From Yuukianura sp. NJ FZ-2021 (Eukaryota), in the NCBI GenBank assembly GCA_046563655.1, contig CM102290.1, forward strand, positions 7,626,001 through 7,690,000: a DNA stretch of 64,000 bases, given 5' to 3'. Positions 1 to 64,000 of the stretch are shown one piece after another. The notes below the pieces were generated by a model, which did no database searches, was not told the origin of the DNA, and saw only the letters and a list, made by a program, of their open reading frames with translations. The position numbers and the translations under genes are program-made. How positions within the stretch are numbered: the first letter of the stretch is position 1; each line of letters opens with the position of its first letter.

Positions 1-2369
1 AAATTTCCGTTGGAAGTGACGCTCAACCGATAAGTGGTGACCTACGACCCATCGGTACGCGCTGTAAACTTCAATGCCAGGCGGGAACAGTGCTACAAAC
101 TAAAGTTCTTCCTGTTCCGTCTTACGTCAACATTTACCATCCCTTCCACTATGAAATTGTAAGTGACGAGCCTCAACCAATCATAGAGAAGGAAGATCCT
201 CTGGTCATCAAGTGCTTGGCAACTGGAGTGTGGTCTCAGAATAACGGTGACCTTGAACTCGTCACTTGCATGTCACCCAACTGCCCACGGCTTACAGAAC
301 CGGAACACGGCTCACTCTTTCCAGAGAGTTGCCTGGAAGAGGAAGGAGTCCAAGTGGGGGCACAGTGTTTCGTTTCGTGTTCACCGGGGTGAGTCTTGTA
401 ATATTATTTATTATTATATTTATATTTTCTATATATTTTTGCATATATTAATTATTATATTAGGTATTACCCAAAGAATGGCAGACTCCGAACTTGCTCG
501 AAAAGTCTGACGTGGTTTCCGGAAGAGCGACCAGTTTGTTTAAAACTTCCGCCAACTCCACGACCTCAAATCCATTGCCCTTCGGACTTAGTCGTGGATT
601 TGAAGGCAGGCCAATCCTCTGCGCATGTCATCATTCCGCAACCGCAGGCTAACATGGACTGGTACAGGTACGCCAGCGGTATTTATAATTACCCCAGATA
701 TGTTTCTGCTATTTTGAAAAACCCGCCAAAATCTTTCTTCCTGTTGAATTCAGATATGTCCAAGCAGACCCACCTTGGGCCAAATCCCTGGAGTGGGACG
801 TCCCCGCCGGTATTACGGTAGTCGTCTTCACCGCACGCAGTCCAATATCAAACGATAGTGCGACGTGTCATTTTAGAATCCATATTGTCGGTAAATATCA
901 ACTATACATTAGAAACTTTACCAGCATGCTGCGTGTGGGCTTCGCCTAGAGGCCCAGACCTGTTCAATCCCCCTAATTTTATTTTTCATTAGGATTTTTG
1001 AAAATTCAAACACATCCAAAAATGGCATTTTAGATTTCAATTCAATTTTAACTCATCTTCCTTTCAATCCCCCTAATTTTATTTTTCATTAGGATTTTTG
1101 AAAATTCAAACAGATCCAAAAATGGCATTTTAGATTTCAATTCAATTTTAACTCATCTTCCTTTCAATCCCCCTAATTTTATTTTTCATTAGGATTTTTG
1201 AAAATTCAAGCACATCCAAAAATGGCATTTTAGATTTCAATTCAATTTTAACTCATCTTCCTGGTATTAACTATCAATTGTGTCTACAATTTATCCTTCA
1301 TAAATGTTCCTCGTGCTGTCATTTCAATCTGAAATTTGAAGCCTTCACAACATGCAAAGAGGGGACCCTTCCCACCAAAAAGATTTTTTTTTGTTGAAAG
1401 CGATCGGGCTTATCGTTCTACGTGAAAGGAAGAATTTTTTTTTTTTTTGCAAAAACTTGTCAAAAAAATAGTTTTTTTTCCCTGGATCCGAAAAATTTTT
1501 TAGTCCAGTTTGAGATTTTCATAAAAAATTTCGCTAAAACAAGGTTTTACAGTTTAAAAATAAGCTGTAAGTGGGTTTGGGATAGAAGTGAAAAAACTTT
1601 TTCGCAAAGTTCAGAAATGACAAAGTCCAAAAACATGCAAAGGGGGGACCATTCCCACCAAAAAGATTTTTTTTTGCGGAAAATGATGGGAAATAGTTTC
1701 AAAAACCCATCAGCATTATGACAGACAATTTTATTAATGACAGCGTTCAGTTAACTTTATAACTTTTAGACCGAGAAGCTCCACGAGTCCAGGGTTGTCC
1801 CACCTCATTTGACCTTCGACTTGACCCAAGTGAAACTTCCAAGGAAGTTTGGTGGTCTGACCCCAAGTTCACAGACAATGTCCAACTGCACTACGTTCAA
1901 CAGAGTCATACTCCAGGTCATCTGCTTGCTAAAGGAACACATCATATTACGTACGTGGCTGGAGATGCTGAAGGGAACAAGGCACGATGTGCATTCACAA
2001 TTACTGTGCATGGTACAAAATATAATTTTAAAAAATTGTTGAGATCTTTAACATTTTAATTTGGAAAACTAAAAATTAGGACCGGAGAGCTATGAGATGA
2101 GTGACCATTCGTTTTATGCAAGCAATGCCATGGGTGGACGTCACATGATCATCTGTCCCAATTTGAAGACGGGACGATGGAACGTCCATTTTGCTTACTA
2201 CCTTCCGCCAGGATGCAGATACCACTCTCCGCAGTACGGCTTCGTGTCCAAAGTATTCAACCAAAATCTACCCGCCACAACACAAAGATTCGAAAATTTT
2301 GGAACACGATCTCAACTGCGGCGTCGTGCAATTACTAGAACTTTTCGTCCCACGCGCAGAACTTTCTAA
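1..2369 (+). CDS. Sushi/CCP + HYR domain protein (SVEP1/SRPX-like), 5'-partial; exons ~1-388, 464-667, 754-890, 1770-2012, 2080-2369
   Basis: Spliced translation gives CCP modules (CPRLTEPEHGSLFPESC...CFVSCSPGY...TCSKSLTW..ERPVC) followed by two HYR-like repeats (IHCPSDLVVDL...ATCHFRIHIV; DREAPRVQGCP...KARCAFTITVH). GT-AG introns keep the frame. Confidence 0.8.
963..1262. repeat. Tandem repeat, 3 x 100 bp, intronic
   Basis: The unit TTCAATCCCCCTAATTTT...ACTCATCTTCCT starts at 963, 1063 and 1163. Only single substitutions were seen between copies (CACATCC/CAGATCC; TCAAA/TCAAG). Confidence 0.95.
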
Positions 2370-3058
2370 GTTCACTAGAATATATTCTATTATTTATAAT
2401 TTTCTTCGGTAACTTTGTTTACTATTCAGAGATTTTAAAGAATTATCACTAACATGTTTCAATAATTGCCTAAAAATTTATCCTTACAAAGTTCTACAAA
2501 CTCATGATTTTCATAATTGACTCTTAAATATTTCACAAAGTTTTAGACTGATGATGCAAATAAGTTGAGAAATGAATTTTATTTTTTATATTTTAATTTG
2601 TTGTAAAAAATCAAGCAAAAGTTTTTACTAAAAGTTAACCAAAAATAGTTTAGGTTTAATAACTAATTGCAATACTTAGGACTTTTGTAGCAATTTTTTA
2701 CCTTGCTATATATGTCTTATACTTGGTAACTTTTCCGATTAATATAGTTAAATTAAATAACATTTTGGATTACAATGCAACTAAACGCTGTACAGAAAAG
2801 TGAAAAGTTTCAAAGTTGCTCATGCAACAATTTTTTTGAATATATTGCATGTATTAATTTCGCAAGGAAGTGAAAGCTTTTGCAGATTGGCAGACACATG
2901 TGCCAATTATTTTCCATTGATTAGAAGAATTTTTCGAAGTTTATTGACACTATCGTTATTACAGTTGGGTTAGCAGTTAAAAAATAGAAGGATCTTGTTC
3001 AAATTCCATATAAAGTAAGAGCACAGTGAAATTAATAAAATTAGGAAAGATTTCAAAG

Positions 3059-3807
3059 ATGCAGAAATTTTTTAAATTTTCCTTGTGTATAATAGTTGCC
3101 GTTTTGACAAAGGTAAAAATTGCAGAATTTTGGTGTTCGCAACTGCAAACACATTTTTTTTTTAAATTTTCAGTTTCAAGTTCAGGGTGTGCCTATTCTA
3201 AACAGTGTAATTGGCGCTCAGAACCAGACGGTAAGGTGAACACTTTTTCCAATTACTTTCTAATGTTTTCACACGACGAAATTGAAAAAAAAACTCCTAG
3301 ACAGAAACAGTCGTTGATGCAATCAGAAACGAAGGTCAAGTAAAGGCAAGCCGATTCCTTGGATTTTTGAATGGTCTGAACAATTTGGTCAACCGTCGTC
3401 CGACACCAGCACCCTCTGCACTCGGAACCAGTAACGACCGAAACATTCCCGCAACGACGCCACGACTCACTGGTCGCCCCGGACTGGGTTTTATTCCGGA
3501 CGTCTCCAAGGGACTCAATACTATCCTCAATGGAGTAGCAACTGGGAATCTGGAAAAAGTACTGGAAGGATCCTTTGTTTTTGCCCCCAATGGAGTCCAA
3601 CTTGTGGCTGGAAATGTGCTGGACAGAGTGTTTCTGTCCAGTACGGCTTCTCCTGTCACCCAGGTAACCAGCACTGCTGCTTCCGGTTCAAGACACATGA
3701 GTTCCCAAGAAGCACAGGAAGCACTGTTGAAAATCATACAGGAACAACAAAACAGAATCAGTGCTCTCCAGAATTCGCAAAATGACAATAGAGTCAAGGT
3801 TCCTTGA
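3059..3807 (+). CDS. Small secreted protein of unknown function; exons ~3059-3112, 3174-3230, 3301-3807
   Basis: Signal peptide-like start MQKFFKFSLCIIVAVLTK|FQVQGVP, two phase-0 GT-AG introns joining into ORF 3367-3807, and a C-terminal coiled-coil-like Q-rich stretch. Confidence 0.65.
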
Positions 3808-4235
3808 CAACCGAATTGTGATTTCTACAACAGGTTGTCCAATAGGGTTTCGAAAAATCTTACTTCAAACAAATTTCTGCACCCATTCTGCACCAATCCC
3901 ATTTACATTACACACAAAAATTACCATAGAAAGTCAGATTTGCCATTTTCAAACAAATTTAGAAACTTCCAGTCATTGGACAACCTGGTGTAGAAAAAGT
4001 TTTTTTTTGTTTACGAACCTCGAATAGAGTAGTTGACCCCGTAAGGTTCGGAATGTTGGGGTAAATAAAGCGAAGTTTCAGAAGAGCAATAAACTGTATT
4101 CAAAGGAAAACCATAAAATCAAAAATAACATCGTAATTGCCAAATGCTAAAATCTGAATCACCAAAAAATACTGAAGAAGTACAAACATCCGTAATTTTT
4201 GGTTGAAAACAAACTGAAAATTCATAAAACTAAAA

Positions 4236-5762
4236 TTATTGCGCTTGGTTCTCTTCGCCATCCGTGCCGTACCAAATGGCTTGAGCATGTTTGAGAGCGT
4301 CCACAATTTCAAAAAATGTTGGACGACCATTTGGAGCATAAGCAAAGCAACGTTCTACTGTTTCCAAAATGTACGGCGGAGCTTGAAGGCTGTCATAGTC
4401 CAAAGGTGTTTTTCCCAACACCAGCGCCTCCGCAACCTGCGAAAATTTCAAAATTGGAGACTATTTTTTAAAAAAATTGAAGTTAGAGGTTAACGAAGCT
4501 ACTTGTTTGCTGGTTTCAAGGGGACTGTAAGGGATTTTTCCTTTTGACCAGAACTCGAACATTAGAACGCCATAGGCCCATACATCTAGCAATTGAAAAA
4601 ACGACATATTTTTGTTAACTTTAAATTCTAGTTAGCTATTGAAAAAAAAAGTTCTAGTATTTCAAATTTCACCGCCTGGTCTGATCTGTACTGGTGGGAA
4701 AGAGCCTCCTGGAATGAACTCAGGCGCTTTCCAACGTGCTCCAGTGATACGTCGAATTGGAATGTCCTTTGGACGCCCACTGTCACCAAAGGGCTAAAAC
4801 ACACAATTAAAAGTCGTTTTACATTCACGGAGTTACTGTTTTCAAAACTTTTTAAACATTGAAATTCAAAATAGGAGCGATTTTAAATTTTACATGTCGC
4901 AGTATTTCTGCTTCATCTTCATTCGTATCCAACGTAAAAGAGAGTCCAAAATCCCCAATTTTGGCGACATTGTTCCTGTTGACAAAGCAGTTCCTTGCAT
5001 GCAGATCACAATGAACAATTAAATTTTGATGGATGTACTTCATGCCTTCGGCGATGTCGAGGCTGAGCTGTGTCCACAGTTTCTAAGAATTTTGAACAAT
5101 AGGTACTTATTTAGAGAACAATCAGAATCAATTGTTTACTTTAATTTGTAAGTACATAATCAGTTCCAAGCTTCCTCTGGATACGTTTCTCAATGAACTG
5201 AAGAAGATCTCCCTTGTCAGCATACTCCATCAACATCCAAGTCAAATGACTTTCTACCAAAAAATTGGCAAATATTCAGTCAATAAGCTAAGTGATTCGC
5301 AACTCAAAATTTCAAAATGGACAAAACATGACCTACCCCTTCTGGACATACCGTTATCCACGCCGTCAAAGGTAAAGCCGACAGCGATTCCAGCCAAGCC
5401 AATAACGTTAGCATGATTCAGTTTAGCCAAACATTCAACCTCTGCCCTTACTTCATCTTCTGTACTCCGTTTGGGAATTTTTACGGTAATCCACTTGGGT
5501 ACCGTGGCGTTCCAAATTTTGGCTAAAATGGACAAAATAGCTAAACTTTTCATGGTTACGACTACCAGCATGATTTAGCAGAATGTACAGTTTCAACAGT
5601 TTAGCAACAACAATATATAAAGTGTTTGAATGTTGCTGAAGATTTGTAAATCTTACCAAGATAGACAGTAGAAAAGGCTCCCTTGCCAATGACCTTGTTC
5701 AAGAACAGGTCATCTTTTGCAAACGTTGGGATTTTGGTCAATTCAAGTACGTTGCCCGCCAT
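4236..5762 (-). CDS. Atypical cytoplasmic tyrosine-kinase/TKL-type protein kinase (kinase domain only, 7 exons)
   Basis: Motifs in order across spliced exons: IGKGAFSTVY, ITVK, EVECLAKLNHANVI, MEYADKGDL, HCDLHARNC, KIGDFGLS, RWKAPE, DVWAYGVL..E, C...PNGRPTF. Confidence 0.85.
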
Positions 5763-6872
5763 GCTCGGTGGATGGGAAGTTATAAAATGAACTTGTCCTG
5801 CCAAGGTGGCATTAACAATTAAACTTTGTGTCGCAAAAGTTATTAGTTTTATGTTGTTTTCATTTAAAGTAAACTAAAAGACAATTGAATGTGGGGTGAC
5901 CTGGCAAGGTTGAGGGAGACGCTGAGGTTAAACGACGCCACTTCCTAAACAATTGGTCATTTAAATGGCTCTGGTTTTGCCAATTTGCCATTAATTTTAT
6001 TGCAACTGGCAATTTCCAGGCGACCAGTGTAGCTGCATATTCTGAATTCCTGGCTATGTTTGGAAGCCTGGAGTGACATTCTGGAAGGGCCAAGACCACT
6101 TTTAGCACGTCGAATAATTTTTGCTTTTCCTTTTGCCAGTAACCTACAATTTTCATGGATTAATTAACTGCGTTAAGTTATACTTGATTAACTTAACAGC
6201 GATAGTCAGTGGCGTCAGTGTGCGCACCTTTGAAGGTGCGCAATTGAATGAAATTGAATGGAAACCCTCCTCTCAGCCTCCCACGCTTTGCAAGAAAACC
6301 TAGCACAAGCCTATCGCCCCTTCCCCAAGTTAATTTATATCCTCCTTACAGCTGTCCTCCACAACAATCTTAGACAACATAACATAATTAACAAATTGAC
6401 AGTTGACGTGTACTTGCATCAGGGAAACGTTTTCAAATTCACCAACTATCTTTCGTTGTTACCGATTATTTGTTCATGTAGTGACCCAAAAAGAACTGGG
6501 TAAGTCGGTTTTACGAACTAGAATCGAAAAGGATTCGTGACTCTCGTCACGGTCATAATTTTACGTTGACAACGTTACAAAAGGCCAAAGGTGACCAAAC
6601 TAAAATATTTTCGAACAGACATTGATTTGAAACGATTATCTAATCCTTCATCACTTGTGGTTTTAGGATACTTCTGTGGGAGGAAGCGTATGAAGTTTAT
6701 GAAAGTGCTGTCTAGTCATCACACCACATTTACAACACAAATTGGAATTTATTCCATCACGTAAGTGATAAACGATTCTTGAAATTGTATTTTGAAAGTT
6801 GGGAAGTTTATTTATTTTTCTGAATGATAGAAAACGTCGTCTCAACTAAATTATCAACGTGAGCGATACGAC

Positions 6873-8020
6873 ATGGCTTCATCGTCTGTATCTCAGGAAG
6901 ATCATGATGTGGAACATGAGTATGCAATGGCTAGTCGTCGACAGAAAGTGAGATCAGCCAGAGCCAATCGTACCGTCAATTCTTATCCTTCTCAGTCAAA
7001 TCGTGGTAAGTTGTTTTTAGGATGAATCCTAGATTGATGGAACCAGCAGACCGGTGAAAGTGTATTTAAAACATTTTTTTTCAATGTGAATTGCAGCAGA
7101 GGAACCCGATCGAGATGTAGATGAAACCGCATTGAAACATGACACTAATCCTGCAGTCATTCTTGTCGAACAGAATGAAGCAAGTCCAAAACCGATTTGT
7201 CGAATTGCAAAGGACAAGCGCCAAGGTGTAAGGTACGGTGGTGCCCTATGAGTCTTGTAGTAGTCGTTTGGACACCATTTTCAGCCTTTTCAAAGGATTA
7301 GCAATTGACACATATTTCTGATCAATTTAGACCGTGTCATCCTGCTGGAAAGCAGAACAAAGGCGTTCGGGACCGTCGGAAGTTGCGGGAGAAGAGGCGA
7401 AGTACTGGTGTCATGCACGTTCCATCTACAGAATCCACTGGTGGATCAACTGGAGAAGATGAAAACAATGAAAATTCACCATTAGGAGGGAACGCTACGC
7501 GACAGCCAGTCACTGGTGCAGAATTTGAAGAAAAAGTTACAATTTCGGGGAAGCCTGGACAAAGGTTGGTCTTGTCATTAGTCTCAGTTCCATGTGCTAG
7601 TAGTTGCTCAATGTTTTAACTGACTATTTGCTTATACTTGCTTTCAGTGAGTCTGATCTGGATGCCGATGATGAGGCTAATAACAGCGGCGACGTGCGAA
7701 TTGTTGCTCCGGTAAGACTCATATTAGCAAAAACTATCATGTTGGTCTTGTTACCAACTTCTGGATTAGCAGCTAGTAGCTAAAAGTAGGCAATTCTAAC
7801 ACGTTGTAACATTATTGAATAGGAGGAGGGGGATTTGCTCACTTGTGACAATGAGCAACTAATTCGAATGCTAGAAGCCAAGGACAAGAGGATCTCAACG
7901 CTAGAAATGCAAGTGGCTCAACTGACAAAGCAAATGTCAGAGATCCGAGATGAGAATGGCAGACTTCTTCGTACACTGAATCTCCACCAGAGCACTTCCA
8001 GAGGTTCTTGGAAAAAGTGA
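6873..8020 (+). CDS. PAWR: PRKC apoptosis WT1 regulator (Par-4)-like protein
   Basis: Contains the motif KGVRDRRKLREKRRSTGV and a C-terminal leucine-zipper coiled coil (LIRMLEAKDKRISTLEMQVAQL...ENGRLLRTL). Multi-exon, starting MASSSVSQED. Confidence 0.7.
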
Positions 8021-8673
8021 ACTTCTGCAGTCAACTCCAGAAACTACTAATCACTATCATGCAGCATTACTCTAATCTCATCGCATTACGTTATCAGCCG
8101 AGTATCTCCCGTCTTGAAATCCATTAATTTGTACTATTGCACTCCTTTGTTCAGCTGCATTGAGAAACCTACAACCTAACCAGGGTGAAGGAATATCCTT
8201 AGGAATTATCAATTGTTTAATAGTAAGGTATTTGAATCTTTTTAGAGCACGACTCGCTATACTAGTTAGAAAGGTGTAGCATAAACCGAAGTTTGTGGCA
8301 TAAGGTTATGAATTTATTGTAAAGGAGAAATAACTCGAAATCCACAGGAAGTAAACGTAAAAGTAAACCATAAACTACATTTGAACTGGTCACTAAATAC
8401 TAAATAAAGTTCAATTAGGAGAGTTTATTATTCTTCTGCCAGCTGAATTGAATAAGAACAGATTTATAAGCAGAACCCACATAGAATTGTACCAACTACT
8501 AACTCAATTACATTGTATTCTCTAACATATTGGTTAATTGAACAGATCCCTCTCTATTAATGTCCAGCCTCAACGTCAATACCGTAAGAACACTGACAAA
8601 ATCTGTGTGAAGGACTCCTTCCCACATTTTTACATATTAGATACTGCGAAGGGATCAGTTACAAGCTTGCCAC

Positions 8674-11395
8674 TTACATGGAGTCATCATATATGTAATC
8701 ATCATCTTCTGACAAATCATCGGCTACAGGATAAGCGATACGAATACGATTCTGGCGTACGCTCTGTCTTGGATTTGCTTCTTCACCAGTTGGATACTGA
8801 TATCTTGGAGGCAGAAACGAAAACCCTGCCTGAGCGAACGACTTCGGGAATTCAACTCGTAATGTACGAGGATCCAACTCTGGAGGCGATGGAGTCGTCG
8901 TGTAGCCTGAACCCCTGTCGTTGTTGACATTGACGAGAGCTATTGTCGGCGTATCCGATCCAATGTTATTGACATTGACGACCGCTGTAGTCGCAGCATC
9001 AGAGCCCGTGTTATTGGCATTGACGACCGCTGTAGTCGCAGCATCAGAGCCCGTGTTATTGGCATTGACGACCATTGTAGTCGCAGCATCAGAGCCCATG
9101 TTATTGGCATTGACGACCGCTGTAGTCGCAGCATCAGAGCCCGTGTTATTGGCATTCACGACCATTGTAGTCGCAGCATCAGAGCCCATGTTATTGGCAT
9201 TGACGACCGCTGTAGTCGGAGCATTAGAAACAATGCTATTGACACCGACTGGTACTGTAGTCGGAGCATCAGAGACAATGTTATTGACATCGGCTGGTGC
9301 TGGAGTCGTACTATCTTCTGAGCGTAAGCTATTGGCATTGACATGCGACGGATCCCTACGATTCTCTGACCTGATGTTATTGGCAGGCGGTCGAGTTTTA
9401 GTAGCATCTTGTGATCCCATATTAATAGCATTGACGACTCTCACAATTCGATTCTTTTCAGCTTGCATCAATTCATCGAAGTCGTCCTTTTGCAAAGATG
9501 TCGACTCCAAAGACAAAAGTAAAGCTCCCGTCAGGGACAAATTGTCAAAGCCTCCATTGAGAATCATGGGGCGATACGGAAATGGGTGGGCAGCCAAACA
9601 GTATCCGCGGTCGTGCAGCATAGCAGTAATGTTTTGGTGTGCTACGCTGGCCTCAGCATCTATTTGAGCTCGACGCTTCTGTTCTCGGGTTGCTGCTAGC
9701 TCAGTTGTAAAAATCCCCGAGGCGTCGAGAGGCCTTTGCCGAAGACTAGCATATGAAAATTCGAATTCGTCAGCATTCTGCACATTCTCCTTGTTGCCAA
9801 GATCTTTGCTGGTAAATTCTTTCTTCACAAGCTCCACCGAGTAGAGGAACTTATCTCTTAAGTCGTTTGGATTTTCTTCTCGATGAGACATTTTCCTGGA
9901 AGAATAGGAGACAATAATACGAATACCACTTCAAAATTTCAACGCAGCGTAGTTTTTTAACGTTAGAAACATCAGCTCACCTGCCTTTGTACTTTATAAA
10001 CATTTCTGTGTTCATTACTTGATCTCTGAAAAATTCGACTGCCTCTGTAGAAAAATTAGCTCCGACTGGTATGACCCCATCAAGCTCACACCGGAAACAC
10101 TGGTGAAACACAGTAACACAGTATGTAATATGCATATATTAGTACCTACTATATAGTTTTTAGAAGTATATACAAGCTCTATTAAAATCATTGGTAAATC
10201 GGATTAAAATAGCTCACCATTGGTGGAACACTTGTAAACCGCGGTGGTAAAGATGCAACTTCGTCGAGGGGAACTTGTACCACTATTCCAAAATCCACCA
10301 ACCGCGCTCGTACAAATGGGCATGCGAATGGGTCGTCGGTGTTATACTTGACCTCATCTAATACTGTAGCCCGATACCAGTACGACTGATCAATCGGCTC
10401 CATTCCTACAGAAGACTTCTTGTGTCTGACAGCTACGAGTTGGAATTTTTGGTACTCGGGAAGCTGAAAACCCCGCTTCTTAGCGTTCATGAATTTCTCT
10501 AGCATTGTATGGAACTCGTTCATTCCATATAGACCTTCCCCTGTACCTAGGACACAAATCTCCCGTGTTTAGAAAAAATAAACCAAGAGCCGGACATAAA
10601 CTGCATTTAAAAGGGACCCTAATTTCATACCGTTGAACTCTTCGCCAGTTACATTGTCGTCGTCGCAACGCCCACAAAGACATGCTATGTATCGCTTTGG
10701 AATTATGTAGAATTCCAACGGCGAAACCACATGGACAACTTTCCCAAGAAATTGAATGTTTTTCTTGGGCTCGTGTTTCAGCGTTGGAGGCAGTTTAGAA
10801 GCAAAGATAATAGTTCTTCCAGGGATAGTAGATGTAGAGCTATTACCTAAAACATACCATCAGATAAATACTATATGACTTAATTAGTAAGCAAAGTAGT
10901 TATAACTTCGTCATCGTTAACGGGTAAATTCTGGAGAAGCTTACAAGTATTCGTCGTCGGTTCTACAGGATGCTTCCGGAGACAGTTTTTTCCCTTGAAG
11001 CAGCTGCCTTTTCCGTCATGGTAGTGACAAATTACATCCCTGATTGACCTAAATTCTCCTTCGGCTTGTAGCCCACCAAGAACGAGGGCTGGTGTATAGT
11101 ACGAATTCGCGAATCCAAAATTCATGGCTGAATGGAAAGCTTCAGTCATCGGTTCCCTTGTATTCATGTCACTAGTAACGCTGGTATTCAGGCCGTTAGT
11201 GATTGGTGCCCTGGTATTCATGTCGGCAGCAGTTGGTCCGCTGGTATTCACGTCACTAGTAGTTGGTCGGCCGATATTCCTGTCACTAGTAGTCTGTCCG
11301 CTGGCATTCATGTCGCTGGTAGTCGGTCCGCTGGAATTCATGTCGCTAATTGTTGGTCCGCTGGTGCTGGTATGGTTATTAGTCAATGCGTCCAT
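8674..11395 (-). CDS. CCCH zinc finger + extended Tudor domain protein (Krimper-like architecture); exons ~11395-10945, 10846-10631, 10546-10218, 10099-9981, 9895-8674
   Basis: Zinc finger CHYHDGKGSCFKGKNCLRKH; Tudor core YWYRATV...RARLVDFG...SLPPRFTSVPPM|CFRCELDGV. The frame across the last splice junction was checked (KYKGR-KMSHREE). Confidence 0.8.
8930..9290 (-). repeat. Coding minisatellite, 45-nt unit (15 aa, VVNANNTGSDAATTA)
   Basis: Units start at 8975, 9020, 9065, 9110, 9155 and 9200, with degenerate copies on both sides. Confidence 0.95.
11160..11370 (-). repeat. Coding minisatellite, 30-nt unit (10 aa, ~SGPTTSDMNT)
   Basis: CTGGTATTCATGTC...GGTCCG variants recur every 30 nt at 11211, 11241, 11271, 11301 and 11331. 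Confidence 0.9.
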
Positions 11396-13147
11396 CGGTA
11401 CATCTCAGTTAATTCCTTGATCTGGTTTCATAAATCGTTGATCAATTACTTGTTGAGAAAGACTTCAAGTGTGTCGTAATTGTAAATGTGGTAGGGATGA
11501 ATAGACAACATTTATAAAGTGCAAATGCTTGCTCCCCCCAGTATCCTAAAATTGTACGTGAGGATGAATTAGATAATCGTTTATGATTGATTATTGATTG
11601 TTGCTCCAAATATAACTTACGTCACCTCCGTCACTTAAAACTGCGACCGCGAATTCGTCGTTACATGAACGAACGACCACTTAAAAACGAAAAATATGTT
11701 GGCAATGATAATGCAGAATGCGGTAGCTGGTCGGTAAATAAAATAAGTTACACTGCAAGTTAGGAAATCGCTTCCTAATCCCGGATACAAAAGAAACAGT
11801 CCTACAAGAAAAGAAAACAAGCGTGTCTACTGTCTAGGAATCAACTGGTACTACTGGCGCCTCGAAGGCGGTAAGATTCTAAAAGAACCGAAGAATTCCA
11901 GAGCGGGTTTAGCTTTACTACCAATAAGGTAGCTAAAAAGACCCTCTCACGCACAGTACTAATGGGCAGGGTGATCATAATCATACAATACTGATACAAT
12001 TCCGTTCCATTCTATGACAAAGTTAAACAGTGTTTAATTTGCCATGTTCAGTGATATTAATCTAATATGTTGTAAAAAGTAATAGAATTTACAATAAAGA
12101 CGATATATAGCATGTAACGTTGTTATTACCGTTTGATTATTTCGTTGACGGTGGAGTTTATTGGATTTCCGGGAAATTCAAATTTTGACAATTCGAAATG
12201 CATTGGCATTTGGTTGGAACGGAAAAATTCTTTCACAAAATTCATACCACAAAAAGCGGATTATTCGGAAAGACGGGAGACTGGCTACCTTGTTTTAAAA
12301 ATTATATCGGTCAAGCGCAATTGTATGATATAAATTTACAAGTTATTATTTCAAGTAAATGATGATTACCATAATAAAGTTATTCATTTAATTAAATTGG
12401 TAGCAATTGCCATAATTACGTTGGCTTGATAAAGTTGAAACGCAGTGGCAACTTGGCATTGGCAATTAGTCAGTCATTTCATTTGAACTTGAGTTCTCCA
12501 GCAGCTGATAAAGATGAGAGTACTATCTCGCATTGAGTGTGAATCTCTCTCAAATGATAAGATAAGTCAGGTGAATTTGACACCTGAATTAATTCATAAT
12601 TCGCACTTCTAAGCAACAAACGAAGGAGTCCATAAGGTTGGCGACATTGACATCTTCCACGATTAATCCACTAATTAGTCGCTGGAAATCGGGAAATAAT
12701 GAAGTGACTAAACGGAAAAGGATAAGGATAGACACGAAAGACACAAGCATGGCGAGCCTTCCATATTTTCTGCGGTAATTCATTCTTAAACACTTAGACT
12801 AAACATTTCGTGTTGTCAATCGTCAAAATCCAGTCAATCGTCCAAACAAATCCTGCTTATTACTCTGTGTACTCGTAGTCGTTCTGCCGTACTCCAACTG
12901 TTGCTGCATCAATAGAATGGGTGCTTGTGACTGTTGTAGTGGGTGTTGGCGAAAAATTGGTCGGTTTTGGTATCATTGCTTCATTCGGTAAGTCGAGTCC
13001 CCTTTTAATTTGGAATCGGAGTGATTTACATCTCAAATTGTATAGGAAGCGTATAGGAAGTTGTGGCTCTTGCGCTCGCTACAACTGTGAATTGTGTTTA
13101 GTAACTGCAATAACTCAGTATAGGAATTCAAACTTAGTACCAAAGTA

Positions 13148-15116
13148 ATGTCGATCAATGTGTTGAGTCGCCACAATTTTACCGTAACAAGGTGCAAACG
13201 GCACTACCACTTGTGTCTAATTCGTTTCTTGTTGGTTTCAGATGGAGGCTTTGGCTCCGACCTTTCGTGGTCTTGGCATATTCTTTAGTTTTACTCGTGT
13301 TGGTACCTTTTCTCGTATTACGTTGCTTAGGAGAGTGTTCGGGAAAGGAACAGACACAACTTATTGGCGGCATATTCACTCTTCTTGCTCTACCGATCAC
13401 ATTCTGGCAAATTTCGCAACATCTCGTACATTACACAAAACCTTATCTTCAGAAGCACGTTATAAGGTATAGAGTTTATAAGATAGGATACTACTGAAAA
13501 TGAATTTGATGTAAAAAGTGAATGATGAATTGATGAATAATGGTTGTAGAATACTCTGGATGGTGCCAATTTACTCAATGGACGCATGGCTTGGACTATT
13601 AGAACCAAAGATATCGATATATTTGAACAGTCTTCGAGAGTGTTATGAGAGTTACGTTATCTACAACTTTATGAAGTTTTTACTTAACTATCTCAATGGC
13701 GAAATGGATTTGGAAGCAAACCTGGAATTAAAACCACAAGTCCATCACATCATTCCTCTCTGTTGGTTACGGGATTGGGAAATGGTACTTTTAATTCGAA
13801 CATTAATTAACTTTTTTTATTTTATTAAACTTAGTTTAATTATGTTGTGATACGCCATTTACTTACTTCCACCCAAACTTTCTTAGGGCCCAGAATTTGT
13901 ACATAAATGCAAGCACGGGATTCTGCAGTACACCATTATCCGGTGAGGCGACAACAAAGTTTTCTTACCATTTTTCTTAAAAACCATCCAGATTTGTTTC
14001 TACGAATGACGTAAACATGCTCAATCTTAAATTGTTTTTGTTTTGCATCTCAATTTCTCTCTCTTAGACCGATAATGGCTGCAATATCATTTCTGTGCCA
14101 AATGGGTGGTGTCTATGGCGAAGATCAGTTCAGCCCCACCGTAGCTTACCCCTACATAATGGTGGTGAACAATCTTTCCCAGTTTGTTTCAATGTATTGC
14201 CTAGTACTCTTTTACAAAGCAAACAAGACGGAGCTGAGTGATATGAGACCAATTGGGAAGTTCCTGTGTATCAAATCCGTTGTCTTCTTCTCGTTTTTGT
14301 AAGTTCCATTTTGATTTAGTTTTGAACCTTACTGGAATTTCACAAGCTAACTAAGACGATATTGTCATATTTTAGCCAGGAGTTCTTGATTTCAATACTC
14401 GCCAACTTAAACGTCATCTCGGACGTATTCGGTATAACCGATATGGGGGATGTTCGTGAGATTTCTTCAACACTTCAAAACTTTTTGATTTGCATTGAGA
14501 TGTTTTTGGCCGCAATAGCGCATCACCACTTTTTCACTTACAAAGACTATGTGGACATGGCTGCGTCCACTCCAAACTGCTGCGAGTCATTTATGTCAAT
14601 GTGGGATGTATCTGATGTCAAATCCGATCTAGCCGAGCACGTCGGTGTAGTGCGTAAGTTCTTTTAATATTTATTAAATTATAATTTAACGGTATTTATG
14701 TTTATAACCGCTCTGTGGTTCCTCTATTCAGGAAACACTGTCATCAGAAATGTGATGCCTTCAAAAGTTTATCGGCATCCTGGCGGACTAACGGAAGAGC
14801 GTGCAAGACTTTTATCCATTTCTGATGGAGTCGATTACCAAAGCGGGAGTGAAAGTGGACCGGGATCTTCGTCTGGTGTTACTCGAGGACCATTCCAAAC
14901 AGCAAGGTGGGTTTATGATTTTCCGTATCCTAAAACAGAAAAATTCAATTTGAATTCCTTGCTTTCAGATCCGCCAGCCTAAGTTTAGTTGGAGAAATGA
15001 ACCCTGGAAGTGCAACCCAAGTTTCGGTTAAGAATCCAGATGGAAGCATGTACGAAGGCTTTACGGACCTCACTGATTATGACAAAGAAGATCAGCACCA
15101 ACCAGAACATTACTAA
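13148..15116 (+). CDS. TMEM184C: Transmembrane protein 184C (OSTalpha family)
   Basis: RILWMVPIYSMDAW, LRECYESYVIYNF, CKHGILQY, KFLCIKSVVFFSF, LQNFLICIEMFLAAIAHH; multi-exon. Confidence 0.92.
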
Positions 15117-16284
15117 ATTCTCGTACTCCATTATTTTCCGAGCAACGGTGCAAATTATGGGCTTCCCTTACCCCCGTTTCTGTGGCTCAATCAGCATTTA
15201 AAGTACCTCGACATGAGATTTACATTGATTTCCTATTAATTTATTGTCTTCCCAACCTTCCACATGTAGAGTCAACCAAAGCCAAATGGATGACTGTTTA
15301 GTACAATTTTCTAATTTCTGATTCTGCTATTTACGTCGCTTTTTGTAAACCTTTTCCTAGGTACAGTTAGTCATGTTGTTAGCTCAATCCGACTCAATTT
15401 CGCATCTGTAATTAAGTTAGTAATACATACGTTTTATCACCGTATTTTCAATGTTCTCTTTCACGTGAGACTTTGTTACTGTCTCGTTTTGCCGACGATT
15501 AACTACGAGTGTGATAAGTGGCCAATTTGTTTGGACCCATGTAGTCTCAATGCCCAAAGTAATTCTAACTTTAGCTCAATTCCAACCTAGATTTTGAAGG
15601 AAATAGAAGCATCGCAAAATATTTATGTAACAACGATGTTAAACGTGTGTTCTGACGTATTGCAATTTGCAACGTGCGAAAGAAATGACATTTCTCTGGA
15701 ACTTAATTAGTGAAGACATTAATACTTCCGTTTGGTATTTACTACCTGGCAAATAGTACTTACTATGCTTTGCTTGCGTGTTATGTTTAAAGATACAAGA
15801 AATCTTCACAATCAAATAAATTGTTCTTTACGATGATTCAAAGTTACGTTTCATGATACATTTTATTCAAACGTGTAGTTTTGAGAACTGAACGACGTTG
15901 GATTTGATTACAAAATATTATAATTCAACGTATAATTGTTATTATTTGTTATTAGGTTATTATTTGTAAATGTTATTAGTTGTTATTATAATTTATAAGC
16001 ATTTTACATTTAATTTTAGTCGCAAAGGAATACGACAAAAATTACCATAGTGACCAGCTCTGGCGAAGTGTTTGAGGCTGCGGTTGGCGCAAATTTTTGT
16101 CTCAAACTTCCACCTTGCTGGAACCAAATCTTCTCGCCGCCATTTGCCAACTTCTCCTTTATTCTCTCTCTGACCTTAGAACAAGCAAGACCTACTGTGT
16201 CATCGTTCAATTGTGTTTTTTTTAGTTTTTGGGTAAAATCTTCGATTTAGCAACGACTTGGAGAGCTAACTCCTGAAGTTCAAG

Positions 16285-17478
16285 ATGGATCTCGTTAAAA
16301 ATGCGAAATCTGTTCCATCGGTACCTGTTGGCGACGTCGGGAGCGAAGGACTAGTGTATGTCGACACTACCACTGTGGCTCCATCACCCTCTCGGGACTA
16401 CTATCGCCTACACGTCACTCATCAATTTGTAAGTATCCGAGACATCTTTAAAGACAATGGTTATTAAATGGTTTCTTTGTTGGACAGGTTCGGATGACTC
16501 GCTGGCCGATTACTCATCGCAGCGCTGCACCGCAACCCCCTGAGGAAACCAAAGTTCCACTGGACGAATTTCATACGCAACATCGTTTGACGTCCGAAGT
16601 GGCACGAATTTTTGGAAAAGACATGGCTCAATATGTGACGGGGCTTAGCCAGGGGCACTACGACACTATCGTTCGACTTCCATTGAAAGTGTTGGCTCGA
16701 ATCATGGAGTATGTTGGTATTGAGTCCCTTGCTAATCTTGCTCCGGTCTGCAAGCGCTTCCATGAGGTATTTATTACCTATGTCTGAAACAGTTTTTCTT
16801 CAATCGTATCCATTCTACGTAAATGTACCAACTTCACTAATTTCAATTTCTGACTGTTTAGGTGGCTACCGGAAATACTCTGTGGGAATCATTCTGTACT
16901 ACTTATTCTCACAATGCTCCGGGATACGATTCACTTACTGCTGTTAAAGATTACACACGTTTTGGCTGGAAAGCTGTCTTCTTGGCGTTTCGCCTTCAAG
17001 ATAATGTAAAAAGTCCTTTTCTAAAGTTTTGATTTGATATTGTTCATTTCATTATTTGTCTTGCCAGATCCGCCCGGGGAAGAAGCTGCGACTCGGCACT
17101 GCCAAAACTGGTGGTTTGGCGAAGGTCATTGATGGTGCTGGGGAAGGACTGGGACCTATTGCTCCCGAAACTTCGGCAGTACTTCAGGGCGAGATTCCGA
17201 AGGGGTATAAGTCACTTCTCTACAAGCCGTTGGGCACACCGCAGTCGCTGAAGGACTTGAGCGAACAAGCCAAAATGGGAGCAGCAGCGATGTTCCGACG
17301 AGGAGTTGCGAAGGAAGGGGATGCTGCTACTTCCAAAAAAGTTGTGAAGACCTTGGAACGTTTGTATCTTCGTCCTCCTCCCGGGTCTCAGGCTACTCGT
17401 TCAAGACTTTCGCGCAGTCTTCAGGACGTTCACGGAAGCTCGGAAGCAGAGGACAACCTCACCCGCAAAAGCAACTAA
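16285..17478 (+). CDS. FBXO36: F-box only protein 36-like
   Basis: N-terminal APSPSRDYYRLHVT...EVARIFG region, then F-box RLPLKVLARIMEYVGIESLANLAPVCKRFHE...LW. Four exons. Confidence 0.75.
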
Positions 17479-19366
17479 AATCATCAATCAATACAGCATC
17501 ACAACAAACAAATACTTTCCAACAATTCGTTAGTATTTTTCATTCAAATAACTAATTTTTGCTTTTCCGCCTAAAAATCATTTGAGCAATACATGTTATA
17601 GGCAATAGCTGTGAAAAATGTTTTGAAAAATGTCAACTCTGTAATACATGTGTAATAAGAAAAATATTGGAAGTTATTCTGTTCTCAGGGTACTGGCATA
17701 CTAACGGAGGAATTGTAACATTGTAACGGATGGAGTGTAACGTCGTAGTCAGAGTTTATCTAGTTTGGTTACTTGAAATGGATTGCACCATTACACGCGT
17801 AAGCGTAACTCGTACTTGTCAAGGACAAAATTACGTCGCTGGTTGTTGTGCAAATTGCAGACAGTCTATGGCGATGGAGAATGTCCATCGGAGATTCTAC
17901 ATCTCCATTGGAGATGTAGAAATACTAGAATGAGTTTACGTTGAAGTGTATCAGGGTCAGCAAAACTGGCAAATAAGATTCAGCTCAAGCAGTGCCGGTC
18001 GTTCTAAACATTTTTACTCTAAATTGACCAAAAATACAATTAAAAAATATGTTGTCTCTCGTAAATAAAACGTTCTTTGAACGACTTATATAAAAAAATC
18101 GTGATTTCCTTCTGGCGGGTTAATGCTACTAAAAGCTAGGTCCGAATTTCATCTGTCTTGAATTTTTACTAAGTATCATATTAAAACAAATTAATTTAAA
18201 TAATACAATATTATAAACAATGCTTAAACTGTGCTTTAATTGTCATCTCCTTGTTATCATTACGCTAAACCCTACTCACTTAACAAAGAAATCTGCCAAG
18301 TCGTGCAACTTGACACACCCCCAAACCCCAACAAACAAATTCGAATTTCACGGACATCCCTCTTAAGTTGTTCCAAGCCCTTGTGAGACGAACCTGATGT
18401 TTTTGTAAGCACGTTTCTTAAGTGTCGTCACAACTCACGCCATCCCAATGTACTACATACCAGTACGTTACTACGTTTACCTGCCACAGTGACCTTGTCT
18501 ATGACCCGTATCCAGGAAACTACGTGGTTGTCTCAAATTACACAAGGAATTGCCCCACATTTGGACGCTGGAGGGAGTGGTCCTGGAATGGCCCAATCTC
18601 TCCAACTCTTGTCTTGATTACAGAAATGTTGCATAAAACATTGTCCACCATTTAAGATGGTTTGTTTGATGAATGAGAGCCTCTCTTCTTTCCTTATCAT
18701 CCCTAAACACTTCGTAAACAACTGTTATCATTGACATTAAAGTGCGACGTTCTTAAAACAGTAAGACTGGTAGTTACGTTGGAAGAGGCATATAATCTTG
18801 AATCTGTGTGTCGTGTCAAATGTCAATGATGATAACGTGTCAAGAAGCAGCAGGAGAACGAAGTTGTTTGTTTTTTGTGGGTGGGGTTATTTTTCGCGTG
18901 CAGATTTTTGGGGGCGAGTACACTTTTAGGAGAAGAGGATTAGGAAGGAAGGCTCTCAATGAATATAATGTTAGAGTACATGTTAAATGTGGATTAAAGT
19001 TAAGTGGTTAGATTAATGACATAGCGTTGGTGGTGTGTGGTGTGACGAGGCCGTTGTCTTGGGGGTTTTACATATCCATACCCTCTGCGTTCTCCGTAAC
19101 CGTGTTCATAGGGTATACCGAGGAGTGCGAATGTGTGCCCATCCGTGTCCCTCTTCAGGTATGCCTCCTTAAGATCTTCTGGATGTCTCCTCTCACTCTT
19201 CAGTCGTTCGTATCACCTCCTCACTTAAAGTACTTACCGTCATCTGTTCTTTTCACACCATCTACACTTTCACTCCTAAACATCACTCATTGAAAGACAA
19301 TTATCAAATTTCAATTGTTTTGTAATACATTAGCCGGATCTGAAAACTTAAGTGATTGAAATCGTC

Positions 19367-22300
19367 ATGAATAAGACAAAGTTCAATTTATCATTTGCTG
19401 GATGTGGATTTCTGGGAATTTATCATGTCGGAGTCGCTGCCTGTCTCAAAAAGTACGCACCACATTTAATTGTTAACAAGGCTTCTGGAGCTTCCGCTGG
19501 AGCAATTGCTGCAACGTGTCTACTCTGTGATGCACCTCTAGGTATGTCAACTTGACATTGTCATCATGGTGTCAATCTTAGTAATTCTTAGTAAATGTAT
19601 GATGCAGAGTTGTATGCGGAATGTAACTAACTTTGATACGGACTAATGATGTATTCTCAACCAGCAGGTAGCTTAATTTAGTTGAAGATGCTTGACAATT
19701 GACAAGAGTTGTGTATTGTGTTTAGAATTTGTATCGTATTTTGTCTTGACAAGTCCAGTTTGGGTAAGTTCCTAACCAACAATGTTACGTATTACACCAT
19801 TCTCATGTTGACCGTTGGAAATCTTCCTTTTAAGTTTTAATCCTGAGACCTTTGTGATATTTTTAGATCGGTTGTTGTTTTTTCTATTTTTGGGTTATAT
19901 TTGGGCACGTATACCGTACAATCGCGTCTACTGGACACACACCCCCACTCTCAACCAACCGGAATTGCGTACAACTTAAGTGTTAAGTGTCAAGCGATAA
20001 GAAGAGTAGGACGAGTCGTTTCGTTTTGGTCATTTATCAGGACATAAAGCTCCAAGTGTCAACTCCATTGTTCAAACCAGATAACGTCATGGCCTTCACA
20101 ATAAGACTTAAAATAGTGGTCTCAATTCTTCCAGCTACTTCATAATGGCCCATTTAGGCTTTAAATTCAGCGAAATGTACAATAGACTTTTATTCATTCG
20201 AGTCATTCGCCATTCATTTCTGAAGAATCAAATTGCACATTAGACGAAGATTCTGTTCTCTTGGAAGAAGACCTCTTGGAGTCAGTACTTTCCTATTGGG
20301 AACGACGAGATAGCGCTTAATGACTATGTTGTTGAGCTTTAGGCCATGGATGTGCGCATTTAGAATGTGTTATTAGAGACTACTGTCGAAACTGGACTGA
20401 CTAGTATTCCTTATGATAACTATAATGAAATCTACTAATTAAAGAAATTCGGTTTTCTCAGGAGGTACGTGACTTCGGATAGGCCGCGGTTAGCATTGCA
20501 AAGTCAAAAACCGCAACCAGGAAGGCATTCAACTAAAGTAGGTCTGTGAATTTCCACTTCAAAATTTTGCATCCCTGGTTGCAACTATTTAACGACGACT
20601 GGCTTTGATGTTATGTTCTCCGGTCACTGGAGTCCGGTGTCATTCTTAAAAAAATCATAAGTTAGTGTCAATGGCCCTCCAAGTTCATTCTACCTATCAC
20701 TAATTTCCACATGTGGAGGACTTGGTAGCAAAATTTAGAAAGATGCAAAATGCTAAAATTCTGTCTGGCTCTGCGAAATATTTATCAGACACGGTTTTCC
20801 ATTGACTTGTTGAATGAGTCTGCACTTAAGATTAACTTTGACTATTAGAGTTTGGGTGAAAAAAATCTTAAGATAAGTCGAAATACGATTAACAAGACTT
20901 CCAAGGACTCTCTTATACTTAAAGTGAAAGGGAATTAAGAGAAGCATTAATTTTTAAGGTTAGCATACTCAAATTAGTGTATTTCAGCTTGTCTGGGTGT
21001 TTGTTCAATGTCAACCGCCCATAAAGTTTCAAGGGAGCCGTGAGTAATTGAGGTTATCCAGATTCGCAAAAGGAATTTTGGTTTTCGAAGGGCATCGGGT
21101 GATACCCTAAGGTCAATTTGTGAATTGGTTCACTGTTTCGAAGAGAATGATTGGTTGATACTTAAGAATTATTGGAAATATTGTCTGATTAATCATTTTG
21201 TTTGTCTTGCAGGTCAGATCACTCAAGATGTATTACAGATCGCAACTATGGCAAGAGCAAAGTCACTGGGACCCTTCAGTCCTTCTTTCAACATTTCCAA
21301 AATTTTACGAGATGGACTCACGAAGGTATAAACAGCGGCGTATTTAGTGATGAGGTGATGAAGATGACGCTCCGTCATGGTGGTGTGGTCGTCAACACGA
21401 CAAGATTTCAAGTTTAAAGCAGTCCTTCGTGACGACTTTTGTGTTCTAGCAATGTCGTCACAGGTTTTCACTGCTCTTTGTGTACTTAAACACCACATGA
21501 CGCGACGTTCATCTTAATTGACCTTGGCTGTTGTTATGCTACGTAGAAACAGAGTTTTTGGGATAAAAAATGTAACACATAAGTAGTTACACAATTTCGA
21601 AACATTACTCTGCTTGTATTGTTAATGTTTTTGCTTCGTTTGTCCAGATTTTACCAGAAGATGCTCATTTACGTGTCAGTGGGAAACTCCATATCTCTCT
21701 CACACGAGTCTATGATCGTCAGAATGTGATTGTTTCACAATTTGATTCACGCGAAGACTTAATACAGGTATGTTATGTCTCGTTTAAGACTCATTTACTT
21801 TATGTGCATGTTGGAATGATGGGTAGTGTTGGTTGGGTTTTGTAATTTTGGAAATATGGTGGCTGGTGCTACGTAGTGGGGAACTATACCAGCTCAAATC
21901 AGCGGAATATTGCAGCATGTTTAGTAGTATTGGTGGGAATTTTTATTATACCTATGAAATTAGCAAACGAGCATGTTTCATGTGGTATTAAATATTATGG
22001 GTTTTACCTTTTACCAAATTTCCGATGTACTTTTTGAGAATTAACGTTAACGAGATAGAGAATTTCGGATAGAGCGGATGTTCGCAGTAGTTTGTTCTGG
22101 AAATGGGATGATCTGAACGAATTATGTATGTTTTCAAGGCTGTTATTTGCTCAACCTTTATACCATTTTTCTCTGGAATGGTTCCACCGAGGTTTCGTGG
22201 GGCAAGATTTGTTGACGGTGGATTTACAGGTACTACTTATCAGGTTTTGAAACGCATGTCTTGGACACCTTAGGTATTCTTACTTTTACAAGGTCATCTG

Positions 22301-24658
22301 ATGATAAATTTAATCCATTGTTAGACAATTGCCCATCCATCGATGAGCACACTGTGACCATCTCACCGTTCTGCGGAGAGTCAGACATTTGCCCAAGCGA
22401 TGGAAACTCACTTCTTCTTCTTGTTCGTTTTCAATTTACTTTCTACTCAGATCAATTGCCAGCCAGTGTTTTCATCCAAACGATTCTCAACCTCGGAAAT
22501 TTCAAAATTTCAATTTCATAACCCTATTCCTCAATTTTGAATCCTTGGCTATCCGCTGAGCCTTTCAAGAGGTTAAGCATTTTGGTTATTTTTAACTAAG
22601 CTAGATGTTAGAGTGCATGGCTTTGCCGACATTTGTATGTGCTTGAGTCTGTTGTTCACCTAATTGCCCGGGAATATTTCAAACCGATTACTTTTTACTA
22701 ATTACTATTGCATTTGCATGATGCACTGTGTGATTCCCTATAAGAAATGGTATTATTTTTGTGTATTGTTTTTATTCCGTTTAGGCAATTTTATGTTCTG
22801 GCTTTGTTCCGGTGTTTTCTGGATGGCTACCACCAAAATTTAAAGGCGTTCGGTACATGGATGGCTGCTACTCGGACAATTTGCCAATTCTGGATGAAAA
22901 CACACTCACAGTGTCACCATTCTGCGGCGAGTCAGACATATGTCCTAGGGACAAAACAGTCAATTTAATGCAGGTCAGGACGACAACTTGTCACTACTAA
23001 TAACTGTGTTGTTTTTACTTAATATTGCAATCAGGAACAGCTTAAGTTTTCACTCTTGATACTAGAGCACAACACAAGCTTTTTATTGCCGGTTTTTCAC
23101 AGCCAGCTCAAGAGTTATAATTTTGTAATTCGTTTTTTAAGGAGACTTTTGCTAATGCCTTTCATTTCTCGTGTTTTCTGAAACCATCTTCCTGCAATTC
23201 CTTCATGTTTTTTGGTGCAATTTCAACTGAATCTGCAAAACTTTGCGTTGATAAGCCCTACCCTCAAATGTATCCTAATCCACCTCTTCATTGGCAAATC
23301 CCATCAGGACAATGTCCTGTCCTCGGTTGAGTCTCACTGGAAGAGTTCACGGTCACTCGCTTCTTAGCATTTAATTAAACATTTAGCAACTCTGTAAGGA
23401 ATTGCAGTGAACCTAATTTGTTTTTTTCTTTGGTTAGGTGAACTTATCCAACACTTCCATAGAGCTCTCAAGCCAAAACTTATACAGATTCTCAAGGACG
23501 CTTTTTCCACCAAGAGCTGAAGTTCTTTCGAGCATGTGTCAACAGGGATTTGACGATACACTGAGATTCCTAGCTAGAAATGACCTCATTGGGTGTACAA
23601 CGTGCATGTCCCTGGATACGGCTCTTCCATGCCTTGGAGATCAGTTGGACAAAATGGCGACGCGAAACTACGAGAGAATTATGTCAGAAGAATCTTGTCA
23701 TCAGTGTATTGTTACAAAAGAGGTACAAATTCAAACACAAATGGAACGGAGTGAATTTTCAGGTTAATCAATCGTGTTTTTTTGTGCTAGGCTGCTTTGC
23801 AAGATGGACTTCCAGATACAGTCGTAAACATTCTGCAAGACGCCATTGAATCGGGCAACAGAGGACTGATTAACTGGCTCTTTTCTCACCGAAGCGTTCG
23901 GATTCTGAGTTTAATGACGCTACCTTGGATCATCCCGGCAGATATGGCCTATGCTACTGGACTCAAAGTTTTTGAAACGGCACCAAAGCTCTCATATAAT
24001 CTCAAAGTTTTAAGCGAAGCGGTCATCCAACTGCTAGCTCAAACGTTGTCTAGGCTGTCTCCTTCAGCCTACACAGCAAAACTGACGTGCCAATTGGCCG
24101 TAACTGAATATGGTACGTTTTAACTTTTCCATAAGCATTTCCATTAACTTTTCCATTAAGCGTAAGCATTTAAGCATTTTCCATAAAAAAGTTATTGTTG
24201 AACGGGCTAACCACAGTGTTTTGTTTTTCAAAATTTCAGAGGAAGATATCGAGGCGCCTGCAGAAAAATGTCTTTCCCGAAAACCTTCCATTCGCAGCAA
24301 AATGAACTTTGAATTCACACTTAACATTGAGAATAGGTAAGAATACTACTTGGATTGGAATTTAAGTTTTTAAACAAGTTTGTGACTGTGTGTAAAACTA
24401 ATGTATACTTGTTTTGTGTTTAGCAGAGAGTCTCCACTGAGTCGTCGTAGTTCTTTGGTTGATTTTGAAGATGGAGAGGACACATTTGAAAGATTTTTGA
24501 AAGTGACAAGGAACCAGGAAGCTGTTCTGACGTCGTACTATTTGAACTATGACAAGGTAGACATTTACAATGTCAACGAAACATTGAACAATAGATCCAA
24601 AAGCCTTTCCTCTTCTCCCACCACTTCTCTTCCGCCATCAAGAATTTATGAACTCTAA
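19367..24658 (+). CDS. PNPLA2: Patatin-like phospholipase domain protein 2 / adipose triglyceride lipase (brummer)
   Basis: [21 protein letters not shown] nucleophile elbow, [26 protein letters not shown] motif, [25 protein letters not shown]. Includes the alternative cassettes at 22139-22422 and 22785-22973. Confidence 0.95.
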
Positions 24659-25320
24659 AACAAGTGCCTTTCTCAACAATAACGGTAACATTATGGTCCA
24701 ACACTCCACAAATTGTAATATAGTAACCCTGTTTATGTATTGTTAACTGTTGTGATTACTTTTGAATGAATATTATTTTAGTTGAACGTTTTTTTTAGAA
24801 TGCTAGGCCAAGTATTGTATTACGGTTTTGTGAGACAGACGATGGGCTTTCGGTGAGTCATTTCTGTAAACGGGTTGTTAAAATGACTCAAGTCTCTAAA
24901 AAGTGAAATTGAGAGTTATTAGTCATTTGAAACGTTTGAAACGAGATTTAATAAGTTAGTAATGTTGTTTAATACTTTGTTCAGTATACTAAATGCAACT
25001 TTTTTAGTCTTTGTAAATGAATTCAAACTCGAAATTGTACATAACGTGAGGTGTTAATGAACTTTAAGTGACCGCTAGGAAACAAAATGTTGTTATTAAA
25101 ACCGAATCTTCAATGGTGATAACTTATGATTTTTGGATCAATCGCCGTTTTCATTTACTCATATATTAAAATCTGTAAAAACAAACCTTGACACAGTTTA
25201 TCGTTTTTGTGCAGTGTCATGATTTCGTAACTGTTAGCCTCAACAATAAATAAAGTAGCTGACGCTGCTTAATAACAGAAGGCACTTATTTTGTTCCAAA
25301 CAGATGGAAGGATAGCAATC

Positions 25321-28300
25321 TTAGCATAAAAATTGGAATGTGATAAAAATAGTAAAAATGTTTGTAAAAACTAATGGCATGATGCTGAGATTTTGAACTG
25401 AAGTTTGGCCAGCAGTACAGTCAACGAGAGCCATGTTCCGTAGGAACGTTTTTCCCAAGTAGGGATGATAATGTCGCTCCTCCGGCGGAATAACTTGAAG
25501 TAGCTGAGCAGCGTCTTGAAAGATCAAATCACTGTAAGGTGCTGGTGAGTAGAACATTCCAAAACTGGAAATCCAAACAAAATCAGTAACAACTTTGAAC
25601 ACAACTTTTTTTAAACAGTGATTTTCCTTACTTGAAATCGTCTTCAATTTTTTTCCCATAGAACTGTTGCGCATAGAGAAAGAGATTCATAATAGATTTG
25701 GCCTCTGTTTCATTGTAGCTGTCTCCACCGCGGATAACAACGGCATTGGCCTTGACCTTGCCCAAGTTACAACGGTCAAACGCCGTGATCGGACTCCGCG
25801 TGCCATCACGACACAAAAGCTCGTAGTCCCCAGATAGCAAGTTCCTAGCCCAGGTTTCCTTGCGCTTTCCATCCGCAACTTCAGCAACAGTAGTGTGCTT
25901 CACAAAGGCAACTTGACCTCCGCCTTCAACCAAGCAGCGCAGGGCACCTTATGAATTAAAATAGCAAACTAGATTCATACAGTATCCATGACAACCATCG
26001 CTGGCGGTAAGACTTATGCTTACCAATGTTTCCATAGAAACCTTCGGAAGCGTCTCTCTTGCAGTAGGAGTAGCTGGATCCATGACAAAGGTCACAGAGA
26101 TTAGTGTGTTCATGCCAAGTGTTGTATTCGTTGCTCAACGCTCCAGGGACACAAGACTTTGTAAAGTACTGGGATGCAGCAGTAACGGAGTCACAACCGT
26201 ATCTTCTCATTCGGCCACTTGAAAGCAAGTAGGCCATAGGCACAACCCAACCAGCAGCATGGCCAATTCCAGAGTGACAGGATGTTTTACCTATGTTAAG
26301 AATTAAATTGTTACCCATTGTTCTAAAAAATATTTTGGAAACAATTTTTACCTTTGAGGTATGTCAACTCCGTATCTGCATCTCCCTTGTAAGCAACTGC
26401 AACAGCATAATACTCTGGTTCACCTAAGTTGTAAATCTCGGAAAGGACTGGAATCAACTGGAAAAAGAGCCCCGCCTTGTAAACATCGCCAGCATCAAAT
26501 ACTCCTACATCGGCGTCCCTTTCAAATTATAGCAAACTTTTAGAAAGTCTTGCACGCACTGAGAGAATTTTGTAAAATGCTAACCCGTTTCTTATAGCTT
26601 GCATGCAGTTCATCTGACTGTGACCTCGGTAGCAACTCATTTCTGGTTTCAGGAGTTGGTCGTTCAATGCAGTCTGTGAATTCAATTAATGGTGAATGAT
26701 TTACTTTGAACTGACACTGAAGAAAATATTCTGCATACCCTCATCTTTATGCATTTTGTCATTTCAGCATCCGAAGTGACGCATAGTGACACGCGTCCAA
26801 CCGGACAAGCTCGAGTATCCAAAATGTGTTTCATGCTTTCTTCTCCCAAATACTCTGTATAAGTTTGCGCTTGTTCTGGAATGGCCCGGAGCTCTACCGT
26901 CGCATCCTGCAGATGATATAAATCATAATAGTTTAATACAAAAAAAAGCAAACAAGAAAACGGTTTCTTTACCGAGAATAACTGGTTGCTTCGATTTCCG
27001 TAACGGGGATATGATTCAAAGAGTCTTGGAGGTTGAACGACTGGAACCGGCTTCTGTCCAAATGAACCAAAAGGTTGCTGAAACACAGGAGATTGTGATT
27101 GGAGATGATCAGCGTCAGGTCCAAATTTTCGAACAAGATTCTGAATAAACGTTTGATACTTGGTTCGTAAAGTCGTAGATTTGGCAGAGGATGTGACGAC
27201 GACATGAGACGGGAGTTCTCCCCAGTTGCATGTTCTCCATTCTTCGATATTCATTCTCTCTCCATTGGGACACAGGAGGTTGTAAGTCTCTTTGAACTCC
27301 CCCAGTGTCATTTTATTTCCATTGGAGGACATCATCGTATCTGATCCATACTGCCTGTCGTCTTGATTCAGTCGAGAATCTGTGGCTGGGTTGAATTGCT
27401 GCTCTTGAGGTGGAAATCCAAATGGACGAAATGGACTGCTAGTGGTTGAAGTTGTGAAGAAATTTGAACTTGATCCGGGGTAGTTACTTCCTTGACTCCC
27501 GTCAGTTCTTTTGTTAAAATATTCGAGGGCGCTTGAATGTTTGACAAAGGCGATGTCACCTTGAGCGAAGAGACAGGACAAGGCACCTTGGTAGCCAGCG
27601 TAGGGATCATTACTGGTACACTTCACTCCGGGAAGGTCACTTCCGCAAATCTCACAGAGTTTGTGAGAGTTGTCCCCCAGGGGGTTGTACTTGTCAGAAA
27701 GAGAGTTCACTGCACAACTTGGTCCGAAAAATTCAATGGCAGACTTCACATGGTTGTTACAATCTATGGCCTCCAACCCACCATCTTTCATAAGCTAAAA
27801 ATATTTCTCAAATTAAATAAAACTTATGTTGAATTACAAAATAACACATAAATAAAAACAATTTCTCCATTCTAAGACCAGCTTATCTTACCTTGCTCAC
27901 TGGTATAACCCATCCCGCCAATGTTCCGACTCCAGCGAAACAAGCCTTCTTCCCTCTCAGATCATGCAGTGATCCCAGATGAATTGACCGTTTCATCACG
28001 GCGACTGCGTACAACTTTTCACTTCTTCCAAAGTCCTCCACGCGGTAAACTTCGGATAAGATCGGAACCAGACTGTGGTAGCGCCCTCCAACAAAAACTT
28101 CTCCAGCATCCAATGTCGTCACATCCGCCATGTTGTTGTCAAGCAACAACATGCATTCGTCTTTGTTATAAGCCTGAAACAAAATAGAAATTGTAACGAT
28201 TAAAATCCAAATACGACGTACTTCCTTACCTGAACACAACCAAGCTGAAAACTTTCTGCTCGCGGATTGGTGTAACTCAAATGGGGATCAGGGTGAGCAG

Positions 28301-28539
28301 TAGTTCGTAGATAATCTGCAATCGATTCACACTTGCTCTGTTCCTCTGGATTTACCGTGCACCATACGACGCTAGTATCGTCCCTTTCACTGTTAAAAAA
28401 TTGTTGCGTCTCCACCAATGATAGTCCTAAAAGACATTCAAATCCTCATTAAAAGTCAATTATAACACTTATTTTAAATATTTTGCTTACCAAAAACAGC
28501 AAGGAATAATTTCCAGAAAAGATTGTGAAGAGGTAGCAT
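25321..28539 (-). CDS. Tsf2: Melanotransferrin (Transferrin 2), probably GPI-anchored
   Basis: Signal peptide, two transferrin lobes (VVWCTV, LDAGE, YAVAV, AGWVIP, YQGALSCL, DIAFVKH; second lobe LDAGD, AAGWVVP, QVAFVKH, YELLCRDG) and a hydrophobic C-terminal tail. Confidence 0.93.
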
Positions 28540-28622
28540 TTTTGATCCTAACTTATCCTACTACACGCCGACTGACCTAAAAAAAACTTCTAACAATCGA
28601 CACAACTTTACATAGCACAAGT

Positions 28623-28630
28623 TATCGATA
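28623..28630. promoter_or_regulatory. DRE-like palindrome TATCGATA upstream of the melanotransferrin start
   Basis: Exact TATCGATA about 85 bp upstream of the ATG at 28539. It is the known insect DREF element, but an 8-mer can occur by chance. Confidence 0.3.
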
Positions 28631-29393
28631 GCAATTAAGCTATTGACCACAAATCACCGGGTAAAGAAATTAACGGAAGATCTTAAAGAAGTGTCAACCG
28701 CACCCTCCCTTTCGATTACTCACTTTATATACTATCAAAATGATCATTCTCCCTCTCCCTCTCACGTAACAATGGATTTGATCTGTTCAAAACACAATAA
28801 GGACTCTTCACCTGCGGCAATCTACCAGAGTCTCTGGACACGGACAGGTAGATGCCAAGACCACGGGGAAAGCAAAACAAATCCACCCTCTTACGTTATA
28901 TGGACATACATAACCATAATATGGTACCTAGCATAACAATACGGGAAATGTAGTAATATATGTAATAAAAATAATATAATAGAACAATAGAACATTCCGT
29001 TGGTGCCAGCGAAAAGAGTGGACCGTCACATCTTATAAACTTATATAAGCATGAGAAAGTTAACTCAAAATTTGAAACATTAGGTAAACAGTTAAAAAAT
29101 GATTCATAACTTATGATGGAATTTTTGCAAATCGCGTTATGTTTTCCCTCCGCAGTTGTGAAATTAAACAAATTACTGATTTTTGGGTTTCTTTCTTTTC
29201 GCTGGTACTCACGGCACATTTCTGAAATCTTTTGACAAAAATTATCAAGGAAAACGGATTTTTTAATCCAAATTAAAATGAACCTGACGATATTTTCAAA
29301 TATTTCAGAACACAAACTAAGTACGCGTGTAATCTCTAAATAAAAAATAAATAAAATGTTTTTGTTTACGCAAACTCACGCAGTTCATGTCAC

Positions 29394-32072
29394 CTACTTG
29401 CCTCTGCGAATCTTCTTGAAGTCACCCTCTTGATTTGACAGCGATCCCATAATGGAGTTTACCTTTCGCTTTCGACTGCTATCCCTGTAAAACACACATG
29501 GAAAAAAATTAGCCTTCCAGAACTATTCGAGATGAAAATGCAAAACATGGTGAAAGTTTTCGTTTTCCGAAGTGTTTTGATTTTAGAAGCAACGTACAGT
29601 TGAGCCTGATGTTGTTGTTGCACCCTCGCAATAGTTGCACTGTCTTTCTTGAGTTCCCGAATTGCACCCTTATGTTCTTGCTTGATTTTGTGAGCAAGAC
29701 GATCACGATCTTGCTTATCCCTGGAGCCCACACGTTTCTTTCCGGTAAACCTGACAAAATAAGTTGAATCAGTCAAGTCAAACAGTGAGAGAATTGGATT
29801 AAGGTAAAGTTATTGGACACTTACGTCTCCTCAAACAATGGCTCATATAAACGCAGAGGTTTCGGTAGAGCAACTTTCGTTCGTGGCGGTTGTCGTTGCG
29901 GTGAAAAGTTGTCGATTTCCAGAATAATATCACCCAGTTTTGTTCGAAGTTTTTCCATGTCAAAATCTGAAGGAGCAGAGCTGAATGATTCTTTTCCTTT
30001 CAAATTGCTCAAGACATCTCTGATGGGTTTGAAGATCTGAATTGCAGATGGGTAGGCCGAGTACAGCTTAAAAAGTGACGTGATTAAAGACAGAACGGGG
30101 AAGATAAGCTTGTAAGTTGAAGCTGAACCGTTGTGGACTTCGTTGAAGGGAAACGAGACGTACTGATCTTGTTTTGGAAGTAACTTCGGTTCGTCTAGCC
30201 ATGTCAAAACTGAATGAAGACATGTTAAAATCTCGGGCATGTAACGCTTTGTCTCCCGAGTCATCTGCAAGATTTAAGTACTAAGTTGATTGAATGATTG
30301 CCGTCTTTTAGGAAATTAGTTTTTAAAACTTACCAAATAACCACAGTAGCAGAGGAGGACCAGTCGGTAAGCCATATTTCCATCCTTCACCTTGAAACTA
30401 GTCACAACACTAGCTAGATATGATAGTACTGGCGAATGCAGCTTCCGCTGCATTTTGCTACTGAAAAGCCGGAAGCACAGAAACAGTAGAGTAATCTAAG
30501 ACAAAAGAAACGTAACTCAATTAACGGTCAAATTACTACAACGGTTGTTTGCTTTTGTGTCACTTACATCGGAATCTGTAAACGTTTTCCCCTCATGGCC
30601 TTCCTCTAACATCGCATGACAGTCTTTTACTTTCGAAATCAAATACTCTGCCAGTCCTATTTTTTCTGGACTAATTTCCAATATTCGATGAAAAATTTCC
30701 AGAACTGAATCCAGGAAGCACATTCGGTCGCAGATAGTATCGTTTGACTTGGCCGTCTCAGTATTTAGGTGAAGGAGATAGTCGCATAACTTATATAGAT
30801 GTCCACGATGGGATGCTATATGAAGATTGATCAATGCTATGTTGACACGGACAAATTGATCGCGACTATATCGTTGATTTGGGTGCAAATTGTTGTGTTC
30901 GAGAACTTGTAAGTATTGGTCAAATGAATCCGGAATTTGAGTTGGAATTTTAAGAGCAGGATATGCTTCTGTTTCATGCTGCAAATCGCCGCTAATCCCA
31001 GCGGAAGTATCAACCGGTGCAACTCTGGCTGGCTTCGCTTCGAACTTCAGCTCACGTACAATTTGTCCAAAGGCTTTATCGTGTGGACTCAAATCGGTGT
31101 CTGCTTTTTTTGGTTCTGGTGCTGATTTCACAGTTGAGATCATGCTTTCGATTTCTTCTTTTTTGGTACGAACAGTATGAACTAAGGAAAGGACGTTGTC
31201 TTCTTTGAACAAACTGTTCAAGTTGCCAACTTTCGACAAATACTCATCGCCTTGCTTCGCTTTCTCTAATTTCTTGGCTTTGTTGCTCAAAATTAACTCT
31301 TCTATTATTTCTTTCCTCGATTTTTCTCCGGATTCAGTATCTTCCTTTGGCTTCATCTTTAAAAATCCACCGAAATGAGCCTCGCCGACAAACTCCTCTG
31401 AAAATGTGTAACTCATTTACCGTATTCGTTGCTGATATTGAAATACGTTAATTTTTTTTTAAATTACTGTCAAGGAGTTCATCCTCAGATCCAGATTGAT
31501 CTCTCGGGTCATCATATCGCTCAATATCCTCAATAGTCTGTCCTTTGTGTGTAAGTCCCACATCATCATCATCCGGAAGATTGAAGTCGACCCGCTATTC
31601 ATGGTAACATTCAATCATGGTAAAATGTAACGTCATTTACTTTGCAGACTTAACGGAATTACTTTACTCGAAGTCAAAAGTCACCTTCTTATACTGCTTA
31701 GTCTTCTCCTTAGCGATTCTCTTTGCTATTTTTTCCTCTTCTGGAACTGAACTTCGTTCGCCAATACGAGAGTCGACAACAACACTCGTTTTTTTCCTAC
31801 GCAAAAATTCGCTTACAAGTCCGTCACGTCTCTAAATAAAAATGTCGCCAAATAAGTAACGGTAACATCATACCCCAAATCCAAATACAGGACTGCATAA
31901 CATTATTTATTACCATTGACGGAGCTTTCTCCCAAGTTCTTCCAGCTCCCATTTTTCCAGTACGCCTTGTATTCTTGTCAGTTGGTGGTCCTGTTTTCTT
32001 AACCTTACCATTGTTCTTCGGATTAGGAAACGTTGCATGTATTTTTCGCTTCACGACTTTCTGTTTCTTCAT
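29394..32072 (-). CDS. NOP14: Nucleolar protein 14
   Basis: VVVDSRIGE, FNLPDDDDVGLTHKGQ, HFGG, KSRKEIIEELILSNKAKKLEK, RYMPE, PKPLRLYEP, EHKGAIRELKKD and C-terminal MGSLSNQEGDFKK. Confidence 0.9.
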
Positions 32073-32623
32073 TCTAATTGACGTTGGTCGGTATTATTCA
32101 CAATAATAAATCAGTTGTGAGTGATAACTCCGGCAGGGTAACCGACACAGGACACACAATACACTCGCTAATTAACTTTTAAGCAGTTGACTACGTGAAA
32201 CGTGACACGCGGACGCGACAGGCTAGGCCGCATAGGGAAACATGAAAACATAATAAGAATAACAACATGTTAGTAGCAAATTTAAATTTGAATCATAGAA
32301 ACTTTTTCCCGCGTGCCCCTCTCTTCCCCCAAAGATCTCGTTTCGCATTTTAGCGGGAAAGTTTTCAATTCAAAATGAAAAAGAATTTAATTTGTTTTTT
32401 GTTTTTTTTTGCTTTGGAAGTTTCAAATTGGACCAAGCATTTTTTGAATGGAAAGAACCATGTGCTCTTCTCTGATTGAAGCTTAGGGACTGTGACGAGA
32501 CGAAGATTGACTGTTTACATCTACAATTTACATTACGAGATAAGGTTACTAAATTGTATATTAATAAATCGTTTTTAATTTATCGTTTATCGACTATTCA
32601 GTGAGTCTTGTGCTCAGACTAAA

Positions 32624-34385
32624 ATGAAGTCAACCACGAAGTCAGATACTGTAAAACGGAGGCAAAAGGGTTCGGAAAATCTGACTGACGTACTAACGGA
32701 AAAACCAAAACAAGCTTGGTACGACTCGGACGATGAAATCAGGTATTCTTATTATGATGAAGTTAAGTTAATTTCTGGAGACGTTGACGTTAATAGACCT
32801 TACTTTACGTAGCGATGAAAAGGGACTACACGTTCGATACGCGAACCGAGAAGCCAAGCCAAATGTGGAGTATCGGCAGCGATTAATTGAAGGGTTTCAA
32901 CTTGTTCATGGTATTCCGTCATGGTCACTGCCGAAGAAAAAGCGGGTAAATATTTATTTTTCGGAAAAGTAGCTACAGGCACTACTCATTTTCGTAACGA
33001 TATTGATTTTGGTTTACGTATTTGCAGAAAAAAGCTGAAAGCGATGATGAGGATATGGAATTTGAGGAGGGAAGTGGCTCATATAGGAATGGCACAGTGC
33101 TGACGCACGGACAAATTAAAATCGTCAAAGTGCAGAATCTCAATAACGAAGGACATAACCAGCGAGAGTTTATAAGAAGTGTGGAGTTTCATCCAAAGTC
33201 GCAAGTGGGACTAGTAGCAGGATCCAAGAGCACCGTTTCATTATACCAAGTATTGTGTTACCCGACGTCTATTAGGAACAGGAGATCAATGTGTAACTTT
33301 CACACTTCATATTTATTTCTAGGTCGATGGTTCTACGAACGCAAAAATTCTGTCTGTTGATTTTGAGAATTTTCCTATTGGAGATGCAACGTTTGCTGCA
33401 GATGGAGCAGAAATCTACGTGAGTTCTTCCAGTCAGCGTCACTTTTACACTTACGACATGATGTCTGGCAAAATATCTAAAGTAAATCCAACATACACCA
33501 CTCGCCACGAAACCATCCGCGTAAGTACATTGCGTTAGTTTTATAATAATGTCGAAAATATTTCTTGAAAGCTGTATCTGAATTTGTAGAAAATTGTGAA
33601 GAGTCCGGATAATAAAATTCTGGTTTCCTTTGGTCATCACGGAAACATGTACCTGCACTCCAGACACTCAAAAGAAATGATATCAATTTTGAAAATGAAC
33701 GGAGAAGTTCAGGATGTCGCGTTCGATAGCTCCGGGTCGCGAATGTATTCCACAGGAAGTAAGACGGTTTTACAATTTGTTTTAATGGACTTGATTATGG
33801 TCGCTTGATTTTTTTCTTATAGCTCTTGGAGAAGTTTTTGAATGGGACATGAACAATCGAGTGTGCGTTTCCAAATTCGTAGATGAAGGAGCCCTAGTCG
33901 GGTCAGCTCTGGCGGTTACTCCAAGCTTTTTAGCCGCCGGATCCTGCTCAGGAGTCGTCAATATTTACGACAGAGAGAGATTGTATACTCCCGTTTGTAA
34001 ACCCCTCAAAAGTTTAATGAACCTTACCACTCGCGTCACTTCACTAAAAGCCAATCATACTGGAGAACTTCTCGCATTTGGCTCATACGAGAAGAGGGAT
34101 GTCATCAAGCTGGTGAGTATTGTGCCAATTTGACTAAAAGTAGGAGCTGAGGCTAGTCTAACTATTTCTAAATTCTAAATGAACATATCTAATGCATCTT
34201 CATATTTCTTCTAAAAACAGGCGCACTTACCATCAATGTCCGTCTATTCCAACTTCCCTTTTGTGAATAGTTTTTGGGGACGACCAAATACCATGGCCTT
34301 CTCACCCAACAGTGGCTATTTTTCTTTCGGAAATGACCGTGGAGAAGCATATCTATTTCGACTAAAACATTTTGAAAATTATTAG
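32624..34385 (+). CDS. UTP18: U3 snoRNA-associated protein 18 (WD40)
   Basis: AWYDSDDE, GIPSWS, SVEFHPKSQVGLVAG, KFVDEG, KSLMNLTT, SVYSNFP, FSPNSGY and C-terminal FRLKHFENY. Confidence 0.92.
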
Positions 34386-34682
34386 ACACTTTAGGCTCTT
34401 TTTAAAATTATATTTTATGATTTATATTTAACATTCAAATGCAAAAATATATTTTGAGGACGATGATCATCTACAAATCCTGGGGTACTGGGGTATGATA
34501 GTTCGCCACCATTGTACGCTGTCCGATGTATCACCTATAGTAATTTATTTCAAAAGCGTCCAGTTTCTTTCAACCTTGCGACCTAAGTACAATTACTACC
34601 AAAAACCAGAGATAAGATTGCAGCAAATAATTAAAATAATAATTATACTAGAAATACTGAAAATACTTCTAATCCCAGCTTT

Positions 34683-35124
34683 TACGGTTGACGTAAACTT
34701 GGGTGAACAGACTGTACCCACCCGTTCAAATTTTCGCCCGCTGTCATTGTAACCCATGTATCTGAATGTGAACTACAGACTTAATCAGTATTCCTCAATG
34801 TGTCAGTATAGGTAGACTTAGACAATAAAACCTACAGATGTAATAAATAAGTAATGTTTGTTTTGTTTAACTTAATCTTAACAGTTGCGTGTTTTACCAA
34901 CCTATCGCGGGGCGGAAAAATTAACGTGGATTTACTGAATTAAGTTGTAAAGAAGGTTACCAGGTGGAATTGAGAGGGTATTTCAGCACCGCTAGATGTA
35001 TGTATTGCTTGCGATGTTGGTGGGTACAAATGTACCCATCCGATGGGTGCAATTACAGCGGCGCGAAAGATTGAATAGGTGGGTACAAGGGTACAGTCGA
35101 GACGCCCGAATTTACTTCAACCGC
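34683..35124. mobile_element. Degenerate MITE-like element with ~75-bp imperfect inverted arms
   Basis: 34683-34757 (TACGGTTGACGTAAAC...GACTGTACCCACCCGTTCAAATTTTCGCCCGCTGTCATTGTAACCCAT) is approximately reverse-complementary to 35043-35124 (ATGGGTGCAATTACAGCGGCGCGAAAGATTGAA...GTACAGTC...TTTACTTCAACCG). No clear TSD. Confidence 0.55.
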
Positions 35125-35657
35125 TTTTACAATTCTCTAGTACATAAACCGATAAACCTAAACTGTATTGTAATTTTATCCTTTTCTGTCCATGAATAAT
35201 AATTAACAATAATTAGTGCAACCCATGACCGGCATACTAAAAGGTATTATTTAAAATTTAATAGTTAACTCGACTAGTAAGAACGAATGACACCCTACTT
35301 CCCACATTGTGCTGTTCAATTTTATGTTAAAAGCAATCGTCTGTTTTGCCAGGTGGATGTGATGTGATTCTGATTCCCATTATGTTATGTACCATGGTCT
35401 TACTAACATATTAGTATCTGTTTCCACTTCTATTGTGAGCAGTGACCTTTGTTCGAAAACAAATCTCTTGAAACCGCCTATCAACTTGCATTGCTTGTCA
35501 ATTTAATCTCCAAAACCAAAACCTATGCAATCACCGCGCTCCACCTAACCGGTACCGTGCCACACTTTCTTCACACCTCAGTATTCAGTAACTTGTTCAA
35601 AACAAAGTTGACTGTCAACCGGCAGTCGGCTAACATAACGAGTCTCCGTTCGCAACA

Positions 35658-37541
35658 ATGGATACTAAGTTAGTGAAGGGATTTGGCGAAGAATTTGCAG
35701 AATACAAGTTTGATGGGGTAAAACAAAAAATGTTCTAAGATATATCTCTAACCAAAATTTGAAGCTTAAACTGTTATTTATTGCCTGTTTACAGTTTCTG
35801 GATTGGCTAATCAAAATACGTGATCCGCGAGATGCTTGGAACGCTCAACCAACGTATCTAATTTCTGAGCTGACGTTTCTTACGACTGGACTCCTCACGT
35901 TCATTCACTGTATGCAGTTGCGAAAACGTTTTTTTTTTCCAAATACGACATTAAAAAAATATTTTTGTTTTTTTTCAAACTCTTTTTTCAGCTCAGCGCG
36001 TAGGTGGAAGGTTTCGCTGGCTGTGGTTGACTTGTGTACTGCACGGTCTGGTAGTCGAAAACGTAACGTTTTGGACTCCAGAGATTGATAACTTTTGGCA
36101 TTCCCAAACAACGGTGGTTCTGTTCGGAAGACGCTTACCTCTCCATATTCCATTTTTATGTAATCAAAACATGTACGAAAAATTATGTTTTTATATGTTA
36201 TAATTTTGCAAAAAACAAAGAATTTTTCCAGATCCCACCTTCATTTATACTGCAACAGCATGCGTATCCAGACTTAGACTTGGGAAGTTTGCACAGGCTC
36301 TTGCAACTGGACTGGCCGTCGTGCTAATTGATATTCCTTATGATATCATGGCCGTCAAATTTGTTCACTGGACATGGCATGATACTGATCCAAACATCTA
36401 CGATCGCCATTACTGGTGAATACCTTTCTAGCAAATCGTTGAGAAGTCAGTGAAGGAGTTCAAGAATTTTTAAAACTCTAATTTTTGTGAATTATTTCAG
36501 GGTTCCGTGGACATCGTACTATTTTCACGCCGCATTTGCCTCAACATTTGTGTTCACTTTTCACTTCTGGAGAAGACAGTTCTGTAACAATGATCCGCAG
36601 AATCAATGGGTGTCGGACAATCGAATGTCAAGAGAAATCTTGTGCTCTGTCCTAACAGCACTTTGTGGAATGGCAGGCGGAGTTCTCCAGTTCCTACCGC
36701 TATACCATCCACTTCATGATTACTTCGGAATCCACACTGAAAACTGTGTCGTCACTCTTGTTCTGATTTACTTTCTCTTAGCTTGGAAGGAAGATCGAAA
36801 TCCAGTAGTCGGGTCACGTCCAAATTCACGTAATTCTGGAAATAATTTCTATACAAGAACAGGAATGCTGAGAAAGCTGACGTTTTCTTTTGTTGCAGGG
36901 GATGCCAAAGGCTATGGAATAAACGAACTTGCTATTGCCTTGTTTCTGCACTACTCTGTGTATTTGGGAATGGCGATTTTTGGACATCCAGAAAACGAAG
37001 TGTCAGTTGGCCTACACGAAAAAATCGGACCCTGTGATGAATGGTTGGAGCAAAAAACTTTATTTACCCTGATCACAGGGGAGGTAAACCCCTGTAAATA
37101 CGTTATAGCTTAATTCGTTAATATGTTAAGCTTATTAATAAGCTTAACCTATTATTACACTTGAAAGAAGTTGATTATGTTTTTCATGCAGACCAACAAG
37201 AGGAGGAAATATCTATGTTTGAACGACTACGATGAGCATTATTTCGACTTCAAATGTCTACCGAAAGAACCAAAGCAAAATTCTGAGTGGTACACCATTT
37301 GTGGAATGCCGTTTGAAAATAGAGCTGAATACATCCAGGTCAGAACACTCCATGTTTAGATTTACAAAATCAACATTTTATACATTAATGTTTTTAAATT
37401 GTGTGTTTTTTTCCTTTACAGTTGATCGTCGTTATTTGTTTCGCAGCATTTTTCTTTTTTCGCGCCATGCTATTCAAGTCAGCCCCAGAATGGGATACTA
37501 AAGGAAAAGGAGATGGCTTGAAGCAAAAGAAGCATAAATAG
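35658..37541 (+). CDS. Uncharacterised multi-pass membrane protein with C-terminal KKxx motif
   Basis: About 8 exons and several hydrophobic helices. Motif IDIPYDIMAVKFVHWTWHDTDPNIYDRHYWVPWTSYYFH. Ends ...LKQKKHK*. Confidence 0.8.
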
Positions 37542-38456
37542 AGTACGCGAAATTCAGAATTCCAACAATTGGGATTACTTTTGATTCGTGGGGTTATCAT
37601 TTCAAAATTTAAATCACTGTTTTTCGAAATACCAGCTAAAGTCATGTAATATGAGGATGAATTTGTGCTTACTTGTGTCTGATATTTCTTCAAACCAAAC
37701 CTACTGGTTAATGCGCTACTATAATTAATTACGGATCTAATATTTATGATAATCTTTGATTTTCAAAATTATCGGAAATTAAATTGGGCATTGGTGCAAG
37801 TTTTTAAGTATTTTCACCTTATTGGTAAGAGATTTCGAAGATTCTGTATGATGAAGGTTGCACTTTGCAAGTGCGCAATTTTCAAATTCGCAGCGCAACT
37901 TTTGTAAAGTGATGAAAAAGTGCAAAAACAAAGAAGTGGCGAAAGCAACATGCTTTTCCTTCATGAATACATACAAAGTGCTAAAATTTTCGGATTTTCG
38001 CACTTTCAAACAAAAGTTTTAAACGCTGCTGGTTTATCGGTTTCGGTAACTAAACTTTTAATTGTTAGCCGTTACTAACCTACCGAGGAACCGCTAGAAA
38101 TCAAATTTTCACATTACTTCTGTGGTCACCTTTGAGAAATCACCACTGACAGTGCCTGACATGTGAGAGTACCGATTCACACTGTCGATAAGCTGTTGCA
38201 ATTGATTACAATCGCATACTAATTAACAGTTGGGGAAACTCGCTCCTTCGAGTTCCGTATCTGGATCGAATTGGTATCAGAACGATCCACCGATACTATC
38301 GGTAAGTAATCATAAACAATATCGCCGTTGTAGTTAATTGTGTAGTTTTTCCTTAGAACGTAGCCGTAGCCTCACGCTCGATCCTCCTGTATGGTTTAAA
38401 TTTTTCTTAATATTTGTGTATCAGGCGACATCCCAGCAAATAGTTCTGAATTTACG

Positions 38457-40287
38457 ATGACGGAGACGGAGTCAGTGGAATATTTAGAGAAGGTCGTCGG
38501 AGAGAAAACCTTCAAGGTAGACACAAAATGGACGACCGTCTCTGACTTGGCTTATCAGACTATTTTGCCCAAATTACCGTATCCGGCAGACGGAAGTTGC
38601 GACGGTAAACTCGCAACATTCTTCACACATCGAAGACTTCAAAGCGAAGAGAACTTACAGAAGATTCTTGAGCTGCTGAAGTCCATTGAGAAGAGCCATG
38701 CTGCAATGCGGAAGCACGTCAAGCCTCTGTTTTTGCTATTGGGTGAACAAGCGGATGGCCAGGAACCATGGTGCTGTACTGAAAATGAAAACCGGGTTTC
38801 TCAAATTATTGCGGAGCTCTACAGAATCTTTGATATGACAATGGCTGCCCCAGGGCCTCTTTCAGCGTTCTTCCTCCGTGACTTTGAATGCGTCGCTAAT
38901 CCAGCGACAACCACCTTTGCACACATTCTCAAAAAATTTCGTCCAACACTTGGCGCTAAGAATCCGGATTTGAGTAGATATCCGGCGGCTAAGCGGGCCT
39001 TTTTATGGCTTGTTATGCAAGTGAAGGTGAGTTATATTTTTAATCTAATATGCTTAACTGTGGCTATTAAAGTGGTAAATCTGTATGTTAAATGTATTTT
39101 AGCACCCGTACTTGGATGAGTACCTTCAAGACATTATTATTCCTTCACTCAATATGTTGGACGATCATGAAATCATAAGCAATGCCTTAGGACTGTGCTG
39201 CCTGTCTCACACCTTTATCAATACCGTAAGTTTACAACTTGCAAACTTTTTAAAGCATTTTTAAACAGAGTTCATACATTTGGTGCTTTTCTTGTTCTTT
39301 TTTTCCGGAAAATATAACCAATCCCTTTGAGGCCTGAGGAGGCCGTGGAAATGGTTTTTATGTTGTAAAGAATGACAAGTTGCACTAATAGTTTCAATTC
39401 ACAATTGTTTTTAGCCAAAATCGATTGTCAAGCATACTGGATGGGGCCTGGTTGTTTTCGAGCATTATAAAAAATATTTGAATATCAATAAACCCAAGCT
39501 AATCGACGAAGTCATGCCGGAGATCTTCCGAATCCTCAAAATGATCGAAGTTGATCCACACACTCATTCTGCCAAGGTACTTCCAATCTTTCTCGGAGTT
39601 CTACATGGACATTTTTATTAGTTAGGAATTCGAAGGTCTAATGTTATGAAAATCCTTGTAGCTCACTCTCTACGATACCGTCCTGGAATGCTTGCTTAGT
39701 ATCTTGGAGACGACTGATCGGGATGGGTTGGACAAGGTCATTTGGATGCGACATTTGGCCAACTATATGAACATTATGGGTCATGCCATCATGCACTGGT
39801 TTGATAGAATCGTTCGAATACTTGTGGAAAATACAAACTGCATCGAACCAAAAAGATGGTATTGGATCATCAAGGTACTAAAAAATTAGCATTCACCAAT
39901 TACCTAAGCCCTAGGTTAGAAAACAACGTGTATAATCCGAGGTTTGTTCAATTCCAGTGTACTCAAGTCTGTATTTCCAATACATGGATGAAACCGAATT
40001 CTCGTGTCTTCACTGAAATCATTCTACGCGTTGTCTACAACATCAATGTCCTGTTCATGTTCATTAGCCCAGCAGACAATAATGTTGTGAAGGACACAGA
40101 GAAGTTGATCTTGGACTGTTTGACGTGTCTGAAAACCTACAAGGATTATCCTGCAGTCCGAAAACAAATTCTCCAGATTTTGAATAATCCTGATGAAAAG
40201 TTCTCTCCAGACTTTATCGATGCAGCCAAAATCATCTTCCGCTCTGAAAAGGAGAAACGTGCTGGCAAGGCCTCAAAGAAGAAGTAA
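38457..40287 (+). CDS. TTI2: TELO2-interacting protein 2-like
   Basis: LLLGEQADGQEPW, LKKFRPTL...YPAAKRAFLWLVMQVKAPVLDEYL...PSLNMLDDHE...LGLCCLSH, consistent with the Tti2 domain; multi-exon. Confidence 0.72.
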
Positions 40288-40624
40288 CAAAGTATATTTC
40301 ATTTTCAAACTCATTGAATACCTTATCGGTAACTTATTTTCAATTAATTTATGTTCGTAAAGACAGCAGATGGAAGCCAACCAATAAAACGTTAGGCGAA
40401 AAGCCTAAAACATTAGGAGGATCATGTGATATGTTTGTATGTGATATTTCAGAAAATTTGGAATGAGGGATTTTTTTTTTTTTGGAAATTCGTGAAAAAG
40501 CATTTTTAATAATGTGTGAAAGTGTTTTGAGGCCATCTAAGACTACACTAAACGCCCTAAAAAGTTCCAGTTTTTCGGACCAGTCTTCTGGAAGTGGTTG
40601 TCCAACCGAAGTTCAAATTTTTTG

Positions 40625-41093
40625 TCACCTGACCGCAGTCCCAGTCACTCGCGCTTTCGCGTCCCGCTTGTCACGAATCCATTTGTTCAATTCACGTTCC
40701 AATTCAGGCCATTTTGGTAGCCCTCTACGTAACGACCGTCGTTTTTTCTTCATTTTTGTCAATGCGAGTTCCATTTTTCTCCAAGCTCGGACACTGCGTT
40801 CGTTGATCGAAAACTCACGAGCAGCCTTACGGTTGCCAATCACTGCAGCTCTTTGACAAACCAGAAGCTTGAACTCAGCAGTGTACGAATTTCGTCGCAA
40901 CTTTGGCTTAGGATCCATGGTCAAAACGATTATAAATAATGTAAATGGTTGGTTAGACTTTAAAACAAAGTTAAGGGTTGTTGAACATAAATATGTGGGT
41001 TCAAACTCGTGTTTTTCCCGCTCTCATATCTATATGTGGTTTTGAGACTGCGGCTTATGCGCGAGAGCGGCTTATCTGCGAGAAAATACGGTA
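40625..41093 (-). mobile_element. Truncated pogo/Tigger-type DNA transposon: one terminus plus the N-terminal DNA-binding part of the transposase
   Basis: ORF 40924-40625 RRNSYTAEFKL...NRKAAREFSINERSVRAWRK...PKWPELERELNKWI (Brinker-type plus CENP-B HTH). The terminus on the minus strand reads TA-CCGTATTTTCTCGCAGATAAGCCGC at 41093. The DDE domain and the second terminus were not found. Confidence 0.85.
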
Positions 41094-41129
41094 CATAGTA
41101 TGTTTGACAAATTCTTGTCCTCTACAAAG

Positions 41130-41659
41130 CACTATGGGCCGGGTAGGCCTCGTGGCTGGTATTTAGTCGATGTAAGCGATTTTAGTGTTGCAGGCCTAAA
41201 AAGTCTCTCCAGTAGGTGGACTTTTTTTTCACGCAAGGGCTAAGCTTTAGGGCCCTTCGTCATTTCATTATGGCAAGCGGAAGTTGGGATTTAGCATTGC
41301 AGTGTATGGGCTTGTAGTAAATCAGCCCGTTCCCCTAGGTTCCACTATGTATTTTGAAACTCTAAGCGCTAATAGGAAGGTCATACTCTATAGAACATAC
41401 ACTGCTGCCCTTTTTTGCATTTTCGCAGTAGTGCGTCTGAAACGGCCTATCGAAGGTCACCAGAGGTCAAGAGGTCATCCTATGACGACCCCACACAAAC
41501 AAGGTGTCGTTGGAAAGCTCTTGACCTGCTGATTCCGAAAATATATAGGTCTCAATACTTTGGTTCAGTCGTTTAGTCGTAAGGGGTCACTGACTACATG
41601 TTATATTATTTCACTTATTATAATTTTTACCAAACACAAAGCCTATCCGGCCCATAGTG
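41130..41659. mobile_element. Transib-type non-autonomous element (MITE)
   Basis: TIRs CACTATGGGCCGGGTAGGC / GCCTATCCGGCCCATAGTG (1 mismatch), with the perfect 5-bp TSD CAAAG at 41125-41129 and 41660-41664. Confidence 0.9.
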
Positions 41660-41980
41660 CAAAGGTCGGATCACTTCTAATCAATTCCTGACTCATTGAA
41701 AGGAATGTGTTCAATTTGTTGGAAATCCAATATTAATTATTTGACTTGATTAATCTAAAAGATGCTTGATATGGTACCCAATACGTATGTCAGCAATCAG
41801 GTAGCAATGACAATGTCTCAATGCTAAGTAATAAGCGGGGAAAGGCGGCGGGAGAGTTGCTAATTTTTTCGGTCGGTTTCAGAAAGACAGTTCTAAAATT
41901 TGTTCTAAAAAAAGTTTGCAGTTCTAAAATTCTACCTTATTAATCCAACGAAGTGATTTAATTACTTGAATTGACCAACG

Positions 41981-44212
41981 ATGGCTCCGTCAACGGTTGA
42001 CAAACTAAGACGATCTATCGTTACAGGCTTTAGATTAAATGGGCTTTCTTTATCCTGGTAAGACCCATCATTGTGAGACGTTAGAGTAGAAAATAATTAC
42101 TGTAACCTAAACCTAATTACTTGTATTGTATTTCGGTGTTGTAGTGATGCGATGACGTACCTGTTAGAAGTATTGAAAGACTTTGCTGCAAAGGAACAGG
42201 ATCAGTGGCTGGAAACAATTCTGGACCGGATTCAGCGGTTGACTTTAACCAGCTCTCTGATTAGTCTTGAAATTATTACACAAGCAGTAAAGGTAAACTC
42301 CCTCGTAGCCCTTCGTATGACATTGACAGTCTTCATATATCTGGAAATGGGTTTGTATAGGAATGCGGGAGGGGTGATGAAGGCTCTCAGGATGACTTGC
42401 TTCACATCATTGATGCCTTCGACGTTCCAAAATTGACATATGACCCCGATAGAAAAAAGTTTTTGCCTGATACTTCTAAACCGCGTATCCTGGCTGAAGC
42501 TTCAGAGAAACCAAAAATTTTCAGATACAGGTAAAGGGCAAGTGAGCCATCAATTTAATCATGCTTTGAAGCTTCAGTAGTCGACTCCACTAATTTGTTC
42601 TCTGCAACAGGTACTCTGTCATCCTACAAAGAGTTCTGAATCATAAGCTCTTCACGCCGACTATTCTTGGAATTGGGTCAAGTCTTGGCCCAAAGAAGTA
42701 TGACCTAAAGACTATAGAGCACGTCATTGGTTCAGCTACGTGTAAGGAGAAGTCGATCGTTTTAGGAATGATTGCTCAACTCAAGGAAGGGAAATTTTTT
42801 CTGGAAGATTTGACTGGGTCTATAGAAATGGACATGACAGAATGTGTATTTCAGAACGGATTTTATACGGAGAGTTGTTTTATTCTGGCAGAAGGAACGT
42901 ATGAAGCGGGAATTTTTCGGGTGATTACGGCTGGATGTCCACCACCAGAGGATGCATCCAGCTCAAGGTAAAGACGGTAAAAACGATTCATTCATTTCAC
43001 GATGATCTAAATGCCACAAGTATGCGTTTTACTATTATGTTAAACCTTGCAGAAGCTATTATGGGATGACAAATTTCTTTGGAGGTCCACCAATTTCCGT
43101 AAACAAAGAGAGACTCGAACTACAGGAACGAACACACGATGGATTTACTTTTGTCGTACTTTCGGATGTACATCTCGATAATCTAGAGGTCAAGCTTGTT
43201 ATAAATTATTCCTGTTATGGAAGAGAGTTCTGTCGCAAGCAGTCGCTCACTAATTAACAATTGCTTTTCTTACAGACACTGAATAAGCTGCGGATCATGT
43301 TCGAGGGCTACAGCGGTCTGTATGGGGGACTCTTCGTTTTTATGGGTAACTTCCTATCGGATCCAGCTGGAAAAGAAAAGCCCGTAGCCCTCCGTAACGC
43401 CTTCAAGGCCCTAGCCGACATAATTGTAGACTTTCCTAATCTAGTGCAGACGTTCAAATTCGTAATTGTTCCGGGTCCAATGGATCCAGGCTTTGCAAAT
43501 ATTCTACCACGGTAAATATTTGTTTCCTTGTACCTTGTTAATTGATGCGTGTTAACGATGCTTGTGATCTAGGCCTCCTTTCGCAGACGTTATTACGTCC
43601 TCCTTCAAAGAAAAAGTACCAAATACGATCTTCGCTACTAACCCATGCCGAATCAAGTATTGCACAAAGGAAATTATAATTCTACGTGAAGATGTAATGA
43701 GCAAAATGGTTCGGAGGACTATTTACTATCCAACTAACGAAAGCATTCCCGAGACGGTAACTTTTTACCTTATGCTTTAGTGTTATATTGAATGTAGTGG
43801 TTAATTGAACTGATAACTGAAATTACTTTTTACGTTTGTAGTTTGTCAAAACAATTATCAGTCAGAGCCATCTGTGTCCATTGCCACTCCATAGCTGTCC
43901 TGTCTATTGGAGTTACGATCATGCCTTATCCCTTTATCCTCTTCCAAACGTTGTGATAATTGGTGACAGTGGAGAAGCCTACAGTTTGAGCAGTGACGGA
44001 TGCAATTTTTTCAATCCCGTAAGAAGTTCTGCTTTTCATGATACAGCCAATATGCCAATAAGCTATAAAATTCTGCAATAATAACTACCATTATAACCCC
44101 ATTTTCGTCACTGATCTTTCAGGGACCATTCCTAAACAATTTCTCATTTGTGACGTACAACCCATTTACAAACGAAGTTGACCAAAGCCAAGTGCCTGCA
44201 GACATGGAATAA
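41981..44212 (+). CDS. POLE2: DNA polymerase epsilon subunit 2
   Basis: IIDAFDVPKLTYDPDRKKF, GKFFLEDLTG, NFFGG, VLSDVHLD, FVFMGNF, VPGPMDPG..ILPRPP, TNPCRIKY, QSHLCPL, PVYWSYDHALSLYPLP, NPG.F. Confidence 0.95.
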
Positions 44213-44385
44213 GAACGTGATCACTGTTTAGCTTATTGAAATGTATTCTTCGAATAAAAAATTTTTTAACGTAACAGTGCACTAACTTTAGTAGTAGTAA
44301 TGATTATACTTAACTTTAGTAGTACTGCTTATGCTGAAATTGACCTTTATGGAAATTCTGTGTACACGACAAAGACGGTTTTCTA

Positions 44386-45194
44386 TCACTTCTTCGATGA
44401 CCCGAACCCGGAAAACCCCATCATAGCAGCAATGTCCGGCTCCGCCTCAAATTCAGTACTTGATGTAGCTGTTTCTGCCTTTTGACGTTGCTTCTTCTCT
44501 TGACGCCGTTCTCGTCGATACTCACGGGCTTTTTCCTCCTATTGAATAGTACGGATGTATAACTATTAGTTAAATGCTGGGTTTTCACTGTTGACAATTG
44601 CAGCTCATTCATACCTCTTCCTGAAGTTCGGATACTCTCTGCTCAAAGTCGTAAGTCTTCTTCTCCTCCTCTTTCTTCTTTTTCAGCGTCTGGAATCGCT
44701 GCTTGACTTGGTCAAGTGATGATCTTTCAATTTTCATGGACATTCCCAAATTCCTTTGATCTAATGAATATAACAAATGTATTAAAAGTACACTCAACTC
44801 TCAACATTGTGCTACTCACGCTTTTTTCCATTGACATGGTCCAGGAAGTTGATTGAGTCTTTGACAATACAAACGCAGACGTTGCAATAGTATCCACCAG
44901 CTTGGGACGCTGGAGTGTTCTTCGTAATGACGGTAGACTTCCCGAGTCTAGAATCGAGATCAATACGATAGTCCCTTTGTCGTAACAGTTCACGTTTCTT
45001 AGGAACTTCTCCGTCGCTGTCACTCCCATTTTCCTCAGCAGCTCGTTTACGTGCCAATTCTTCATACTCGATTGTATCCCACTTCCTTCTGTGCTCCGGA
45101 GCCTGAAACAAACAAAACCCGTTGAAATTAAAATTATAATGATTAGTAAGTGTCGAATTTCGAATAAGATATTTACCCTGTTTGGAGTAGCCAT
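44386..45194 (-). CDS. ZMAT2: Zinc finger matrin-type protein 2 (Snu23)
   Basis: [61 protein letters not shown] and C-terminal AAMMGFSGFGSSKK. Confidence 0.96.
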
Positions 45195-45607
45195 ATCGAA
45201 TCTAAAGGAGAACCCCACGTACGATTATCAACTAGAACCTTAATAAATCTAAATCAAACTGAACTGAAATGCTTAAAACAAATTGTGGACGTATTTTCGG
45301 ATAACGTTCTATCCAATGTAAATCAATACCTTAATTATATGTGTAAGTTGCACTTAATTAATTTTACTCTAAAATCGAAATTGACACCAAATCAGCTGGT
45401 ACTTCTCCAAAGTTTTAACGTTGTTTGTTGTTGAAAAACAAACTATGCTGGGCAAAGACTATGTGTAGCTTAGCTTGTTACAACTTTGTAGCTATGTTTT
45501 GATTGTTTCTTTACAACATCCCATAATTATCCAATTAGTATAAAGTATTATATTAAAATTTTAAATTTTAAAGTAGTATATTAAAATTTATATTATTGGG
45601 ATTTATA

Positions 45608-46366
45608 TGAGGGGAGATCGACTGCTTTTCAACACGTATTTCTGCAAGCTTTTTTTTTTTAAATCACAAACAAAAATTCGTTGCAGCAAATCCAGACGTC
45701 GAAAATAGCGTAAAAGTAAAAGTGAATTTTTCAAAATTTTGCCACGTCAAAAAGTTAGAGAACAGGTGAATTTTTCACGAGCCCTACTTTTCGAGACGGT
45801 AGAATACGCATGAATTTTCCGCAAGTGAAATACATCAAAAGTTGAAGTTCAGCTGAATTGTTCAAAATGCTAAATCCTACAGAAGCAATTGTAAAAGTGA
45901 ATTTTGAGTGCAAAGTAGACTTAATGAAAACAGTTGAGGCATACACAACCAAAATGGGGCTTATGTTTCAGTGGAAAAGATCCTAAAAAGTGTGACGGAC
46001 GGACGGACGAAGTCGTACCAATAGTCTTCTTCAGCATGTCGTAGACATGCGTCTCCAGAAGACTTATTATAACAACGTCTCGATTTTTTGAAAGTTTCTT
46101 ATAACAACGGCTCGATTCTCTGCAAGCTTTTTATAACAGCGCCTCGATTTTCCGCAAGTTTTTTATAACAGCGGCTCGATTCTCCGCAAACCTTTTTTTA
46201 TATTCCTCCTCGGCCCTCGCCTAAAAAAAAGCTTGCAGAAAGTGTTGAAATTAACATTTTCTGCAAACTATTTTCGACGTCTCGATTTGCTGCAAGGAAT
46301 TTTTGTTTGTGTTTGTTAAAAAAAACTTGCAGCAAATTATGTTGAAAAGCAGTCGATCTCCCCTCA
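45608..46366. mobile_element. TA-flanked MITE with ~100-bp TIRs (Tc1/mariner-like), composite interior
   Basis: TA|TGAGGGGAGATCGACTGCTTTTCAACA ... TGTTGAAAAGCAGTCGATCTCCCCTCA|TA. Inverted similarity extends through CAAACAAAAATTC.TTGCAGCAAATC.AGACGTCGAAAATAG. Four ~32-bp subrepeats lie at 46067-46195. Confidence 0.85.
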
Positions 46367-46441
46367 TAGACAACGTGCAAAAGCTTCACCATGGTTACAC
46401 CTTTGATATTGTAAACCCGCCTGGTCTCAGCGCCTGCTGTG

Positions 46442-46779
46442 CATAGATGTAAATTGCCGGTTCGCCGAACTTTAGGGCGCGAAACCATCGAACTGCGCCC
46501 CACCCGCGCCCGCGCTTTGGGTCGGCGCGGTTTGGGTCGAGGAGGACCTTTTTGTGTTTAAGTTCGGCGCGGTTCGGGGTGCGAGGTAGAAATGATCGAA
46601 CCGAACCGACCCCCATAAGGTAACATACGTTCGGGGTTTGAAGGAAAATTGCAAAGCGCAGTTCGGTTCGGTTCGAGGCCGAGAATTTTTCGGAAACCGC
46701 AGTTCGGGTCGGTTCGAGACAATTTTTCACAAGCCCAACGCAGTTCGAAAGTTTGACGAACCGGCTATTTACATCTATG
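46442..46779. mobile_element. hAT-type non-autonomous element (MITE)
   Basis: TIRs CATAGATGTAAATTGCCGGTTCG / CGAACCGGCTATTTACATCTATG (1 mismatch), perfect 8-bp TSD CTGCTGTG (46434-46441; 46780-46787), and many internal GGTTCG/CGAACC motifs. Confidence 0.92.
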
Positions 46780-47037
46780 CTGCTGTGTTGACGAGTCGGG
46801 TCTAATTAATAACGGATCGAGGTTCTAATTAATTACGAGGTAATTGTAATAATAAGTTGTATATATAGTTACTACTTCATCGTCCCCTTCACCCGTCACA
46901 CAGCAACTGAATCGGGACAGACATCCTGCTTCTGCTTTATAAATCTGAAACTATTCATATGATAATTTGAGTTAAGGTTAATCGTTGATCAGATCTGTCC
47001 AAACCCTCGACAAAGGCTAACACTTACTTTCCCAACA

Positions 47038-47939
47038 ATGGTCCGTGACAAGGATGTTGAAAACGGGAAAGCTGTGCAGCAGCAGCTCCGTAAGTAATGC
47101 AGCGCAGATGCAGTAGGAGCTGTAAATAGTAAATTCTTGCATGGATGATTAAGAGTTTAATTGTTAAACTGAATTGTAATTTATAGGAATATGGGACGTC
47201 CTGTTGGAAATAAGAATCCGGCTACAGAAGATGCTTATAGAAGCTAACAAACTGCCACAGGATAAACAGTACTGGACATTCTACGAATCTACATCCGCGT
47301 CCGAGACTGGAAGCAGCGCATCAGCTGTCCCCATTGTGAAAAGCAACATTGAAAATGTTCTTCAGAGTATGTTGGAGCTCAAGGTGACATTTTTTCTTAA
47401 ATAACCATACTCTTGCTATCATCTATAACCGTAACTATTTGGTATAATTTCAGCGTGTTACAGAATGTGAAACGCCTTATCAATTACCGGCGCAAACTCA
47501 GAACCAGATTGAACAAATTACTAGCGATAAAGAGCGACTACTGCGGCGTACTAAAGTGAAGCGAACCAAGTACAATGTAATTGGAAAGATCAAGAAAGCT
47601 GCTGAGGCCGAAGCTACTGATGGAACAGAAGTGGAGGACTTCGATCCAGAGATATTTGACGACGACGACTTCTATCATCAGATTCTTCGTGAACTAATTG
47701 AAAGAAAGACAACGGATGTCACAGACCCTGTTCAGCTTAGCCGTCATTGGTTAGAACTCCAGAAGTTACGGAGCAAAATCAAACGAAAAGTGGATACAAG
47801 GGCCTCGAAGGCCCGCAAAATTCGGTATGAAGTGTACCCGAAACTGATCAACTTGATGGCTCCGGCTGAGGAAAGCCGAATGGAAGCTCACGCGATAAAT
47901 GAACTTTTTTCATCACTTTTCAACCAGTCAAGATTTTGA
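47038..47939 (+). CDS. AATF: AATF/Che-1/Bfr2-like protein, unusually short; exons ~47038-47089, 47188-47382, 47454-47939
   Basis: GKAVQQQL.IWDVLLEIRIRLQK...NKLPQ and the TRAUB domain DPEIFDDDDFYHQILRELIERK...KVDTRASKARKIRY...KLINLMAP...ELFSSLF. Confidence 0.88.
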
Positions 47940-48076
47940 TTGTAGAGTTTATTTTTACGTTCGAAAGTAAATAAATATGTAAATCGCTTTCAATACTTTG
48001 GTTTCGATTTAGATTTCAAAACTTATTTGACGCGTGGAATTGGATTAACGTAAACGAGTACATAATACCGGAACTG

Positions 48077-48698
48077 CTAAAACTTTACGATTAGCCAAAT
48101 AATGAAAAAGATGAAGAAGGCGAACAGTATTAGGTACAAGGTGACGTAGGCTTGACTGCCTCTACCAAGACGTTTGACCCTGCTCATTGCACTGCCGAGG
48201 AATCCTCCAGCTCCGTCCATTTGGTCATCCTGTACGCAAAATAAAAATGAATCTGTGGAATTGAATGAAGGATTTAACGCTTCACTTTTATCATGTTATT
48301 TTACCATATCGGAGAGGAATTTGTTTTGGCCACGCACTTCGCTTCCAATGTCAATGGTAAGCTGAAACCCAATAGATATTGCAAGAATTATCAACTCAGA
48401 CTAACTTCTTTCTGTACTGAAATCAGTACTAGTGGTAAAAGTATATCTTACCGCTCTGAGGGAATCTATTTTCCCCTTCAGTTCATCAGTCATACGATCA
48501 TTTTCAGTTTCTAGAATTGAGTCCGTACCGTTTCTTTGATAGCTAGTGCCAGGACCAGGAGGGTACGCTAACAAAGAGCCAACAAATGCCGTATTCCAAT
48601 TATCAAATTTAAGAAGCATAAGGCATGCTACTACTACTACGTTTAGTTCGCTCATTGTAAGTTTGCAATATATGCTCACCTGAGTGAGCCCGGCGCAT
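48077..48698 (-). CDS. BET1: BET1 homolog (Qc-SNARE)
   Basis: MRRAH..., ENDRMTDELKGKIDSLRA|LTIDIGSEVRGQNKFLSDM|DDQMD...FLGSAMSRVKRL and a C-terminal TM helix. Confidence 0.92.
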
Positions 48699-49135
48699 TG
48701 TTATTCCTGTGGTTTCTTAACTAAAGTTATAAACTCTCGAAAAAAAAAAACTGCCTTCACAGGTAAAGAGGTAACACAAACGATTGATGATTACAAAACT
48801 TTTTTTAATTTGCAGTCAAACATTTTTCGAAGTCAACTGTTTATTGCTTTTTCTCTCTGATGTTTTAGAAATGTTAATTGGGATTCCATTTGAGCACTAG
48901 TTAACAATGGGAGTGGAACCATACGCTTGTAGGGTTGAAACTAAGTATGAAATGTAAATGTGTTGAAAAAAGTGCCGAATCAAATTCTGACAAGTCAAGT
49001 CAAGTCAGCTGTCAGTTTTTTACGAGGCCCCCAATTTTGTAAGGTAGATTTATAAAAAAAAAAATCACGGAGGGAAGGGTTTCAATTAATAATCTGTTAG
49101 TTAATTACCAATAGTTCACACGAAAGTTAAGAATA

Positions 49136-49720
49136 ATGTCGATTCCTAAGGCAGATCCTAGAAGAGCTGACCGAGTTAGAAGGTAAATTTCACAGTAATT
49201 ACTGTTCCTGTTCTTCGAATGAGGTGCTAATTTACCTTAAAAGGTAAATTCAATTTTACAACGCTCACCGTTACATAATTGATTTTATTTTTGCGATTTT
49301 AGATACAAAAATTTTGCAATAACATTTGAAGACTACACTTCAGATTATATGAGCGTGATGGGAATGCTCTTCAGCATGTTTGGATTAATGATGAGGGTAC
49401 GGATTTATGCAATTGTATTAATAGATTGTCTAGTATTTGTATGGTCTATTTCATTACCGTTTCAGATGAAATGGTGCTCCTGGATTGCAATCTACTGCTC
49501 GTGCATTGGTTTCGCCTCTTCAAGGCTTCAAGATGATGCGAAACAAATCTTCAGCAGCTTTATGTAATTACGTTTTACTTTTTGTTATATTAGTATCAAT
49601 CGTTTAAAATCGAATACTTATTCATTCTCTTACTTGCAATTCTCCAGGTTGTCCATATCGGCCGTAGTAATGTCTTATCTTCAAAATCCAGTTCCGATGA
49701 CACTACCGTTATCGCAGTAG
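49136..49720 (+). CDS. WDR83OS: Protein Asterix / PAT complex subunit (WDR83OS)
   Basis: [11 protein letters not shown]...[24 protein letters not shown]...[28 protein letters not shown]. Confidence 0.93.
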
Positions 49721-50196
49721 CGAATGAAATCAACTAGGGTCTCAGCACAAAACGTTCCATTAACTTCTGCTGCGTACTACCGTCAGCACCGCACGGATAT
49801 CATCAGTCAAACTCCTTTAATATGCAATTACTTAGTTCGGGTTACTTTTGTTTGCCTATTTAGTAGTTCACTTGCCACGGCAGTGGAGACTGTTAGGATA
49901 TCAAGTAATTCGAATCCCATTTAATTCAAGTATAGCCAAGTAAATAATTGGATTATTATTTCCCGTCGAAATTTAAAATAGGAAACTATCGCATTTATAA
50001 GCAAATTCTATACAAAGGAACCCCTCTTTGCGTACACTAAAACCATACAAAAATATTTGAGACCGTTCTTGATCAGAGTCTCCCTGAATTACTAGAAATC
50101 ATTCATCACTTAGCAGACTATTTGGAAGAGAACTATGAAATATATATTGATATTTTAAGGCACCGCGTAGGAAGACAGCCGTTGCTGTTGCTAGCA

Positions 50197-53100
50197 TCAT
50201 TTAGCACCCGCAGGGAATTCAACGTTGAGGGAAGGACTTTCCTGTGCCGTATCGGAATTCGTTTCCATACAACTGGAGTCTGAAATTTTTAGAGTAAGGG
50301 AATGATTTAGCACAAGAAAATATAGGTAAAGCCGCTTATGTTAAGTTTTAGTTTGAAAATTAGTGTTACCTTCTGTATTGCCAACAGATAGGCAGTATTC
50401 CTGATTGATTCTGTCGTATTGAGCCTTGATCGTTTCGAGCATAGGTTCTACGACGCCCAGAAGCGGTCGCTGTGTTGGGTCTGCTGCCCAGCAAGACTCC
50501 ATGAGTCGCCAACAGTCCACGTCAAAGTATGAAAGGCGTTCCGGACGAGCCCCTGTTGAAAGGTCAACAAATTGATTCAGTATGCACGAAAAACTGGGAA
50601 TTTCTCAAGTATTATCCAGCACATACCTTTCTTGACGCAGTGCCAGAGCCTCTCCTTGTCTTGGCACTGCTCAAAATTCTGAGGTAGCTTTACTTTTCCA
50701 GCACACAGATACCAGAACAGAATTCCAAATGCATAGACATCCACACTATTGTCGTAGTGTCCAGAAAACAGTTCAGGAGCCATGTGAATCGGAGTTCCCA
50801 CAATGCTACCCGACATCATAGCTTCCGGTTTACAGAAACCAAGGTCCGTCAGCTTAGCGCGATTGTTATTATCCAACTGTAAGTGTTAAAAAAACATTTA
50901 GCTCCAACTTTTGCATGATGATGAGAATTTACCACAAATAAAATATCTTACCAAAATGTTTTTCAGTTTGATATCTCGATGTACTAGTCCTTGAGAATGA
51001 AGATATCTAATCCCAGACACTACGTCCAAGGCAATTTGCAGTCTTGTTACCCATGGTAGGCCTAACTTCAAGGCACAATACAAATCCCGTGAGAGTCTGT
51101 CCATGACGATTAGGACAGCAGGAATCGTTCCACCAGCATAACTGTGGTCAATGACCGATCCGATCACCCTTACAATTCGATCATGCTCTGGGATACTCCT
51201 GGATATCCAAATGATTGACAAATTAGTTATTCGCTACAAACTAACTTGGAACATAGTGAATCTATAGTTGCATTAGTATAGAAATCAACTTACCGCATAT
51301 AATGAAATTCCATTGCCAGGTCATTCCAGTGCTTGTCATCGACCGGAACGACAGATTTGATAGCGCAAGGAGAGCACCCTGCCCATTCTTCACAGGAAAA
51401 TACAACACCGTACTGACCGCGGCCAATTTCCTTGCCACAGTTTGGCATTCCTGTTGCAAAAAAAAAACATTGTTCAAGCAGAACTACTAAATTTACAATA
51501 TTAATTCAATTACCATATAACAGACAATCCGTAATTGAACTTGTTTCTAGTGACAGCCTTGCCAACCTGGGAGCATGAATTTTTCGAAGTCGATAGCCTT
51601 GCTCATTTGTTCTTTCCAAACGCTCGTTATGATGAAGCTCCAAGTTGCGTAGTGCGGAAGTGAAGTGTTCGTGCGAAGTCTTCAGTCTTTCTTTTAATTG
51701 TGAACACACGGCTCGGGCAAGTTTGGACTGTGAAAGTGAATTGAGCATGTCCGATGCAACTTGTCTCCTCCAAGCTGCATTTACAGATGGGACGGAAGAC
51801 CATGGAAAGGAATGTACAATTTGTTTCATTTTGTCGTAGAGTCCACGAAGGAGGGAAGACGAATGGTGGTTTGGAACTTCAACTTGGTAAGCTGCTGCAA
51901 GGATTTGCTTCAGTGCTGTACTTGCACGACCATCATCCTCGTATTCATGTATGTTGAGTTCCAAACTGTTAATACACCGTTCCAAAGTTCCTAGAAAAGT
52001 GTCATGGAGGCAGTAGACGGAGCTGATTAGTTTTTGAGCAATAATGTTGTTGAGGTCCAGGACAACCAGTTCACGTATTTCTCCGATACATTGTGTTACC
52101 AGTTTTCCACTCAAGGGACCCTCCCAATTCATCACAAATGCATCTAAACACAATCCAAAATGTTACAAAATGTGCACAATTTTTTACTAATTCGAATAAT
52201 CGAACGGTAGTAATCGTTAATTTACCTTTGAACTGATGACCCTCTGCTTTTTGAAGAATATCCTCACGTCTCTCGTTGATAGTTTCTTGAATAAGTAAAC
52301 ACATATCGTCCTGTTTCCTTTCTGCAATTTCCATCAATGACTGTAAAAGCTCAGACTCCTTCATTCTGGCATAATCCAAACGTTTTGGCGTGATTTGCAT
52401 CTCCCGGGCCATTTCAAAGGCCGACAAAATGAACATTTGTAAGCAACTGTTATGAACCTAAATAAAAATAATTGTGTCAAATTTTGAACAAAGTTATACG
52501 TGGCAATGCAAAGGAAGAGAGGAGGTACCCTGTATAAGTGATTTGCAGCACCAAGCAGTTGCGAGTGTAAATAGCTTCTGACAAAACTGACAACCGTCCC
52601 GAGTAAATCCAGACAAGGAATATATTCACTCCGAACTTGGAACGACTGGACAATTGACTCGTTCAAGTATTTGGCTCCACGCAGTACTGCTTTCTGCTTG
52701 TCTTCTTCCTCATCAGTCTCCCACAGCAGACCTGTAAACAGCCAAAACCGACATAGAGGTTTTGCTTTTTAAATTTCTAAATTGACTGAGCATTCCAAAT
52801 AATTAACTGACCTAAAGCAGCTAGCTGTTCCAAAACTGGAGATTCTGAACGTCTCCTTGACTCTGTATCGGATTCAAATGAATCTGGAGTACTTGGTGCT
52901 GAAGTGACATTGGATGGATCATGCTCAGAAGTAAAGTTGAGAACACCGTGGTTCATAATCTCGTTGCGATCCACTTCAGTCAGTCCTGAGGAATCTTCGC
53001 AGGAAGGCATATTGACAAAAAAGATGGGCAGCGTGGGCTGTATTGAGCGTATTGTCTGTAGCTGATAAATATCCTTTGGAAAAAAAATTCATCCGTAAGA

Positions 53101-54196
53101 CCATTGTTAAAAATACACTAAAAAAGCACAAACTTACATCGCTTGAAAGAGCATCAGAAGAGATTCCGTAAATGACGACAGGGGTAGACACATCGAAGAG
53201 TCCTCTAACTATTTGAGCAAAGTTTTCACGGTTTCCGGTTGGAGGAATAACAAGTTGTGCATTGTCACGGAGCAGAGGGTGGTTCAAGTGATGCTCCACA
53301 ACGGCGCAGTCGTCTACTGGGCCCTAAACCAAATTAAAACATAGATTTGTTGATTCATAAATCTAAGAGTTATGTAAAAACATGGTGTGGCAAAGTACCC
53401 TTCTGACTTACGTTAATTTCATTCTCAGGCACTGTTAGATCCACGTTTCGGAGGGAGGGGCCTGGAATTCGGAAGGAAGTTCCTGGACGGTGTTCGATTA
53501 GTTCATAACTTGTACCAAGCGTAAGCACCACCTAAATATATAATTACTTTGCAAAATTCTGAAGTTTTTTTTTCAAAAATCTTTTGAAAAACATTCTCTG
53601 ACCTCTCGTTTGCTACTGTATTTGAATCTGATCATCCTCCATGACAAAGATTCTTTGGAATCAATAACTGGCAAATGAGATTCTCCAAATAGTTCGTTCA
53701 CAAGAATCGCTTTCACGCGGCAATTTTGTCCAAGAATGATAATGCACGGTGGTCGCCCAACAGCGCATTTCTGTCTACTGATTTCCTTCACTTTCCACTC
53801 CAAGTTTCTAACGGAATCTAACCAAATAAAAAAATTGTGTTTAGAAATTTAAAAAAAAAATAATGAATCAAAATTATAATTTGAATTTTCATATTGGTTT
53901 GTTGATTCACCTCGTGGAATTACTCCTGTGGACGAAATGTCATCCAAAGCTCTGAGCGTCTCTGAGTAAAGTCTGCGCAGTTGAAGTCCATATCGATTAA
54001 AACATAGAAACTCAATTGCCAATTTTACTTGTCCAGGATGCTCCCTATACTTTTTCCTCTTCTGCGCCAACTCCGCTTGCGATGGCACAGCATTCCACAA
54101 TCCTGCGGCACAACCTTTGGTCGTAGTACTTGGCAAACGTTGACCTAGCTTGAGAATGCCCGCACTTTTGTGAGCCGGTAGCTTATTGTCTATCAT
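50197..54196 (-). CDS. DSTYK: Dual serine/threonine and tyrosine protein kinase
   Basis: [101 protein letters not shown]. The exact start codon is uncertain. Confidence 0.93.
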
Positions 54197-57100
54197 GTTC
54201 AATTGTTTGTAAGTGTCCACTTGAAAGATGCGTGCGACGACGAGTAACTTATGTGATTGAATGAGTTTCAGACGATTTTACTCTGGAAGAGCGTTTTCAC
54301 ATTCACAATGTACGAGATATGACTTTGTTTGAACAGTGTAGTTGAGCATTGTTTTGTGCAGAAGTGGACTCTGGCTGGTACGACGACCACGGAACAACTG
54401 AAGACTGACCTAGAAGGCACAATTGTAATAAAGGGAATGGTTAGTTTACAGAGGATATCTCCACTAATCTCTATGCTTCAAATATACTTATTAAAAAAGT
54501 TTAATCGTAAACAGAAGTTGCTGTCTTAGAAAATTAAAGATAGTAGGGCGAGGTGGGGAAACTAGACAAGCATGATTTGGATTGAGCTGGATCTTACTCA
54601 ATTGATCTTCCTGGACACACTGGATCTTCTATACGAAAGGAAGGAAGAGGTCACTCGAACCATAAAAAATCAATTTCAAATGTTAAAACGCGCTTCTATT
54701 TCGGTTTACATTATGGGGTCAAAGGCAGTTGATATCAACTGTTGAAAAGATTCGACACTTTTCTTAAAATGAAAGTTAGTTGGCACTGCCGGCTAGTGCC
54801 CGGTGATACTAAAAAATTAGAAAAACAGCTTGTATAGACTTTGAAACTGATTCAGCACTGTTTTGAATCTTTTCCTTGGTTTTTATTCCTCAACTAAATT
54901 GGAATTGGAAAAGTAAATCTCAAAGGCCAGTTCTTAACGCAATCGCTGCTATTATCAAGTGTGACCCAACTGAAATCTGTTTCAACGTTGCTTTTTTTCT
55001 AAGCTATCAACAGACTAAAATGTTTGAAAGATTTGGTTCCGTTTGACCAGTCTACACCGGTTATACGATCACTGTTTACAAGGACCATGTCCAAATCAGG
55101 GGCCTTGTCACCGTTTCCTTACTCAATAGAATTATCAACTTAAATTCAATTCCAAGTAGGCAATTGGATTCGAGTCACAGTCGGCCATAACGAAAACAAA
55201 TAGTACAACATGCCCCCATCATAGGCGTCTGATCATGAACCAAGCTTAAACTTTTCAAAGGTTGTTGACACATGGTAATAACAAAGCCATTGATACTATG
55301 CTGATAACCAGTAAAATTGTTGTACTTTCATTTCAATTGTTAACTTTCGTGAGCTGTTGGACATAATATGACAATGGACATGGACTTCTCTAATCCAGAG
55401 CCTTCTTGACCAAAAACAATACAATCTGTATAAGAGCCCCTCCCGGACCTCTAGACCTTAGACCCTGGTAATTTTCCAATTCATATATACTGGTAAAATC
55501 CTAGTTAGTAACTGTCAACTTCTGGCACAAAGATCCAAATCCTCCCAACACGAACTAATCCTATCCATTGTCCAGATCTTTCAGTTTTCTTGGTAATGAA
55601 GTTGCTTAAATCATAAACAACATACTAGCAAATGAGTAAGAAACATGCATAAACAGATTAATTGACACGTAAAACAAGGATTTCCATGCTCAAAGATTCT
55701 GACGTTGTAATTTTGTTGTTGCCAAAATATATGTTTCAGATGAAGTGATTACTAAATATGTAATTGCTTTTGATTCAAACGTTTTTAGAGACTCCTTACT
55801 TTCCAAGTTTGCGAATCTTCGGATTTGGAACAATCGTCGACATTACGATCGTATTCAGAAAAAACGAGAATTCAATTCGAGCACTTAAAAAGAATTGAAT
55901 GGCATCGTCTTTTTACGTTTTGTTTTTAGAATTTGTCGAAAGATATGTGACGTGTGGACAGAAGATAAAAGACGCAAAAATATTTGCTGATTTGGTTGCC
56001 ACTTGTCAATTGTGAGCAGTTGACTGACGTGATGTTGTCAGTTAGTACTCGGCACTCGCAAAGTTATTTTCCACAGTATTTCACTAATTATTAGTCACAT
56101 GATTAACAACAGTTTAATGAAAATGGGAAAATTATTGTTATTTAGGAAACCATAGTTTAAAGTTACATCAAGTAATAACAACTTAAAAATTGCGTCAGTA
56201 ATGTACATGCGTGTGTGCAGTAAATCGTGTTTTAAACTTTTACAAAATTAGTTTAAACGAGTTACTGAAGCCACGAGCTCATTTCTCTTTTTTAGTTCGT
56301 AGATACTTGCAAATTTAAGCAAGAAGGCGACCTTTGTAGTGTAGTAAGTTTGTGGCGTAACTTCTACGTCAAAAACGCCGCCACCAAGTACCAATTAAAA
56401 TCATCATAAAGATTGTCTAGTAAAATTAATCAGTACGGCCAAGCCCAACTTTTTTGTGGAACTGCGTAAGAGTATAATACGTTCATTGTTAAAAGTTCCT
56501 TGATATCTGCTTTACTTTTGGAGTAAACTGGAAAATTCCGACATTTGCGGAATTGGAAACCTTGTAGCGCAGTTTAGCGGAAAGCATTTTTTGAAATTTA
56601 GAACAGCTTCCGTAATACGTTTCACCGCCGCCTTCAGAGACCTTAAGCGCAAAATAAAATGAAATGTTGGGATGCCCCAAAAAATTCTTGTGACCTCAAG
56701 GAGTCAATTGAGAACGGACTGGATCAACTGGGGTCAAACGATTTGGCGCCAGCCATTAAGCTTTATCATCATTATCTATCGCTCTCTGTTTTTCAGAGAC
56801 GCTGTTTTAGGAAGATCTTGGTTTAAGGCAGGAGGGGATATAAGATGCTTGTTCAGAAAATGATTCAGGGAGATTCAGTTCCAAACGAGCATTGAAAATT
56901 GCTGAATCAGAATTATGAACCTTGGAATTGAATTTACTTATTTTGTAGTTGGGCAATCAATTTACTAACCAGGATCAATAGTAGCTAGCCGCACGATCGA
57001 AACACATGGAAGTCACGACGATACCGACAAAGCAGTAGTTTCGGAAATTTACGATGCCGAATTGTCCACAACACAAATGAATGGCCAACTCTTGAATTTT

Positions 57101-58960
57101 CTGGAACTGAAAAGTAAACAAAATAGAAAATCTGTATCAACTGTTTACAACTGATACCGGGAGTTTTTTTTGTTGCGTATCTGGACAATTAACAATTCAG
57201 CGATTTCAGCAATAAGTTTGACTGTAACTTTAGGGAAACCCATGCATTCGATTTGCTCTTGCTTAGCGGCGCCAGTCTTCTTCATAGAAGATGGAGCTGT
57301 GATTTTCTCGATAACTCTTGTGACCCAATGTAGGGGATTGACCTCGCGTGCAATAATTAGTAGACTAAAGGATGGCCTTCAACCGTTATGATTAACCTGT
57401 CAAGAACAGGAGCCAGGAGATATTCAAGTCCCGACCGAACAAACTGTCACGGTAATCAAATTGATTGATCCGGCTCAAAGTTCAAATCAAATTAACAAGG
57501 ACTACGGAAAGAGATTCTACGGCATAGTTCGGCACGTCGCAATCCGATCACAGCGATCCTAAGTCGGAACACGGGGTAGGACCAAAAGATCGGGTATTTG
57601 GGCCGCAGCAGAAGTGCCGAACTCTGTCTGAGGTGCTGGAACATCCCCCATGGGGTAAAAACCACACGTAACGTAACGAATATTGCTAAACCGATAACCG
57701 CCAATCGATCTTACACGCTGTCAATCAACGCAAACCACAGTAAAGAAGCATTTATGAATTCCAATTAAAAATAATAACAAAATCAACAGTTTTGTAAATT
57801 TTAGTCAAGCATGTCAAAGTTAACTCACTTTACCTTTAAGGGTTAGTTGAAAAGAATCGTTTGTCCCACTTCCAAGTTCCAAATCTGACGCCGCAGTTAA
57901 AGTTGACCGATGTTCTACTTACTACTAGTACTAGTAACAGTAAGCACCAACTCGAGGAGATGCGGAGTGACGTTTTTGTTTCCAGGACTTGATAAGTCAA
58001 GTATTAGTAGTAAACTAATTATCTAACTGATTGATGGAACAGCAACATGTGACCAGTCATCTGTTGTTGATGTTCGATTGATTAATCTCCACTTTGTGCG
58101 ATCTCTGGACTCGAGATACTCGCACTTAACAGCTGAGTACCTAACCTACTAAACCCCATAATCACTTCATCTAAAACCTCCACACCGTACGAGTACAAAT
58201 CCACGCGTTCTTGCCAAATTCGAGTGCAAAAGCAACTTACTCGAGGTATTACGGTAAAGTACTCACGGAGATGCTTTTTGTCACAAGCTTCTGACTTGGA
58301 TATTATGCAAGTCCATTTTTAGGTTAATTAGTTTCAAGTTAATGTGAGATCGAAGGCACAAATTAGTCATTGGGCACAGACTGTGTCTATGTCTTCCTAA
58401 AGATCATAAATATGACTAAAATTTAGCAGTAGGGTTTGTTTAGTACCTACTTGCCAAGCATCACTTTCCGGGTTGACATTGCGCATCTTTCAACAGAATC
58501 TGAACAAACATTTTAACAAGCATGGCAAACAATAATAAACAATGTCCAAGGGCAAGAACAATTTACAAGGATAGCAACAACCCACTACAAAGAAAACACA
58601 CGGAAACGGCATGAACAATAGATTTTGGCGACATGCCGCTTTAACAAATGAAACTAGAAGTTGGGAAACCTGTTATGCAAGGTAAAGCTAACAGCGAATC
58701 GCTTTATTACATCTAAACACAGTGCATAAACATAATATAACTACTGATTTAATACAATCGGTAAGCGGGATTTTGTTAGTTTACGTTCTATACGTTTCTA
58801 AAGGTTATGCGGAACTGTACATGGTTTCTGCACAAAATCATTCCTGCGATCTAAATCCATTTAAAATACATTGCGTTAAAATCTAAAAACCTAACAGCGT
58901 AGTCATCTTAGTTAATAATTGCTACCAAGTTTGGTATCGGTTGTCACTACTATGAAACTT

Positions 58961-59747
58961 TTAAACAGTACGTCGCCAGATAGCCATTCGTCGCTGGAAC
59001 CAAATCTGAAACAATCAAAAAATGCATATTACAGTTTTCTTTTTTTTTCACAATTTCACGGGGTATGAAAAAGGCATGTCCCAGCAGAATTAAATTACAG
59101 CAGAACCTAACCTTTTCCTTCACAAAGTAAAAATTCATTAGTGACGTGAACCGCAAAGAAAGTGAAAGTTCAGTTGTATCAAATGTCACCTCTTACGTTT
59201 ACAGTTTCATTCATGAGGCGAGAAGGCCACTGGAATATAGGACGCCATAACCTTTAAACTAAAATTCTTGCGCCAATTTCGTAATTTAACTAAAACTTTT
59301 TTTTTATAATAACTGCTCTAAATTCTGAGAAATGGAATACAATTGAAGGGGGAAGCCTGGCTTTAATTTAATATTCAGAGTATTTAACCTTGTTTCCACT
59401 TTCTAGTTGATTTTCCAAGGCTAAAAATCTTTGTGCAAAATCTCTCAAATCTCTTCAAATATTATAACTCGTCGTTCCAGAGTTGCAAAAAATCCTCCCA
59501 GACATGCCTCTTTGACCACCCCGTGTGTTTCTGATGCTTTTTTCTCATTGTCGCTAACCTTGACGTCTTCATCCGGAAGACCAGTTTCCGCAGCAATGAG
59601 AATGAGTTCACTAGGATGCGGATTTTTGGTCTTCAAAAATTGCTTCTCTAAGTACTCCTCTTGTTCCGCCGTTAAGCGCAATTGGAAGGAAGCATGGATT
59701 GACGTAGACTGCTGGTCAGAGAGACGAAAACTTCCAGTAGTAGCCAT
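58961..59747 (-). CDS. HOPX: Homeodomain-only (HOPX-like) protein, ~77 aa; coding exons 59747-59559 and 59005-58961
   Basis: LTAEQEEYLEKQFLKTKNPHPSELILIAAETGLPDEDVK spliced (AAG|GT...CAG) to IWFQRRMAIWRRTV*. This matches the HOPX pattern LIAAE.GL...WF..R.A.WRR. Confidence 0.8.
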
Positions 59748-60078
59748 ACTGATTCCAGTACACGAGAATAAACTCCTGAAAGAAAAAAATAGAACAAATA
59801 AAATATAAAAGTTACAAAGATTCATGTAGTATTACGTGACAGAAGCCACAACAAATTATCTATGTCAACATTTTTTAAGGAACTAAAGCCACTTAAGCTA
59901 ACAAGGAAAAGTGTAAATCCCATGATTGTGCAGCAGTCAGTTGTGTAATTGGAAATTGGAATAATCATGACTGTCAAAACAATTGCATCATCACTGACCT
60001 TGAAAATACTAAAAGCCTAAAAGCTATAAGGGTCAAGTGACGCTTCACTATACAAATCGTGCCCAAGAATTAATTCCT

Positions 60079-60239
60079 ACTAGACGGAACCCGTGATGTT
60101 TACACATCACGATGACATGAAGGAACGATGATTTTGAACATTTTGTCAAAAATCCGCTAGCTTTTTCGTTTGACCCGAGGTATGACCTAGTGCTTAAAGG
60201 TAATTTCGTGATGTGTAAACATCACGGGTTCCGTTTAGT
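60079..60239. mobile_element. Short foldback / Helitron-end-like element
   Basis: 34-bp inverted arms at 60079-60112 and 60206-60239 (33/34 identical). Each arm holds its own hairpin CGTGATGT-nnnn-ACATCACG and ends near (C/T)TAGT. Confidence 0.65.
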
Positions 60240-63200
60240 TGAATCGAAAATGTATTGTAAAGGCTGGGGGGCAAGCCCCCAGACCCCCCCCCCTCCTTTT
60301 GCTTTCTGAGTTGAGATGGAATTTGTGGAAGTCTGTGCTTGGAGAAGCAATGTAAAAGGTACACCCCAGGATCGTTCCACTCTTCCACACAGAGAGTTTT
60401 TTGCACATATAGTTTGCATGGCCATGCTATTAGCATTGTGACCGAGGGAGCAACACTCGTCAATTAGAGTATGATGAGCACTTTAGACTTATTAATTCAT
60501 GACAGGTTAGGAACCACAGGAGTCCAGTAAAAACTTAAATTGAATTGACATAAGAATTGGGAATTGATTTGTACGATTGAAGTTATACTTTACAGTGATA
60601 CTTTGACGCTTCATCAAGTGGTTACTTTTCGACGCAGCTTAAGTTAACCAATATCAGCGTATCGCCAAACTAATTCAACCGCGCAACTTCAATTTGACAA
60701 ACTTTGATAAACGCACAACAATGCCTTTGAAAATTTTGTGCAACACAACCATTGTATTCAAAACTGAAACCGTGAAAGTGACTAAAAACTAAGCCTGGAA
60801 ATTTGATTCACCTGCTGCCTGATCTCCGAAGTTCAGAGAACGTTCTAAATCTTTTCTAGCGTCAAAGTTAGCTTGACTATGGCGGAGCACGACCTCTCTC
60901 GACAGTGGTTGGACTATGAATGAGCAAATTTGCGTAAGTTGCAAACGAGTCAAGTGGCATTAAGGGAAGTTACTGACGACAAGCAGCAGCAGCAAGAGAA
61001 AAGAACCGTGCGCAAATGAAGCGTGCGCTTACTATCTCCTCAAACCTTGACTCTAACAATCGCTTTTCCCCAAATTCAATCAACTTTCTCTTCCGGACCT
61101 TTTACCCTAATTTGATATTCACATAATCCGTTACCCTGTGCTACCATTCAAGTGACCTTGCGAAGTGTGACCTATTGAACAAGAACTGATGATAGAATGT
61201 GTCTTCTACATGACTTGACCTTGTCTTTGACAAAGAACGCTCGTGAAAGGTAAATACTTCCAGCTTTTTCGTATCAAATCCTGTTCCAAATTGGATCCAT
61301 TTATCACGCCACAAAAAGCTAAAACCATAAAAACAAATAAACGATAACGAAAAAACTCGCAATTTTCTCATAATTTGCAACTTCCTTTCAGCTTACAATC
61401 TTCATGCTACTACGATTATTCGAGCAGCAGCAGTATACAAACTGAAATATTTGCCACAGATCTCGCAGATGATGACACTTTCCTGAACCTAAATGTCAAT
61501 TAATACAATGCATTAAATTCAAGTTAAAAAGTACCCAGGTCACTTTTCCGACAAAAGAAAAAGTAGGACAACGCATGCCTCCATTAGATCGTAAGAACCA
61601 AGATGGCGGAAGCTGTTAAATCAAAAGTCAACTAATGTGGACTAACGCGAACAATTAGTTAACGAGGATATTAAATGCCAATAGGCGATTCTTTCCTGGG
61701 AGTTTATATGGAACATATTAATTTAAGTGTTTATTCTTACAGTTGACTTGATAGCCCAACCTTACTACTTCCCGTGTAAATGCACTGATCCAAGAAATTT
61801 AAGCAGTTCCAATCTCAAGAGTATCATTCGGCAGTTGGATCGGAATGGAGCTACCAGCAGCGTCAGTGCCAAACTGAATTTACAAATTCATTCCACAGCA
61901 TTCGTTTAGAAATTGCAAAAATTTAAGCCAGTGTTTCATCGCCAAACATTTTGAAGCGTCTGTAAATTGTTTAATCCTCTTCATTCCAATTCAACTGCCA
62001 AGCAACGGTAGATTTCGAAATCTGTCATTAATCTCCGACATCTTGGTAGACAATTTACGACATCTTTTGTCACTCCACTGATTTACATTTACGTCGACAA
62101 AAAACCTGTCAAACGACTAGGATTCTGAAGATGTTCCACCAGTGACTCAACATTATTCAACACACGGATGAAACAAGAAAATCCGAAATGTTCATAACAA
62201 AAAAGTCACGACAGTGACAGCGTTCAGTACGAGGTCAGGCGCTCAAAAAACAGCTTGGGGCAGCATTTTTTCTCAAAGAAACGCAGCTTCTCTTATTACG
62301 TTACAAAATTTACTGTCTCCAAGAGAAATCCTGCTAAAAGACTTTTATTATAATTTTACCAGTGACCTAATAAATACTGCACCGGAATTTCCAGAATACT
62401 GTCCGTGCGTTGCATTCTCGAGGAACAGACAACCTTTAACAATGAATGCCTTTGCCTTGACGAAATTGGAATTGATATTTTGAAAACGACCACAACAGCC
62501 TACAAAAAAAAAACAAAAACACGACAAATTTTCAAAAATTGACGCCACCATATCAGACAACAAAATGGTAAGTTAATTCGCATGCGTAGCATTTTTTCCA
62601 AAAATGGATATTTGCTCAAAATCTCTTCCTAAACTCGATGACATCAGAATCCAAAGTTCAAATTTTCCAAATTTAAAAGTAGTAAATTCCTCAACTGGCG
62701 GGTAATAGAGTGAAAAATGTACTGAAAGAGGCCAAAACTGAATTTCCCAAATTTTTTCTGAACACATTGTCTGGTCTTTGCCTAAAAACGCTATAGCGCA
62801 GGGAATCGCAGGGAAAATTCATGCGCTTCGAATGACTATAGAGCCGTTCCCTGCCAATTCTTATACCGTAGAATACCTCAAACTTGGTAAGTTAGAAGTG
62901 TGATTCCCTCGGAAAAATATTATAAAGTAGAGGTAACCCGGTTGAGTACACTGTTTTACCACGATATAGTCTCTTGTTCAATCAGTTCAGGTGATTGTGG
63001 GTGGATTAGGTTGATGTGTGGGGTTAAAACAGTTATTTCCAATGTGCGTCAAATTTAGTTACCACTGAGAGAGCCCAGTTATTATAGTAAAGGTGTCACA
63101 AGGAACTTCTGGGGGATGCTTGACCCGTTAGTGCTCGTTATGAAGATTTGAAACGTAGGCTCAATCTGTCATTGAAAGATTCAGTAAGTGTTAAGTGCTT

Positions 63201-63570
63201 GTCCTGGCATGGCATGATATTCATACTCATCATTCCAATTAGCTCCAACACCTTGAAAGTTACTTACCACTTTCCATTTCCAATCCATATTTTAACATGA
63301 GGCCATCCCACTGAGTCAGCATAGTTGTGGCCGTGTTGAGCACAGGACTAGTTCCCAGTTGAATTTTAGTTGACCCTAGATGATTTTAAAACAATTTAGT
63401 TAGCATTACCTTCAAAGAATCTCTAGAAGAAATCTATTGTTACTTTGGAAATTTTAATCATCAATTTTCTGATTTAGTTCAAGAAAGTGCGTAAGTTTTG
63501 CAAACGGCATCACACCAAGCTAACTTCAGAAACTTATGAATACGAAGTTTTCGTCAATGAAGAAAGGACA

Positions 63571-63759
63571 ATGGAATTTGGAATGGAAAGCACCATGGGT
63601 CAGGTCGATGAACGCATTGCCTTTGGACCAATGGCCAAAGGTCAGAAGAGATATGGAAGTACAGCTAGGCGACCAGCCAAAGAAGATGCTCAAGGATTCC
63701 CATATACAGTTCGAGGTGGGGACACTCTTCAAGGACTGGCTGTGAAGTTTGGTGTCACG
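63571..63759 (+). CDS. LysM domain protein (LYSMD1/2-like), first coding exon; continues beyond the window
   Basis: KRYGST...YTVRGGDTLQGLAVKFGVT followed by a GTAAGT donor. Confidence 0.82.
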
Positions 63760-63790
63760 GTAAGTTTCAACACCTACCCTATATAAGGCA

Positions 63791-64000
63791 AAGGCGGGTT
63801 CACACCGGACCACTGGATGGATTTTCCATCCACTGGACGGCAATCCAGTCGTTCACACCAGATTTACTTTCTCTCGATGGATCATCTAGAGAAAGTTTGG
63901 GTGGATTTTTTATCTATGGACTGGATTTTCGTTCGTACATCGAAAAAAAAATCCATCCATGGAAATTTTTCTCACTGGATTCTGGAGAGATATTTTTCAC
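63791..64000. mobile_element. Probable left end of a PIF/Harbinger-like MITE, truncated by the window edge
   Basis: Begins AAGGCGGGTTCACACC with a second GTTCACACC and repeated TGGAT/ATCCA motifs. The other end is not visible. Confidence 0.4.

Follow-up and report, generated by a model that had tools for sequence, protein, structure and literature searches.

The springtail-type brummer/ATGL (PNPLA2) gene found in the window, by which we mean the whole stretch of 64,000 nucleotides analysed here, probably contains a two-member cluster of mutually exclusive exons, A and B, derived from the tandem duplication of a 189-nt exon. In the proposed scheme exon 3 would be joined to either A or B and then to the next exon, such that the gene would encode two 510-aa enzymes that are the same outside a segment of 63 residues. 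We infer that cassette A is used in this species, that the choice between the cassettes is strictly exclusive, and that the two products differ in enzymology or regulation. The gene model consists of 9 exons in the B form or 10 in the A form, and every intron is of the GT-AG type. Its components are listed below, with a slash marking the exon border at each donor site.

19367..19541, + strand: exon 1, with the start codon, the glycine-rich loop and the GASAG (GXSXG) nucleophile motif; matches Pfam Patatin PF01734; donor G/gtatgt
21213..21325, + strand: exon 2, 79-82% by tblastn to Orchesella, Folsomia and Allacma proteins; ag/gt borders
21648..21767, + strand: exon 3, the final constitutive exon upstream of the cassettes, ending in phase 0; donor CAG/gtatgt
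22139..22229, + strand: cassette A exon 1 (A1), 91 nt; acceptor ag, donor CAG/gtacta
22230..22324, + strand: intron splitting cassette A, 95 nt, phase 1, GT-AG
22325..22422, + strand: cassette A exon 2 (A2), 98 nt; acceptor ag, weak donor CTT/gttcgt
22785..22973, + strand: cassette B, a single exon of 189 nt; acceptor ag, donor CAG/gtcagg
23438..23722, + strand: first constitutive exon downstream of the cassettes (VNLSNTSIE...), entered in phase 0
23791..24658, + strand: the last three exons (23791-24112, 24240-24336, 24427-24658) and the stop codon

Judged by sequence similarity, the gene is an orthologue of brummer/ATGL (PNPLA2) with a product of 510 aa, to which springtail proteins are nearest. 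ATGL/brummer is the rate-limiting enzyme of animal fat mobilisation; the putative role of the present product as a triacylglycerol lipase rests on the names (brummer, ATGL, PNPLA2) that its relatives carry in their sources. Exon 1 is 90-93% identical to springtail proteins and scores 36.4 bits against the Patatin profile (cut-off 27.7). Cassette B alone aligns with profile positions 155-188 of 191 at 18.7 bits, which is under the cut-off, while the two Folsomia candida isoforms described further on, X1 and X2, score ~75 bits each over residues 9-173. The nucleophile serine of the GXSXG motif is present as GASAG in exon 1, and the catalytic aspartate of the DG-x motif is present in both cassettes, as DGG in A and as DGC in B; the patatin domain, the GXSXG serine and the DG-x aspartate are all shared with Drosophila brummer and mammalian ATGL/PNPLA2. 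A search by sequence for solved structures of close relatives returned 0 matches. Each cassette supplies the final ~36 residues of the patatin domain, the aspartate of the Ser-Asp dyad among them, and then ~27 more leading up to the conserved VNLxNTSIE.

The two adjoining cassettes are equal in length: A1 and A2 together amount to 189 nt, as does B, and each cassette begins and ends in phase 0. A1 codes for 30 residues, up to DGGFT, plus the first base of the next Asp codon, and is homologous to cassette A of Allacma, of Folsomia X2 and of two springtail-like metagenome contigs, L002 and L004. No stop codon interrupts A1+A2. Cassette B, with DGC-Tyr, Trp14 and ...N-L-M-Q at its C-terminal end, is 92% identical both to Orchesella dallaii and to L002, and the intron between A and B is 362 nt long. 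Aligned with each other, A and B agree in 35 of their 63 residues and, at the nucleotide level, in 111 of 189 bases. This likeness is not due to chance, since in tblastn comparisons with springtail brummer both halves of A match one segment (E 1e-9 to 1e-17), which is the same segment matched by B (E 8e-36). Thus the initial annotation, which had treated A and B as true homologues at one position of a brummer/ATGL gene, is borne out by the alignment and by tblastn; its coordinates for A (22139-22229 and 22325-22422) and B (22785-22973) are exact, and the length of 189 nt, phase 0 and absence of stops are confirmed, while its translation of A, given as 62 residues, omitted the final Leu of the actual 63.

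The same annotation had proposed that splicing swaps half of the active site, DGG for DGC. This is an overstatement, as the catalytic Asp is kept by both cassettes. Among functional-looking relatives the residue following DG varies between G, C and A: in 215 cassette matches from the 208 proteins collected, the motif was DGG in 125, DGA in 71, DGC in 18 and unclassified in 1. With the Asp present in both cassettes and DGA occupying this position in flies, the difference between DGG and DGC does not by itself constitute an active-site switch.

Comparison with other A cassettes marks the 95-nt intron as specific to this lineage. It is missing at the same point from cassette A of L002, L004, the mayfly-like contig L003 and P0139; in L002, as an example, the CAG/AC site that holds the intron in the window is uninterrupted. 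Cassette A would have gained the intron at this site in the present lineage, and, with the intron gained, would be usable only once the 95 nt are spliced out; if kept in the transcript, they produce a stop at residue 181. The arrangement of A as a linked pair of exons, earlier deemed the most unusual aspect of the locus, is therefore a local feature and not a property of the system. A derivation of the intron from a repeat or transposon was rejected, no other copy of it being present in the window.

Both cassettes were recovered in 3 of 29 metagenome loci (L002, L004 and L003), which show the series exon 3/A/B/next exon or A/B/next exon, with A preceding B as in the window, and in which every cassette is 189 nt long with ag..gt borders. 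The comparison with other loci that had been suggested at the outset therefore upholds the conservation of the cassette pair but not that of the internal intron of A. These metagenome scans used A1 or cassette B alone as query. A word-based search with cassette A of Allacma gave 4 matches among 9 candidates and missed Folsomia, so that its blanks carry no information. When cassette B was searched against 1.84 billion representative sequences, the 639 matches included no additional gene with a double cassette; those that matched over two stretches were Notodromas, fused vertebrate-like tandem genes, or cases with a weak second match. Between orthologous A cassettes pN is 0.13-0.30 and pS 0.84-0.97; between orthologous B cassettes the corresponding ranges are 0.075-0.20 and 0.64-1.00. 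With pN well under pS throughout, both cassettes are constrained across relatives, which is the outcome of a check for purifying selection set beforehand. Overall cassette A evolves ~2 times as fast as B, and relative to L002 the A of the window is the fastest-evolving copy (dN 0.22, against 0.079 for B). The higher insects sampled have a single A-type exon, and four neopteran-like loci (L009, L014, L015, L016) have one cassette each between the flanking exons. The springtail gene, with A and B, differs in this respect from that of Drosophila and the other higher insects sampled, which have one A-type exon, with DGA in flies.

A tree of 42 cassettes (63 columns) places the B cassettes of springtails and mayflies in one clade, together with a barnacle and two further sequences (support 90/88), and springtail A, mayfly A, all 11 higher insects and 3 paralogues in another (support 91/88); both branches are under the starred threshold, and their support is moderate. 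Among springtail and mayfly sequences, DGC-Tyr, Ile35, Asn60 and Gln63 occur in 10 of 10 B cassettes and 0 of 8 A cassettes, and Trp14 in 9 of the 10 B cassettes. We tentatively suggest that a hexapod, possibly pancrustacean, ancestor may have obtained two ATGL/brummer enzymes from a single gene through alternative use of the exon with the catalytic Asp, that springtails and mayflies may still do so, and that higher insects, including Drosophila, may have kept only the A type; the strongly conserved B enzyme would then have a substrate range of its own or respond differently to co-regulators. If this were true, all work on insect brummer would cover one of two ancestral enzymes. A separate springtail-like paralogue with an A-type cassette was also observed; under the same premise it would represent the same division of labour reached through gene duplication. 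We consider it unlikely that springtails, mayflies and decapods acquired their A/B pairs by independent duplications, or that the pairs were homogenised within lineages, instead of going back to a single ancient event. Such an origin would agree with the placement of the decapod cassettes, which fall outside both clades in positions that the tree does not settle, and with AU tests that fail to exclude a clade of all springtail cassettes (p 0.08, 0.06); however, the corresponding all-mayfly clade is disfavoured (AU p 0.0275), the order A then B is the same in the window and in all 3 genomic loci with both cassettes, and the type-specific residues of B are common to springtails and mayflies.

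The closest counterpart of the present gene is a Folsomia candida gene named 'Pnpla3'. Its RefSeq isoforms X1 (P0018) and X2 (P0128), of 559 aa each, have 25 differences, all in residues 138-200; X1 is of the B type (DGC) and X2 of the A type (DGG), at the same 63-residue position. This pair is known as an annotation, and the window gene differs from it in having A split by the extra 95-nt intron. We found no published description of the cassette pair or of the Folsomia isoforms in the literature searched. X2, a RefSeq model, is the sole A-only sequence found: among the transcript-like proteins (best 120 of 801 matches) there was no A-only spliced contig, and B-only spliced or transcript-like sequences were found in three instances (P0021, P0013 and L001). 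L001 is a spliced contig in which exon 3 runs into B, and B into the next exon, with no introns between them. B is the slowly evolving form of the enzyme, identified by Trp14, DGC-Tyr, Ile35, Asn60 and Gln63.

A further consideration is that the cassettes might not be strictly exclusive, A being optional beside a constitutive B, or both being included, with products of 510 aa and 573 aa. The reading frame is open in all four combinations (510 aa with A or with B, 573 aa with both, 447 aa with neither), and thus survives double inclusion and double skipping; the intron between A and B is long enough to be spliced, and no mechanism enforcing exclusivity was found in the frame, in the length of that intron or in intron pairing. 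That the two cassettes form a conserved pair is itself supported by 6 models with two full cassettes in tandem (Ephemera, Allacma, the GenBank model of Folsomia, two of Cherax and one of Portunus), and by a Notodromas model with one and a half; of the 125 proteins collected at that stage, 123 had a cassette match, and 7 of these, Notodromas included, are such models. The decapod models are RefSeq isoforms (Cherax X2 and X6, Portunus X2), and double inclusion may therefore take place in some lineages, but the Ephemera, Allacma and GenBank Folsomia models bear no isoform label and may be predictions without transcript support. We regard non-exclusive use as very unlikely for the present gene, considering that the Folsomia forms in RefSeq contain either A alone or B alone and are equally long, and that a doubled catalytic-Asp strand would be hard to fit into one patatin fold.

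It is more improbable still that in this species cassette A is a defunct or decaying remnant, never productively spliced on account of the 95-nt insertion and weak donor, with only the B isoform being made: although the donor CTT/gttcgt is indeed weak, the insertion gives a stop if retained, and the window copy of A is the fastest-evolving in the comparison with L002, the insertion has exact GT..AG ends and its excision recovers both the frame and the conserved Asp codon, neither half of A contains a stop, DGG, DNCPSIDEH (also seen in P0139 and, with a single change, in Allacma) and a further 10-residue stretch are kept, the A cassette of the window has an end branch of 0.16, shorter than the 0.28 of each of the Allacma, Folsomia and L004 A cassettes, and a weak donor of the gtt type (gttagt, T at +3) is found also in cassette A of L002 and L004. 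Returning to exclusive splicing of the two cassettes, A, with its DGG-Phe, faster evolution and weak 5' splice site, is probably the regulated or minor form.

Homologous exons of the same length that are used alternatively, as in this gene, are the subject of the study PMC9741552; its abstract describes such events as mostly ancient, the swapped region of ketohexokinase is reported to include a catalytic residue conserved in both isoforms, and PNPLA, patatin and lipase have 0 occurrences each. A conserved alternative exon pair over the catalytic Asp would mean that early-branching hexapods tune ATGL/brummer by splicing, which fly and beetle models cannot reveal because they have no cassette B. 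Folsomia candida is a laboratory animal, in which this idea could be put to the test. The gene would also offer a test case for how gene duplicates and splicing isoforms replace each other, and for the regulation of two-member exclusive clusters when neither frame nor pairing sets the choice.

In arthropods, the mutually exclusive exon clusters of Dscam1 and 14-3-3 are governed by competing RNA pairing. The brummer cassettes resemble them as tandem alternative exons, but differ in that no docking/selector pairing was detected in the brummer introns: whole-intron duplex energies were within the range of shuffled sequences (z -2.2 to +1.7), the best case, introns 1 and 2 of L004, being matched by 1 of 40 shuffles. 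Exclusivity is not explained by frame or NMD either, as both cassettes or neither keep the frame, nor by a steric block, the A-B intron being 362 nt. A weak lead is provided by the following candidate intronic splicing element:

21841..21850, + strand: TGTAATTTTG, a 10-mer common to the intron between exon 3 and A in the window, L002 and L004

In all 6 tests, the pairing of a 26-nt probe around TGTAATTTTG with the downstream introns was no stronger than with shuffled ones. Any 10-mer shared by all three introns arose in 3 of 500 dinucleotide shuffles. Inverted repeats are present in the region 21768-23437.

The key result is that the mutually exclusive pattern is already in public annotation, as the Folsomia candida RefSeq isoforms X1 and X2 (stored proteins P0018 and P0128): each is 559 aa long, and their 25 differing positions all fall in residues 138-200, X1 carrying cassette B and X2 cassette A. 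Reading 21500-23700 and translating the cassette intervals showed that the initial annotation had placed both cassettes correctly and that both are, as it proposed, 189 nt long and free of stops, beginning and ending in phase 0; its A peptide was short by one residue, cassette A encoding 63. A and B share 35/63 residues and 111/189 bases, and within A an Asp codon is interrupted in phase 1 by a GT-AG intron of 95 nt. The full gene model, built on homology to springtail proteins, comprises:

19367-19541, 21213-21325, 21648-21767, forward strand: constitutive exons 5' of the cassettes, from springtail protein homology
22139-22229, forward strand: cassette A, first part, 91 nt
22325-22422, forward strand: cassette A, second part, 98 nt (91 + 98 = 189 nt)
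22785-22973, forward strand: cassette B, single exon, 189 nt
23438-23722, 23791-24112, 24240-24336, 24427-24658, forward strand: exons 3' of the cassettes, from springtail protein homology

Every intron of this model is GT-AG, and the predicted protein has 510 aa with A or B, 573 aa if both are included and 447 aa if both are skipped, the frame being kept in all; retention of the 95-nt intron gives a stop at residue 181. Exon 1 scores above the Pfam Patatin threshold and contains GASAG, while the cassette corresponds to the end of that profile (positions 155-188 of 191), including the DG-x aspartate motif. In a search with cassette B, 580 of 584 candidate proteins match at E <= 0.001; the closest named matches all come from springtails, at 92% in Orchesella dallaii, 89% in Allacma fusca and 81% in Folsomia candida, and are named in their sources PNPLA2, Pnpla3, ATGL or brummer. 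These matches place the window in a springtail or something very closely related.

The proposal that splicing swaps half of the active site (DGG versus DGC) is overstated, as the catalytic Asp is retained in both cassettes and the third residue varies among relatives. Of 215 matches to the cassette, drawn from 208 stored proteins, 125 read DGG, 71 DGA (flies, as far as named) and 18 DGC, with one unclassified; the third residue is thus tolerant. More plausibly, the isoforms differ through the C-terminal tail of the cassette and five type-specific positions, 28 (G/C), 29 (F/Y), 35, 60 and 63, which separate 8/8 A from 10/10 B cassettes of springtails and mayflies. Trp14 is found in 9/10 of these B sequences.

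Two cassette matches occur in 7 of the 123 proteins with any match (125 were stored at that point):

Ephemera danica: first cassette DGG, second DGC
Allacma fusca: first cassette DGG, second DGC
Folsomia GenBank model: first cassette A, second B, with a translated intron between the two
Cherax, two isoforms: both cassettes full
Portunus: both cassettes full
Notodromas: first cassette full, second half

Among the decapod RefSeq isoforms P0006, P0007 and P0047 (Cherax) and P0008 (Portunus) are ones that carry two tandem cassettes, both DGG; another Cherax isoform is 63 residues shorter, with the first cassette only. These tandem models are either real double inclusion or wrong, and given them double inclusion may be possible in some lineages. 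The near-identical tandem repeat of the cassette region in an Ascaris lumbricoides model (P0126) probably reflects an error of assembly or annotation rather than alternative exons.

Scanning metagenomes with cassette B yielded 29 loci (L handles), three of which contain both cassettes:

L002, springtail-like: exon 3, A 4336-4524, B 5001-5189, next exon
L004, springtail-like: exon 3, A 4164-4352, B 5001-5189, next exon
L003, mayfly-like: A 311-499, B 716-904, next exon

The arrangement described in the initial annotation is thus conserved in part: the A and B pair is kept in all three loci, but the intron inside A in none, A being one unbroken 189-nt exon with ag..gt borders. The intron point is an uninterrupted CAG|AC site in L002, A is likewise read through unbroken in the genomic fragment P0139, and the 95-nt intron has no second copy within the window. 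Since A is unsplit in all four relatives, the intron inside the window's A is local. The 89-aa fragment P0214 is a Folsomia-like B cassette in which the frame runs on through some 25 additional codons between ...SPFCG and ESDICP, an insert resembling a short intron within the B cassette of another springtail-like genome; split cassettes may therefore not be confined to the window. Four neopteran-like loci with both flanking exons (L009, L014, L015, L016) have one A-type cassette each and no cassette B.

Both cassettes are constrained, pN being below pS in each (Nei-Gojobori counts): 0.13-0.30 vs 0.84-0.97 for orthologous A cassettes, which upholds the purifying selection on A expected in the initial annotation, and 0.075-0.20 vs 0.64-1.00 for B. 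In the window lineage A changes about twice as fast as B. Maximum likelihood applied to 42 cassettes (63 columns) recovers a B clade (90/88) and an A clade (91/88), neither branch starred, the latter holding springtail A, mayfly A and 11/11 higher-insect exons; decapod cassettes have no resolved placement. In AU tests of clades chosen after the tree was seen, a single clade of all mayfly cassettes is disfavoured (p 0.0275) and one of all springtail cassettes is not rejected (p 0.08; 0.06 with paralogues). On moderate phylogenetic support, we consider that a single duplication preceded the springtail-insect split and that B was later lost in higher insects. B-type (DGC-Tyr) cassettes are also present in a barnacle protein (P0039, Amphibalanus) and in the transcript-like L006, P0022 and P0024, which hints that the B type predates hexapods. 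P0123, P0163 and P0138 represent a separate, more divergent PNPLA gene with a cassette region of springtail A type (DGGFTDN...); they group with springtail A cassettes in an unresolved 9-row group (91/98), and in full-length comparison springtail brummer is the best match of P0123 and P0163 (49-55% identity). This gene may be an A isoform turned into its own gene.

As to how one cassette might be chosen, no enforcement of exclusivity was found among frame, intron size and intron-intron pairing: double inclusion and double skipping are both in frame, the A-B intron is 362 nt, and intron-intron duplex energies lie inside the shuffle range. The intron between exon 3 and A shares a 10-mer, TGTAATTTTG, with the same intron of L002 and L004 (window 21841-21850; L002 4306-4315; L004 3887-3896), any three-way shared 10-mer arising in 3/500 shuffles. 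Its pairing with downstream introns is no better than chance, with no partner above chance; a genuine element here would more likely bind protein. The window has a near copy of the 10-mer at 23116-23125. A has a consistently weak donor (gttagt in L002 and L004, gttcgt in the window), suggesting that B is the default and A needs activation; donors of B, in the window and the relative loci, are preceded by CAG. L001 is a spliced sequence, with exon 3 joined to B and B to the next exon. We infer that cassette A is used in Yuukianura sp.

Full-text literature searches returned no description of ATGL, brummer or PNPLA genes with alternative exons, and in a catalogue of substitutions between tandem duplicated exons (PMC9741552) the text covered by a term search contains no mention of a PNPLA, patatin or lipase gene. 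The A/B pattern itself is in RefSeq; its evolutionary story may be wider. Neighbouring open frames of the window match these Pfam families:

14326-14667, forward strand: Ostalpha-type solute transporter
16452-16787, forward strand: F-box
25628-28445, reverse strand: Transferrin, directly downstream of the lipase gene
29821-31416, reverse strand: Nop14
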